DNA of 63,715 nt, the filler included. It is 10 parts of 10 records of this genome, joined end to end, with 100 filler letters (N's around TTAATTAATTAA, not from the genome) between each part and the next. Parts side by side here need not be neighbours in the genome. Positions count along the whole stretch, not along the records: positions 5,329 to 11,630 come from SRR31147125_36598; 9 more parts are not named here. One strand, given 5' to 3'. Positions 1 to 63,715 of the stretch are shown piece by piece. The stretch's first letter is position 1; every line of letters starts with the position of its first letter. Under the pieces are notes generated by a model. It was not told the origin of the DNA. It saw only the letters and a list, made by a program, of their open reading frames with translations, and did not search any database. Both the position numbers and the translations under genes were made by a program.

Positions 1-29
1 AATCTATACTTTACTATGGTATAAAAAAA

Positions 30-50
30 TTACTTTAAACTTTAAAGTAA
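30..50. promoter_or_regulatory. Perfect palindrome, candidate regulator binding site
   Basis: TTACTTTAAA-C-TTTAAAGTAA upstream of the response regulator; the AT-rich background weakens significance. Confidence 0.35.
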
Positions 51-207
51 CAAATTAATATACAGTTAGATGTTCTTTTTAGTAAAATCATTCTGATTTT
101 TCATAAAAAACATCCTTATGCAAAGGTCTAAAATTGTTTTCATATTTTTTTCAAATATCTGTGGTAAAATGATATAGAAAATATAAATATATGAAGGAGT
201 TGTTGAT

Positions 208-860
208 ATGAAAAAAATACTCTTGGCAGAAGATGAAAAAAGAATGAGGTTTTTAATAAAAGATTATTTAACAGCAAGTAACTATGAAGTGATAGAAGCT
301 GAAAATGGAAGAGAAGCATTGGATAAATTTTATGAAGAAAAATTTGACCTTGTAATTACAGATATTATGATGCCTGAAATGGATGGAATTGAGCTTTGTG
401 AAGAGATAAGAATGTTGTCAAAAATCCCTATTATTATGCTGACAGCAAAGACAACTGATGATGACGAGATAACTGGTTTTAATTACGGTGCAGATGAGTA
501 CATAAAAAAACCATTCAACCCTCAAATACTAATGTTAAGGGTCGAAGCACTTCTAAAAAGAGTGTATACAGATGGAGAAATATTAGAGTTCTCTAATATA
601 AAAGTTGATACAAATGCACATGAAGTTACCATTGATGGTGAGGTTCAAGAGTTTAGTAAAAGGGAGTATGACTTACTGGCTTACTTTATGATAAATAAAG
701 GAATTACTTTAAGTAGAATGAAGCTACTTGATAATGTGTGGGGATATGATTTTGATGGAGACTCTAGAATTGTTGATGCTCATATTAAGAATTTGAGAAA
801 AAAGTTGGGAGTATTATTAAAACTGTTCATGGAGTTGGCTATAAACTGGAAGAAAAATAA
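208..860 (+). CDS. OmpR/PhoB-family response regulator (1-nt frameshift near 808)
   Basis: Receiver domain (LAEDE, DIMMPEMDG, LTAK, KPF) plus winged helix. The canonical end IIKTVHGVGYKLEEK* lies in another frame and stops at 860. Confidence 0.93.
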
Positions 861-889
861 GTTGAATAGTAGAAGATGAGGTTGGAAAA

Positions 890-2296
890 ATGAAAATAAG
901 AGAAAAGCTTGTAATAGGGGTTAATTTGATACTTTTGACGGTATTTGTCTTAATTTTGTTATTAAACAAAGCATATATAGGAAAATTATATATAAGCTTA
1001 AAGCAAATACAGGTTAAGAGAGTATTGAAAGCTATAGATAAAGGCGATGGAATTGAAAAAATAGAGAAAGAATATGAAGTGAGAATTATAGATATTGAAG
1101 AGGCTATTCAATTAGAAAATCAAATTTTTAGAAATGAAAGTAATAGGCAACGTGGAAAAGAAGGCCCAATGGATGATAATCCTTTTAGAAGAATTATAAG
1201 AAGAATGTCGGGTAGAGCTTCAGACAAACTTGAAAAAGGAAAAATAGTGGTTGAAATAATTGAAACAAAGGGAAGACAACCGGAAGCAATACTTTTAATG
1301 TTCAAAGATAAAAACAATAGAAAGCTTGCTGTTATAAGTCCGTTAACAAGAATAGATGAAGTGCTAGAGATTCTACAATATTATAGCTATATTTTATTAG
1401 TAATGTGTTTGCTAGCTCTTGGAACTGTACTCTCCGTATTTTCATATGGAATAGCGAAACCACTAATAAAAATAAAAGCGGTTGCTAATAAGATGGCTAA
1501 TTTAGATTTCAGCGAAAAAATAGATATCAAAAGTGGTGATGAGATACAGGAACTTGGTGAGAGTATAAATAATCTCTCTATTCAGCTGGAGACTAATATA
1601 GAGAGACTAAAAGGTGATATAAAAGAGAAAGAGAAAGCAAATGAAATACAGAGAAGATTCTTTAGTACAGTAAGTCATGAACTTAAAACACCGCTTGCGA
1701 TAATACAGGGTTATGCGTCAGGTTTAAAAGATAATATAGCTCCTGAAAAAGCAGGCTATTACTGTGAAGTGATAAATGATGAAGTTAAAGAGATGTCAGA
1801 CTTAATTACAACACTTCTTACTAAGATGAAACATGAAAGTGAAGCTATTAAAAAAGAGAAACTTGACCTATGTGAGCTTCTAAATGAGATTGTTGAAAAA
1901 TATCGAATAGATATGGATGAAAAAAATATTGATTTTAACATTAATTTAGATTGCAAAAAGATAATAAGAGCTGATAAAGAAGGGATTAAATCTACGATAG
2001 TTAATTTTTTGACAAATGCAATATCTTTCGTGGATAATGATGGAAGAATTGAAGTGAAAATAAAAGAGGAAGCGGGAAAAGTTGTATTCTCAATATTTAA
2101 CTCAGGGAGTCAAATCCCAGAGGAAAATTTATCAGATATTTGGAAACCTTTTTATAGGATAGAGGCGTCACAAAATAGAAAGTATGGAGGAACTGGTTTA
2201 GGTTTATCAATTGTAAAGGATATTTTAGACAAACATAGTGCCGAATATGGTGTAAAAAACATAAATAATGGAGTTGAGTTTTTCTTCAAATTATAA
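890..2296 (+). CDS. HAMP-domain sensor histidine kinase
   Basis: Two TM segments, HAMP (GDEIQELGESIN), H-box SHELKTPL, N box, G-box GGTGLGLSIV. Confidence 0.95.
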   Translation: MKIREKLVIGVNLILLTVFVLILLLNKAYIGKLYISLKQIQVKRVLKAIDKGDGIEKIEKEYEVRIIDIEEAIQLENQIFRNESNRQRGKEGPMDDNPFRRIIRRMSGRASDKLEKGKIVVEIIETKGRQPEAILLMFKDKNNRKLAVISPLTRIDEVLEILQYYSYILLVMCLLALGTVLSVFSYGIAKPLIKIKAVANKMANLDFSEKIDIKSGDEIQELGESINNLSIQLETNIERLKGDIKEKEKANEIQRRFFSTVSHELKTPLAIIQGYASGLKDNIAPEKAGYYCEVINDEVKEMSDLITTLLTKMKHESEAIKKEKLDLCELLNEIVEKYRIDMDEKNIDFNINLDCKKIIRADKEGIKSTIVNFLTNAISFVDNDGRIEVKIKEEAGKVVFSIFNSGSQIPEENLSDIWKPFYRIEASQNRKYGGTGLGLSIVKDILDKHSAEYGVKNINNGVEFFFKL

Positions 2297-2305
2297 TATT
2301 GAACG

Positions 2306-2339
2306 GCCTCTTTCAATAAAAATTGTTAAGAGGTTTTTT
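2306..2339 (+). terminator. Probable intrinsic terminator
   Basis: GCCTCTT...AAGAGGT stem followed by a T-run, just after the kinase stop. Confidence 0.55.
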
Positions 2340-2541
2340 CTTTTAGTAAATAAAATCTCACACAATATTCACATTTCAAATGTTTAATGTGTAAAAAAAT
2401 GTTAAAAAAGTGAAGGGATTTCCTACACATTATGTTCTAACTGTGATAATATAGATTATAGAAATGATAATTAATAATACAGTAAATGAAAGAATAGAAA
2501 GTAAAATTTACGAAAAAACCAAGAAAGATAAGAGGTAGAAC

Positions 2542-3651
2542 ATGGATTCGACAGCGTTAGATATTATTGCAGCAGTAATTAACTCATTAAAATATTCAAA
2601 TATAGAGAAATATCGATTTGTACAAAAATTTGTTGTTTTAACTAGCTATCTTACAAATTACCTAAACAAGGATATGCAATATACAGTTTCAATGGCAGCC
2701 TTACTAAAAGATGTAGGTGTTATAGGAAAAAATGAGAAAGAAAGAATGAAAAATGTATATAGATCAGCTGAAATAATTAGAATAATGCCAGAGATACTAC
2801 CAGCTCAATATATTATTGCCGATATTATTTTGGAGGTAAATGAAAGAATAGACGGTAGTGGAGCGTATAAAAAGAAAGATATCTCATATGAAGCACAAAT
2901 AATAGGTGTTGTAGTTGATTATCTGCAGTTAGGTTGTGTTGATGAATTGTTTAATCCAGAGAGATATAACCTGGAAATAGTGAACGCTCTTACTGAAGTT
3001 ATAAAAGAGATAGAAGCTAAGTTATTAGACAAAGAGTGGGTAAGTAATAATTTCAGTGAAATAATTAGAATAAATAGTCAAAATACAATAGAGATAAAGG
3101 GAGTAGAGGAGGAGCAGTTTTTAACAACCATAGCAGCGGTTATAGATACACAACATGAATATACAGGCGGCCATACTAGACGTGTTGCGACTTATAGTTA
3201 CTCTCTTGCAAAACATATGGGATATAGAGGAGTAAAGCTTTCTGAGATAAGATACGCAGCCTATCTTCATGATATAGGTAAATTGGCTGTAGATTTTAAT
3301 CTTTTGGATAAACCTTCTTCATTAACAAATGAAGAGTTTGAATCAATAAAGCAGCATGCGGAGTTATCTTATAAAATATTACAGGATTCTCCAACATTAA
3401 AAAACTTAAGATATGGAGCTTTGCATCATGAAAGAATAGATGGAAGAGGTTATCCATTTGGATTATGTGGAGATGCTATACCTGAGCAAGCTAAAATCAT
3501 AGCAATTGCAGATGTATTAGATGCTCTTACTTCTAATAGACCATATAGAAAGCCGTCGACATTTAAAGAAGCTTTGAAAATAATGGAAAAATCTATGGTT
3601 GGAAGTGCACTTGATCCAGCAATTTTTGAGGTTGCAAAAAAAGTTTTTTAA
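2542..3651 (+). CDS. HD-GYP phosphodiesterase with a degenerate N-terminal HD-GYP copy
   Basis: C-terminal GHTRRV, LHDIGK, HHERIDGRGYP; N-terminal LLKDVG and NERIDGSGAY lack the metal-binding His residues. Confidence 0.9.
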   Translation: MDSTALDIIAAVINSLKYSNIEKYRFVQKFVVLTSYLTNYLNKDMQYTVSMAALLKDVGVIGKNEKERMKNVYRSAEIIRIMPEILPAQYIIADIILEVNERIDGSGAYKKKDISYEAQIIGVVVDYLQLGCVDELFNPERYNLEIVNALTEVIKEIEAKLLDKEWVSNNFSEIIRINSQNTIEIKGVEEEQFLTTIAAVIDTQHEYTGGHTRRVATYSYSLAKHMGYRGVKLSEIRYAAYLHDIGKLAVDFNLLDKPSSLTNEEFESIKQHAELSYKILQDSPTLKNLRYGALHHERIDGRGYPFGLCGDAIPEQAKIIAIADVLDALTSNRPYRKPSTFKEALKIMEKSMVGSALDPAIFEVAKKVF

Positions 3652-3840
3652 AAATTAGATAAATTTGTAACATATGTTATTGGAATTCAGAAAAAATGTA
3701 AGTATAATATTTTAGAATACTTAGAGAGTATAGACTTATCATTAAAAAAAGCTTGTTGTACTTAGTTTTTTTAATAAATGTGAAAACATGATTTAAATTA
3801 ATACTGAGAAAAGACTTTTTTTATGGAAATGGAGGAAAAT

Positions 3841-4869
3841 ATGAAAGTTGCATTTTTTGATTCTAAGAAATATGATATTGAGAGTTTTACAAAACACAAT
3901 GAAAGTTTTAATTATAAATTGAAATTTTTTGAACCTAAATTAAATAGTGATTCTGCAATTTTGGCAAAAGGCTATGATGTTGTTTGTATATTTGTTAACG
4001 ATGAAATGAATGCGGAGGTTATTAATGAGCTGAATCAATATGGAGTGAAAATGATAGCTCTGAGATGTGCAGGTTATAACAATGTGGACTTTGAGGCAGC
4101 AGTAGAAAAAATAAAAGTAACTCGTGTACCAGCGTATTCGCCACATGCTGTTGCAGAGCACACAGTTGCTTTAGTTATGAGCTTGAATAGAAAGATTCAC
4201 AAAGCTTATATTAGAACGCGTGAAACAAATTTTACTTTAACTGGTTTAACTGGTTTTGATATGTATAGTAAAACCGCAGGTATAATAGGAACTGGTAAAA
4301 TAGCTAAGATAGTAATAAAAATATTAAAAGGTTTTGGGATGAAAGTTTTAGCTTATGACCCATACCCTGACCTGGAATCGGCAAAAGAGTTAGGTTTTGA
4401 GTATACTGATTTGCCAAACTTATATAAAAATTCAGATATAATCTCTCTTCATTGTCCTTTAACTTCGGATACAAAATATTTGATAAATAAGGATACTATC
4501 TCACAAATGAAGAAAGGTGTAATGATTGTTAATACAGGAAGAGGAAGCTTAATAAATACCCAAGACTTGATTAATGGTTTGAAGAGCGAAAAGGTAGGTT
4601 ATGCGGCTCTTGATGTTTATGAAGAGGAGAGTGAGTATTTCTTCGAAGATTATTCATCAGAGATATTAAATGATGATATTTTGGCAAGATTACTAACTTT
4701 TAACAATGTTCTAATAACCTCTCATCAAGCATTTTTAACAAATGAAGCTTTATCAAATATAGCTGAAACAACTCTAAAAAATATTAGAGAGTTAGAAGAA
4801 AATAGAAAACTCACAAATGAAATATCTTATGTTTGTAAAAATGGGGAATGTGGGATAAAAGAAACTTAA
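3841..4869 (+). CDS. ldhA: NAD-dependent D-lactate (D-2-hydroxyacid) dehydrogenase
   Basis: MKVAFF start, LRCAGYNNVD, VPAYSPHAVAEH, GTGKI, SLHCPL, DVYEEE, SHQAF; upstream in-frame ATG at 3823 also possible. Confidence 0.9.
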   Translation: MKVAFFDSKKYDIESFTKHNESFNYKLKFFEPKLNSDSAILAKGYDVVCIFVNDEMNAEVINELNQYGVKMIALRCAGYNNVDFEAAVEKIKVTRVPAYSPHAVAEHTVALVMSLNRKIHKAYIRTRETNFTLTGLTGFDMYSKTAGIIGTGKIAKIVIKILKGFGMKVLAYDPYPDLESAKELGFEYTDLPNLYKNSDIISLHCPLTSDTKYLINKDTISQMKKGVMIVNTGRGSLINTQDLINGLKSEKVGYAALDVYEEESEYFFEDYSSEILNDDILARLLTFNNVLITSHQAFLTNEALSNIAETTLKNIRELEENRKLTNEISYVCKNGECGIKET

Positions 4870-5078
4870 AAAACAATTAATCAACTTTTTAAGTTAAACT
4901 TCATAAGAATTTCATAAAAGTATTGTATAATATTTTCAGATAAAAAACTATATACTTTACTAAATCTTTACTAACATAAACTATAATATCTCGTAAGCTT
5001 ATTTAAGGTTAACAGATTAAATTTACGAGACTAATAGTTATTGTGTTTCTTTAGATTGGGAGTGCTAGGGAGAATTTA

Positions 5079-5228
5079 ATGCTTGAGATTCTTAGAAAAG
5101 AAAATGAAGTACTAAAACAAAAATTAAATAAAATAGGGAAGAAAAATTTATTAGAGAAGATGGAATTAGAGCTTGAAATTGAAGCTTTAAAAAGGAAGAA
5201 AAATCTTCTCAATCTTTTGATGCCAAAA
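5079..5228 (+). CDS. Hypothetical coiled-coil protein, 3' truncated
   Basis: GGGAG RBS, ORF runs into the spacer. Confidence 0.5.
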
Positions 5229-5328
5229 NNNNNNNNNNNNNNNNNNNNNNNNNNNNNNNNNNNNNNNNNNNNTTAATTAATTAANNNNNNNNNNNNNNNN
5301 NNNNNNNNNNNNNNNNNNNNNNNNNNNN
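5229..5328. other. Artificial contig spacer N44-TTAATTAATTAA-N44; further copies at 11631-11730, 17230-17329, 23392-23491, 29411-29510, 36910-37009, 42265-42364, 52615-52714, 57899-57998
   Basis: Identical 100-nt linker with stops in all six frames; base composition and apparent taxonomy change abruptly across each copy. Confidence 0.99.
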
Positions 5329-5356
5329 GTGGTGGTGGTGGTGGTGGTGGTGGTGG
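5329..5356 (+). repeat. (GGT)n microsatellite within an intron at the contig edge
   Basis: Run of GTG/GGT followed by branch point CTAAT and CAG acceptor at 5371-5373. Confidence 0.85.
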
Positions 5357-5373
5357 CTAATCTCCCACCCCAG

Positions 5374-7914
5374 GCAAATTACTATCGAAATGCCTTTCTC
5401 CACATCCTCTACCGCCAACTTTTCACGTGGTTGGTGGCACGACTCAATGAACTGCTGGTGCCATCAAGCGAGGAGAACTATGTAACCCTCGGAATCTTTG
5501 ACATGATGGGCTTTGAAAGCGGCAAAGTGAGAATGCGTCACTGTCCTGCTTTCAGTCTTTGAACCAATCCCTCAGAGGAATAATTTCGATGTTCTGCGTA
5601 TTAACATGATTTCAGAACGGGTGTTACTCCTCGTGAATGACTTCATGAGGTTTCAAGACAAGTACGGCAGGGAAACCGACCAATCAACCCACTAACCAAC
5701 TATCAGATTCGCTCAGTTCTCAGGACCATCTCTGGGCAGAGATGGGGTGAAATCATCGTGCATGCGAAACATGGAATGTCTTCACCTCCTTGACTCGCAA
5801 CGAGTATGGAGGAGAGGAGTGTCGTTGACACATTCTCCTCAAGAATTTGCACCCTCAGGGGAAGGCTCTCTCGACGTGCCTGGAAGAAGTTTCTTTCTCT
5901 CCAACAGGAAATGATACATCGTTCATGGAGTGCCTGTGCCGTCAACTACCCAAGCACACAGAGGGATCTCGCTCCTTCCAATTGCCCCATTCATTTGGAC
6001 AGGTCTGGGACATCCAGCTCTTGCGATTCTTGGAGTTCATTCGTGTGAGTCAGGTGACATATCAAAGCAATGGTTTCGTGGATCGCAATCGCAACATCTA
6101 TCCGTGTGTTGGGATTGTTTCTCTTGTGTTCTCTGTGTACCCATTTCCTTCTTCAGATATGAATTCGGTCAGGTTGTCCATGCGAGTTCAAGCCAATTCA
6201 TGCGGGAGCTCCTGGGTTCCCTCAAGGCCGACTCTCTTCCTCATTCCACAGCGCTCTCCGACTTGAAGGTTTGTCTGCTTTGGGCTTGTGTCCACTCATC
6301 CATTGCTTACATGTGTATAGGACGTTCTGGATGAGTTGGAGGCCGACATAACCGGACAGTCCGTCCCATTCTTTGTGATCTGCCTCAAGGCGAATCAGAT
6401 GCGTCAATCCCACCTGTTCGACGGGGACTTTGTACTCCAGCAACTCCGGACTTGGAGTGTCCTGGAGTTGTGCATTGTCCATCGTGATTATCGGTTTGTT
6501 TGTACACCTGAAGACTTTTTGGAAAGGTGAGGAGAAGGTGCTTGCAAGGGCGGCCTTGTTGACACATCAATGCAAGATACAAACGATTCTTTCATGTACC
6601 GGACGCCTCGGACTGTATTGAATTCGCTGCGCATGTTCTAGTCGAATTCACCAATTCAGTCCACGACTTTCGTTTTGACCAAGGGCTTCTTGCCTTGAGT
6701 AATAACGGGTATGAAATCCTCGAGAAACACCGAGGGGAGGTGCTGGAGAGGAGTGCACGAATTGTACAACGTGTGTGGCGACAGTGGCGACAGCAACAAC
6801 AGCGACGGCAAGGCGAGGCAGATTCTGGTGGGGCACCTTCGGCTGATTGGGTCCAATGGGCCATGTCGAGAGAATCACAACCACCCGTTTCCGATGAGTC
6901 ACCTCCTGCTGCCGCAGACGATTCGCCCCTTGACACGGGTGTGGACACAACACAAGAAGAAATCGCACCACCTTCCTACTCTGCGGCCATGATCAGTATT
7001 CTACTGGATGAGAGCACTGCACCGGACGCTGTTTCACCACAGAGACCCGTTCCTGCCCCGGATACGCAACATGCCTCCCTCCCACCTCCTCTAGCGCTAT
7101 CCCCGGAAAGGGGCTCAAGAAATATGCACACTCCCTCTCCAACCACTGCGATCTTTACTCCTCGCGCCCGAAAGTCCAAGGAGGTGACCCTTGGGCTGAG
7201 TGCTGCCGGTATGGCGTCTGTTGAAAATGAAGTGCACTCAATGATGGTGGAATCAATGGCCTTGACGTTGCGGGTGCGTGTACTTTTCATGCCAATTCCG
7301 TCTTTCAATACCCATGCGTTCAGTAGAGTGGGACGGTCATGCAATGCTTCTTGACGAAACCGAGAGGCGGCGAGAGTCCCTTACAACCCGTATTTGTCAA
7401 GCTGTCTGATGACAGACAACGCATTCTTCACACTCCCATATCTTCTTCGAATCGACTTCCCTCCACGATCCGTTGTGATACACCCAGTGCGTGCCGTGTG
7501 TGAAGGAGAGGAAAGGAATCCACAGAATCTGAGGGACGGAGTTCTTTGTAGTTCTTCTTCGTGACATCTGGCGCTTGTCCGTCCAATCGGAATCCGATTG
7601 CGCGCACGAGGGCACATCAACACAATTGGCCTTCACATTGGTGATGCCATCCGGCAATTTCACGTTTGTGGCAGGAAATCGTGACGACTATGTAGCGTGG
7701 ACAGATGGTCTTCGAGCGCTTGCTCGGCTTGGTACGATCCCCCGCCCGTCCATGTATGCCTCCCACTCACATCACACACAGGTAGTATGCAAGAACCAGA
7801 AACACGACGGTACACACATGTTTGGTTATTGGGTTCTTGTCGTGTGACACCACTTCAATGTGCAGGGAGATTGACATGTTAACGGAGATTGAGGCCGAAC
7901 TCCGTTTAGAATGA
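5374..7914 (+). CDS. Spliced eukaryotic gene, 5' truncated: divergent myosin motor C-half, IQ motif, Pro-rich linker, ELMO-type PH domain
   Basis: Exons joined at GT-AG introns give LYRQLFTWLVARLN, GIFDMMGFE, NNFDVLRINMISE, PFFVICLKAN, VLQQLR, IVQRVWRQW, then DCAH...LAFTLV...WTDGLRAL...EIDMLTEIEAELRLE*. Confidence 0.85.
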
Positions 7915-7946
7915 CACGCCACGCATTACATTCTTTGCAGTCCTCT

Positions 7947-9533
7947 TCATATGTGCAATGTGTCAACCACCATATTGTAGAGCGCTTCGTTCACGTTCCT
8001 CCACCGTTCCCCCTCCTCTCGCAAGTGTGAAACTTCGGTTTGGAGTGGCTCAAGCTGAGCCTCGACGTTTTCCCGCATTCCCACAGTCTGGAATGCGGTG
8101 TCAACGATCTGATTTGGAAAGGTTTCGTCAACACACACGAACCATAAGCTGACGAGTTCCCTGTAAGACATGAGAATCCACTATGTCCTCGTTCTCGTCA
8201 TGATCCGGTACATCGGCCTTCAACAAACACGGTACACCAATCCCGTCACGCTCTGTGGCATATTTGCGAAAAATGGCAAGCGGCAAGGGGGGTGTTTCGA
8301 ATTGAGAAGAGAGACGGGGTGGCTGAGGTACAACAAGGGCCGATGTGATGGGTCCTGCACACACGTACACACGTACACACACACACGGCCGTGAGGGCGG
8401 CGGCCGCATCCCATCTAACACCCACCTCGATGTCCTGAAAAGATACGGAGAACGAGCCGTGATGTTACGTCCCATACACGCGCCGTACCATCTTCGGATG
8501 TTGAGAGCATGAGCATTCCATCCGAACTCACACGCACAGAGGAGATTGCCAGGCTGGTATTATACGTAAGTAAATCACACCTCTCCGCGAACTGCATCAA
8601 CACACGTGTGTCCCACAAAACACGAAGGCGTATCCTCGCCTCTCGTCTTGATTCCGAGTAGATCCCACATGTAAATCATTCCATTCATACATCCAGCAAA
8701 GAGCTGTGTTTCTTGTGGATCTACGTCCACTGCGACCACAGCAGCAGGAAACAGAAAGGAGGCCAGAAGCGTTCCTGTCGCTGTGTCGTACACTTTGGAC
8801 GTATGGTCCAATGAAGCCGTATACACGCGTGAACCCACTCCTCCTCGTAGACACGTGATAGGAAGGGTGTGTGAGGACCACGAATGCACAGGTGCAAGAG
8901 GAGTTGAGTCGAGGAGACTGAGTCACTTCGTCATGCACACACACACACACACGACGACAACGACAACAAGGACGATACGCACTCGCATAATCGCCAGACA
9001 TGGATAATTGCATCCTCACCTCCCGATACCAGACGAGAACCTCCATCGACAAACGCAAGACTCCGCACCGAACGATAATGTGCATTCCACGTGCGTAACA
9101 ACAACCCCGACGTCGTCTAGGGTGCGTATTGTTCCTCTTTTGTGCACAAAGAAGCCCCACGAACACATCCCGTCCGTACCTGCCACACAAACGCCTGCCC
9201 CGACTTCCCACCCGCTACACAATACGCTCCATCCGATGATACCACAAGACACGTCATGATCTCTGGGAGGATACAGCGTCGCAAACACTGAGGCTGCGAG
9301 ACAGACGTCGGGACACAACGTTCCCGACACGTCGAGTGGGCACGCACACGACCCCACGCCCAAAAGTGCAGGGCAGGCCGATCTCCTTGTGCTGCCACCA
9401 CGAAATCACCACACACAGACGCTAGTGCCGCGGTCAGGCCACTTCCCTTCAAGGGTCCTAAGGATGTTCCTGTACGTAAGGACCACACATGGATGTCCTC
9501 ATGGGATGCAGTCAATACGACGTCTTCCTCCAT
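7947..9533 (-). CDS. WDR18: Spliced WD40 protein WDR18/IPI3 (rixosome, pre-rRNA processing)
   Basis: IHVWSLRTG, AAQGDRPALHFW, ILPEIMTCL, WNAHYRSV, SGGEDA, HTLPIT, TASLDHT, SEDGTARVWD, C-terminal coiled coil; several short GT-AG introns. Confidence 0.85.
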
Positions 9534-10757
9534 GGAGGACGAAGGAATGAGAGGAATTTACGTACAAGACATGTGTTTGGACAAGAGATCGGCCAGATCC
9601 TGCTTTCCCGAACGATACGCACAATCTCGTGTCGTGGCATCCACCTGTCACCAGACGCATGACTAAATTCTCGTACACCATTCCCTCCACTACCACCTCC
9701 TCCACCAACATTGGCTCCATGATCAAGAAGTAAGACAGAGACACTCACAACATCTTCTTCTGGTTCCTTTGACAAGGCCGCAAGTTGTAGGGGTGTCTTC
9801 CTCCCCACCTGATCCGATCATCAACCAATTGATCCATGCATCTCAAGCAGCACACACATGCACACACATTTGCACTGCACACATTGACGTAGGCTCCACC
9901 TTCAAGCAACAGGGATGTCATACGATGATCCGCTCTTCGTGCAGCATTATGCAACGGAGACCATCCCGCCTGTCCGTTCTCCGTTGCCCCAAAGGGATCG
10001 ATCCCCACCAACCTTCGCACCTTATCGACGGCATGAACATTTGCACCATGTTCTAGAAGCGCGTGCACTACATCTGCGGAACTCATGTCTGTCGCAAGGA
10101 TCAACGGTGTTGCACCTTCCTAGGTGGCGACATGCAACGTCGGAAGATCTGTCCCGATCGATCCACCCAAACACACGTAAGCGGTTGTGGCGTTCACATT
10201 TGCTCCATTCTCCAATAGAAGTGTGATGAATGCAGGATCTACATGGGGATTTGTACACACAAGATGGAGTGGTGTTGCACGGTCCTGCAAAGGCGGAATC
10301 AAGCACCGCCGATCCATCCATCAACCCACCAGTGTTTGTGCATCAACCATCGCCCCGTGTGCGAGAAGCAGGCGACCTATAGCAACATAACCATTCCGAG
10401 CAGCGTCATGAAGGGGCGTAGAAAGGTTCTGGATCGTACGGAGATCAGATGCTTGCAAGGGAACGAATCCCTCCTCCACACCCTTTCCACAAACGCAGCG
10501 TTGACGTCTCCACCCCCAGCAACCAGTCGTTGAACAAGTCGAACTTCCCCATGCACAGCAGCCCAGTGGAGGAGTGTGTGGGTGGACGGAACCACCACAT
10601 GAGCGAGTTCTTGACACTGGATCCAGAGTTCGTTGTCTACAAGGGTACGCCACATACGACAGACTTGTGACGCCCGTGCAAGGGACATCGGATCGTCCAG
10701 AAGACACGCCAAGATGGATGCTACGATCTCTTCAGGGAGGGCTTGCCAGGGCACCAT
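9512..10757 (-). CDS. Spliced F-box plus ankyrin-repeat protein (about 6 repeats)
   Basis: F-box LPEEIVASIL...SQVCRMWR...LW; ankyrin motifs TLLHWAA, TPLHDAA, TPLHLVC, TPLILA, SPLHNAA, TPLQLAA; exact 3' end uncertain. Confidence 0.82.
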
Positions 10758-10833
10758 GGCCAGGAGAGGAGAAGAGAGGAGGAGAGAGGAGATTGGGTGC
10801 GTGGCATTCCCCCTCGTCGGAGATCCTCTGGGG

Positions 10834-11584
10834 ATGGCTGGTGCCCATGGGTTTCTGACCGAGAAGATCCGCCTTGTCCCCTCGTTTGCGTATGATATAA
10901 CACTGCTGTGTGCTCGACGCAGTGGGTTGGGGTTGATGGGTTGGGGAATCCTCATATGAGACGCTGATATTGATTCCCATAACAGACCAACTGGCGCGAA
11001 CAGTCCTGTGGGAAGTGAAGCAACTGTTGAACAAGGCTGTGTCTCCCTTGGAACTGAAGGGCTTGTGTCCGTGTGGAGATGTTGAAGTGTGTGTGTGTGT
11101 GTGGCACCCTACCCGTCTTCTGATGATAGACAGGAGGATTCTGATGGTGGCGAACGCATGCGGCTGTCTTGGGTGACGACATCTGAGGAAGATGGTTGTG
11201 TACTGGTGCGCACGCGTTTTCTGGGGGCCCGAGAGCGTGTCCACGAGGCGTATCGACGCAAAAATGTTAGAAAGAAAGACTTGATCGTGTGCACCTTCGC
11301 TATCGAGGCATTGTGGAGCCGATCGTCGTATCAGGTGCGCGACACAACCTCGTGCGGCACAGATATTGAGGATATGGACGACGGTAGTATCGGAAGTTAT
11401 GCCCACATCCCTGCAAGATGAATGGATTGCCCACTTTGGGGGGGATGCTGACGGTGCGGGACGATTCCTTTCCTGTTGGTGAATTGTCCTGACACGAGAC
11501 AACAGAGGATCACGTGGCCCTCTTCGTAGGACGGTTTCCTGGGGAACGACCAGACACGATCACGTTGGAAGGACTTCCTGCCGG
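10834..11584 (+). CDS. AKAP17A: Spliced AKAP17A/XE7-like splicing factor, 3' truncated
   Basis: Spliced peptides VLWEVKQLL and PGERPDTITLEGLP match recalled AKAP17A motifs SNWEVMERL and PGERPDTIHLEGLP; first intron 10922-10985. Confidence 0.7.
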
Positions 11585-11606
11585 GGTGCACAGCGTTCTT
11601 TCTCTC

Positions 11607-11630
11607 CTTCTTCTTCTTCTTCTTCTTCTT
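11607..11630 (+). repeat. (CTT)n microsatellite at contig end
   Basis: Direct observation. Confidence 0.85.
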
Positions 11631-11730
11631 NNNNNNNNNNNNNNNNNNNNNNNNNNNNNNNNNNNNNNNNNNNNTTAATTAATTAANNNNNNNNNNNNNN
11701 NNNNNNNNNNNNNNNNNNNNNNNNNNNNNN

Positions 11731-12207
11731 TTTTTTTGTGTCGATATCGGATGTGTTGTGTTGTTGTTTTTTATTGGAAAGTATTTCTGATAACTTTTCT
11801 AAAGTAAGTTTTTCCAGTCTTTCTCGTAGCGCATTATCAGGAGGAACGGGGTAAAGTTTATATCCTTTTGTAACAGCATCTATATACATTCCAGTGCCGC
11901 CACAAAGTATTGGTAACCGTTTATTTTCTTTAATTTTTGTATAGGCACTTAGAAAATCAGTTTGAAATTCGAAAACATTGTACTTCTCACCAGCATCTCG
12001 AATATCAATTAAATGATATGGAATTTGTTTGCCATTTACAATATAGTCGTCATAGTCTTTGCCCGTTCCCAAATCCATTCCCCTGTAAACCTGCCTGGAA
12101 TCACCACTGATAACCTCTCCATTAAATTGGTATGCAATGTTGGCAGCAACTGCGGTTTTTCCGCTGGCCGTTGGTCCGAGAATTACTATTAGCTTGTTAT
12201 CGTTCAT
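11731..12207 (-). CDS. miaA: tRNA dimethylallyltransferase, 3' truncated
   Basis: [29 protein letters not shown]. Confidence 0.93.
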
Positions 12208-12229
12208 TTTAATTATCTACAGAAACGTT

Positions 12230-12237
12230 TACCTTTG
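12230..12237 (+). promoter_or_regulatory. Bacteroidota -7 promoter element for smpB
   Basis: TACCTTTG matches TAnnTTTG, 12 nt before the ATG. Confidence 0.6.
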
Positions 12238-12249
12238 CTGATTGTAAAG

Positions 12250-12699
12250 ATGGAAAAGAAAATAAACATAAAAAATAAGAAAGCAGGTTTCAATTACGAA
12301 TTGCTTGAAAAATATATCGCAGGTATTAAACTTTCTGGAACAGAAATAAAATCTATTCGTGGAGGTAAAGTCAACCTTGTTGATTCTTACTGCCAATTTC
12401 GGGATAACGAATTATGGGTTAGGGGTATGCATATTGCCGAATATGAATATGGAACGTATAATAACCACGACCCAATACAAGAAAGGAAATTACTTCTCAC
12501 AAAAAAGGAGTTGTTTAAGCTTGAACGTAAATCAAAGGATGCAGGAAATACAATAATTGCAACCCGATTATTTATTAACGATAGGGGATGGGCAAAAGTA
12601 GAAATCGCACTAGCCCGTGGTAAAAAGCAATTCGATAAGCGCGAAGACATTAAGAAAAAAGATTTAAAACGCCAACACGACAGGATTTTAAAAGTTTAA
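12250..12699 (+). CDS. smpB: SsrA-binding protein
   Basis: [31 protein letters not shown]. Confidence 0.97.
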
Positions 12700-12738
12700 A
12701 AGGTAGTCGGAGATAGAATTCCTGTAAACTGAAAGTGA

Positions 12739-14130
12739 TTATTGGGAGAAGAAAAAGTCGTTTAACTCGTATATCTCCTGTGTTGATAAATCTGATTCCA
12801 GATCGAAGAAACTATCTATGGCATCCAGCACTTCTTCAAATGAGATATAACCATCACTATCTTTATCCACGGTTCTGAATCTTACAGGAACTTCAACTGG
12901 TCCCCTGCGGTAGCTGGAACGGTTAGAATAATTTATCAATATAAGCTCAACTTCTTCGCGCCTTACAGCATCGGAAGTGTTGAGGCTGGCAACAACCTGA
13001 TCTTCGGTCATAGATACACCATTATCATCAACAATGGAGCCTTCAGGTGAGTTTTTTTCCAGGTCGAGATAATCTGGTACCCCATCGTTATCTACATCAA
13101 GAGGGCAACCCAGGGTATCTACTTCAACACCAAATGGGGTGCCGTAACATTCATCCTCTATGTCGAAAACCATATCGTAATCTTCGTCGCCAATCATTGT
13201 TGGATCGGTCTCAATCATGGCAAGTAACCTATTTTGCAGAATAACCTTGTCATCAGAAAATAAATCGAGGTGAACCGTTGCATAGGTAAATCCGAAAATA
13301 TCATTTTTTAGATTGCCACCGTAATCCACATTGTTGTATTCGTTGTATGTACCGCTCAGGTTATCGAGGAAATCTGTAAACGTAAAATGGAGAGATGTTC
13401 CTATTCGCAATGTTGCTCTTGTAGAGATAGAAAAGTCTACACCAAAATCTACAGGGATGGCAAATGAATATTTTTGAGCTGGTATGTCTTTGTCGAAGAT
13501 GTTTTCAATGAAGTTGGTTTCATATACGTAATCTCTTCCAATTATCTCGCTTTGCATCAAATTTCTATCTGATTCCGGAATATTTCGAATTGTTCCATCT
13601 GACCAATAATTATAATAGACTGTCTCACCATCTATTGTCTTTGATAAATCTATTTTTGAATCAAACAGGAAAGTCTCTAAGCCAACAGAGACAAACGGAT
13701 ACATTTTTCGTTCCTGTTTAAAGAAATTTTTGAAATTGTAATTTAGATTAAGACCAAAATTAAAAATGTCTGATTGGAAATTTAAGCTTTTTTCAAATTC
13801 ATTAACCGGACGACGGTATCCGGTTAGCTTCCCGGAGATAAAGAAAAAGTTAGCTCTTAACAAATGCGGATCCCAATTATCTACATAGGTTGCAATGTTT
13901 ACCTTATACCCAATTTGACCAGCAAGTGGACTTGAATAATCATTTTTTACATCGCCTAAAAAAGTTAAGAAGCCTGTTCCAAAACCGATTACAGGTTTGT
14001 AAACGGGATTTTCTACTTCTACCTCTTGTTGCAGATATTCTTCCCAGAATTCGTCATCTTGAGAAAATGCTTGAGATGAGACAAGCAATAACAAAAATCC
14101 CGGGATGATATATTTTATCCAATTAATCAT
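12739..14130 (-). CDS. Putative outer-membrane beta-barrel protein with TSP3-like Ca-binding repeats and a C-terminal EF-hand
   Basis: Signal peptide, aromatic alternating beta-strands, DEDYDMVFDIEDEC...GCPLDVDNDGVPDYLD, DKDSDGYISFEE. Confidence 0.65.
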   Translation of the reverse strand: MINWIKYIIPGFLLLLVSSQAFSQDDEFWEEYLQQEVEVENPVYKPVIGFGTGFLTFLGDVKNDYSSPLAGQIGYKVNIATYVDNWDPHLLRANFFFISGKLTGYRRPVNEFEKSLNFQSDIFNFGLNLNYNFKNFFKQERKMYPFVSVGLETFLFDSKIDLSKTIDGETVYYNYWSDGTIRNIPESDRNLMQSEIIGRDYVYETNFIENIFDKDIPAQKYSFAIPVDFGVDFSISTRATLRIGTSLHFTFTDFLDNLSGTYNEYNNVDYGGNLKNDIFGFTYATVHLDLFSDDKVILQNRLLAMIETDPTMIGDEDYDMVFDIEDECYGTPFGVEVDTLGCPLDVDNDGVPDYLDLEKNSPEGSIVDDNGVSMTEDQVVASLNTSDAVRREEVELILINYSNRSSYRRGPVEVPVRFRTVDKDSDGYISFEEVLDAIDSFFDLESDLSTQEIYELNDFFFSQ

Positions 14131-15611
14131 TTATACCATTTTTGATTTGCAATCATCAATGCTTCTTGAACAGTAATTCTTAAACCATTGTTGTATGCTG
14201 AAACAAATGCATCGCTAATTTCTGTTGTATTCCAAACATGAACCCTGTAATCCCTGGCATCTTTATAAATTGGGAACGAACCCACTGAATACTTATGCCA
14301 GCCTTCGTGAAATTCACGTTTTATGTCTTTGTCAATATTTGATTTCTTGAAATAATCTTCAATATCTACTGGTATATGCCCTGCTGCCAATTGAACCCGG
14401 TAATATACACCATCTTCGGGTTGTAAAACAAAATTTCCATCACCAGATATGACAGGTTGGTTTATCGCTGTTTCGTTTTCATTTGTTGATGGTTGCGCAA
14501 AAGTTGGTGTTTCTCCCTGAGTTTGCTCAGGTATGTTTTCTGCAACCGGGGCTAATTCTGTTTCTGCACCTGATTGAATTATTGTCTCTGGTTGCGTTTC
14601 TGTTTCACTAATAACTTCAGTTTGTTGCTGTTCTTCCTCCTCTGTTTCTGGTATTGATAATGAATTTGAATTATCTGCAAATAATTCACCTCCTGTCTCT
14701 TGCTGAATAAAAGCGAGCATTTGATCTTCAGTCATGGTATTAAAGTCAACTGATCGTTCTGTAATATCGATGATTTGGGTTCTGTCGCTTTCAAAATAAG
14801 AAAATTGACCGGATATGTTTGCCAACTCCTCCATAATTGCACCTTCTGAGGGGATGAGTGTATAGGAAACAACAAAGTGTGAACTTGCGGGTAAATTTCT
14901 CCAAATAAATTTAGCGACCTGATCTTTAAAAGTGAAAATTGCATCCTGAGTTTCACCACTAATAGCAGTATACCCGTCAGGAATTAGCTCTTCAATTTTG
15001 GCAAATTGCTTAAAGTCGTTTTTATTTACCAATACATTTACTTTTATTTCAGAGGGGTTAGAAACATCAGGTTGTTGCCTGATACAAAGAATTCCCGGCG
15101 TTTCACCGGCAGTTAGGTCCGGAATAACTTTTTCTTCAAATTCTGAAATATCAACGAGTAATTCAGGGCTAACGTTGGGTGAAGGATTAATTGCCAAATA
15201 ATTTGGTGCCAATTCTTCAGACTTTCTTTCGTTATTTTCTATATAAGAGAAAGTACCTTCCAGATTAAATCCACCTTTTAACCGTTCATCAACTCTTACG
15301 CGGTACGAGAATGTAAATTCTTCCTCTTCGGGTAATCGCAACCAAATAATGCGAACCCTGTTATCTTCAAACGAGAAATCTACAGCGCTGGCTGAATTAA
15401 CTTCAATTGCTTTTAATCCTGCAGGCAGCGTTTGTTGGAACCTGGCAAAACTTGATAATTCGCCTTTGTTAATAGTTACTTGCACGCGAAACTCCTCCCC
15501 AGCCTGAACTTCAAGAGGTGCATTGATGGTTACAGAAACCTTCTCTGCCATAAAATTCTCCAGAAAAATAATTCCAATTACATTAAATAATATTAAAGCA
15601 TATTTTAGCAT
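14127..15611 (-). CDS. Exported protein: two Ig-like repeats, acidic linker, C-terminal SPOR-like domain
   Basis: Repeats FARFQQTLPAG...RIIW and FAKIEELIPDG...KFIW; YRVQLAA...KYSVGSF...DAFVSAY; 4-nt overlap with the downstream gene. Confidence 0.7.
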   Translation of the reverse strand: MLKYALILFNVIGIIFLENFMAEKVSVTINAPLEVQAGEEFRVQVTINKGELSSFARFQQTLPAGLKAIEVNSASAVDFSFEDNRVRIIWLRLPEEEEFTFSYRVRVDERLKGGFNLEGTFSYIENNERKSEELAPNYLAINPSPNVSPELLVDISEFEEKVIPDLTAGETPGILCIRQQPDVSNPSEIKVNVLVNKNDFKQFAKIEELIPDGYTAISGETQDAIFTFKDQVAKFIWRNLPASSHFVVSYTLIPSEGAIMEELANISGQFSYFESDRTQIIDITERSVDFNTMTEDQMLAFIQQETGGELFADNSNSLSIPETEEEEQQQTEVISETETQPETIIQSGAETELAPVAENIPEQTQGETPTFAQPSTNENETAINQPVISGDGNFVLQPEDGVYYRVQLAAGHIPVDIEDYFKKSNIDKDIKREFHEGWHKYSVGSFPIYKDARDYRVHVWNTTEISDAFVSAYNNGLRITVQEALMIANQKWYK

Positions 15612-15742
15612 ACCCTACTAATCATAGTTTAATAACTTGAAACATTGATAAATCTAACTAATTTACACATTCGCATCAAAAAAGTTATTAACAACAAACA
15701 TATTATTTAAAATAATATAGTTTTTTGAATATTAATCATTTA

Positions 15743-15750
15743 CAAAATTA
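15743..15750 (-). promoter_or_regulatory. Candidate Bacteroidota -7 element for the SPOR-like operon
   Basis: TAATTTTG on the minus strand, about 130 nt upstream of 15611. Confidence 0.45.
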
Positions 15751-15905
15751 CGAACTTTTCTTGATTTATGTGAAGGAGGAAAAAAGTAGCAAATTCTAAT
15801 TAATTGTATTTGAGAGTTGATGTTTTTGTGTTGATTTTTAGTATATTACAGTCGAATCAACTCAAATCCCTAAATTTTTGTTTTAACCATTGAAAGCTTT
15901 AAGAT

Positions 15906-17069
15906 ATGGGGCAGGTAAAAGGATTAAGAAAATTTGTGGCTCCGGAAATTATTTTCGGTAGTGAAGCCAGAATGCTGGTTGGTAGGTATGCACTTCAATA
16001 TAATGCATCAAAGGCATTAATTGTTACAGACAAAGCAGTTATAGAAGCTGGTTGGCTAAATGATGTTATGTTGAACCTTGAAGAGGTTGGCATTCCTTAT
16101 GAGATTTTTTCGAGTGTTACTCCAAATCCGAGAGTAAGTGAAGTAATGGAAGGCGCAGAAATGTTCAACACCAAAGGGTGCGATATAATTATTGCTTTAG
16201 GTGGCGGAAGCCCCATGGATTGTGCGAAAGGCATTGGTATTGTATGCTCAAACGATAATGAACATATTTTAAAATTTGAAGGTGTAGATAAGATAAGTTC
16301 TCCCGTTCCGCCATTAATTTTTATTCCAACTACCGCAGGAACCTCTGCTGATGTTTCTCAATTTTGTATCATCTCGAACAGGGAGGAATTTGTGAAAATT
16401 GCCATTGTGAGCAAAGCCATTGTACCGGATGTTGCCTTAATCGATCCGGATACCACATCAACCATGGATCCTTATCTTACAGCCTGCACTGGGATAGATG
16501 CTTTAGTACATGCCATGGAGGCATTTGTTTCGATAGGCAGCGGGGCATTAACAGATATGTATGCACTGGAAGGAATTAAACTTGTTTGGAATAATCTCCC
16601 GGAATTGCTCAGCAATATAAATAATGTCGAATTACGTGAGAAAATGATGTTGGGAAGTATGAAAGCGGGGTTGGCATTTTCTAATGCAAGCCTCGGTGCC
16701 GTACATGCCATGGCACACAGTTTAGGTGGTTTTCTCGATTTACCTCACGGTGAATGCAATGCGATGTTATTGGATCATGTTATTAATTTCAACTTTAAAT
16801 CGGTTCCTGAAAAGTTTAATTTAGTTGCTGATGCAATTGGGCTTGATGTGAGAGGTTTAAATAGTAACGAGGTAAAGAACAGGATAATCAATTCCATATC
16901 TGAATTTAAAAGAAATGCAGGCGTTACCAAACAATTAAAGCAAAGGGGTGTTTCTTTGTCCGATATTCCGGAACTATCAAAAAAAGCCTTGAAAGATGCT
17001 TGTATGCTTACAAATCCGCGAAAGACTGCAATTAGAGATCTGGAAGTTATTTTTGAAGAAGCTATGTAG
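15906..17069 (+). CDS. ercA: Iron-containing alcohol dehydrogenase family, ErcA-like regulatory protein
   Basis: LRKFVAPEIIFG start, GGGSPMD, PTTAGTSADVSQF, HAMAH...HGECN. Confidence 0.8.
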   Translation: MGQVKGLRKFVAPEIIFGSEARMLVGRYALQYNASKALIVTDKAVIEAGWLNDVMLNLEEVGIPYEIFSSVTPNPRVSEVMEGAEMFNTKGCDIIIALGGGSPMDCAKGIGIVCSNDNEHILKFEGVDKISSPVPPLIFIPTTAGTSADVSQFCIISNREEFVKIAIVSKAIVPDVALIDPDTTSTMDPYLTACTGIDALVHAMEAFVSIGSGALTDMYALEGIKLVWNNLPELLSNINNVELREKMMLGSMKAGLAFSNASLGAVHAMAHSLGGFLDLPHGECNAMLLDHVINFNFKSVPEKFNLVADAIGLDVRGLNSNEVKNRIINSISEFKRNAGVTKQLKQRGVSLSDIPELSKKALKDACMLTNPRKTAIRDLEVIFEEAM

Positions 17070-17092
17070 GTATTTATCGGGAAAAATAATTT

Positions 17093-17229
17093 ATGGTTAT
17101 AAACAACGACGAAATAGACAATAACAATAACACACCTAACAATAGTAGCGAAGGGGAGCAACTCAATAGTATAATTGGTTTGGGTAAGTTTTCATCGCGC
17201 AAGAGTTATTATCCTGAACTTCAAAAAAA
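17093..17229 (+). CDS. Start of an ErcS-like sensor kinase, truncated
   Basis: IIGLGKFSSRKSYYPELQ resembles the N-terminal motif of kinases encoded after ercA. Confidence 0.6.
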
Positions 17230-17477
17230 NNNNNNNNNNNNNNNNNNNNNNNNNNNNNNNNNNNNNNNNNNNNTTAATTAATTAANNNNNNNNNNNNNNN
17301 NNNNNNNNNNNNNNNNNNNNNNNNNNNNNGGGGTATCCTGTTCAGTGCTGCATTGATGGATGAATCGCTCTATTTTCTTAAGGGATTGTTTTATATAGAT
17401 TATTCGAAAACTCGTATAACCTCATATTGGGAAAATAATAATCACAACAAAAAAATAATTACAAGCCTCGTAATAAT

Positions 17478-17527
17478 AAAAAATCCCCCCTTTATTATTC
17501 TGCCATATGGCACGATAAAAGGGGGAT
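17478..17527 (-). terminator. Intrinsic terminator of the MMPL operon
   Basis: ATCCCCC...GGGGGAT stem with inner TGCCATATGGCA, followed by a T-run on the minus strand. Confidence 0.6.
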
Positions 17528-17608
17528 GTCAAAATAGAACCAGAGAAATTAACTTTTTAAATATTATTTGCCATTAGTAATTTATTTGCATCTCTATCAC
17601 AAAGCATC

Positions 17609-20448
17609 TTAATGATCCCGTTTTACCAACCCCAAAATCCCGGGCAGGATAAATACTGTCGCTAAAAAGCAGGCACCCACTCCAATAAAGAGAGCGCTGC
17701 CTAATTGCCCGAATCCTCTCCATATGGAAAACACAAGGGAGCCAAAAGCCAGCATGGTTGTCAGGGATGTCAGCAAGATGGCTTTGCCGGTGCTGGCAAA
17801 CACAATTCCTAAATTTCCTTTGCCCTCACTCAGCCATCGATGTACAATATGTACACCATCATCGATACCGATTCCGATAATGAGCGGGATACCCATCACA
17901 TTCATCACCGTCAATTGTAAACCGAACAGATGCATCAGGCCTACCATCCAGAAAACACCGGCAGCCAGGGGAATCATGGCCATTAATGCGTAACCAGGGT
18001 GACGAAAATCAAACCAGAGAACTAAAAATATAATGACAACTGTCAATAGTGCCGCGTTACGACCGTCCTTGCCAATTATTTCGATCAATGCCCGAAATAT
18101 CGGGGGCATTCCCGTGGCTTTGGGACTCGTACGTTCCAAATCAGAGGCAAAATTATTGAGAAACTCTGCGTTCTGCCAGATATTACCCGAAGGAAAAACA
18201 GTTAGCAGATAGTTACTCCTGTCTCTATTACAATAACGATCAAGAATCGAAATCGGCAATTCATCAAAAGATATAAAATCAGAGTTGCACATTTTTAAAA
18301 CAGATTCCTTAAAATAGGGGCTGGCCTGATGTTGAAATTGGGATATAATGGACTTTTGAGCATGAGCCCTGCTGGCGAATGAGACAAGCAAGTCCTGTAT
18401 GATGCTGGATGTGTTTGATTTATCCGGATCCCCGACAATTTCATTACATTTCGTATCTACTTTGTCCTGACCGCCCAGGAACGCCATATCCTGAATTTCA
18501 ATGATGTTCATTTCCAGGCGTTCAAGTTCGGAAACAAGTTTTGAAATTTCTCCTACTTTAACGTTTTTGGCAATCGGTGCAAAAGCCATTTTATCTTTTA
18601 CGTCCTGAATATGCAGCAACCGATTTTTTTGCTCTGTTTTTGAGGGCAGATAGGTGGAAATATCCTCTACCATGGCCACGCTGCCGGCATCGCGGTATTT
18701 TTTCGCCATCTGGTTTGATTCCTCCAGAGTGCCGGCAAGCACCAGGCCGTAATCCATACTTAGGTCAAACTTGGTTAGTATTGTGTCCTGCAGGGTTATG
18801 GAAGTCAGGCCTTCGGGCTCGATGTTCATATAGTTGTGATCAAACGTTATTCGGGATGCCGATATTACAAGGAGAATCGTTAAAATAGTGGATGTAACAA
18901 TTGTAAAAATATAATGTTTTCCAAGCCAATCACAGGATTGCCCCAGGAAACGAAAAGAGATATCTCTGGGCAAACGAGGTCCGGAAGCAGGAATTTTTTT
19001 CTTCTCCAGACGTCGATCACGTAAAACTAACAGGGAGGGTAGAAAGAGAAATGTGGCTAACAAAATAGCGAAAAGACCAAAACCTGTTACCAAACCCATT
19101 TCTTTCATGCCACGTGAACTGCTGATAATCAGCGTTAAAAAAGCAATTGAGGTTGTGATGCCACCTGTTAATATTCCTTTTCCTATTTTTTGAAAGGTAT
19201 TATTTAATGCAGATTGAATATCCAGTCCGGTGCTGCGAAACTCGGTAAATCCGGAAATGATATGTATGGAAAAATCAATTCCTAAACCAATTAGAATGAC
19301 AGAAAACATGTAGGTCATCAGGTTTAGTTGGCCGACCACAATAGCGGCTGTACCTGTTGCCCAGATTATCCCTACAATCAGGTTCAAAGCAGCGAGAAGC
19401 GGGGCGGACCACATCCGGAAGGAGAAGATCAGCATGATCAGTATGGCGATAAAAGCAATAAGACTTGTATAGCCGAGACTTTGGGTGGAATAAACCATCT
19501 CGTCATGACAAAGAGGTACCATACCTGTGAGTCCGGCTTTGACCTGCGGATAATTCTTCAATTCTTTATCCAGAATGCTTTGTACTGCCTGTGTCCCGAC
19601 CATAACACGATCAATGTCCATGACTGAAAAATTCGGGATCACATTAATAATGAGTGCTTTTTTATCATAGGACTGAAAATAGGGATCTCCAATCAATAAT
19701 TTGTCTATGACTTTTTGAGCCTCGTTATCAGTGACAGGATTCTCAAGACTGTATTTCTGTAACAGACCGATGAAACTTTTAAGGCCATCCATGAATACAA
19801 CGGCCTGGTCTTCTTTTTGACGTGTACTAATCGATTCCTTGCGACCAACATATTCTTTTTCCATACTATTGTTCAGGTTGGTCAAAAGGTTGACGAGATT
19901 GGGATCGGTAAACGAATCCTTAAGATTTTTCAGATCGTCTTCTTTTATCAGCATTAATCCGTGATTTTTAAGAAAATCGACTTCCTGTTTATAGTCGACC
20001 CTTTTAATCAACTTTTCATTGATGCCTGCTTTTTTTCATTGATTAATTGCTGCAATTCATTGATTTCATGTTTTTTATTTGGTTTATTTTTTAGAAAATT
20101 TATTTTTACTTCCAGTTTACCTATCTCTTTATATAAAGTCATGTTTCGGGAGGTATCAATGCCTGCCTTTATTTTAGGAACAATGGCATCTGCGAAGGAT
20201 TTTATCTGTTCTTCTTCTCCCTGAACTACAACAACAATACTCGAGGCAGTTGTAAATTCTTCCAGAATTTTGTTGAATTGTAAGGTCCGGATATCCTTTG
20301 AGGGAAGTAAATCAGACCATCGTGGTGTTACCGTTAACTGTCCGGCAAATACCATAAAAAGAAGGGTAAAAAAAAGCACAGTCACTAACATTCGCCATGG
20401 ATGCATAGCATGAATATGTGCCAGTTTGTTAAAGAGTTTTTCTCTCAT
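17609..20448 (-). CDS. MMPL/RND family transporter (frameshift in A7 run at 20030-20036)
   Basis: Two MMPL halves with GLGIDFSIH and GIGIDDGVH; one added A joins the two ORFs (NEKKAGINEKLIKRVDY). Confidence 0.9.
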
Positions 20449-20585
20449 TTTTCTTTCCTCTTTTCCTTTGGTTTTTAGAGGACCTGTTTATTTAAGGCTG
20501 TTCATTTATTCGTTTTATATCACTTTTAGAAAACCGTATGTCCTGTTATAAATTATGTTTCATCTTGTAAAAGATTCAAATTAAA

Positions 20586-21812
20586 CTAAAAGTAAACACG
20601 TAAACGTGCCAGGCCGCCGCTGCCAAGATTTGAAGCGTAATGTCGGCCTTCTTTTCCAACATAAATGTTTCCATATACGGTTAATTCAACATCCTGGAAC
20701 ATGCTATAGGTGAGCATTGGTACAAGTGCTATACTGGCGTCACTTAAGCTATAGATGGTCATGGTACCAATACTCAGCAGATCGGTTACAGGATACTGGA
20801 CAAGGCCATAAGCCTGATCCTGACCAAGCGTTTTTAATTCCGAGGTCAACATCCACATCCAGTCATTTAACGTGTAATCTTTCCAGTTGCTTTTGGCCAA
20901 TGAATTGTGATAATATTCCAGCATAAAATAAAGTTCTGAATCAAAAGTATAATCCATGCCTAAAACCAGCTCCCGGAAATCACTGATCGAGTCCAGGCCA
21001 GGACCTTCCTTCTGATCCATGAAACTATAACCACCCTCCGCCCAGACACCCATGCCTAAAAATTCACCGGCAAAATCCCCACCTAGCAAAAGACGAGAAT
21101 ATCTGTTCTCACTGAAGGATGTATAGTCTGTAAAAGACCAGTACCGATGTACACCGAGAACGGAATAATCAAAATGACCGAGTCGTCCTTTGAGCTTGAG
21201 CATTTTAACCGAGTCCTTCCATTTTTCTCCCGGGGCATAAAAGGCGGCCAGACCATAAGATGAGCTCAACGGTATATCCACACGAATCGCGTTGTGTCCG
21301 GGTTGTTCATAGGTGGGATCCAGCACGTCTTTGGTATTAAAGAGATCTGTTGGATTCCATGTATATCCTGTACCCATGGAAAGCTGCTGCCGTCCCACAG
21401 TTACATCCAGATTTTTGAATGCGAGACGAACAAACGCGTTATCCAGAAATATCCGATCAGGCCGGGTTTCATAATAGGGCCCGAATGGCTGTAACAGATC
21501 TCCATAGGTGAAATTGAAAAAGGGCTGCAACGTTGTTGGTACACCCTGCGTTATCGTGTCCGGTAAATAATCCAGAATATTCCATTCTGTTTTGCCATGA
21601 TAGGTGATATAATCAAAATTGGCGCCAAAACTAACATTGTCTGATAAATCAGAGGCCAGATCAATACGTAGCTTGTTTGAAGCGAGATTATAAAATGTGT
21701 CTTTTACGTTAAGAACCGTCATTTGCGGTTCAAAATAACCGCTAACATCAAGCTGTTGACCAAAAGAAACAGATGGTATAAGGAAGAGGAGCAATAAATA
21801 AAAAATTTTCAT
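20586..21812 (-). CDS. Putative outer-membrane beta-barrel protein (DUF1302-like)
   Basis: Signal peptide, VGRQQLSMGTGYTWNPTD motif, terminal RVYF. Confidence 0.7.
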   Translation of the reverse strand: MKIFYLLLLFLIPSVSFGQQLDVSGYFEPQMTVLNVKDTFYNLASNKLRIDLASDLSDNVSFGANFDYITYHGKTEWNILDYLPDTITQGVPTTLQPFFNFTYGDLLQPFGPYYETRPDRIFLDNAFVRLAFKNLDVTVGRQQLSMGTGYTWNPTDLFNTKDVLDPTYEQPGHNAIRVDIPLSSSYGLAAFYAPGEKWKDSVKMLKLKGRLGHFDYSVLGVHRYWSFTDYTSFSENRYSRLLLGGDFAGEFLGMGVWAEGGYSFMDQKEGPGLDSISDFRELVLGMDYTFDSELYFMLEYYHNSLAKSNWKDYTLNDWMWMLTSELKTLGQDQAYGLVQYPVTDLLSIGTMTIYSLSDASIALVPMLTYSMFQDVELTVYGNIYVGKEGRHYASNLGSGGLARLRVYF

Positions 21813-22573
21813 TTTCGTAATCCTCTTTCTGTGAAAAGATTATCATCCAAAGGAATATTATATTTAACCTCTTTGAATGCTAATTCTGTTTTTGTGTTAT
21901 CGCTTTTGTTAGTCATGATCATCTTCATGCCTGTCGGAATACCATCGATATCTGTAATATCATACTGGACCAGGGATTTTGCTACCCGATCCGGATTGTC
22001 TTCATCATAATATTCTGTGACAACCGGGATGAAATTATCCTTGATAACCCACATGATGATTTTCGCATATGCAGAATTGGATTCGGGCTTTTTCGTCAAT
22101 TCCAGTGTATAGCAATCGTGATTCTCTTTTTTTCATCTTTTAATTTTGTCGCCGTAAAATCAGTGATAAAACTGTCTCCGGAACCCATATCCTCATAGGA
22201 AAAATCACTTCCTTCCATTTTCTGTTTTTTAGCATGAGTTGCTAACTTGCGAACCCGTTTGGTTCTAGCAAAATAGGCCCAGATGTCATCCGCGTCATTT
22301 AGCATAAGTATTTTTTGACCCTTGACTCGTTTCGGCAGTAAATAGACCATCAGATTTTTTCTCTCCGTTATCCGCGCTGTAGGAGAGATACTCAAAAGTG
22401 CGTAATTGACCGGATGAGGTTGTAATGGTCATGGTCATTGTTGCCTGACAGGATTGCTGGGTGAGAAGTTCATTCACTTTTTGAATGATCTGATCACCTG
22501 TGAGATCCTGAGCGAAAAGACAGGGTGACAAATATAAAAGCGTTATTAAAAAAGCGGAATATATTTTTTTCAT
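21809..22573 (-). CDS. LolA-like outer-membrane lipoprotein-sorting protein (two compensating homopolymer frameshifts)
   Basis: PKRVKG, WAYFARTKRVRK, GSDFSYEDM, LFTERGL; shifts at 22355-22360 and 22127-22133. Confidence 0.85.
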
Positions 22574-22623
22574 GTTAACCTCCTGACGAAATTACCTGTG
22601 ATAAATTTATATATAAATGCTAC

Positions 22624-23231
22624 CTATACTAAAATACCTTCCAACAGACTGTTTAGTGATGTTGTATAAGCTTCGTGAAGATTAAATGCATCACGATCGA
22701 CGAGCCATTGCAAAAAGATCCCATCCAATAGTGCGATGAGTGTGCTGGCAATGACCTGAGTGTTTATCGGTTTGATACGCCCCTGTTGAATGCCTTCCTC
22801 CAATATGCCGGAAAAGAGGTGACGAAAATCTCTATAAATACTGCCCAAATCGAGAGTTTTTAAAATATCCGGATTTTTACTTCGAACACCTTCGGCCCAC
22901 AAATCCAGCATAAACTCGGCAAATTCGCTGGATTCTTCTACAAACAGGATATAACTTTTTTCTATGATAAGTCTCAGTTTTTTGACAGGATCCTGCTCTT
23001 GCTGCAACAATTCATTAATTTGGATCTCGAAATTAGTAAGAATAGAAACGCAAGCTGCATTAAATAACTCCTCTTTACTTTTATAATATTCGTAAATGGT
23101 GCCTTTACCAATACCTGCTTCCAAAGCAATATCCGCCATCTTGGTTGTAACTAACCCGGATCTGGAAAAAACCTTTATGGCAGCCTGGACTATGTCGCGT
23201 TTTTTTCTTCTTTATTAACTAATCTAGGCAT
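22624..23231 (-). CDS. TetR/AcrR regulator (frameshift in A7 run at 23200-23206)
   Basis: HTH MADIALEAGIGKGTIYEYY; true start MPRLVNKEEKKRDI with GGAG RBS once one A is added. Confidence 0.9.
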
Positions 23232-23247
23232 TTAAATCTCCTTTTTA

Positions 23248-23265
23248 TGACCGACCGTTCAGTCA
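23248..23265. promoter_or_regulatory. Candidate TetR operator
   Basis: TGACCGACCGTTCAGTCA imperfect palindrome just upstream of the TetR RBS. Confidence 0.65.
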
Positions 23266-23491
23266 AATATAATATAATAGATTCTTATTGTCAAGAAAAA
23301 TCGGTTTTTTTATCTTAACTTCTAAAAACAAAAATGCATCTCATGGTGATGGACTGGCATTAAATGCATATTCCGGTAAAACTTGCCACTGNNNNNNNNN
23401 NNNNNNNNNNNNNNNNNNNNNNNNNNNNNNNNNNNTTAATTAATTAANNNNNNNNNNNNNNNNNNNNNNNNNNNNNNNNNNNNNNNNNNNN

Positions 23492-23719
23492 GGGCTTGAC
23501 CCTATTCACCTTGGCGCAATTGTCGTTCTGAACTTTGCAATTGGCATGGCAACACCTCCATTTGGTTACTCGCTTTTCATCGGCTCGGCGATCAGCAAGT
23601 TGTCTATCGAGGAAGTCTCCAAGGCATTGTGGCCAATGCTGGCTGTGAAGATAATTGTGCTGTTATTGGTAACCTATGTTCCTTTTATTACTCTGACGTT
23701 ACCGTCGTTACTGAAATAG
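23492..23719 (+). CDS. dctM: TRAP transporter large permease, 5' truncated
   Basis: GLDPIHLG...IGMATPPFGYSLF...LVTYVPFITLTLP; not in the ORF track. Confidence 0.88.
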   Translation, partial: GLDPIHLGAIVVLNFAIGMATPPFGYSLFIGSAISKLSIEEVSKALWPMLAVKIIVLLLVTYVPFITLTLPSLLK

Positions 23720-23733
23720 GTGGCAAATACACT

Positions 23734-23755
23734 CGGGGTGCATTGACGCACCCCG
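23734..23755. other. GC-rich intergenic hairpin
   Basis: CGGGGTGC-ATTGAC-GCACCCCG with no T-tail. Confidence 0.45.
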
Positions 23756-23782
23756 GGACCATAGATATTAAGGACAAAAGCA

Positions 23783-25201
23783 ATGCTCGACACCAAGATA
23801 GTCACCGAACTTCAACAGATATGCGGCAAGGACCACGTCACCACCGAAAAAGCCGACCGGATCTGCTATTCCTATGACGCCACCCAGAAGCAGTTCCTGC
23901 CCGATGTCGTCGTTCACCCCGTCACAAGCGACGAGATCAGCAAGATCATGAAGCTGGCCAACCGGTACGAAGTCCCGGTCTTCCCGCGCGGAGCCGGCAG
24001 CGGCTTCACCGGCGGCAGCCTGCCGGTCACCGGCGGCATCGTTTTAGGGCTGACCCGTTTGGATCAAATCATCGAGATCGACGAGGAGAACCTGGTCGCC
24101 ACCGTCGAGCCGGGCCTAGTCACCGAAGACTTCCAGAAAGCGGTCGAAAAGGTCGGCCTGTTCTATCCACCCGATCCCGCATCGCTTAAGATGTCGACCC
24201 TGGGCGGTAACGTCGCCGAATGCGCCGGCGGCCCACGCTGCGTCAAGTACGGCGTCACCAAGGACTACATCATCGGCCTTGAGATCGTCACTCCGACCGG
24301 CGACATCATCAAGACCGGCGGACCGACCATGAAGGGCGTCGTCGGTTACGACCTGACCAAATTGATCTGCGGCTCCGAGGGCACCCTGGCGGTCATCAGC
24401 AAGATCATCATCAAGCTGCTGCCCAAGCCCGAAGGCAAGAAGACCATGCTGGTCCTGTTCGACTCCATCGACGGCGCCGCCAAAGCGGTCTCCGCCATCA
24501 TCAAGAACAAGATCATCCCCACCACCCTAGAATTCATGGACGGCCGCACCCTTAACTGTGTCCGCGAAGCCACCGACCTCGATGTCACCGACGCCGCCAA
24601 AGCCGTCCTCATTATCGAAGTTGACGGCGACAAGGAATTTCTCGACAAACAGGCTCAGCGCATCTCCGAGATCGTCAAGCCCTTTGGCGTCGTTGAAACC
24701 CGCATCGCCGAGACCCCGGCCGAGAGCGACGCGTTGTGGCAGATCCGCCGCTCCGTCTCCGCGTCCTTACGCCGGGTCAACCCCGACAAGTTCAACGAGG
24801 ATATCTGCGTACCCCGCTCCAAGGTGCCCGAGATGATCCGCCGCATCGACGAGATCTCCGACCGCCTCGATGTCCCTATCGTCAACTTCGGTCACGCTGG
24901 AGACGGCAACATCCACGTCAACATCATGATCGACGGTAAGGTCGAAGACGAAAACGAAAAAGCCGAACAGGCCATCGAAGAAGTCTTCAAGGGCGCCCTT
25001 GAACTCGGCGGCACCATGAGCGGCGAACACGGTGTCGGCATCATGAAGGCCCCCTACATTCCCCTGGAGCTGGCCGACACCGCCGTCGACTACATGAAAA
25101 CGATCAAAAAAGCCCTCGACCCCAAGAACATCCTTAACCCGGGTAAGATGTTTCCCAGTGACAAAAATAAAGAATATAGAATCCAGAATTTAGAAGGATA
25201 G
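23783..25201 (+). CDS. glcD: Glycolate/D-lactate oxidase FAD-binding subunit
   Basis: PRGAGSG, YPPDPAS, GSEGTL, GHAGDGNIH, SGEHGVG, LNPGK. Confidence 0.92.
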   Translation: MLDTKIVTELQQICGKDHVTTEKADRICYSYDATQKQFLPDVVVHPVTSDEISKIMKLANRYEVPVFPRGAGSGFTGGSLPVTGGIVLGLTRLDQIIEIDEENLVATVEPGLVTEDFQKAVEKVGLFYPPDPASLKMSTLGGNVAECAGGPRCVKYGVTKDYIIGLEIVTPTGDIIKTGGPTMKGVVGYDLTKLICGSEGTLAVISKIIIKLLPKPEGKKTMLVLFDSIDGAAKAVSAIIKNKIIPTTLEFMDGRTLNCVREATDLDVTDAAKAVLIIEVDGDKEFLDKQAQRISEIVKPFGVVETRIAETPAESDALWQIRRSVSASLRRVNPDKFNEDICVPRSKVPEMIRRIDEISDRLDVPIVNFGHAGDGNIHVNIMIDGKVEDENEKAEQAIEEVFKGALELGGTMSGEHGVGIMKAPYIPLELADTAVDYMKTIKKALDPKNILNPGKMFPSDKNKEYRIQNLEG

Positions 25202-25239
25202 AAGGCAAAAGCTTGATGTTTCTTCTGAATTCTATATTC
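25172..25239. repeat. 17-bp inverted repeat built from AGAATnn heptamers
   Basis: GAATATAGAATCCAGAA versus TTCTGAATTCTATATTC, one mismatch. Confidence 0.7.
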
Positions 25240-25257
25240 CAGGATTTATAAATTATT

Positions 25258-26514
25258 ATGGCCAAGTTAAAAACACTCGAAGACTATTGTGAAGAGATCG
25301 AACACTGCGTCAAGTGCGGCGCCTGCCGCGCCCACTGCCCCGCATTCGGTGCCGAAAAGCATGAAGGGCGGGTCGCTAGAGGCAAGATCGCCCTGGCCGA
25401 CGCCCTGCTCAAAGGGGATGTCGATCTCGAAGAGCAGTTCCTGCTCGATATGAGCCAGTGCCTGCTGTGCGGCAGCTGCTATTCCCAGTGCCCCAACAAG
25501 GTCCACACCGAAGAGATCGTCGCTGCCACCCGCAGAGAGATCGCCAGCCGCAAAGGGCAGTCGACCTTCGGCCTCGGTGTCTCCACCGTCCTTAAGCACC
25601 CAAAGCTGATGAACCTGCTGGCCAAGACCGGCGGTAAGCTTTCGGGCCTGATCTTCAAGAAGCTGCCCGAAGACAGCGGTATGCGTCTGCGCTTTCCCGC
25701 GCCCTTCATCAGCTCTGACCGCACATTACCGGCAGTGGCCGCCAAACCCTTCAGAGAGCGTCACCCCGAGTTCATCAAGGAAGACGAGAAACAGCCGACT
25801 GTCCTCTTCTTCACCGGCTGCGGTATCAACTATATGTACCCGGAAAGCGGCGACGCCTTGCTCAAGGCACTTCAGTTCCTCGGTATCAATATTATCATCC
25901 CAAAAGATCAGGTCTGCTGCGGACTGCCCGCCGTTTCCTCCGGAGCGACCGATACCGTCGAGAGCCTGGCCAATGAGAATCTCAAGATGTTCTCGAACCA
26001 CGAGTACGACACCATCGTCACCGCCTGTGCCTCCTGCCACTCCGGCCTCACCCAGATCTACCCCGGCATGGAGGGTGACCTCGGTGATTACCAAGACAAG
26101 GTCAAGGACATTTTCGTCTTCCTGGTCGAGCAGGGCCTTGCCGACAAACTGAATGAACTGCCCAAGAGTGATAATCCGATCAAGGTCACCTACCACGACC
26201 CCTGCCATCTGCGAAACCACGGCATCACCAAGGAGCCGCGAGCCATTCTCAAGGCATTGCCGCAGGTTGACTATGTCGAGATGGAAAACGCTGGCAGTTG
26301 CTGTGGCCTGGGAGGCACCTATTCGGTCTACCACTATGACACAGCCAAGAAGATCGGGGCCAAAAAGGCAAGCTTCATCGCAGAGAGCGGCGCCGACCTG
26401 GTCGCCACCGACTGCCCCGGCTGCATCATGCAGCTGCAGGACAGCATCAACCACGCCGAGGGTCAGCAGAAGCCGGTGCATATCCTTGATCTGGTGGCTG
26501 AGGCGTTGGGTTAA
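25258..26514 (+). CDS. glcF: Glycolate oxidase Fe-S subunit
   Basis: Two CxxCxxCxxxCP motifs plus two CCG domains (VCCG, HDPCH, SCCG, DCPGC). Confidence 0.9.
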   Translation: MAKLKTLEDYCEEIEHCVKCGACRAHCPAFGAEKHEGRVARGKIALADALLKGDVDLEEQFLLDMSQCLLCGSCYSQCPNKVHTEEIVAATRREIASRKGQSTFGLGVSTVLKHPKLMNLLAKTGGKLSGLIFKKLPEDSGMRLRFPAPFISSDRTLPAVAAKPFRERHPEFIKEDEKQPTVLFFTGCGINYMYPESGDALLKALQFLGINIIIPKDQVCCGLPAVSSGATDTVESLANENLKMFSNHEYDTIVTACASCHSGLTQIYPGMEGDLGDYQDKVKDIFVFLVEQGLADKLNELPKSDNPIKVTYHDPCHLRNHGITKEPRAILKALPQVDYVEMENAGSCCGLGGTYSVYHYDTAKKIGAKKASFIAESGADLVATDCPGCIMQLQDSINHAEGQQKPVHILDLVAEALG

Positions 26515-26652
26515 AGTACAGATAATTTGAGTCACCAACCAGCCTTAGCCATATCTCAGCAAACTTCGAGGAGATGTAGTCTTTCCGGCCATTGACCAGT
26601 TCGGTGATCCCCCCAGATAGACAAGATAAACGATTCAAAAAGAGGCATCGTT

Positions 26653-27528
26653 TTGGAATATCATCCTTTGTTAAAAAACGCTTTTGATCTTCACTGCCAT
26701 CCGGCCCCCAGCATTTTCCCGCGTAAGCAGAATGATTGGGAGCTAGTTGACGACCTTCTCGCTGCTGAAATGGCTGGTGCCGTAATTAAGGCGCATGAAG
26801 CCCCCACAACTGATCGTGCAACTTTAATACGACTAAAGTATCCCAAACTGCATCTATACGGTGGGCTTGCTTGCAATTATTTTACCGGAGGTTTATTGCC
26901 CTCAGCAGTTGATGCAGCTATTTGCGCGGGTGCTAAAATAATCTGGATGCCGACGTTTTCCGCTCAACAACACCAGGAGCATTTTGCCAAACAAAGTGGA
27001 CGCTTATTCACTAGCGATAAAGCGCTCGTTCACCCATCACAGGGATTAGAAATTTGGGATAAAGACAAGGAACTTAAGCAGGAGGTGCATGAGATTCTGG
27101 AGTTAATCGCAGCGGCTGGTATTATTCTGGCAACCGGCCATCTGAATCCTGCCGAGGTAGTGGCTCTATTTGACGCAGCGATTGAACATAAAGTTGAAAA
27201 GATACTGATCCAACACCCCGATACAAGTATTGCTAAAGTGCCCCTAGAACTACAGCGAAACTTTGTTCGCAAAGGGGCTATTCTTGAGAAATGCTACCTT
27301 TCATGCAGCAGTGATTTTAATGATCTAACAGTTGACGAAATGGCCGAGCATATCCATTCGTTTGGTGCAGAGTCCTGTGTTTTAGTGACCGACTACGGCC
27401 AACCGCACAATCCACCACCGGTAACAGGGTTAAACGATTTTGTCACCGGTTTGCTTACTGCTGGTACCAGTGAACAAGAAATTGAGAGGATGATTGTATC
27501 TAACCCACGCATGCTGCTTGATATTTGA
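26653..27528 (+). CDS. Amidohydrolase-fold protein (DUF6282-like)
   Basis: DLHCHPAP, IKAHE, WMPT, ATGH, QHP, TDYGQ. Confidence 0.75.
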   Translation: MEYHPLLKNAFDLHCHPAPSIFPRKQNDWELVDDLLAAEMAGAVIKAHEAPTTDRATLIRLKYPKLHLYGGLACNYFTGGLLPSAVDAAICAGAKIIWMPTFSAQQHQEHFAKQSGRLFTSDKALVHPSQGLEIWDKDKELKQEVHEILELIAAAGIILATGHLNPAEVVALFDAAIEHKVEKILIQHPDTSIAKVPLELQRNFVRKGAILEKCYLSCSSDFNDLTVDEMAEHIHSFGAESCVLVTDYGQPHNPPPVTGLNDFVTGLLTAGTSEQEIERMIVSNPRMLLDI

Positions 27529-27615
27529 CCCTCCCTACGCTGTAGCCCTCAAAGAAGGTTTGAAGAGAAGGGATCTAACCCTGTCCACTAACTCATCCTT
27601 TAACTTTTTCACATC

Positions 27616-27656
27616 AAAAAAGCCTCACCCGCCCTTCACGGGCGTGTGAAGTCTTT
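27616..27656 (-). terminator. Terminator between convergent genes
   Basis: TCACCCGCCC...GGGCGTGTGA stem next to an A6 run. Confidence 0.55.
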
Positions 27657-27667
27657 CCACCGGCGGA

Positions 27668-28138
27668 TTACTTTTCCAACGCCGTCACACCGGTTCGTGC
27701 GATTTCGATAATATGCTCCTGACCGACCTCGTCAAGGAACGCATCAATTTTGCGGGTTGATCCAGCGACCTGAAGAATATGGACATCATCGCTTTTCTGC
27801 TCCAGGACCTCAAAATTATAACGCCCGTGAAACGCCTCAAGGTGCGAGGCATCAACCTCCATCTTGACGACAGCAACTTCCCGCCAGTAGCTGTGATCCG
27901 TATCCAGCTCATTCGCAGAGATCACTTCGGTAAATTTCTCCAGCTGTTTGATCACCTGGGTGACTTTTGCTTCATCGTTTTCTTCCAGAGTGATGGTCAT
28001 ACGACTGACACCCGGAATACGAGATTTACAGACCGTCAGCGTGTCAACGTTGTACATTTTTTTACGGATGAGCATTGAAATCTTGTTCAACACGCCCGGA
28101 TGGTCAAGGGTAAATGCCAGAATCGCTCGTCGCTTCAT
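27668..28138 (-). CDS. ilvH: Acetolactate synthase small subunit
   Basis: ACT domain DHPGVL...YNVDTL...SRMTI; EIARTG. Confidence 0.9.
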   Translation of the reverse strand: MKRRAILAFTLDHPGVLNKISMLIRKKMYNVDTLTVCKSRIPGVSRMTITLEENDEAKVTQVIKQLEKFTEVISANELDTDHSYWREVAVVKMEVDASHLEAFHGRYNFEVLEQKSDDVHILQVAGSTRKIDAFLDEVGQEHIIEIARTGVTALEK

Positions 28139-29410
28139 GCTGCCTCTCCTTCAATTGGCTGGTCCTTCTGATCTTTCTTCGGGTGTTTGACGAGCATATC
28201 CTCAAACCCTCCGCCGGACGGAATCATCGGCAGGATAACTTCTGCCGGATCACAAACAAACTCAACAATAATTGCTCCTTTGTGCTCCATCGCTTCCTTC
28301 AGGGCCGGTTCAACATCCTGCAGTTTTTCAACCCGACGATGCGGAATTCCGTAGGCACTGGCCAGCTTGCCAAAGTCAGGGCTCACCATCGGCGTTCCGG
28401 CGTAGCAGCCATCAAAGAAGAAGGTCTGCCACTGGCGCACCATGCCTAGGTAACCGTTATTCAGAATAAGGATTTTAACATCAAGCTGATGTTCCATGAT
28501 GACCCCCAACTCCTGGGCGTTCATCTGGAAGCCACCGTCACCGCTGATCGACCAGACCCGTTCGTCCGGACGTGCCATCTTGACGCCCAGAGCCATCGGC
28601 AGCGAGCAACCCATTGTCCCGGCACCTCCGGAAGCAAACCAGCTGTTTTCCGTCTGATAATTGTAGAAGCGGCTCGCCATCATCTGGTGCTGACCAACAT
28701 CCGGCACGATCAGATCTTTCCCCTCGGTGACATTGGACAAAGTATGGATGATCGTCTTCATCAGCAACTTGTTATCATCGCCGACACCGGTTTCGATCTC
28801 TTCGCGCAGATCATCCGCCATGACACTGCGGAATTTTTCAATTTTTTCAAACCAGCGCTTGCGCGGCTTGCAGGTAAGCATCGGGTCCCCCATAAGAACA
28901 TGCAGGGTCCGATAAACATCGGCATTGATCGCTACGCTGGTGCGAACATTCTTGTCAATTTCTGACGGATCGATCTCAACGTGGATGACATCGGCATTCT
29001 GGGCATACTCATTCAACTTCCCGGTGACCCGGTCATCGAAACGCATACCGAAGGAAATCAACAGATCCGCTTCCATAATCGCGCGATTCGCTTCAACCGT
29101 TCCGTGCATTCCCATCATACCCAGATTCAATGGGTGATCCGCTGGGATTGCGGAAATCCCATGGAACGTACAGGCAACTGGAATGTTAACCTTTTCAGCA
29201 AACTTGCGCAGCAGTGACCCAGCGTTGCTGTTGATAACGCCATGGCCACAGAACATGACCGGACGCTCGCTCTTGTTGATCAGCTCAATTGCTTTTTGAA
29301 CGGGGTCGCGCTCTGGCGTTGGTGTGTAAAAGTAGCCAGGAAGATGTGGCTTGTAGTTTTTCGCATCGAAATTATAGTTATCCGAGACATTTTCATTCTG
29401 AGTGTCTTTT
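28135..29410 (-). CDS. ilvB: Acetolactate synthase large subunit, 5' truncated
   Basis: GMMGMHG, RFDDRVTG, DVGQHQM, GDGGFQMN...NN, GMVRQWQ; frame stays open to the contig end. Confidence 0.95.
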
Positions 29411-29510
29411 NNNNNNNNNNNNNNNNNNNNNNNNNNNNNNNNNNNNNNNNNNNNTTAATTAATTAANNNNNNNNNNNNNNNNNNNNNNNNNNNNNNNNNN
29501 NNNNNNNNNN

Positions 29511-29868
29511 GAGTTCCTCCTGCAAACAAGATAACTTTTTCTGTTGATCTTGAGTTCAAACCAGGCAATTTAGTCGTGAGCACTGCATGACGAAGTGATC
29601 CGTCATTATGCAAAACTCGCTGATCAATCTGCAGAGGTATAATGGTACCATCAATTAATTTAGCACCCAAACTATAGACATTAGAGATATCCTTCTTTTT
29701 AAAGACCTGGCCAAATGTTACATAAAGATCCTGTTGCGATACGCCAGCCGTTTCACGGATATCAATCTCAACAATATCAGTTCCAAAAATCTGACCCGGC
29801 TTTGAGAAACAAACAAAGGCAAGGATAACAAAAATCATCCAAAATTTATTTTTAGAATATAGGCTCAA
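29511..29868 (-). CDS. Secreted protein, N-terminus only (lyase-associated barrel-like domain)
   Basis: Signal peptide, VTFGQVF...DGSLRHAVLT motif. Confidence 0.5.
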
Positions 29869-29897
29869 AATCGACTCTTATAAAAGTTTCAAATTTA

Positions 29898-32377
29898 CTA
29901 TTTAATTAACATAATTTTATATTTTACAGACGCATTATTCCCTCTGTCCAAAAGAACTATATACTGTCCGCTACCAAGTTGTTTTGCATCGAATTTTACA
30001 GTGTATTCGCCCGGCTCCTTAACTTGATTAGAAATAAGAGATCTAACAAGTTTTCCTGTAACATCATAAATATTCAAAGTTATTGCCGATCTGTCCAGGA
30101 TTGTATATTGAATTGTTGTCGATAAATTGAAAGGATTCGGGAATGCACTTAACAACTGAAACCGCTCTGGATTAACTGAATCATCAATATGAGTTGAGAA
30201 ATCTTTATATTCATAAGCGCCAATATCAATATTACCTGATAAATCTCTTGTTTCGCTATTAGCTGGATGTTTATATTGTGACTCAGGAGTTAGATTAAAT
30301 CCATCTACAGTACCAGGATCCGTCCCGGCGTTAATAGCTGGAGAATTTTCATCAAGGTGATAATCAAAAGTAGCTCTACTTTTGAGCCCCGGATTGTTCG
30401 ACTGAATATTTGTGATCTGGTTACCTGGTCCGACCTGAGGGTTACCCACGCCGACAAATAGATTATTTATAATCTCAACCGGTTGAGAACCAGGAGCTAC
30501 ATAGATAAAAGTACCAGAATCACTGTCATTAACTATCGTATTATTAACCACATAGAGATCTTTCCAGGGATAACTTAAACTTTCTGCACCATATGAAATA
30601 ATGGTAGAATTATCATTAAACGGCCCTTGTTGTATTAGATTTCCAATGATATATGATGAACCCCCATCCGGAATATCAATTATATAACTTGAAGTACCGG
30701 ATTGCTCATCCATGATGCGATTATAGAGTATATAATTTTCTTTTGCCCGAGTTTTGACATTATGTCCAATCTTTGCATGATGGATATAATTGTATCGCAA
30801 AACAAATTCATCAGCATCTAAAATATACATATTATGAGTATAACCATCCCCGTATCCATTATTCGAAAATTCAGAATATTCAATTAAAATTTCCCCACCA
30901 TCATTGGGTCCCAAAATACCATTCTCGTTATCATGAAAATAACAATGTCTCACTGTTAAATTTGAGCCTTCTTGCCTTATTCCAGCACCATTTCTATCAG
31001 GAACTTTTGCCCCTGAAAATTCTATATTCTCTATAGTTGTATTGTTACCTTGTATGACCCATATTCCCTTGCCGACTGCATGTCTTCCATTGGCTTCCAA
31101 ATGAGCATATCCACCGACCCCCGGATGGTCAGATTATTTTGAGTCCAAACAGCTACATCGCCAGAGTAGAGACCGGCATCAATTTCAATGACATCATTAT
31201 CTTCGGCAACCATTGCAGCCTGGCTTGGCATTTTATACTCTCTTCCGCTGCCGACTCTAAGCGTGTCTGGTAACAAATCCCAATCGCTACTACCTGACGT
31301 GTTTTTATAAAAATAGACATTCTCGTCAACATCTGTGACTGCAATAAATGCATTATAACCTGGGAGATAAGCAAATCTCCCAAATATTCCATTATTTGAT
31401 TTTTTGGGGGCACCTGGCACATTAAGAACTTCCCATGTTTTATTATCCATATCCAACGAGTAAATTTCAGCTCCATTCCAGCCAATAACCCGGTCAGCCA
31501 CAGGATCATAAGCCAATCCTGGCGCATAAGCATTTACAATAGCATTACCACCTGCTGTTGACCATGATTGCCGTCTATAACTACCACTTTTAATATTTCG
31601 GACACCAACATCCCCATTACCGACCTCAACTAATAATCCGCGTTTGGTATCGATTGTACAACTTAGAGCAGGCCAGCTAATTTCTTGATTATCCAAATTA
31701 GTCCAAATGTTATTATCATAGTCGTAACTATAAAGCCGTGAATGCCAAAACAAAAAGACTTTTTTTGAAAAAGGATCATAAACAGAGTATTCATCCAGCA
31801 AATCCCAACTCGGTGCATTGCCACGAGGATTCATATCGTACCACTTTTTGCCATCCGAATCAAAAGTCCAGGTTTTATTACTACCATTTCCATTATAACA
31901 CGCCAGGGATCCCCCATGCGCAAATAACCTGTCTGCATGGGCAATAAAAGCAATTCCACCATAAGTGTGCCTGGAATTTGGTCTTCCATCAGATAAGACC
32001 TCAAGGCATTGTCCGGGTGGAGCTGGCTGTGAAGGCTGTGTTAATAATTCCCAGGATAATGTTTCTAAATGAAATGCATATAATTCATTTCCATAATAAT
32101 CATTGTGTCCTCCTCCCCAAATAAGAAACATTTGACGATTCGGGTCATAGGTTCCGCCTCCCCACGCATCAATCACACAAGAACAATCACATGCACCCTG
32201 AAAAATCTCTTCAGGCATATCCGGGCAAACCTGGCGCATATTTGAATTTGGAACCTGGTACCAACTTTTTGCGGGAAGATTATTAAGAATTGTAACACCC
32301 TGGGCGAATAATTGATAACATAGGAACAAAATTATAAAAACAAATTGATAAAAATATTTTGTCATTGCATACTCCAT
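29898..32377 (-). CDS. Secreted Kelch-like propeller plus parallel beta-helix plus T9SS-type C-terminal domain (frameshift in G5 run at 31118-31122)
   Basis: WGGGHNDY and SRHTYGG; one added G gives TIRGVGGYAHLEANG; NGAGIR, HDNENG, DIGAYE, FPNPFN...IYDVTG. Confidence 0.8.
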
Positions 32378-32673
32378 TAAATAAGTAAAATGACAACAAT
32401 CATATCCAAGTCAAAACATTCATCAATCATGCCACTTTTTAGGATATTCTATAGGTATATAAAGATTAAACGCTTAGAAAAAGTAGCAAGATTGTTTTTT
32501 TAACGCCCCTTATACAAATATGTAAACCACTTACAATAATGAGATATGATTTAGAAGGCTTGTATGATCATTATAGCGTTTGATAACATATTATTTACTC
32601 ATCACATTGTTTTGCAAATAAAAAGAAATTTGAAAAAATAATAAATGTATATGAGCAGAAAAAATAAAAGATA

Positions 32674-35600
32674 TTAATTTAGAACAACCACTTTAATGCG
32701 TCTATCTTCAACGAAGCGATATTTATTATTTGCATCAGAAATACTTAATTTGATTATATAGATTCCAGGTGGCACAGGAACATTTTTAGCATCAAGACCG
32801 TCCCAACTGACTATGTGTTGTCCGGCAGTATAGCTTCTTTGATGAACAGTTTTAACAGTTCTGCCCAACAAATCATAAACTCGATATTTCATCAATATAG
32901 TATTAAGAGTTACCAGCTGCAGTGACGTTGAATATGATGTCGGATTAGGATATGGAGCGGAAAGTGTATAATGATTAACTAACTTTTCCGGAGAATCGTC
33001 ACGCTCATTCACATTATTATTATTTTCGTCCTTTACAGCAACAAGAGTACCCTGGCCAGTAATCGATAAATTTCTAAATGCAGCACCCGAATTTTTCCAG
33101 CAATAAAATCCAACACTCCCACTAATTATTGTCTCATCGCGTATATCAAATATTCTCTTACGATTAAAATAAATTTTAATATTGCCATCCACAACAAAAA
33201 CGATAATGTTATAATATCTATTTAGTTGAAAAGGTAATTGCAATTCGGCAACAAGTGTGGCACTTCCGTTATGAATCTTTACTATGCGTTGATATTGTAA
33301 TTTCTTGTTCAGTGTATATCTATAATAGTTATCGTTATCTTGATAATGAAACATAACACCAAACTCGTCATCATCATTTGATTGCATGTCAAAGGAAATT
33401 TTATAGTTTGAACCATGAAATACATCCAGCCATATGTAGGTACCTGGTTTATAAAGCTCCTCTGCATCTGATGAGTTTTTCACTCCCCAGATATTGCTTG
33501 TTTGTATTAAAACACCGTTTATCGTTAGCCAGTCAGATGGATTCCCAATATTTCCTTCATCAACAATTGTCCATTCTGACAAATCATCTGATAGAAACGA
33601 ATCAGTATACAAATTTTCTATTATTGCCTGACTCTCGGCATCAAGTGGATCACTTGAAAAAATAATTTCATCACCATCCAATAAACCATCTTTATCTGAA
33701 TCAGCTACTAAATAATGGGTTTCATTTGCATCGGCAGCCCCATTTAAATTTTGATCTTCCTCACCATCAGACAAACAATCATTATCACTATCCCATAAAA
33801 GTGGATCAGAATTTGTTGTGGAATCTGTATCCGCAGTAAAGATATTTAGATCTGTTCCCTTTAAAGGTCCACTACCATCCGGATCTGCTATAATGCTCGT
33901 TTTTCCCTGCTCAATGCCATCACTCAACCCATCTTCATCGCTGTCAAATTGACTGGGCGAGGTTTCATTCTCATCGCGCTTCCCATCTTGATTTTTATCC
34001 TCTACACCATCCTTAATTCCATCATCATCTGAATCTATATCAAGAGGATCCGTATTAGCCGTAATTTCCATACCATCTTTTAATTCGTCATCATCAGTAT
34101 CTTCATCCAATGGATTTGTTTCCTCATCATCAAAACGACCATTATGATTAAAATCCTCCATTCCATCCACAATGTTATCAAAATCTGAATCAGGATTAAG
34201 AGGATCTGTAAGAGTAGAAGGGTCCTCATCCTTGTTAAATTTTTCAAGATCAGTAGCTCTCAGTTTTCCAGGACCGTCAGGATCAGCAACGGGTTCAACA
34301 ATACCAGTTTCCAAACCATCCGTTAATCCATCTCGATCAGAATCGGCTGATGATGGATTGGTTTCACCAACTTCCCAAAGTCCATTCCTATTTTCATCCT
34401 CGACACGATCCGCAATTCCATCATCATCTGAATCCAAATCTATCGGAGACATCCCGGCATGAATTTCCACGCCATCCAGGATAGCATCCCCATCGCTATC
34501 AGGATCATTGGGATCTGATTCATCAACATCAACCAGACCATCCGCGTTTTTATCCTCTTCTCCATCACTTGCTCTATCATTATCCGTATCAAATAAAAAA
34601 GGATCTGTTCGAGTCGTTGGATCTGCATCACCTATAAAGACATTCATATCAGTACCCTTATAGCCTGGGGGAGCTGTAATACCAACTGTACGACCCATCT
34701 CTACTCCATCCAATATACCATCAGAATCCGAGTCTGCGCTTTTTGGATCAGTTTCATAACTTTCAATCAAACCATTCTGATTTATATCTTCTTCACCATC
34801 AGCAAGTCCGTCGTCATCTGTATCTAAATCGGTAGGATCTGTTCCGGAAGACAGTTCAATATAATCCGGAACCAGATCACCATCCTCATCCGCAGGTGCT
34901 TGTAAACTTCCCACTGCTAATCGTAGATATCCCCGTGTATCATCATAGTAACTGATTACCGGCATACCCTCCGAATTTAAAGCAATTGAAGCCCATTCTC
35001 CGACTCTCCCAATGGTATCCACTGGCTCGATATACCAGCCATTATCTTTTTTAATAGCAATATTTAAATCGCCATTCAAATAATCAAAAAATGCAACAAT
35101 CGGATTTTCATGCTCATCAAGCACAATAGGATTTGGTGTAGAAAAAGTAGTCCACCCACTCAATTCAACGATATCTTCTACATTCCATGCACCTGGTTGT
35201 CCCCAGGCGAAACGCAATTGTCTACTGGACTGATTTTGAAAGCTGATAAAATAATTATTTTGTTGATCTCTTTTCATAGATGGATAATAACCTTGTTGAA
35301 CAACGCTCGTGGATTCTTCAATGGCTTCATAAACCCATTCGTTTTCAACAATTTGTGCAAAGACAAGATCACTTGTACCATCCCGCCAATAGATTGCGGT
35401 GGGTTGTTCTGCTTCCTCCACTAAAAGATCGTTCCATTTGCCGGTAAAAGCAGTACCATCGATGAGAACAGGATTTGGTAAAGTACCAGGTTCAGAAAAT
35501 GTAATATATGACAATTGATCAGCTTGAAATTCTCCGATGTAATCATAGGTTGGGGTATAAAGCATATGAAAATTATCAGTTGAATCAATTTGTAGAGCGA

Positions 35601-36057
35601 TATCATAATTTACATCAGGACGAATATTTAAAATCAATGTGGTACGTTTCCAACTCGCTCCATCGTAAAAGGCATACTTTATATTTTCACCGTTTTCAGC
35701 ATGATAAATAATATGCGGTTGGTTTAAGCTGTCAAAAGCCAGTGCAGCCTTACCTCCGCCCATAAAAGGTGTATTATCAATCACCTTGATGCTCCATTCC
35801 TCACCATTAAACCGTGCCAATTTTACAAATTGCATATTTGCCGCTTCCCTATAGATTATGGCAGGGAATCCATTTTTATCATAAACAAGCGAAATGTTTG
35901 TTCCCACTGGACCATTACTATCAATAACATAATAATACCAGTAGTATTGTGGAGAGGATTGTGCTGAAAGGATCAAAGGAGCTGATAAAATGGCAATAAT
36001 AGATACAATTATGGATGCATTTTTCATAGTAATCATGATCTCAAACTTTGATACCAC
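32674..36057 (-). CDS. Large secreted protein: beta-propeller, TSP3-like Ca-binding repeats, TSP-C/ConA-like lectin domain, FlgD/T9SS-type C-terminal domain
   Basis: Signal peptide, many DxDxDGxxDGxE motifs, DDDEFGVMFHYQDNDNYYR, YPNPT...YDLLGR...WDG. Confidence 0.85.
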   Translation of the reverse strand: MVSKFEIMITMKNASIIVSIIAILSAPLILSAQSSPQYYWYYYVIDSNGPVGTNISLVYDKNGFPAIIYREAANMQFVKLARFNGEEWSIKVIDNTPFMGGGKAALAFDSLNQPHIIYHAENGENIKYAFYDGASWKRTTLILNIRPDVNYDIALQIDSTDNFHMLYTPTYDYIGEFQADQLSYITFSEPGTLPNPVLIDGTAFTGKWNDLLVEEAEQPTAIYWRDGTSDLVFAQIVENEWVYEAIEESTSVVQQGYYPSMKRDQQNNYFISFQNQSSRQLRFAWGQPGAWNVEDIVELSGWTTFSTPNPIVLDEHENPIVAFFDYLNGDLNIAIKKDNGWYIEPVDTIGRVGEWASIALNSEGMPVISYYDDTRGYLRLAVGSLQAPADEDGDLVPDYIELSSGTDPTDLDTDDDGLADGEEDINQNGLIESYETDPKSADSDSDGILDGVEMGRTVGITAPPGYKGTDMNVFIGDADPTTRTDPFLFDTDNDRASDGEEDKNADGLVDVDESDPNDPDSDGDAILDGVEIHAGMSPIDLDSDDDGIADRVEDENRNGLWEVGETNPSSADSDRDGLTDGLETGIVEPVADPDGPGKLRATDLEKFNKDEDPSTLTDPLNPDSDFDNIVDGMEDFNHNGRFDDEETNPLDEDTDDDELKDGMEITANTDPLDIDSDDDGIKDGVEDKNQDGKRDENETSPSQFDSDEDGLSDGIEQGKTSIIADPDGSGPLKGTDLNIFTADTDSTTNSDPLLWDSDNDCLSDGEEDQNLNGAADANETHYLVADSDKDGLLDGDEIIFSSDPLDAESQAIIENLYTDSFLSDDLSEWTIVDEGNIGNPSDWLTINGVLIQTSNIWGVKNSSDAEELYKPGTYIWLDVFHGSNYKISFDMQSNDDDEFGVMFHYQDNDNYYRYTLNKKLQYQRIVKIHNGSATLVAELQLPFQLNRYYNIIVFVVDGNIKIYFNRKRIFDIRDETIISGSVGFYCWKNSGAAFRNLSITGQGTLVAVKDENNNNVNERDDSPEKLVNHYTLSAPYPNPTSYSTSLQLVTLNTILMKYRVYDLLGRTVKTVHQRSYTAGQHIVSWDGLDAKNVPVPPGIYIIKLSISDANNKYRFVEDRRIKVVVLN

Positions 36058-36198
36058 TGATTCTTTTGTTTAAAAACGTTCAATATATTAAATACATCAT
36101 AAAATTCACACAAGGGTATATTTTGTTAAAAGTCAGCGTTTATTAGATCTATGAATCCGTATATGTGAATTTTTTATAGAACATTTCGACAAACATAA

Positions 36199-36909
36199 TT
36201 AATTGGATATACTTTTTCGTTTAACTGTTATATTTAAAACTTTTAAAATCGATTGCCATATTTTATGTAAAAAAGAATCTACTTCAATAAAAGCCTCATT
36301 AATCAAAGGTCTGTCAAGTATCTTTCGAATAACCCAAAGCGAAATGAAATACGTCAAACCACTAATTCCAAGGGACCCAATCAAAATAAAAACAGGATTC
36401 AAGGCAAAAACGTGTGTTACTACCTTCTGAAAGCCCAATACCATTGCTGCCATAGCTAAACATGACAGTGTAGCTGGCAACAGGCTCTCAAAATACGTAA
36501 TAATTGAAATATTAATTTTTCGTTTCAAGAGTCTTAATAATAATATCCAATATATAAAAGCAGAACCAGTAACTCCCCACGTTACACCAGCAAGCCCACC
36601 TTGCGCGCCAATAATAACACCCATTACCAAAAGAATTAAATGAAAAAGTTGACGTTTAATCTCATCAAACAGAAATCCTTTAGCATCAATTAGAGATACT
36701 GCCGGAGCATCAATTGTATAAAAAAGTCCTGCAAGACAAATAATTTGTAAAGGTACGATAGTTGGTATCCACTTGGGCCCATAAAGTATGGATATAAGGT
36801 ATGGTGCCACGAGCAGCAAACATATTAATACCGGAAAAGTAGTGAGGGAAATTAAACAGCTTGATTTCATCAAACCTTTTACAAGTTGTTCCCGGTTATC
36901 CTGAATTTT
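36199..36909 (-). CDS. Wzx-type polysaccharide flippase, 5' truncated
   Basis: Multiple TM segments, LYGPKW...PLQII motif. Confidence 0.8.
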   Translation of the reverse strand, partial: KIQDNREQLVKGLMKSSCLISLTTFPVLICLLLVAPYLISILYGPKWIPTIVPLQIICLAGLFYTIDAPAVSLIDAKGFLFDEIKRQLFHLILLVMGVIIGAQGGLAGVTWGVTGSAFIYWILLLRLLKRKINISIITYFESLLPATLSCLAMAAMVLGFQKVVTHVFALNPVFILIGSLGISGLTYFISLWVIRKILDRPLINEAFIEVDSFLHKIWQSILKVLNITVKRKSISN

Positions 36910-37009
36910 NNNNNNNNNNNNNNNNNNNNNNNNNNNNNNNNNNNNNNNNNNNNTTAATTAATTAANNNNNNNNNNNNNNNNNNNNNNNNNNNNNNNNNNN
37001 NNNNNNNNN

Positions 37010-37297
37010 AAAAAAGGCGGCCCGGAGCTGATTTCCTGTCCGACATGCGGCCGTTGCCGGCTCGATCTTATAAATATAGCCGGCGAGGTCGAAAAAAGGC
37101 TCGAAGGGGACGAGCGGGACATCGTCGTGGCGGTAATGGGCTGCGCCGTTAACGGACCGGGCGAAGCGCGCCGCGCCGATTACGGCATTGCCGGGGGAGA
37201 CCGCGAAGGCGTCCTGTTCAAAAAAGGAGAGATTATTAAAAAAGCGCCGACGGACAAGCTGGTCGACGAGCTTTTTTTGTTAATCAACGAGACATAA
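37010..37297 (+). CDS. ispG: HMBPP synthase, 3' end
   Basis: ISCPTCGR...AVMGCAVNGPGEA; not in the ORF track. Confidence 0.95.
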   Translation, partial: KKGGPELISCPTCGRCRLDLINIAGEVEKRLEGDERDIVVAVMGCAVNGPGEARRADYGIAGGDREGVLFKKGEIIKKAPTDKLVDELFLLINET

Positions 37298-37306
37298 AAG
37301 AGAAAT

Positions 37307-37344
37307 ATAAGACGCTGATGAGTCGTTTTGGCACAGCGTCTTAT
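37307..37344. promoter_or_regulatory. 11-bp stem hairpin between ispG and polC
   Basis: ATAAGACGCTG / CAGCGTCTTAT. Confidence 0.5.
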
Positions 37345-37366
37345 TCACGCTGAAAGGGAGTTAGAG

Positions 37367-40300
37367 TTGAGCGCGCAAGAACACGTACCGTTTTATGAAA
37401 TGTTTTCCTGCTGCGCCCAGATGGGCGCACTGACCGCTATACTGCAAAAATCAAAGGTTGTATCGGCAACGGTGGATAAAGGAAAGCTGGCGATGAAGCT
37501 GACGCTTTTATTGCCGTCACCCGTTGCGCCGGTCGACATCGCCATGATTGAGGACGGAATCCGGGCGGAATTCTGCCTGCGGTCCGTCACGATATCGCCC
37601 GTTTATCCCATCGGTGAAAAAACGCTTGTACGGAAATCGGATAAAAAGAAAGCGGAAAACGTCGTCATTATGGGCCGGGATATCAAGTCCAGCGTCACGC
37701 CGATGGAAAAGGTTACGCTTGAGCTGGGGAGCGTAACGATCCGGGGCGAGGTATTTGATGTTTTGTCCCGGGAAATCGCCAAGCGCAACGCCTGGGTTTT
37801 CAGCTTTGACATGACGGACTATACCGGCTCGGTGCGCATTTCAAAATTCATGACCGACCCCAACGCCGGGGCGATCGTATCACAAATAAAAAAGGGCATG
37901 TATCTAACCGTTTCAGGCAAGCTGGGTATGAACCGGTACGACGGCGAGATGACTCTGGAGCCGACAAATATTGTGCGCGGCGAAAAGGAAACGCGCCAGG
38001 ATACAGCCGAGGAAAAACGCGTTGAGCTGCATTTACATACGAAGATGTCCGCAATGGACGCCGTTACCGACACGGCCGAGGTCGTTAAACGGGCCATTGC
38101 GTGGGGGCATCCGGCCATTGCCATTACAGACCATGGCGTTGTCCAGTCGTTTCCCGACGCGATGAAGGCCGCCGGTGATAAAATCAAGGTCCTGTATGGG
38201 CTGGAAGGCTATTACTATAACGACGTCGACGGCTCGCTGGCCGTGTTTGGCGCGTGCGCGGGCGGCTTTGACGAAGAGATTGTCGTCTTCGATATTGAGA
38301 CGACGGGCCTGTCGCCAACGCGGGACGGCATTACAGAAATCGGGGCCGTCATCATGAAAAACGGCGAGGAAATAGCCCGCTTTCAGACCTTTGCAGACCC
38401 GGGCATGCATATCCCGACTAATATCATGCAGCTTACCGGGATTTCCGACGAGGATGTAAAAGGCGCCCCCTCCCAGGAGGAAGCCGTCCGTGCATTCCTG
38501 GAATTTGCCGGCGGGCGCATGCTTGCAGCGCACAACGCCAGCTTCGATATCGGCTTTATTTACGAAGCCTGCTGCCGGTATCACGTAAATTTTGAGCCGC
38601 GGTACATAGACACGCTGGCCGCGTCCCGGGCGCTCTTAACGTCGCTCAAGAGCCACCGGCTTAACATCGTAGCCGAATTTCTGGCCTTGCCGGACTTTAA
38701 GCACCACCGCGCCTCCGATGACGCGGTGACAACCGGGCTCGTTTTAGTAAAGCTGTTTGAGCGGTTTAAGGCCGCCGGGGTGTCGGATATATCCGACATC
38801 AACGCCTACGTTACAAGCGTTCGCGCCGGCGTTTTAAAAGGGCGCTTCAAGCCCAAGCATATTATCATTCTTACGGCGACACAGCCCGGCATAAAAAATC
38901 TCTACAAGCTGGTGTCCAAAAGCCATCTGGAGTATTTCAGCCGGTATCCGATTATCCCGAAAAGTCTTCTTATGGCGCATCGGGAGGGCCTGATCATCGG
39001 CTCGGCCTGTGAGGCCGGAGAGATTTTTGGCGCGGTGGCGGACGGCGCCAGCCGGCTCGAGCAGCGCCGCCTGGCTGAGTTTTATGACTACCTGGAAATC
39101 CAGCCGCTGTGCAACAACTTCTTTATGCTCGACGGTGAGCGGCCGAAGGCGAGAAATATTGACGATCTCAAGACGTTTAACCGGCGCATCATCGAGCTTG
39201 GCCGCGAGACGGGAAAGCCCGTCGTGGCAACGTGCGACGCGCATTTTCTCGATCCGGAGGAGGAGGTCTTCCGGCACATCCTGCTCACGTCCAAGGAATT
39301 TGACGACGCCGACCGGGAGCTGCCGCTGTATTTCAGGACGACGGAGGAAATGCTCGACGAATTTACGTATCTCGGTAAAGAAACGGCCTATGAGGTCGTT
39401 GTGACGAATACGCGAAAAATTGCGGAGATGTGTGAAACGGTGCGGCCCCTGCCGCCGGCTAAAACCCTGTACGCGCCGAAAATTGAAAACAGCGCCGAGG
39501 ACCTGCGCAATATCGTCTATGGGCGTATGCACGAGCTGTACGGGGAGAACCCGCCCGAGCTCATTACAACGCGTGTTGAAACCGAGCTCGGCGATATCTT
39601 AAACCGGGGCTACGACGTTATTTACATGAGCGCGCAGAAGCTCGTGGCCGATTCTCTGGCGCACGGCTACCTCGTCGGCTCCCGAGGCAGCGTCGGCTCG
39701 TCGCTTGTGGCGTACATGTCGGGGATTACCGAGGTCAACGCGCTGCCGGCGCATTACCGCTGCGAGCAGTGCGGCCGGTCGGACTTTGAGTCCGGCAAAG
39801 GCTTTGGCTGCGGGTCTGACATGCCCGACAAAAACTGCCCTGACTGCAGCGTCCCTTACATGAAAGAGGGCTTTGACATCCCGTTTGAAACGTTTCTGGG
39901 CTTCGGCGGCGACAAGGTGCCCGATATCGACCTGAATTTCTCCGGCGAGTATCAGGCCAACGCCCACAAATACACCAACGAGCTGTTCGGGGCGGACCAC
40001 GTCTTCCGAGCCGGCACGATCGGTACGGTTGCTGAGAAAACAGCCTTTGGTTACGTTAAAAAATATATGGATAAGCGAGGCAAAATGGCCACGCGCGCCG
40101 AGGAAAACCGGCTTGCTCAAGGCTGCGTCGGCGTCAAGCGCACGACGGGGCAGCATCCCGGCGGCCTTGTCGTTATCCCGCAGGATATGGAGATTGCCGA
40201 TTTCTGCCCCGCACAGCACCCGGCTGACGACCGGCAGTCCGGCATCGTCACGACGCATTTTGATTACCACTGCATGGAGGACAACCTCTTAAAGCTCGAC

Positions 40301-41353
40301 GAGCTGGGTCACGACGACCCGACCATGATCAAGATGCTCGAGGACATGACGGGCGTTAACGCCCGGCGCATCCGGCTTGACGACCCGGAGACGATGGCGA
40401 TCTTCAAGTCACCCGAGCCGCTCGGCCTCATGCGCGGCGATGAAATCATCGGCGAGACCGGCTCCATCGGTATACCGGAATTCGGCACGGGCTTCACGCG
40501 CCAGATGCTGCGGGACACCCAGCCGGAGAAATTTGATACGCTCGTGCGTCTGTCGGGCTTCTCTCACGGTACGGACGTGTGGCTCGGGAACGCCAAGGAT
40601 ATAATTTTGAGCGGTACGGCCACGATCAGCGAAACGATCGGCTGCCGCGACGATATCATGCTGTATCTCATCTCCATGGGTATCCCCGAAAAGCGCGCGT
40701 TCAAGATCATGGAAGCCGTGCGGAAAGGGCGCGGGCTGCCGGAGGGCAGCGAGGAGGAGATGAAGGCCGCCGGTGTCCCCGAATGGTACATAACATCCTG
40801 CAAAAAGATTAAATACCTGTTTCCCAAGGCGCACGCCGTAGCGTACGTTATGATGGCGTTTCGCATCGCATGGTTCAAGGTGCATGAGCCGCTGGCCTTT
40901 TACAGCGCGTATTTTTACCGCCGCAGCCAGAAGGACGGTTTCGACGCCCAGTATATGGCGCAGGGGTTTGATGTGGCCAAGGCGAAGCTTCGGGAGCTTA
41001 AAAAGCAGGACACAACATCGGCGAAGGAAGACGACCTTTTAACGACGCTGGAGGCCTGCTACGAATTTTATATGCGCGGCTTTGAATTTGCAGAGATTGA
41101 TCTGTACGAGTCTGACGCCGTCAAGTTTAAAATCACGCCGGCCGGGAAGCTGCGTCCGCCGTTTGTGGCCGTCAGCGGTCTGGGCGAAACGGCCGCGCGG
41201 GACATTGTGGCAAACCGTGAAGGCCAGTCCTTCGTGTCCATCGAGGAGTTCTCCCGTTGCTGCCCGAAGGTGTCCAAAACGCACATCGAGCAGATGAAAA
41301 ATCTCGGCGCGCTCCGCGACCTGCCGGAAACCAGCCAGATGACGCTGTTTTAA
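37367..41353 (+). CDS. polC: DNA polymerase III, PolC type
   Basis: OB fold, PHP (ELHLHT, AITDH) with inserted exonuclease (DIETTG), GSRGS, Zn finger, PDIDLNF, FPKAHA; TTG start after GGGAG. Confidence 0.97.
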   Translation: MSAQEHVPFYEMFSCCAQMGALTAILQKSKVVSATVDKGKLAMKLTLLLPSPVAPVDIAMIEDGIRAEFCLRSVTISPVYPIGEKTLVRKSDKKKAENVVIMGRDIKSSVTPMEKVTLELGSVTIRGEVFDVLSREIAKRNAWVFSFDMTDYTGSVRISKFMTDPNAGAIVSQIKKGMYLTVSGKLGMNRYDGEMTLEPTNIVRGEKETRQDTAEEKRVELHLHTKMSAMDAVTDTAEVVKRAIAWGHPAIAITDHGVVQSFPDAMKAAGDKIKVLYGLEGYYYNDVDGSLAVFGACAGGFDEEIVVFDIETTGLSPTRDGITEIGAVIMKNGEEIARFQTFADPGMHIPTNIMQLTGISDEDVKGAPSQEEAVRAFLEFAGGRMLAAHNASFDIGFIYEACCRYHVNFEPRYIDTLAASRALLTSLKSHRLNIVAEFLALPDFKHHRASDDAVTTGLVLVKLFERFKAAGVSDISDINAYVTSVRAGVLKGRFKPKHIIILTATQPGIKNLYKLVSKSHLEYFSRYPIIPKSLLMAHREGLIIGSACEAGEIFGAVADGASRLEQRRLAEFYDYLEIQPLCNNFFMLDGERPKARNIDDLKTFNRRIIELGRETGKPVVATCDAHFLDPEEEVFRHILLTSKEFDDADRELPLYFRTTEEMLDEFTYLGKETAYEVVVTNTRKIAEMCETVRPLPPAKTLYAPKIENSAEDLRNIVYGRMHELYGENPPELITTRVETELGDILNRGYDVIYMSAQKLVADSLAHGYLVGSRGSVGSSLVAYMSGITEVNALPAHYRCEQCGRSDFESGKGFGCGSDMPDKNCPDCSVPYMKEGFDIPFETFLGFGGDKVPDIDLNFSGEYQANAHKYTNELFGADHVFRAGTIGTVAEKTAFGYVKKYMDKRGKMATRAEENRLAQGCVGVKRTTGQHPGGLVVIPQDMEIADFCPAQHPADDRQSGIVTTHFDYHCMEDNLLKLDELGHDDPTMIKMLEDMTGVNARRIRLDDPETMAIFKSPEPLGLMRGDEIIGETGSIGIPEFGTGFTRQMLRDTQPEKFDTLVRLSGFSHGTDVWLGNAKDIILSGTATISETIGCRDDIMLYLISMGIPEKRAFKIMEAVRKGRGLPEGSEEEMKAAGVPEWYITSCKKIKYLFPKAHAVAYVMMAFRIAWFKVHEPLAFYSAYFYRRSQKDGFDAQYMAQGFDVAKAKLRELKKQDTTSAKEDDLLTTLEACYEFYMRGFEFAEIDLYESDAVKFKITPAGKLRPPFVAVSGLGETAARDIVANREGQSFVSIEEFSRCCPKVSKTHIEQMKNLGALRDLPETSQMTLF

Positions 41354-41484
41354 CGGCCGATTATGCTCAAAGGGCGGACGACCAATGGCTGTCCCTGCCT
41401 AACGAACACCCAAAGCAATAAGCCGCCGGGAACCGGCGGTACAGCCCCCTGTAAGTAGACACCCAAATTAATAATTGCAATATA

Positions 41485-41508
41485 AAAACGCCCCGCATGG
41501 GGCGTTTT
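41485..41508. terminator. Bidirectional intrinsic terminator
   Basis: AAAACGCCCC-GCAT-GGGGCGTTTT between convergent genes. Confidence 0.8.
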
Positions 41509-41535
41509 ATAATATTAGTACTAATTACCAAGACA

Positions 41536-42264
41536 TTATTCAGTTGTTAAATTGCGGATATAGACTGGGTAAGAACCTGTGTTTGTTAGTGATACTGTTT
41601 CAATAGGCACTGTAAACCCTATGTCCATGTCTTTTATTGTTGTTGGTTCAATTATTTCTTCAAGAATAAAAGGTTCTCCCTCAATAAAAAGCGTCATTTG
41701 TGAAGTCGTTCCCGCATCAGTCTTTGCTTCAAATGTAATCCTGCTGACCTCAGGCGGCTCTGTCGGCAGTGGATAGCTTTCCCCGGCGCTAGAGGTATCC
41801 ATTCGTCGGGTTGCTCATACTCGGCTGAAATGCCATATATCCTTGCGCAGCCATTTGAAATTTCAATCCACTCAGTTCTGGCTTCTGTTGCAGGATAATT
41901 AACTGTCCATGTATAAGTGCCGGGCAAGGTGGGTATCGGTACAGTATCAAACTGAGTTTCATCAATATACAACGTACCAAATGCATTAGTGCCACCATCT
42001 TCCCATAGTACAGTAATACTTTTGAGGGGAAGCAGTAATATTTCTGTTATCTCATAAAGATCACCGGGACTCAGCCAACCTGGAGGGCATTGGCGAGCTT
42101 CAAACAAGCTGATCGCTTCAAGAACTTTCGCCAGTGCTTCTTCTTTTTTGGCCGCCGCCGTTATTAAGTTATAAGCAAAACGTATTTTCAGTTCGGGGCA
42201 GTGGGTATATCTCTCCGAAAGCTCTTGAAGCGTATCGCAAAAAAACACTCTGAGGCAGCGGATG
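41536..42264 (-). CDS. Hypothetical protein, 5' truncated (frameshift in G4 run at 41781-41784)
   Basis: One added G joins two ORFs (WIPLAPGESYPLPTE); helical N-part then beta-rich C-part. Confidence 0.55.
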
Positions 42265-42364
42265 NNNNNNNNNNNNNNNNNNNNNNNNNNNNNNNNNNNN
42301 NNNNNNNNTTAATTAATTAANNNNNNNNNNNNNNNNNNNNNNNNNNNNNNNNNNNNNNNNNNNN

Positions 42365-42755
42365 AATGGCATTAAGCGATAGAAAAGAAGAAGAGCAACT
42401 AAATAGAGAGTTTGCAAAACTTGGAATCAAAACAACTGCTGTTGATATTGGTGGTAAACTACCTGCTATGATTCCAAAAATAATAGAACATACACTGGTT
42501 GCATCAAAAAGAAAAGGTTTGATTCAAGATTGTCATGTACATGACGGAGCAGTAGCTGGAGCAATAAGAGAGGCTATCAGTCAAGTAAGTGATAAAACTA
42601 ATGGCTTAAGTGTAGGTGGGAAGGTAGGAATTGCTAGAAAAGGTGAGCATATTAGTACAGCTCTTTTCCTTAGTATCGGTTTACTTCACCTAAATGAAGT
42701 GGTTATGGCAGTTAGTCATCGATCTATTCCCGTATTAGACGGCGAGAATTTTTAA
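42365..42755 (+). CDS. hutP: HutP-family protein, probably 5' truncated
   Basis: AVDIGG, HDGAVAGAIREA, GGKVGIAR, GLLHLNE...HR. Confidence 0.8.
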
Positions 42756-42791
42756 AATAAATATAATGTGTGGAAGGTGTGAAAATAATAG

Positions 42792-44255
42792 ATGAGTAGA
42801 GTATTAGAAAATTTAGAACCTCAAAAAGTGATGTACTATTTCGAGGAGATAAGTGCTATACCTAGAGGTTCAAAAAACGAGCAAGAGATAAGTGATTATT
42901 TAGTTAAGTTTGCAAAAGATAGAGGACTTGAAGTTATTCAAGATGACGCTCTAAATGTAATTATGAAGAAAAAAGCTACAGCAGGATATGAGCATGTACC
43001 AACTGTAATTTTACAGGGACATATGGATATGGTTTGTGAGAAAAATCAAGATACTGAACATGATTTTGAAAAAGATGGAATCAAACTACAAATAAAAGAT
43101 GGTTTCATAATGGGAACTGGTACAACTCTTGGTGCTGATAATGGAATAGCTGTAGCGTTTGCACTAGCTGTCCTTGATTCTGATGATATAGAACACCCTC
43201 AGTTGGAGGTTTTAATCACTGCTGACGAAGAGATGGGAATGGGAGGAGCAATAGCCCTAGACTCAAGCTTACTTACTGGTAAGATGTTATTAAACATTGA
43301 TACAGAAGAGGAAGGTGAACTATATGTAAGTTGTGCTGGCGGTGCCAGAGGAGAGCTAAAAATTCCTTACACTACAGAGGCAGCTGATTCGAATAAAGAA
43401 CAAATTCAGATTAAAGTAAGAGGGCTGTCTGGAGGTCATTCTGGTTGCGACATTCATCTGCAAAAAGCTAACTCAAATAAATTACTTGCTAGATTCTTAA
43501 ATAAGCTATTAGGTGAAACGGAGTATAAGCTAATCTCTATATCAGGCGGTGCAAAGGACAATGCTATTCCTAGAGAAGCCGATGCGATAATTGAATTAGC
43601 AGAAAATAATATTAAAACCGTTGAAACTCTAATAACTGAATACAACAAAATATATCAAGCTGAGTTCTCCGTATCTGATGCAGGTGTAACTCTATCATAT
43701 GAAAAAATAACAAAACAAGAAGTGGTTATGAATTCAGCTTCAACTAAAAAAGTTGTTTCAGCACTATTCCTTCACCCTAACGGTATCAAAAGAATGAGTC
43801 TTGACGTAGAGGGATTGGTAGAAGCATCATTAAATGTTGGTGTAGTTCAAACTAATGAGAACTACGTTCAAGCGGGAAGTGCTATCAGAAGTTCTGTATT
43901 AACTACTATGAAAGATATGGAAGATGAACTAGTAACATTAGCTGACAATCTAGGTATAGAGTTTACAACAGGGGCACATTACCCAGCATGGCAGTATAGG
44001 GCTGATTCGCCGTTAAGAGATCTAATGGCAGATGTTTATGAAAAAATGAATGGTAAAAAGCCTGAGATCAAAGCAATTCACGCAGGTTTAGAATGCGGTA
44101 TACTTGATGAGAAATTCGATGATCTAGATATGATCTCTATAGGACCAAACATCTTCGGAGCACATACTCCTGAAGAAAGAGTTGAGATTGCATCAACTGA
44201 AAGAGTATGGAAATATTTTGTAGAAGTATTGGCCGATATGAAAAATAGATTTTAA
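42792..44255 (+). CDS. pepD: Aminoacyl-histidine dipeptidase (M20C), copy 1
   Basis: QGHMDMV, LGADNG, DEE, DTEE, GGHSG, HAGLECG, GAHTP. Confidence 0.93.
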   Translation: MSRVLENLEPQKVMYYFEEISAIPRGSKNEQEISDYLVKFAKDRGLEVIQDDALNVIMKKKATAGYEHVPTVILQGHMDMVCEKNQDTEHDFEKDGIKLQIKDGFIMGTGTTLGADNGIAVAFALAVLDSDDIEHPQLEVLITADEEMGMGGAIALDSSLLTGKMLLNIDTEEEGELYVSCAGGARGELKIPYTTEAADSNKEQIQIKVRGLSGGHSGCDIHLQKANSNKLLARFLNKLLGETEYKLISISGGAKDNAIPREADAIIELAENNIKTVETLITEYNKIYQAEFSVSDAGVTLSYEKITKQEVVMNSASTKKVVSALFLHPNGIKRMSLDVEGLVEASLNVGVVQTNENYVQAGSAIRSSVLTTMKDMEDELVTLADNLGIEFTTGAHYPAWQYRADSPLRDLMADVYEKMNGKKPEIKAIHAGLECGILDEKFDDLDMISIGPNIFGAHTPEERVEIASTERVWKYFVEVLADMKNRF

Positions 44256-44270
44256 TTTTTAATAAATAGG

Positions 44271-44302
44271 AATCCCCTTTTTTGGATAAAGGGGATTTTT
44301 TT
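44271..44302 (+). terminator. Intrinsic terminator between the pepD copies
   Basis: AATCCCCTTT...AAAGGGGATT plus T-run. Confidence 0.8.
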
Positions 44303-44395
44303 ATGTTATAGTAAAATATGTCGATTAAATTAATAAAGGCTTTACATAAGTTGTAGCTTAGAGTAGATATAACAAATAAACTCTGATAGAAGGAC

Positions 44396-45913
44396 GTGAG
44401 TAATATGAGTAGAGTATTAGAGGGAATAGAACCAAATAAGGTTTTTAAATATTTTGAGGAAATTAGTGCAATACCTAGAGCCTCATATAATGAGCTAGAG
44501 ATAACTGATTATTTGATTAAGTTTGCTAATGACAGAGGCTTAGAGGTTATCAGAGATAAATATCTAAATATCATTATAAAAAAACCAGCAAGTAAAGGTT
44601 ATGAAAACGTACCAACTATAGTTATACAGGGACATACAGATATGGTATGTGAGAAAAACCAAGATACAGATCATGATTTTGAAAAAGAGGGAATTAAACT
44701 ACAAGTTAAGGGAGATTTTGTAAGTGCTATAGGAACAACTCTTGGTTCGGATAATGGGATAGGTGTAGCATTTGCTTTAGCACTTCTTGATTCTGATGAT
44801 TTAGGGCATCCAGCTCTGGAAATTTTACTTACTAGCGATGAGGAGCATGGTATGGACGGTGCGAGATATCTTGACCCTGAGCTGATAAAAGGAAGATATC
44901 TAATTAACCTCGATGCAGAAGAGGAAGGGCACATGTATGTAGGTTGTGCTGGTGGTTTTAGAGGGACTATAAATATTCCTATAAATAGAGAGAATCTAAA
45001 TCCTGTTAACACAATTTTTCATATAAAAGTTAGAGGACTTGTTGGAGGACACTCAGGTTTTGATATCCATCTACAGAGAGGTAACTCAAATAAACTATTA
45101 GGTCGATTTCTAAATAAACTATATAACGAAGTAGGATTTAAATTAATCTCCATTTCGGGTGGAGTAAAGGATAATGCTATTCCTAGGGAAGCGGACGCTA
45201 TAATAGAGATTGATTCAAGTAAAGTTGAGATAGCAGAGAAGCTTGCAAAAGAATACACTGAAATTTATAAACAAGAGTATACAAAAGCTGACTTTGCAGT
45301 AAATATCTTCTGTGAAAAGCTTAGTGAAACTCAACATACAAGGGTATTGACTAATGAAGCCAGCAAAAAAGTAATTTCACTGCTATTTCTACACGCAAAT
45401 GGAGTTCAGAGAATAAGTGAGGAGATAGCCGGGATAGTAGAAACATCTCTAAATGTAGGAGTTATTAAAACTACAGAAGAATATGTACAGGTGATCAGCA
45501 TCATTCGAAGCTCCGTTGATAGCACTCAGACTCTTTTATTAGATGAGATGAAGGAGTTAGCAGATGTTTTGGGAGTAGAATTTACAGATTCCGATCATTA
45601 TCCTACATGGCATTATAGATGTCAATCACAACTTCGCGAGCATATGAAGAGTGTGTATAAAAAACTAACTAATAATGAGATGGAGATAAAGGGGACACAT
45701 GCTGGTCTAGAGTGTGGTTTCTTTGATGAAAAATATGACAATATCGATATAGTGGCAATAGGGCCTAACATTTATGGTGCACATACTCCTGAAGAGAAAA
45801 TGTCTATATCTTCCGTACAAAATGTATGGGAGTATTTCGTTAAAACATTGGAAGAGATGAATAATATCAAATGGGATACAAATATAAAAAAGGAGCATTG
45901 TTCCATTGTTTAA
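44396..45913 (+). CDS. pepD: Aminoacyl-histidine dipeptidase (M20C), copy 2
   Basis: QGHTDMV, LGSDNG, DEEH, DAEE, GGHSG, HAGLECG, GAHTP. Confidence 0.92.
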   Translation: MSNMSRVLEGIEPNKVFKYFEEISAIPRASYNELEITDYLIKFANDRGLEVIRDKYLNIIIKKPASKGYENVPTIVIQGHTDMVCEKNQDTDHDFEKEGIKLQVKGDFVSAIGTTLGSDNGIGVAFALALLDSDDLGHPALEILLTSDEEHGMDGARYLDPELIKGRYLINLDAEEEGHMYVGCAGGFRGTINIPINRENLNPVNTIFHIKVRGLVGGHSGFDIHLQRGNSNKLLGRFLNKLYNEVGFKLISISGGVKDNAIPREADAIIEIDSSKVEIAEKLAKEYTEIYKQEYTKADFAVNIFCEKLSETQHTRVLTNEASKKVISLLFLHANGVQRISEEIAGIVETSLNVGVIKTTEEYVQVISIIRSSVDSTQTLLLDEMKELADVLGVEFTDSDHYPTWHYRCQSQLREHMKSVYKKLTNNEMEIKGTHAGLECGFFDEKYDNIDIVAIGPNIYGAHTPEEKMSISSVQNVWEYFVKTLEEMNNIKWDTNIKKEHCSIV

Positions 45914-46114
45914 TCTTTATTTAAAATATAAATTATCAATTGGTCACTCTGATTTTTATTTTCTCTTGATATTGATAAAAAATATGGTTAAACTATTATT
46001 ATTAAAGAGTTTTGCACAAAGCATAAGTTTAGAGTGAAACATGAGTTAAGTTTTTACTTAACGAAAAATTTATAGATTTTACTCAATCACGATTAAATCT
46101 GAGGAGGAATAATA

Positions 46115-46633
46115 ATGTTAGAATTACTTTACAAAAGAAGAAGTATTAGGAAATATCTAGAGAAAAATGTTGAAAAAGAGAAAGTTGATAAAATAATAGA
46201 AGCGGCACTATTATCTCCGTCGTCTAAAGCTAGAAGACCATGGGAATTTATAATTGTAGATGATAAAAAAACTATAGAGAAACTTGCAGCTTCTAAGCAA
46301 CATGGATCACAATTTCTAACAACTGCACCTCTTGCTATAGTTGTACTAGCAAAAGTTATGAACACTGACGTATGGGTAGAGGATGCCTCAATCGCCTCAA
46401 CAATTATCCAGCTGGAAGCTGAAACTCTAGATCTAGGTTCGTGCTGGATACAGATAAGGAATAGAATGCACACAGAGAATGAAGCTTCGGAAAAATATAT
46501 ACAAACTTTGTTGGATATCCCTGAGGAAATAAAAGTAGAATCTATCATTGGAATAGGTTATCCAGATGAAGAGAAATCTGCATATAACAAAGAAAATTTG
46601 TTATTTGATAAAGTTCATTATAACAAGTATTAG
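46115..46633 (+). CDS. Nitroreductase family protein
   Basis: RRSIRKY, SPSS...PWEF, LGSCWIQ, IGYP; strong GAGGAGG RBS. Confidence 0.92.
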   Translation: MLELLYKRRSIRKYLEKNVEKEKVDKIIEAALLSPSSKARRPWEFIIVDDKKTIEKLAASKQHGSQFLTTAPLAIVVLAKVMNTDVWVEDASIASTIIQLEAETLDLGSCWIQIRNRMHTENEASEKYIQTLLDIPEEIKVESIIGIGYPDEEKSAYNKENLLFDKVHYNKY

Positions 46634-46793
46634 TTATATAGAATACATCTTTCATTAAAAAAAAATGATAAGTATATTACAAAATATTCTAATAATTAAA
46701 CTTTTAATAATTTTGATTTTTTTAGGGGTAATAATGTTTTTTTGTAATATAATAATTAGTAGATAGTAGTTTCTCCATTTTGGGGGTATAAAA

Positions 46794-47547
46794 ATGAAAA
46801 GTGTAATCTTATTAATCTTAGTAATTGCAGTTACTTCAATTACTTATTCTGAGGAAGTTATATTAAAAATTGATTTTCAAAATACTCAACCAAAATATAT
46901 AGAGCTAGATGATGGTAACTTTGAAGGTTTATGTTGTGAACTAATAAAATTAATTGAAGAAAACTCCGAATATCGATTTGAAAATAGCAATAAACTTGCA
47001 AGCTTAAGGCGAGTTATATACAACATAGAAAACAATGTAAGTGACGTTCATTTAGGTTTATTAAAAAATGCTGAACGAGAAAAAACAATGAAATATGGGG
47101 AACCTCTATATAAAAGAAAATTAGTATTTATATCAAAAAAATGAACCTATAATAATAAATAGCCTTGAAGATATTATCAAGCTCGGTGATAAAGGTAAAG
47201 TTTTCAGTTTAGCTGGAAACTCGACTAATAATGCTCTAAAGGAGAAAGGCATAATCATCGATGACAATCATAATACACCTGAGCAATTGGTGCTTAAGTT
47301 ACTTCATCCAAGAGAAGCTAGGTTTGCACTTTATCACGACTTGGGATTTAACTACCAACTTAATAAAAAATTATATGCTAATAAATTTAAAATTCATCCG
47401 TTTATCCTTAACGAGCGCTATCATTACATGGTATTTTCGAATAAAGTTTCTCAGGAAACTATTGATGGGATTGCCAAAGTAATCAAAGCTCTAAAAGCTA
47501 GTGGTAAATGGAGTGAAGTACTTATAAAATACGGATTAAGTCTGTAG
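46794..47547 (+). CDS. Solute-binding protein family 3-like (frameshift in A7 run at 47135-47141)
   Basis: Signal peptide, PKY...GLCCEL, and terminal LKASGKWSEVLIKY in the +1 frame. Confidence 0.75.
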
Positions 47548-47554
47548 CGAAGTA

Positions 47555-47587
47555 ATCAACAACCTACGCCGCAAGCGACGAGGTATG
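47555..47587. mobile_element. Possible IS200/IS605-type end remnant
   Basis: ATCAACAACCTACGCCGCAAGCGACGAGGTAT, a GC-rich imperfect hairpin in AT-rich DNA; no transposase nearby. Confidence 0.4.
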
Positions 47588-47644
47588 GTGTTACAGAAAA
47601 ACAATTCGACAATTTCATATTATCTATAATAAAAAATAAAAATA

Positions 47645-47684
47645 GCCTGACTAAAAAGTTCTATATAAAACTTTTTAGTCAGGC
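47645..47684. terminator. 16-bp stem bidirectional terminator
   Basis: GCCTGACTAAAAAGTT / AACTTTTTAGTCAGGC between convergent genes. Confidence 0.8.
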
Positions 47685-47699
47685 ATTATTTATTTTATG

Positions 47700-48197
47700 C
47701 TAAAATCCTAGAGCTTCTTCTATTTTAGGGAAATATTCACTATAGTTCTGAGTAATATTCTTGAAGAATTGAAGAATTATTTTTACTTTCTCATCAGGGA
47801 AATCAGAGCACATATCTTTCAAAATTGAATTTTCTATTCCAATCAAATCAATCTCTCTAGCCTCTTGCGTAGAAAACACCTGGTATTTTTTGCTATCATT
47901 TGAAGCAAACTCTTTATATGCAAAGCCTTTTTTTATTAAACTTTCAATAACCCTGCTCATTCCAGCTCTATCTTTATCCACCTTGTTTTGCAAATCTTTT
48001 TGCAAAATTCCTTCATTTCCTAAAATATGGGAAAGAACTAAAAACTCTTCAAGAGTAATCTTTATACCATTTTTCTTTAGTTCCTCTATTATTTTTTTCT
48101 TTAATCCCCGAGAAGTAATTATTAAAGCTCTTAATGGATTTCTCATTGAATTTAAGTCTTTTAGATCTAATTCATTCATTATATCGAGCCCTTTCAT
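47700..48197 (-). CDS. MarR-family regulator
   Basis: ITLEEFLVL...GILQKDL...DRAGMSRVIESLIKKG. Confidence 0.85.
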   Translation of the reverse strand: MKGLDIMNELDLKDLNSMRNPLRALIITSRGLKKKIIEELKKNGIKITLEEFLVLSHILGNEGILQKDLQNKVDKDRAGMSRVIESLIKKGFAYKEFASNDSKKYQVFSTQEAREIDLIGIENSILKDMCSDFPDEKVKIILQFFKNITQNYSEYFPKIEEALGF

Positions 48198-48290
48198 AAC
48201 TTTTATTGATTGATTTTTTAGACATTATATTTCTATTGATTATATCATACAATACATCTCCGCCATAACTTGCTTTGATAACTGTACAAC

Positions 48291-50186
<1,896 letters not shown>

Positions 50187-50188
50187 TT

Positions 50189-50243
50189 ATTGTCTATAAC
50201 AACATAATTGAGTATACCATGATTTGTTGTTTATGACAACAAA
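50189..50243 (-). promoter_or_regulatory. Sigma70 promoter with two palindromic operator boxes
   Basis: -35 TTGTCA (50239-50234), 17 bp spacer, TG-extended -10 TATACT (50216-50211); boxes ATTGTCTATAACAAC and GTTGTTTATGACAAC. Confidence 0.75.
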
Positions 50244-50438
50244 AAATATGGATTCCCCTCACTCTGTTTTGAATCAAGGCAGAAAACCGTATAAATATCA
50301 GAGGAATGAGAATTAAAGCCATTAATCGATATTTTATAAAAACTCGAAAATATGGATTTTTTTATTTTGTAAAACTTAGCTTAAAATAGTATAATGTATT
50401 AGTTTAAAACTAATTTTCGATAGATTACAGGAGTCAAT

Positions 50439-51332
50439 ATGAAAACTTCCATTGAATATTTACCACAAATAAAACAAGCTGAACTAAGTAGATTAGTTGA
50501 ACTTATCGAGAAGAGATTTTCGAAAACTATAGAGATGGTTATTCTATATGGTAGCTATGCTCGAAACACTTGGGTTGAGGATAAATATGTAGAGAGTGAT
50601 ATCACGTATGAGTACAAAAGTGATTATGATATATTGCTAGTAACTAAGGCTGACGGCAGAGCAAATAGTAAAAGTTTTGCTGAGCAAGTCAAGGGTTATA
50701 TTGATAGAAATCTGGAAATTGATACACCTATTAATTTTATCTTTCATGGTTATGGATATATTATTAATATGCTTCGTGAGAGTCGATATTTCTTTTGTGA
50801 TATATATTATGAAGGAATCGTTCTCTATAATCAGAATGAACGTGTATTTCCTAAACCAAGTGAGGTAAGTTATGCTATGAGATTAGAGAAAGCTCATGAG
50901 TATATGGAGAAATGGTATAAAAGTGCGCTTAGATTTTTGGAAGGATTTGATTTTTACTTAGGTCGTGGTGAAGAAGATGAGGAGTTTTATAAAAACGCTT
51001 CGCTTGAGCTTCATCAGACTGCGGAGAGGTTATACATTACAACTATACTAATCTTCACTGACTACAAGCCCAAAACTCATGATTTGGATATTTTGAATAC
51101 TCAGGTTATCAAAGAGGATTCTCGTTTTTCTATTGTGTTTCCGCAAGTTACACAGGAGGAGAAGGATATGTTTAATCTCTTGAGGGAGGCATATATCAGT
51201 TCGCGATATAAGAAAAATTTTGTAGTTACAAGGGAACAACTGGAATATTTGGCTCAAAGGGTTGAGCTATTGAAAGAACTGACTTTTGAAGTTTGTAATG
51301 AGAAAATAAAGATGTTTCAGGAATTGAGTTAA
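50439..51332 (+). CDS. Fused nucleotidyltransferase (MNT) and HEPN protein
   Basis: LYGSYAR...SDYDILLV; LHQTAE...KPKTHDL...AYISSRY. Confidence 0.88.
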   Translation: MKTSIEYLPQIKQAELSRLVELIEKRFSKTIEMVILYGSYARNTWVEDKYVESDITYEYKSDYDILLVTKADGRANSKSFAEQVKGYIDRNLEIDTPINFIFHGYGYIINMLRESRYFFCDIYYEGIVLYNQNERVFPKPSEVSYAMRLEKAHEYMEKWYKSALRFLEGFDFYLGRGEEDEEFYKNASLELHQTAERLYITTILIFTDYKPKTHDLDILNTQVIKEDSRFSIVFPQVTQEEKDMFNLLREAYISSRYKKNFVVTREQLEYLAQRVELLKELTFEVCNEKIKMFQELS

Positions 51333-51450
51333 GAAGGTAAATAGGAAATTTTATATAAATATAACTCCCCTAAGCATATATGTTATGTGAGGGAGTTTTT
51401 TTATTATTTAATTAAAAAATCAAAGTTATTATTTTTTTCAAAATAACACC

Positions 51451-51480
51451 ATTATTCAAATAAAAATTTATTTGAATAAT
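51451..51480. repeat. Perfect 14-bp inverted repeat
   Basis: ATTATTCAAATAAA-AA-TTTATTTGAATAAT. Confidence 0.6.
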
Positions 51481-51655
51481 CTTTCTCAATTTTTTTAGGA
51501 TTAATTCTTTTGCTTTTTGAATATCATTTTCTTCAATTTATCCTCCTATGTATCCTAATAAATTTAACCACTCACAACAATATAACACTTGAAATATTCC
51601 AATTTATTAGGAAATATACTATAATAGTATTAAGAGTGTTGAGGAGGGTGGAACC

Positions 51656-52384
51656 ATGGTTATTTCAAGTAACAAATTAAAATATAATCGCTTATTCTGC
51701 GTTACTATTTTTATTTTCACCCTTACAATTACAACATACACAAAAGAAAAACTAGTCTTTTCTACTATTCATTCAATTGTAATTGATGCCTCTGCTGAGA
51801 TACTCAAGGTAGCCTACGAAAGGATCGGTTATGAAGTAGAATTCAAATTAATGCCAGGAAAAAGATCCCTCTATGAATCAAACAAAGGGCGAACTGATGG
51901 GGAAACTGCTAGAATTAGAGGCATAAATAAAGTTTATGAAAATTTAATTCTTGTAGATGTTCCTATAAATAGTTTTGAGATTAGGGTTTTTTCGAAAAAG
52001 TATGACTTTTATATTGATGACATCAATAATTTCAAAGACTACACATTTGCTATCCGAAGGGGAATCGTTATCTATGAGAAATTGTTAGGTGATTTTAATA
52101 AGGTTTATTCTGAAGATAGTGATTTAAATTTTAAGAGATTAAACTCAGATGTAGTTGATTTTATTCTTACCACTGGTATAACTGGTTTGGTTAGAATAAA
52201 GAATAAGCCATATAAAGGTATAAAGATGCTCGAACCTTCCCTTGCAGAGTACCATCTATATCATTATGTACATAAGAAAAATGAAGAAATAGTACCAAAA
52301 ATTACCGCTGTACTACAAGAGATGGAAAAGAGCGGTGAAATAGATAGAATAAAGAATACTTATTATGATAGTCTGCTAAAATAA
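51656..52384 (+). CDS. Solute-binding protein family 3-like
   Basis: Signal peptide, PGKRSL...DGETAR, LYHYVHKK, MEKSGEI. Confidence 0.8.
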   Translation: MVISSNKLKYNRLFCVTIFIFTLTITTYTKEKLVFSTIHSIVIDASAEILKVAYERIGYEVEFKLMPGKRSLYESNKGRTDGETARIRGINKVYENLILVDVPINSFEIRVFSKKYDFYIDDINNFKDYTFAIRRGIVIYEKLLGDFNKVYSEDSDLNFKRLNSDVVDFILTTGITGLVRIKNKPYKGIKMLEPSLAEYHLYHYVHKKNEEIVPKITAVLQEMEKSGEIDRIKNTYYDSLLK

Positions 52385-52405
52385 GATAATATTATTTTAA
52401 ATATA

Positions 52406-52442
52406 AAAACCCTCACACTCAGAAATGAGCGAGAGGGTTTTT
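52406..52442. terminator. Bidirectional terminator
   Basis: AAAACCCTC...GAGGGTTTT. Confidence 0.7.
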
Positions 52443-52451
52443 ATGATGGAA

Positions 52452-52532
52452 TTATATTTGGTCTTTGAATTGTTTATTACCTAACCCAATAAATACCGAC
52501 ATTAAACCAACAGCTATTAGTACACTTAACAT
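52452..52532 (-). CDS. 26-aa hydrophobic small protein
   Basis: AGGAGG RBS 9 nt upstream; MLSVLIAVGLMSVFIGLGNKQFKDQI*; terminator immediately downstream. Confidence 0.6.
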   Translation of the reverse strand: MLSVLIAVGLMSVFIGLGNKQFKDQI

Positions 52533-52714
52533 AATAATTTGCCTCCTTTTAGAATATTTAATATTTATAAAAATTTATTATTTATTTTAAACTCGATGGA
52601 TTATAACATTAAAANNNNNNNNNNNNNNNNNNNNNNNNNNNNNNNNNNNNNNNNNNNNTTAATTAATTAANNNNNNNNNNNNNNNNNNNNNNNNNNNNNN
52701 NNNNNNNNNNNNNN

Positions 52715-52740
52715 CGACGAGTTTTTCAACAGCCTGCTAG
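52715..52740. mobile_element. Probable IS terminal inverted repeat (IS5-like) at the contig edge
   Basis: GAGTTTTTCAACAGCCTG followed by CTAG; an assembly break here is consistent with a repeat. Confidence 0.5.
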
Positions 52741-52957
52741 GCTTCTTTCAAATCTGCCAACGTTCCTGCCTCAAGTTGCTGCTTACAACCAGCAACCTGC
52801 CAATACTTTGCAATTTTGGGTTAGATATTACCTTTGGAATAAGATTAAAGTAAAAAATAGTCAATTTAAGGCCTCATGTTCGTTTGGTGGGGCGTTTCAT
52901 GGCTACGCTATGTCAAGAAAATTTCTATCACTTAAATGTGACAGCAGGAGCGACCAC

Positions 52958-54223
52958 ATGTCTTATTCATCATGCCCGGAATCTTCTCTGAGCGTTTTTG
53001 AGTGGCCATTCGCCCGCATGATACGGCGTGCGGTGCGCAAGGGAACATTGAGCATATGCTACCCTTCCGGCAGCGTGAGGACTTATGGCGATGGCAATGC
53101 GCCAAAGGCAACCATTCGACTGAAAGATGTACAGGCGGTGCACGCAATTTACTGCGATCCCGCGCTTAAATTTGCCGAAATGTACATGGACGGCCGCATG
53201 GTTATTGAAGCGGATGAGCTTGATTCATTTCTGCAAATCGTCAAGATCAACCGTGCCAAAAGTTTTATCACGGTTCCCGCAATCGTCCTCACCTTATGGC
53301 GTAAGATTGAGCGCTTCTGGCGACGGCACATCACCCGTGAAACCGCGCAGCGCAATGTAGCGCATCATTATGATCTAGACGAAAAACTGTTTCGTCTCTT
53401 TCTGGACGATGATTTGCAATATTCCTGCGCCTATTTTGAGAGTTCCGGGATAAGCCTTGAGGACGCCCAGATTGCCAAGAAATGTCATATCGCGGCAAAG
53501 ATGCTGCTCGAGCCCGGTCAGCATGTCCTTGATATCGGCTGTGGTTGGGGTGGCACGGGACTTTTTCTCGCGCAAAATTTTAACGTAGACGTAACCGGCG
53601 TAACATTGTCCACTGAGCAGCAACGGGTTGCGCAGATGCGTACTCAAGCGTTAGGCCTGAGTGATAGCGTCCGTTTCGAACTTTGCGATTACCGTGCTGT
53701 GAAGGGTGAATTCGACAGACTGGTCTCAATTGGCATGTTCGAGCATGTCGGCCCGCAAAACTTTCTGTCCTATTTTTCGGCGGCCAAGCGCTTAATGAAG
53801 GATGACGGTGTATTTGTGCTACATTCCATCGGACGCGCCAAGCCAAACACGTTCGATCCTCCTTTTGTTGAGAAGTATATTTTCCCCAACGGACATATTC
53901 CGGCCCTCTCGGAAACACTGCGCGCGATTGAGCGTAGTAAGCTTCTGGTCAAGGATATCGAGATTCTGACTTATCATTATGCTGATACGCTGAAGCATTG
54001 GCGCAAACGCTTTAATGCCAACCGCAACAAAGTTCTAGAACTCTATGATGAGCGTTTTTTCCGTATGTGGGATCTTTATCTCGCCACTTCCGAAGTCAGC
54101 TTCCGCCACGGCAAACTTTTCAATTTCCAGATCCAGATTGTAAAAAAACAATCAACATCAAGGCCGACGCGCGACTATATAAGCGCGGTAGAATCAGCAC
54201 TTCGCAAGCGCCAGGGGATGTGA
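52958..54223 (+). CDS. cfa: Cyclopropane-fatty-acyl-phospholipid synthase family methyltransferase
   Basis: NVAHHYDL, YSCAYF, LDIGCGWG, SIGMFEHVG, KYIFP; AGGAG RBS before ATG 52958. Confidence 0.92.
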   Translation: MSYSSCPESSLSVFEWPFARMIRRAVRKGTLSICYPSGSVRTYGDGNAPKATIRLKDVQAVHAIYCDPALKFAEMYMDGRMVIEADELDSFLQIVKINRAKSFITVPAIVLTLWRKIERFWRRHITRETAQRNVAHHYDLDEKLFRLFLDDDLQYSCAYFESSGISLEDAQIAKKCHIAAKMLLEPGQHVLDIGCGWGGTGLFLAQNFNVDVTGVTLSTEQQRVAQMRTQALGLSDSVRFELCDYRAVKGEFDRLVSIGMFEHVGPQNFLSYFSAAKRLMKDDGVFVLHSIGRAKPNTFDPPFVEKYIFPNGHIPALSETLRAIERSKLLVKDIEILTYHYADTLKHWRKRFNANRNKVLELYDERFFRMWDLYLATSEVSFRHGKLFNFQIQIVKKQSTSRPTRDYISAVESALRKRQGM

Positions 54224-54468
54224 TATCGGCGGATGTCAAATACGCTGAAATCCAACACCTCGCCGAAAATTTCATTAGAATTTAGTGCATGGTTTACTCC
54301 ATCAGAATATTCCCCCAAAATGGCCTGAATGCCGTTTTTCCATGGGCATCAAGGCCTATGCATCGCTCTATGGGCAGCTGTGGGATCGGACCAGTTAAAC
54401 CAATGGAAAACTGCCATCTTCCCAAGGCCGTCATTTCTCAAAAATCTCGGATTAGAGAGGCCGGTTGA

Positions 54469-54653
54469 GGGTGTCAGAAACCTTCCATTACGAGAAAGGC
54501 CCATCTGATCACGTGATCAAATGGGCCTAATTTATTCCTCAAAATTTTCTCGTTGGCGAATTGTTGATATTGCCGTCTGATAATCAGTGACTTGTGAAAC
54601 GGGAAAAATTCCAGCCCTTTTTCGTTTTCAGGTGGCCCAAGGTTTGGACAACC
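54469..54653. mobile_element. Candidate MITE with imperfect terminal inverted repeats and an internal 32-bp palindrome
   Basis: GGGTGTCAGAAACCT ... AGGTTTGGACAACC; AGGCCCATCTGATCACGTGATCAAATGGGCCT at 54497-54528. Confidence 0.4.
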
Positions 54654-54774
54654 GATTTAAAGATTAACGGGTTTTTCTTGAAAGATGCATATTATCGTGG
54701 GCAGAAAATTAGTTCATGACGAACCGCTATTCGGCTCTGAAGTTCTCTGTACCAAGATATCTGCAGGTACTTCT

Positions 54775-55482
54775 CTAGATCCAGCCCAACTCCTTGAATT
54801 TTTCTTCAAGTTGGTCGGCAATTTCCCTGGCAGTTTGATCGGCACGCCCCTCGATCTTGCTCTTGCCACTTTCCTCGCCATACACATTCATCCCGGTACT
54901 GACGATAAGGCCGGCTGGGTTGTGCATGGCAACCAAAGCGGCAACCCCCACTACCCCTCCCGGGGTTTTACCGCCACTGGCATCCAGTTCGGCACCACCT
55001 AGCTTGTGTAAACCCTTGGCCGTCATCTGGAAGCCTTCGACCATTGTCTTCAATTCCGAAGCCCCGGAACCCAAGCCGATGGCAACACGCTTTTTGGCAT
55101 CCCCCTTATCGATCGAGATGAGATGACCTCGGATGACAAGATCGTTGAGGGATGCCACGGACGAGGTTGAGGCCCGCTCCGCTGGCATACCCATTTCGCG
55201 GATCATCGCGACAAGATGCGCAGCAATCTCGGCGCCCAATTTTCGACCAGCCTCGATCTGTTCTGCGCTTTGAGGCGTTTTGTGCTCAGAATGCTGGCCG
55301 GCAAGCGCGGAATCTGCCGGCACATCGGCGGATGTGGCGGCAAAGTCGTAAACCAGGATGTGGTCGGGGCGGGGGATATTTCCCCCCGTGTACTCCTGGT
55401 GATTGCTAACCTTGGTCGAAGAACACCCGGCAACGACCAGCAAGGCAAACAGAAACAAAGCAATACGGCTGCGCATCTTCAT
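54775..55482 (-). CDS. Lipoprotein, DUF4410-like
   Basis: Lipobox VAGC; ILVYDF, IDKGD...RVAIGLGSG, GKTPG. Confidence 0.75.
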   Translation of the reverse strand: MKMRSRIALFLFALLVVAGCSSTKVSNHQEYTGGNIPRPDHILVYDFAATSADVPADSALAGQHSEHKTPQSAEQIEAGRKLGAEIAAHLVAMIREMGMPAERASTSSVASLNDLVIRGHLISIDKGDAKKRVAIGLGSGASELKTMVEGFQMTAKGLHKLGGAELDASGGKTPGGVVGVAALVAMHNPAGLIVSTGMNVYGEESGKSKIEGRADQTAREIADQLEEKFKELGWI

Positions 55483-56110
55483 CGGGAATCTCCTTTTTCT
55501 AAAGTTGTATAGCTTGGTGGATAGTTAACTATCTCAAACTTAACAAATTGGTCGCTCTCCACAAACGGTGACCTTTCCCCAAAACTGAATCATTGCTTGA
55601 TTAGTGATTGTGAGTTTTCTAAACATTCTTGGAAGTAAAAAGAAAACAAAAACTTCCGGTCTTCGTCACGCCGAAAGCAGCGGTCAGTATTTCTCTTCAC
55701 GTAGTTATTTTTTTTTGTGTGTTGCGTTCATTCTTCCACACCTCCAGAAAATCCATCAAATTTAAAAACTTTGAATGCCATCAGTATAGCATAAGAAATC
55801 AAAGGATTTACTATACTTGAAGTAGCGTCCGATTGTTTGGAAAAACTGAAGCAAGGCAGGATTGAAGAATTCTTACACCCCTTACAAAATAAGAATGGGC
55901 TGCGAAAAAAGTTGGGAAGGCCATACTCATTACGAAGTCAATTAACACACTACAATGGTTAACCTCATAAATGGGGACCACCTCTGGGGTTGGATATTCT
56001 CACTGGTCAGATAAAATTACAATATGGAGAAATTTTGATATTTTCAGTAATTCGAGCATTAGATGGATGACAGCCTGAAATATGGATTTTGGGAAGCTCA
56101 ACTTAAAGGA

Positions 56111-56580
56111 ATGAAGATAATGGAAAAAATAAAACCCAAAAAAGGAGAACCTTTAAACATTTTACTGGTGGAAGACAACCCGGCACATGCTGAACTGGTC
56201 TTTCGCAGTTTTGAGAGCCAGCGGGTCGCCAATAAGATATATCATGTGATGGATGGTGAAGAAGCTTTAGACTTTTTATTTCGTCGGAAAAACTATCAGG
56301 ACTCAGCAAAATCCCCAGGCCCCACGTCATTCTTCTTGATTTGCGCCTGCCGAAAATTGACGGCCTGGAAGTTCTCAAAGAAATAAAAATTGCGGAGGAC
56401 CTCAAACGCATTCCTGTGGTGGTTTTAACCACTTCACAAGCAGAAATTGATGCATCGAAAGCTTATGATTATCATGCGAACAGCTATCTGGTCAAACCGC
56501 TGGATTTTGAAAATTTCACAAAACTCATGGAGGAGTTGCAATTCTACTGGCTTTGCTGGAATTACAACCCTTGGTCATAA
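56111..56580 (+). CDS. Single-domain response regulator, Rcp1-like (frameshift in C4 run at 56313-56316)
   Basis: LLVEDN; one added C gives SPRPHVILLDLRLPKIDG; LTTS, ANSYLVKP. Confidence 0.88.
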
Positions 56581-56843
56581 ATATTTCAATACAGCAATCC
56601 CTCTCAAAAAAGTCTTAGTTTGTCGAGGATGAAAAAGAGAAGCGGTCTCTAAAATCTGAATAGTATCCAAAGGTGGAATACAGTCACACACAGCCAACAC
56701 TTTTTCGTTATTGCTTATCCTGTGTCAAACATGTTGTCCCGCCTCGTTTGAGATTTGACACAGGGGGTTTCTTCCCCAAAAAAACCTGAATACCGTTTTT
56801 CCAAAGGGTATCCAGGCCTTTTTATTTATGAGTAAAAAGAGGT

Positions 56844-57898
56844 TCAGTAACCATTCATTTCATTGAATTGCAGAAAATTCCAGATTTTTTCCATATTGGG
56901 CAGGACTCTGTCCTGATATATATCGAGGTATTCTTCAACGGTTGGAATTCGGCCAAGAATGGCGGTGATAGCCACAAGTTCGGCGGACCCGAGATAAACG
57001 CTGGTTTTATCTCCCATACGATTATCAAAATTTCGGGTTGAAGTTGAAAACACCGTTGATCCATCCGGTACTCGAGCCTGGTTTCCCATACACAGTGAAC
57101 AACCCGGTAATTCGATCCGCGCCCCCACAGAAGAAAAAACGGGGAAAAGTCCTTCTTCTTTCAGTTGTTCGTAATCCAGCCTGGTCGGCGGACAGAGCCA
57201 GACTCGGACATCGGGGTTGAATTTTTCACCTCTCCAGATTTCAGCAGCGGCTCGAAAATGCCCGATATTTGTCAAACATGAGCCGATAAATACATCCTGA
57301 ACGGGGGTCCCGGCGACGTCCGAAAGAAGGCGCACATCATCAGGATCATTCGGACAGGCGACTATAGGCTCCTGAATATCAGTAAGATCGATTTCAAGCA
57401 CGTCGGCATAATCGGCATTGGAATCGGCCTTTAATAGTTCGGGCTTTTTCAACCACTTCTTCATTTCAATAATGCGGTCTTTAAGCATTTGAGGGTCCTG
57501 ATATCCATCCTCAATCAACCGCCGCAAGAGCGCAAGGTTGGAACGAAGATTTTTGCGGACACTTCCCTCCGAGAGTTTAATACAACAGGCTGCCGCACTT
57601 CTTTCCGCGCTGGAGTTTGAAATCTCAAAAGCCTGTTCGTATGTCAGTTCAGACAAACCTTCAATTTCGATAATACGCCCATTAAACACGTTCATTTTAT
57701 TCTTTTTGGGTACGGTCAGGAAACCTTCCTGAATGGCCCGATAAGGAATGGCATTGACAAGATCGCGCAAAGTGATGCCCCGGTTAGGCAATCCCTTGAA
57801 CTTGACCAAAACCGACTCAGGCATTTCCAAAGGCATAAAGCCGACGGCACCGGCAAAAGCGACCAATCCCGATCCGGCGGGAAAGGAAATCCCCAAGG
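56844..57898 (-). CDS. acnB: Aconitate hydratase B, 5' truncated
   Basis: GISFPAGSGLVA, CPNDPDD, FIGSC, PGCSLCMGNQ, STSTRNF. Confidence 0.95.
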
Positions 57899-57998
57899 NN
57901 NNNNNNNNNNNNNNNNNNNNNNNNNNNNNNNNNNNNNNNNNNTTAATTAATTAANNNNNNNNNNNNNNNNNNNNNNNNNNNNNNNNNNNNNNNNNNNN

Positions 57999-58643
57999 AT
58001 TCCGCCGGAGCCGGACGGCAACCCCCTGCACCACACCCGGGATCTCCTGACAAACAGGCACTTCTGGGTGTTCGCCCTGGCCATGGTCTGCGGCGGCGGA
58101 GTGGAAGCGGCCTACACATTCTGGAGCGCCAGTTACATCCAGATCTATTACGATGCGGTTCCCCGGGCGGGTGCGATCGGAACGGCTTTCTTCGCCTCGG
58201 GGATGATCGCCGGGCGGATGGCCGGAGGGCTGGTTCACCAGGACAGGCTCCATATCCTGATCCTCCTTTCGGCCCTGGCGGGATTTGCCGTCAGTTTCGG
58301 ATTCTTCTGGATCACCTCCATGACGGCCCTGTTCATCCTGCTCTTCCTGGCCGGCCTGGCATGCGCCTGTTTCTGGCCCAGTATTCAGTCCTACGCGGCG
58401 GACCGGCTGAAGGGGGACTCCACCATGATGTTCATCCTCCTCTCCGCCATGGGAATACCAGGCTTTGCCATCATAACCTGGACAATGGGGAAGATCGGGG
58501 ATCTCTACGGCCTGAGAACCGCCTTCGGAGTCATTCCCGTTCTGTTTCTCCTCCTGGCCGCTACGATCCTGGCAGACCGGAAGATCGGCCGGGAAAGGCT
58601 GTCCAAACCCCGGCCGGAGTCGGAGAAAACCACCTGGATCTGA
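57999..58643 (+). CDS. MFS transporter, 5' truncated
   Basis: About 6 TM segments, GMIAGR, FWPSIQSY. Confidence 0.8.
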   Translation: MPPEPDGNPLHHTRDLLTNRHFWVFALAMVCGGGVEAAYTFWSASYIQIYYDAVPRAGAIGTAFFASGMIAGRMAGGLVHQDRLHILILLSALAGFAVSFGFFWITSMTALFILLFLAGLACACFWPSIQSYAADRLKGDSTMMFILLSAMGIPGFAIITWTMGKIGDLYGLRTAFGVIPVLFLLLAATILADRKIGRERLSKPRPESEKTTWI

Positions 58644-58668
58644 ACAGCGTAACTGGTCCTGCAGAATA

Positions 58669-59508
58669 CTACGGCTCTTCAGGCCTGATCCGGTACTCCC
58701 GGCTGTACTGCCGGGGACTGAGCCCGCTGTTCTTTTTAAAGACCTTGCTGAAATGGTAGGGATCCCGGTATCCCAGCTGATCGGCGACTTCTGAAACAGA
58801 GACATCTCTCCGGACCAGCAGCTCCGAAGCCCGGCGGATCCGGAGGGTTTCCAGATAATCCCGGGGTGACCGGCCGGTCTTCTGCTGAAAGAGGTCCCGG
58901 AAACGGTTGACGCTCAGACTGCAGAAATCCGCCATCTCCCGGACGGTCCACCACCGGCGGAGCTCCCGGTGCATCTCCCGGATCAGCAGATCCATGGAAG
59001 TGTCGTGTCCCGTATCGATCCGGCCGGAACGGCTTTCCAGGTAGAGGTCGGTCAGGAATTTGATAAACTCCCCGTTTACCCGCAGCTGCCCGTCATCCGT
59101 CGGATCCTCCGCCATATCCATATAGGGCAGAAGACGCCTCGCCTTGCCTATGGTTAAAAGTCCGGTCCCGAGAACCCCCGCCCGCAGAAGATGATCCGCC
59201 ACCGGGCCGCTGAAGCATATGTAGTCTTCCACATAGTTCCTCCCGTGCCCTCCGTAGCTGTGGACCGCGCCGGGTGGAATCAGAACACCCTCCCCTGCGG
59301 AAAAATATCGGATCTCTCCTCCGGGCGTCCAGAACCAGGCCTCCCCCTCGATCAGGTGGGACAGGGAGTAGAACCGGAATGTCCGGGGACAGGGCGCCTT
59401 CATGGGCGGATAACTCGCATGCCTCTGAAAGGCGCATATCCGGAATCCCGCCTTCCGGTGGATCTCCTTGCTCACCGGGATAGGCCGGGATGACCTGTAT
59501 TTGTTCAC
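58669..59508 (-). CDS. AraC-family regulator (cupin plus HTH)
   Basis: PPGAVHSY; LGYRDPYHFSKVFKK...SPRQY. Confidence 0.9.
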   Translation of the reverse strand: MNKYRSSRPIPVSKEIHRKAGFRICAFQRHASYPPMKAPCPRTFRFYSLSHLIEGEAWFWTPGGEIRYFSAGEGVLIPPGAVHSYGGHGRNYVEDYICFSGPVADHLLRAGVLGTGLLTIGKARRLLPYMDMAEDPTDDGQLRVNGEFIKFLTDLYLESRSGRIDTGHDTSMDLLIREMHRELRRWWTVREMADFCSLSVNRFRDLFQQKTGRSPRDYLETLRIRRASELLVRRDVSVSEVADQLGYRDPYHFSKVFKKNSGLSPRQYSREYRIRPEEP

Positions 59509-59638
59509 TCATGTTTCATATATACACCCGGAAGCTGAGGGCAGCAAGGAAAAATTGTGTTTTTTGACATCTTTTCATATCATATTTCCATCCAACGAAC
59601 AGGAGAACCGGGAGTAAATTAAAGCAGGAGGACAAATT

Positions 59639-61177
59639 ATGAATGACTTCAACATTATCCCGGATGTAGGAAGCCTGGAACTGATGAAAGGCTTTTTTAC
59701 CATAAAAGGATGTATTTCCGTAAAGTCCGATTCCCGGGCGGCGGAAAAGCAGGCGGAACTTCTGAAGGAATACCTGACCGCGGCGGGGATTGTCAGCAGC
59801 GATATCATGGGACCGGGGATCACCCTGAATGTCCTGAAGGAGTCCGAATACGATTCAGCCGGATTCTGCGATGAGAGCTACCGGATCGAAGCGGCTTCGG
59901 GAGGGGTCCTCCTGGAGGGGAGTACCGCCGAGGGACTGGCCAGGGCTGTTCAGACCTTCCGGCAGATCCTGCTGACAGGCCGGGAGACCGGCAGGGATGA
60001 GATCAGGATTCCTTGCTGCCGGATTCAGGATTCCCCCCGGTTCCGCTGGAGGGGCATCCATCTGGATGTATCACGCCACTTTTTCACCCCCGACGAGGTC
60101 TGCCGTCTCATCGACCTGATCGCCCTGCACCGGTACAACCGTCTGCATCTGCACCTGACAGACGATCAGGGGTGGCGGGTTCAGATCCGCAAATACCCGC
60201 GGCTCACCGAAACCGGTTCCCGCCGGAAAGAGACCCAGAAAGGGCACCTGAACAAAAAGCCCCTCCGGTTTGACAGCGCGGAGTACGGCGGATTCTATAC
60301 ACAGGATGATATCCGCCGGATTGTGGATTTTGCCGCCGCCCGGGAGATCGTCATCGTGCCGGAAATAGACATGCCCGGTCACATGCAGGCAGCCATCGCA
60401 GCCTACCCGGAACTGGGCTGCACAGGACACCCGGCGGAGGTCCGGACCATATGGGGGATCAGCCAGGACATCCTGAATACCGAAGCATCCACACTCGGCA
60501 TGATGAAGGATATCCTCAGTGAGATAATGGAACTCTTTCCAGGCAGGTTCATTCATATCGGCGGCGACGAAGTTCCCAAATACAACTGGGAGAACAGCCG
60601 GAGGGTACAGGAGAGAATGGCCGAAGCAGGTGTGAGCAGCGAGGAGGAGATGCAGAGCTGGTTCATCCGTCAGATGGACGATTTCATTACCGCATCAGGG
60701 CGCAGGACCATCGGCTGGGATGAGATTCTGGAAGGAGGCCTGGCGGACAACGCCGCCGTTATGAGCTGGCGGGGAGAAGACGGCGGGATCCAGGCGGCAA
60801 AGATGGGCCACGAAGTGGTCATGACTCCCTGGTCCCACACCTATTTCGATCACTACCAGGATCTTCCGGAAGAAGAGGAACCCCTGGCTATAGGCGGCTT
60901 CCTCCCGGTCTCGAAGGTCTACTCCTACGAACCGGTGCCGGCGGACCTGACGGATGAGCAGAGCCGGCTGGTACTCGGCTCCCAGGGACAGCTGTGGACC
61001 GAATACATCCCCCACCGGGACCAGCTGGACTATATGGCCTTCCCGCGGGCCTGTGCCCTGGCGGAGGTCCTCTGGCTGCCGAAGGAGGAAAAGAACTACG
61101 GTGATTTTCTGATCCGGCTGAAAGAGCACCGGACAAGGCTGTCCGCCCTCGGGGTCAACGCCCATCCCCGACCTTAA
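59639..61177 (+). CDS. Beta-N-acetylhexosaminidase (GH20)
   Basis: HLDVSRHF, HLTDDQGWR, PEIDMPGH, HIGGDE, LWTE, FPR. Confidence 0.95.
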   Translation: MNDFNIIPDVGSLELMKGFFTIKGCISVKSDSRAAEKQAELLKEYLTAAGIVSSDIMGPGITLNVLKESEYDSAGFCDESYRIEAASGGVLLEGSTAEGLARAVQTFRQILLTGRETGRDEIRIPCCRIQDSPRFRWRGIHLDVSRHFFTPDEVCRLIDLIALHRYNRLHLHLTDDQGWRVQIRKYPRLTETGSRRKETQKGHLNKKPLRFDSAEYGGFYTQDDIRRIVDFAAAREIVIVPEIDMPGHMQAAIAAYPELGCTGHPAEVRTIWGISQDILNTEASTLGMMKDILSEIMELFPGRFIHIGGDEVPKYNWENSRRVQERMAEAGVSSEEEMQSWFIRQMDDFITASGRRTIGWDEILEGGLADNAAVMSWRGEDGGIQAAKMGHEVVMTPWSHTYFDHYQDLPEEEEPLAIGGFLPVSKVYSYEPVPADLTDEQSRLVLGSQGQLWTEYIPHRDQLDYMAFPRACALAEVLWLPKEEKNYGDFLIRLKEHRTRLSALGVNAHPRP

Positions 61178-61187
61178 ACGGGTCTTT

Positions 61188-61217
61188 CGGGAGCGCCGGT
61201 TTCACACCGGCGTTCCG
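61188..61217. terminator. Hairpin between convergent genes
   Basis: CGGGAGCGCCGGT-TTCAC-ACCGGCGTTCCG. Confidence 0.5.
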
Positions 61218-61257
61218 TAAGCCCCGGGGCCGCTCGGGACCGCCTCCGGGCGGTACC

Positions 61258-61812
61258 TCAGCTCCGGGGGATCAGCTCCTTCCTGTAGGAAATCTTTCCC
61301 CCGGGGATATCATAGATCTCCATGACGAAGCTGTCCGTTTCATACCCCTTCTCAACAGCAAAGCGGTTGAGGGCGGGATAGACCTTCATCAGGCTGAACA
61401 TCACGGACATCTTCCCGCGGTAGGGGAACTCCGCGGTGATGTACTCCCGGACCGGAAACTCCTTTACCTTGTACAGCTCTTTCAAAAGGGTCAGCTGTTC
61501 AAGATCCGTCTCCTCCAGAACACAGCCCGCTTCGGAACGGAGATTGTCCTTCTCCACCTTCCGGGGATCGTCATAATAGAGACCGAAACCTTTATATGTT
61601 TCGATCTCCCGGTCATTGAGAAGACTGTAATAGATCCTGTCCATCACGGCGCCGCTCTGCCTGTAATCCCCCCTGATCTCATCATAAACGAGGGTCTCTC
61701 CGCCGGCCTGCGCTACTTTGACCGCAACCGTCCGGAACCCGCCGAAACGGGCATAGATAATTACCAGGAAGAGGATAATCGCCAGAGGAAGGGCTATGAG
61801 TATGATTTTCAT
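61258..61812 (-). CDS. Membrane-anchored GyrI-like ligand-binding protein
   Basis: N-terminal TM; GDY, GLYYDDP...RSEAG, MEIY; AGGAG RBS. Confidence 0.8.
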   Translation of the reverse strand: MKIILIALPLAIILFLVIIYARFGGFRTVAVKVAQAGGETLVYDEIRGDYRQSGAVMDRIYYSLLNDREIETYKGFGLYYDDPRKVEKDNLRSEAGCVLEETDLEQLTLLKELYKVKEFPVREYITAEFPYRGKMSVMFSLMKVYPALNRFAVEKGYETDSFVMEIYDIPGGKISYRKELIPRS

Positions 61813-61878
61813 TTTTTGTCTCCTGATGGGGGTGTCATTCATCCTTGCATGATAACCCGCGGAGAGGAGAAAATCTTT

Positions 61879-62733
61879 TCAAATATTGCGAACAGGCAGG
61901 CAGAGATCGACCCGGAAGATTCCTTCCCGGTACCGCTCGGAGGGATAGTAGAGTTCCAGATGTGGCCGGTTGTCGGGAATCCAGCTGCCGTTGATCAGCC
62001 AATTACTGAAAACCGACTCCCAGGCGGCATCGAACTGTTCGCCCCGGCCCTCGAAAGGAAAAAGGGCATACATGCCGCTCTCCAGAGTTTTGAGATTGAA
62101 GGAACTGTCAGGCTCCAGGAGGAACCTGTCGTCCACCTGCAGGCAGGCATCGTACCGGCACTTGCCGGCGGGCGTGTAGTCGGGATCATCGTATCCGATT
62201 CCCACCGACTGCGCTCCGGGGCCCGCAAGTCCCCGGGGCAGGGCAAAGTCGTAGAGAGACTGAAAGGCTGGCCCGATGACCGAGGAATCATACCCCGTAT
62301 CGATCCGGACATACAGCAGGCGCATGTCGTCCAGCCGGCGTATTTCACGGAAGGGAACCTCGGGCAAATCCCTCTCTTCCGGATCCGGTTTCAGGGGATG
62401 AAAAGACTCCCGGCCCGCCCGGGAGGGGGAAAGGCCGTAATATTCCCGGAAATCCCGGGAAAAATTGGCTCCCGAACTGTATCCAAGATCCAGTGCCAGA
62501 TCGGTCAGTGTCCCGGTAGTGCCCATGCGGATCATCCTGGCGGCCTGCTCCAGCCTCTGCCGCCGTATATACCCGTTCAGGGTCTCGCCGGTGACGGATT
62601 TGAAAACTCTGTGAAAATGATATTTGGAGAAGCAGGACACATCAGCCAGGATCTCCAGAGAAAGCTTGTCTCCCAGATGGCCGTCGATGTAGTCCATCAC
62701 GGCATTGACCCGGCTGCGGTAGAAGGGATTCAA
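61879..62733 (-). CDS. AraC regulator with a GyrI-like effector domain
   Basis: FSKYHFHRVF, NFSRDF; GIGYDDP...CRYDAC, WL...LELY. Confidence 0.92.
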   Translation of the reverse strand: MNPFYRSRVNAVMDYIDGHLGDKLSLEILADVSCFSKYHFHRVFKSVTGETLNGYIRRQRLEQAARMIRMGTTGTLTDLALDLGYSSGANFSRDFREYYGLSPSRAGRESFHPLKPDPEERDLPEVPFREIRRLDDMRLLYVRIDTGYDSSVIGPAFQSLYDFALPRGLAGPGAQSVGIGYDDPDYTPAGKCRYDACLQVDDRFLLEPDSSFNLKTLESGMYALFPFEGRGEQFDAAWESVFSNWLINGSWIPDNRPHLELYYPSERYREGIFRVDLCLPVRNI

Positions 62734-62744
62734 GGGAGCCGGAC

Positions 62745-63296
62745 CTACCGCCTTTTCAGAATCCCGTCCAGAGCCTTCTCCAGCTCTTCCCGGGTGATAT
62801 TGTAGTGATTCAGACGGGCAAGGAACTGCTTGGTGTTCCCGTAACCTATTCTGAGACGTGCGCCCACGGCCTGCCTCAGATCCCGGGAACCCGCATCGCC
62901 CGACAGACCGTAATAATCCATATCTTTCAGGGTGAATTCCTGCCGCTCTTCCACCAGCTTGTAGCGGGCTTTCTCCAGGGCGGCCCGGATGGCTTCGGGA
63001 GTGGCATTCTCCACACCGATATTATCCCCTTTCGTTCCCTCTGTCCGGGAGATATAGGCGTGTTTGACCCTGGGGACAGCCTTTTCGATGGTCTCGCGGA
63101 TCTGACGGCCCGCATAGTCCGGATCGGTCAGGACGATCACCCCTACCCGTTCACTGGCAAATCGGATCTTTTCCAGGGTGACGGCCGAACGGACAGCAAA
63201 ACCGTGAACCGGCAGGACCTCGGCCTGGACCGCCTTTTTTACGGCGGCCACATCGTCGACGCCCTCTACTACTATCAGTTCCTGTATGGTCAGCAT
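62745..63296 (-). CDS. rnmV: Ribonuclease M5
   Basis: TOPRIM IVVEGVDD, LTDPDYAG, GVENA, IGYGN. Confidence 0.92.
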   Translation of the reverse strand: MLTIQELIVVEGVDDVAAVKKAVQAEVLPVHGFAVRSAVTLEKIRFASERVGVIVLTDPDYAGRQIRETIEKAVPRVKHAYISRTEGTKGDNIGVENATPEAIRAALEKARYKLVEERQEFTLKDMDYYGLSGDAGSRDLRQAVGARLRIGYGNTKQFLARLNHYNITREELEKALDGILKRR

Positions 63297-63303
63297 ATTC
63301 CGT

Positions 63304-63715
63304 TTAACCGGTTCCGGACCGGTTTCCCCTGTCAATTATTTTCTTCATGATCACTAGATTGAATCCCGCCTCCAGGCAGTAGGACTCCCTGTGAGGCCGG
63401 TACCCCATGGACCGGTAAAGCTCCTGATTATGCTCCGCCCAGACCGGCGTGTCCAGTCCCCACTCCCGGATTTCCGGGTACATTCCCTCAAGGAGATGAA
63501 AAACCCGCCGGCCGAGGCCGCGCCCTGCAGATCCGACCGGATAAAAACCCGGTTGATCCACCCCCGGCGGCTGTCCTTGATGGTGCAGAAGACACCTCCC
63601 GCCATGCGGTCTTCAAACATGACCTTGTAGAGCCTGCCCCGGGCTGAGGCCTCGCGGTGCCACTGAAGGCTGTCATACCCTTCGGGGCCTCCCCCTCCGT
63701 GGGGTGAGTGCTGCA
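63304..63715 (-). CDS. GNAT acetyltransferase, 5' truncated, two 1-nt frameshifts
   Basis: Joined frames give PEGYDSLQWH...INRVFI...QGRGLG...LDTPVW...YRSMGY. Confidence 0.75.

Follow-up and report, generated by a model that had tools for sequence, protein, structure and literature searches.

The DNA analysed here, a window of 63,715 nucleotides with filler included, is a concatenation of 10 unrelated contigs joined by N spacers, nine of which are bacterial. Its sole eukaryotic part, positions 5329-11630, corresponds to contig SRR31147125_36598, from a metagenome. A preliminary description had placed a gene at 5374..7914 and, indeed, a gene is found there. The gene is myosin-like, lies on the + strand at 5329-7914 and is truncated at its 5' end. 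What is present encodes, in this order, a motor (its C-terminal half), a helix with an IQ-like motif, a linker rich in Pro, Ser and Ala, and a PH domain at the C-terminus. The poly-Val with which the translation opens is the translated (GTG)n repeat of the contig end and is unreliable as coding sequence, while the motor's N-terminal half, equivalent to about 326 positions of the Pfam profile and including P-loop and switch I, lies off the contig. The splicing model has 11 GT-AG introns of 45-65 nt and gives a 668-codon open frame ending at a TGA at 7912-7914. We would regard the gene as expressed and as represented here by its 3' two-thirds, and the genome of its host appears to be compact and intron-rich, with 52% GC and an intron motif TTGACAC. 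The features of the locus are the following.

5329..5355, + strand: (GTG)n microsatellite at the contig end, where the gene is truncated; repeat skipped in the transcript comparison
5356..5526, + strand: exon 1 (as present), upper-50K/switch II; Pfam Myosin_head; X2 joint 5526>5576
5576..5661, + strand: exon 2, motor; X2 joints 5526>5576 and 5661>5707
5707..5803, + strand: exon 3, motor; X2 joints 5661>5707 and 5803>5859
5859..6002, + strand: exon 4a, motor; X2 joints
6003..6053, + strand: in-frame intron of 51 nt; X2 joint 5999>6051 (cut +3), GT..AG
6054..6103, + strand: exon 4b, motor; X2 joints
6157..6268, + strand: exon 5, motor; X2 joints
6321..6526, + strand: exon 6, lower-50K/SH1-SH2, with divergent core motifs; Myosin_head; X2 joints
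6577..7273, + strand: exon 7, motor end (converter), neck, linker and pre-PH helix; X2 records 8 and 9
6731..6823, + strand: long predicted helix with IQ-like core at 6761-6808; AF2 single-sequence
6824..7201, + strand: Pro/Ser/Ala-rich linker of about 130 aa, predicted disordered; composition and AF2
7202..7270, + strand: predicted helix abutting the PH domain; AF2, exon-7 residues 209-231, pLDDT ~30
7327..7486, + strand: exon 8, N-terminal half of the PH domain; X2 joints 7273>7327 and 7486>7552 (record 9)
7552..7731, + strand: exon 9, C-terminal half of the PH domain, three strands and a helix; PH_12; X2 record 9 to 7728
7782..7809, + strand: exon 10, predicted from the GT-AG model alone
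7866..7914, + strand: exon 11, predicted from the GT-AG model, with stop TGA at 7912-7914; a short amphipathic C-terminal helix if right

Transcript evidence was taken from the contigs of a second run (X2) of the same sample as X1, the X2 contigs being spliced and those of X1 intron-retaining. Nine of the 11 modelled introns were removed exactly in X2, including the two given as examples in the preliminary description (5527-5575 and 7274-7326). Record 7 of X2 (789 nt) tiles 5382-6475 with six joints, record 8 covers 6475-6523 and 6574-6812, and record 9 (817 nt) comprises 6794-7272/3, 7326/7-7486 and 7552-7728. The gene model is thereby established for 5382-7728. Since record 9 runs from the linker through both exons of the PH domain (8 and 9), the linker and both PH halves lie on a single mRNA, and the transcripts support motor, neck, linker and PH tail as parts of one spliced message. 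The frame is intact, and the gene is both expressed and spliced correctly. The intron at 6003-6053, which is retained in X1 record 1 (5939-6089), is in frame and has no stop codon inside, and was therefore overlooked in translation; the earlier manual splicing had passed over it, and its removal takes out 17 residues. At the 3' end, X2 coverage stops at 7728 and is nil at 7729-7903, the span of introns 7732-7781 and 7810-7865, and 289 GT-AG models maintain an open frame. The last 25 residues, the so-called trailing helix included, are therefore a prediction. A PDB search with 7849-7911, corresponding to that helix, returned chance matches only, to a repeat construct.

These records also bear on whether the locus contains two genes, one for a myosin that terminates at the stop codon at 7352-7354 and one for a small PH protein whose start is the ATG at 7339, or is a chimeric assembly. 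If intron 7274-7326 were retained, the motor frame would run into that stop codon, and the ATG lies in the PH frame. However, in X2 record 9 position 7273 is followed directly by 7327, at least 161 nt lie on each side of this joint and the contig continues through exon 9, so that linker and PH domain are found on one mRNA and not on two separate transcripts. Moreover, this splice maintains the open frame, X1 DNA contig 5 (7149-7315) confirms the junction in the genome, and the hypothetical genes would overlap and be left without promoter space. Both two genes and a chimera are, in our opinion, highly improbable.

With respect to the motor, exon 1 passed the cut-off of Pfam Myosin_head (PF00063), with 35.5 bits against 33.3 (E 4.8e-9, profile 327-375). 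In the PDB it gave 82 matches at E <= 0.01; all of the 60 listed were myosins, headed by myosin IE (E 2.2e-6). The read-through 5859-6101 (E 0.018) and exon 6 (E 2.1e-4) matched the same profile, and the matches on exons 1, 4 and 6 are collinear (327-375, 442-506 and 575-617 of 679), exon 1 being the single one of the three above the gathering cut-off. Exon 6 had 38 PDB matches at E <= 1, all but one of them myosins, with myosin VIIa at the top (E 0.0036). On the basis of these comparisons the head is assigned to a myosin, and a very divergent one, in agreement with the preliminary description.

The motor activity must be regarded as putative, given that conserved motifs are strongly altered and that the ATP-binding half is off the contig. 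The core loop that reads PFFVRCIKPN in myosin VIIa is PFFVICLKAN in exon 6, and the SH1/SH2 region is also altered. In the PDB, no myosin was matched by 6578-6850, the converter part, exon 4a alone found no match, and the top class varied by exon, exon 1 being nearest to class I and exon 6, weakly, to VII, X and XV. Such features would be expected of a degenerate pseudo-motor, in which case the protein might, instead of being a motor, bind actin or act as a scaffold without moving. We consider this unlikely, as the switch II consensus, DxxGFE, is preserved in exon 1 as DMMGFE, aligned with DIYGFE of myosin IE, and an expressed gene with correct splicing and an intact frame also argues against degeneration. 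It must be considered, too, that the P-loop and switch I sit upstream of the contig end, outside the sequence at hand. In the reading of the protein as a divergent myosin, the head would bind actin, and movement along actin may or may not persist.

Exon 7 connects the motor to the tail and showed no internal intron in X2 records 8 and 9. Its AF2 model, with a mean pLDDT of 48, has a helix at residues 52-82 (block pLDDT 75-81). The preliminary description had reported one IQ motif here; an IQ-like helix is consistent with the match of the neck to IQCJ-SCHIP1 (E 0.021), a family "with IQ-like motif", but Pfam IQ gave zero matches on this neck. The helix is a candidate light-chain or calmodulin site. 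The linker was modelled with low pLDDT, and its sole secondary structure was a short helix at exon-7 residues 89-99. The helix at 7202-7270 is a candidate equivalent of the N-terminal flanking helix of the ELMO PH domain.

The tail domain is divided between exons 8 and 9. Exon 8 was recognised neither by Pfam (no PH), nor in the PDB (0 matches), nor in the ESM Atlas (none). Exon 9 matched Pfam PH_12 (PF16457, the ELMO-type PH) at 7596-7724 (E 4.4e-4, profile 87-130 of 131), with a score of 21.1 bits, below the Pfam cut-off of 27, that comes from exon 9 alone, 59 of the ~115 residues of the domain. PH_12 was the sole PH family reported by Pfam for exon 9: on exons 8 and 9, at E up to 10, there was no generic PH (PF00169) nor any other, PLC-type PH families included. 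The five PDB sequence matches of exon 9 were all ELMO1, its residues 23-56 aligning with 2vsz_A 112-146 over LAF...F.A...Y..WTDGL.AL. Modelled alone with AF2, exon 9 folds as strand-strand-strand-helix (pLDDT 74). Foldseek found no match to this model at E <= 0.001, the rows at ~31-32% identity, which are the ELMO1 PH entries 2vsz_B and 3a98_B, being non-significant. The half of this domain that could be scored can be described as ELMO-like, with the fold pattern of a PH domain. The ELMO-type PH proposed for the tail in the preliminary description finds PH_12 as the sole PH family and ELMO1 as the sole PDB sequence match of exon 9, but at a sub-threshold score and with exon 8 unrecognised.

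The comparison with the PH domain of ELMO1/CED-12 (PF16457; PDB 2VSZ, 3A98) reveals likenesses and differences. The aligned stretch from LAF to the WTDGL.AL motif is common to both, both folds end in strand-strand-strand-helix (in exon 9, according to AF2), and the tail PH has a predicted helix before it and possibly another after, which would be reminiscent of the helix-PH-helix arrangement of ELMO; however, the match is partial. The ELMO PH is described as non-canonical, without phosphoinositide-binding residues, and as holding DOCK by means of the helices on either side of it together with a PxxP motif (PMC7351999). ELMO proteins carry RBD, EID and ELMO domains upstream of the PH, whereas here there is a myosin motor instead, and Pfam gave no ELMO-family profile on the upstream exons, where Myosin_head, neck and linker are located. 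ELMO binds the SH3 domain of DOCK by its PxxP, and the myosin tail differs in this regard, as PxxP is absent after the PH domain in the modelled C-terminus, which has one isolated proline and no poly-proline stretch. In addition, the modelled protein stops ~25 residues past the PH helix.

PH domains are known in the tails of other myosins. In two classification studies, the heterokont class XXX myosin (Ectocarpus) has a C-terminal PH domain, and classes XXXI and XXXIII have PH domains too (PMC3942036, PMC2375034). These classes resemble the present protein in that the myosin head is followed by a short neck and by a PH at or near the C-terminus, and differ from it in that their PH is reported as generic (PF00169); class XXXI has, in addition, ankyrin repeats and Aida_C2. 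Myosin X is reported to be targeted via PH domains in its tail (PMC3216653). Its class is, with VII and XV, weakly the nearest in the PDB to exon 6 of the present protein. It differs in having a PH1N-PH2-PH1C tandem that binds PI(3,4,5)P3, followed by MyTH4-FERM, in place of a lone terminal ELMO-like PH. An ELMO-type myosin tail was not found in the portions available of the classification literature searched, in accordance with the preliminary description, which knew of no described myosin class with such a tail.

The existence of C-terminal PH myosins such as class XXX lends some plausibility to the view that the tail PH domain is an ordinary one, targeting membrane or cargo, and that its ELMO likeness, over ~40 residues, reflects convergence or shared PH ancestry. 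The tail would then tether the motor to membrane, like the TH1 of myosin I, myosin X or class XXX. The PH_12 score is sub-threshold and comes from the last third of the profile alone, and in the ESM Atlas the neighbours of exon 9 are mainly generic PH clusters, which outrank the ELMO cluster (rank 19, 0.76), all named neighbours being <0.9. A Trp in the C-terminal helix is, furthermore, widespread among PH domains generally. On the other hand, PH_12 was the family detected where PF00169 and other generic families were absent, ELMO1 provided the sole PDB sequence matches, and direct reading of strands 1-2 did not make evident the basic K...(K/R)xR signature of canonical lipid-binding PH domains. 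Taking all this into account, an ordinary PH domain seems to us possible but not very likely.

We therefore lean, with some reserve, towards an orphan and highly divergent myosin heavy chain whose C-terminal PH is recognisably nearest to that of ELMO/CED-12 (PH_12). By analogy with ELMO, this PH would be a protein-binding rather than a phosphoinositide-binding module, and its likeliest partner would be the helical region at the N-terminus of an exchange factor of the DOCK type. In that case the myosin may serve to position or transport a Rac/Cdc42 activator on actin structures and might, as the preliminary description inferred, couple actin to DOCK/Rac signalling. In its strongest form this reading would make the protein a new myosin class, with a minimal ELMO module (helix-PH-helix) as tail and a motor that would itself serve a DOCK exchange factor as its ELMO-like subunit, delivering Rac/Cdc42 activation along or onto actin; we consider this decidedly unlikely as it stands.

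Myosin tails determine the cargo of the motor. To our knowledge, the ELMO PH module is known solely as a partner of DOCK exchange factors, which switch on Rac and, in this way, actin assembly. If the proposed link is true, actin-based movement and the machinery of actin growth would be linked in one protein, and the ELMO PH module would be functional outside ELMO proteins; a myosin with a minimal ELMO module would represent a direct fusion of force generation with the control of actin signalling. If the ELMO likeness is superficial, the protein would be another orphan PH-tailed myosin, unremarkable given the 79 myosin classes on record (PMC5583752).

Regarding the origin of the gene, word-indexed searches of "longer" proteins with exons 9, 7 and 1 found no relatives, and scans of metagenome contigs with exons 7 and 9 matched nothing. 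HMMER with exon 9 against 1.84 billion representatives returned seven matches at E <= 0.001, all spurious and with no PH or myosin family: six consisted of 6-11 weak stretches, one had none listed, and three of the seven were repetitive bacterial beta-rich proteins (Big_2, lactonase propeller, InlB B-repeat). A scan of genome contigs with exon 9 gave a 22-residue match in L001, antisense within a 355-aa ORF of a bacterial MAG contig, which was attributed to chance. The word protist in the preliminary description is a guess. A Blastocystis-like stramenopile was considered on account of the compact genome and short introns, and no result supported it. The lack of relatives in these protein and contig collections points to a source eukaryote from a lineage that is probably as yet unsampled.

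The gene at the 5′ end of contig 5329-11630 (6302 bp, 52.5% G+C) is real and expressed, and encodes an orphan myosin that ends in a PH domain, the recognisable half of which is ELMO-like. This is the sole eukaryotic contig of the window (63.7 kb, 1-63715), in which ten unrelated contigs (G+C 29-58%) are joined by 100-nt N spacers containing TTAATTAATTAA, and it alone presents the broken-ORF pattern of an intron-bearing gene. The other nine of the ten look bacterial, with long unbroken ORFs, bacterial coding density and widely differing G+C. On the neighbouring bacterial contig, two ORFs of low G+C (2539-3648 and 3808-4866) look like genes for a putative HD-domain signalling protein and a putative D-isomer 2-hydroxyacid dehydrogenase. 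Microsatellites are also found between and inside the genes of the eukaryotic contig, and those flanking it probably caused the assembly break at both ends.

Features of the window and of the eukaryotic contig
5229-5328, 11631-11730, 17230-17329, 23392-23491, 29411-29510, 36910-37009, 42265-42364, 52615-52714, 57899-57998: N spacers
5329-5355: (GTG)n repeat, first 27 nt of the contig
~7947-9557, minus strand: WD40-repeat gene, convergent with the myosin gene
near 8370-8385 and 8935-8955: (CA)n tracts
~9745-11108, minus strand: one gene encoding an F-box (E 3.4e-10), then several ankyrin repeats
11590-11630: (CTT)n-type repeat, contig end

The gene model was obtained by reading the three forward frames and joining them at GT-AG sites; its open frame ends at TGA 7912-7914 and the final version comprises 12 exons and 668 codons. 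The introns were tested by aligning to 5329-8400 the contigs of X1 and X2, two sequencing runs of the same sample. X1 contigs were unspliced, records 1 (5939-6089), 2 (6128-6383) and 5 (7149-7315) each crossing an intron or an exon-intron border. X2 contigs skipped 5527-5575, 5662-5706, 5804-5858, 6003-6053, 6104-6156, 6269-6320, 6527-6576, 7274-7326 and 7487-7551, all GT..AG, the first and the eighth of which had been proposed in the preliminary description and are thus real. Records 7 (789 nt) and 9 (817 nt) of X2 exactly equal in length the summed exon parts of the model, and intron 8088-8142 of the WD40 gene (CT..AC on the plus strand) was skipped as well. No library type is recorded for X2, and its label as DNA is a guess; it yielded only spliced forms of these two genes. 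Since it skips introns it behaves as cDNA, and it was probably made from cDNA of the sample that also gave X1. Expression of the myosin gene and the predicted splicing are thus established over 5382-7728.

An addition to the preliminary description is 6003-6053, a 51-nt intron that is in frame and was hidden in translation because it has no stop codon; only the spliced X2 contigs revealed it. Its removal puts an H-S-F-G stretch beside V-T-Y, which fits the myosin consensus region HYAG.V.Y better than the read-through does. Record 9 of X2 connects the linker (6794 onwards) with both PH exons (exon 8, 7327-7486, and exon 9, 7552-7731), so neck and PH tail share one mRNA and, as had been claimed, motor and tail belong to one gene. 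X2 contigs have no coverage at 7729-7903; introns 7732-7781 (50 nt) and 7810-7865 (56 nt; verified range 45-65 nt) and the final 25 residues are predicted from GT-AG sites, sizes and branch-like motifs, and 289 alternative GT-AG models of the 3′ end also preserve the open frame. TTGACAC stands some 10-30 nt upstream of the acceptor in introns 5804-5858, 6527-6576 and 8088-8142 (minus strand), with GTGACAC in its place in predicted intron 7810-7865. This sequence may be the organism's branch-site motif, and could be of use in binning further contigs from it.

In a Pfam scan of nine exon translations, Myosin_head matched three exons in collinear order, in agreement with the C-terminal half of a motor described earlier; the remaining motor exons, which are short, had no Pfam match.

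Myosin_head matches
Exon 1: E 4.8e-9, 35.5 bits (above the cut-off of 33.3), profile 327-375
Exon 4: E 0.018, profile 442-506
Exon 6: E 2.1e-4, profile 575-617

Roughly 326 positions of the profile, among them those of the ATP site, fall off the contig. Against the PDB, exon 1 matched 82 sequences at E <= 0.01, the best 60 of which were all myosins, headed by Dictyostelium myosin IE (2.2e-6; DMMGFE aligned with DIYGFE). With exon 6, 37 of 38 sequences at E <= 1 were myosins, the best being VIIa, X and XV (~0.004), and its core loop reads PFFVICLKAN versus PFFVRCIKPN in myosin VIIa. No myosin was retrieved from the PDB with exon 4a by itself, nor with the converter portion of exon 7. By these sequence matches the head is a very divergent myosin, and "orphan" is a fair class label because the nearest class varies between exons.

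The IQ motif reported for the neck stands as IQ-like only: Pfam IQ gave no match, while IQCJ-SCHIP1, a family "with IQ-like motif", matched at E 0.021. The AlphaFold single-sequence model of exon 7, poor overall (mean pLDDT 48), contains a long helix across the IQ-like segment (block pLDDT 75-81), some 110 residues nearly devoid of secondary structure, and a helix over the 23 residues directly before the PH domain (pLDDT ~30). The 157 residues that separate the IQ-like helix from the PH domain contain Ala, Ser and Pro at 13% each.

The PH tail was scored exon by exon, and its second half is ELMO-like. Exon 9 (59 aa) matched PH_12, the PH family of ELMO type, at E 4.4e-4 and 21.1 bits (below the cut-off of 27; profile 87-130 of 131), and no other PH family in the Pfam scan at E up to 10. 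All five PDB matches (phmmer, E <= 10) were ELMO1 chains (best 2vsz_A, 0.017), aligned across LAF...F.A...Y..WTDGL.AL. Folded alone, it gave three strands and a helix (pLDDT 74), the arrangement that makes up the second half of a PH fold. Foldseek with this model returned no match at E <= 0.001, as expected because the query is half a domain; above that value, ELMO1 PH entries ranked 2 and 13 (31-32% identity). Against the ELMO reading, generic PH clusters ranked above the ELMO cluster in the ESM Atlas, and exon 8 was not recognised in Pfam, PDB or ESM Atlas searches. Membership of the tail in PH_12 is probable.

PH_12 was added to Pfam after the 2014 myosin survey, and therefore a tail of this kind could have escaped earlier catalogues. 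Other PH-tailed myosins appear in PMC3942036 and PMC2375034, namely class XXX of Ectocarpus (C-terminal PH), classes XXXI and XXXIII, and Mcp5_PH myosins; 79 classes are described according to PMC5583752. The word "ELMO" is found 0 times in the body of the three myosin classification papers and in the searched supplements of PMC3942036 and PMC5583752, in accordance with the view that no class with this tail has been described, and full-text literature searches gave nothing relevant on myosins in connection with PH_12 (PF16457) or with ELMO and DOCK. Word-indexed protein searches gave no relative of either the tail or the neck, nor any close one of the first motor exon, and metagenome contig scans none of tail or neck. 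When exon 9 was run by HMMER against 1.84 billion representatives, it gave seven matches, none with a PH or myosin family, which were rejected as spurious (3/7 were repetitive bacterial proteins); the single match of the genome contig scan, antisense, was rejected as chance.

According to PMC7351999, the PH domain of ELMO is of a non-canonical type without phosphoinositide-binding residues, its contact with DOCK is a six-helix bundle (two ELMO flanking helices and the helical segment adjoining the DOCK SH3), and a PxxP motif immediately after it binds the DOCK SH3 domain. In the myosin tail, by contrast, the preceding helix is weakly predicted, the following one is a prediction hanging on introns 7732-7781 and 7810-7865, and PxxP is absent. 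Upstream of the PH lies RBD-EID-ELMO in ELMO and myosin here; the protein lies outside the ELMO family. By analogy the tail may work like ELMO PH, and coupling of the myosin to DOCK/Rac would be a reasonable, if rather unlikely, proposal. The observation in the preliminary description is confirmed, and the transcript evidence refines it; its interpretation is partly supported.

The frame of the WD40 gene terminates some 30 nt away from the stop codon of the myosin gene, and hence the genome is compact. PDB matches of this gene include WDR18 and Ipi3 at matching N-terminal positions, both outranked by generic WD40 proteins.
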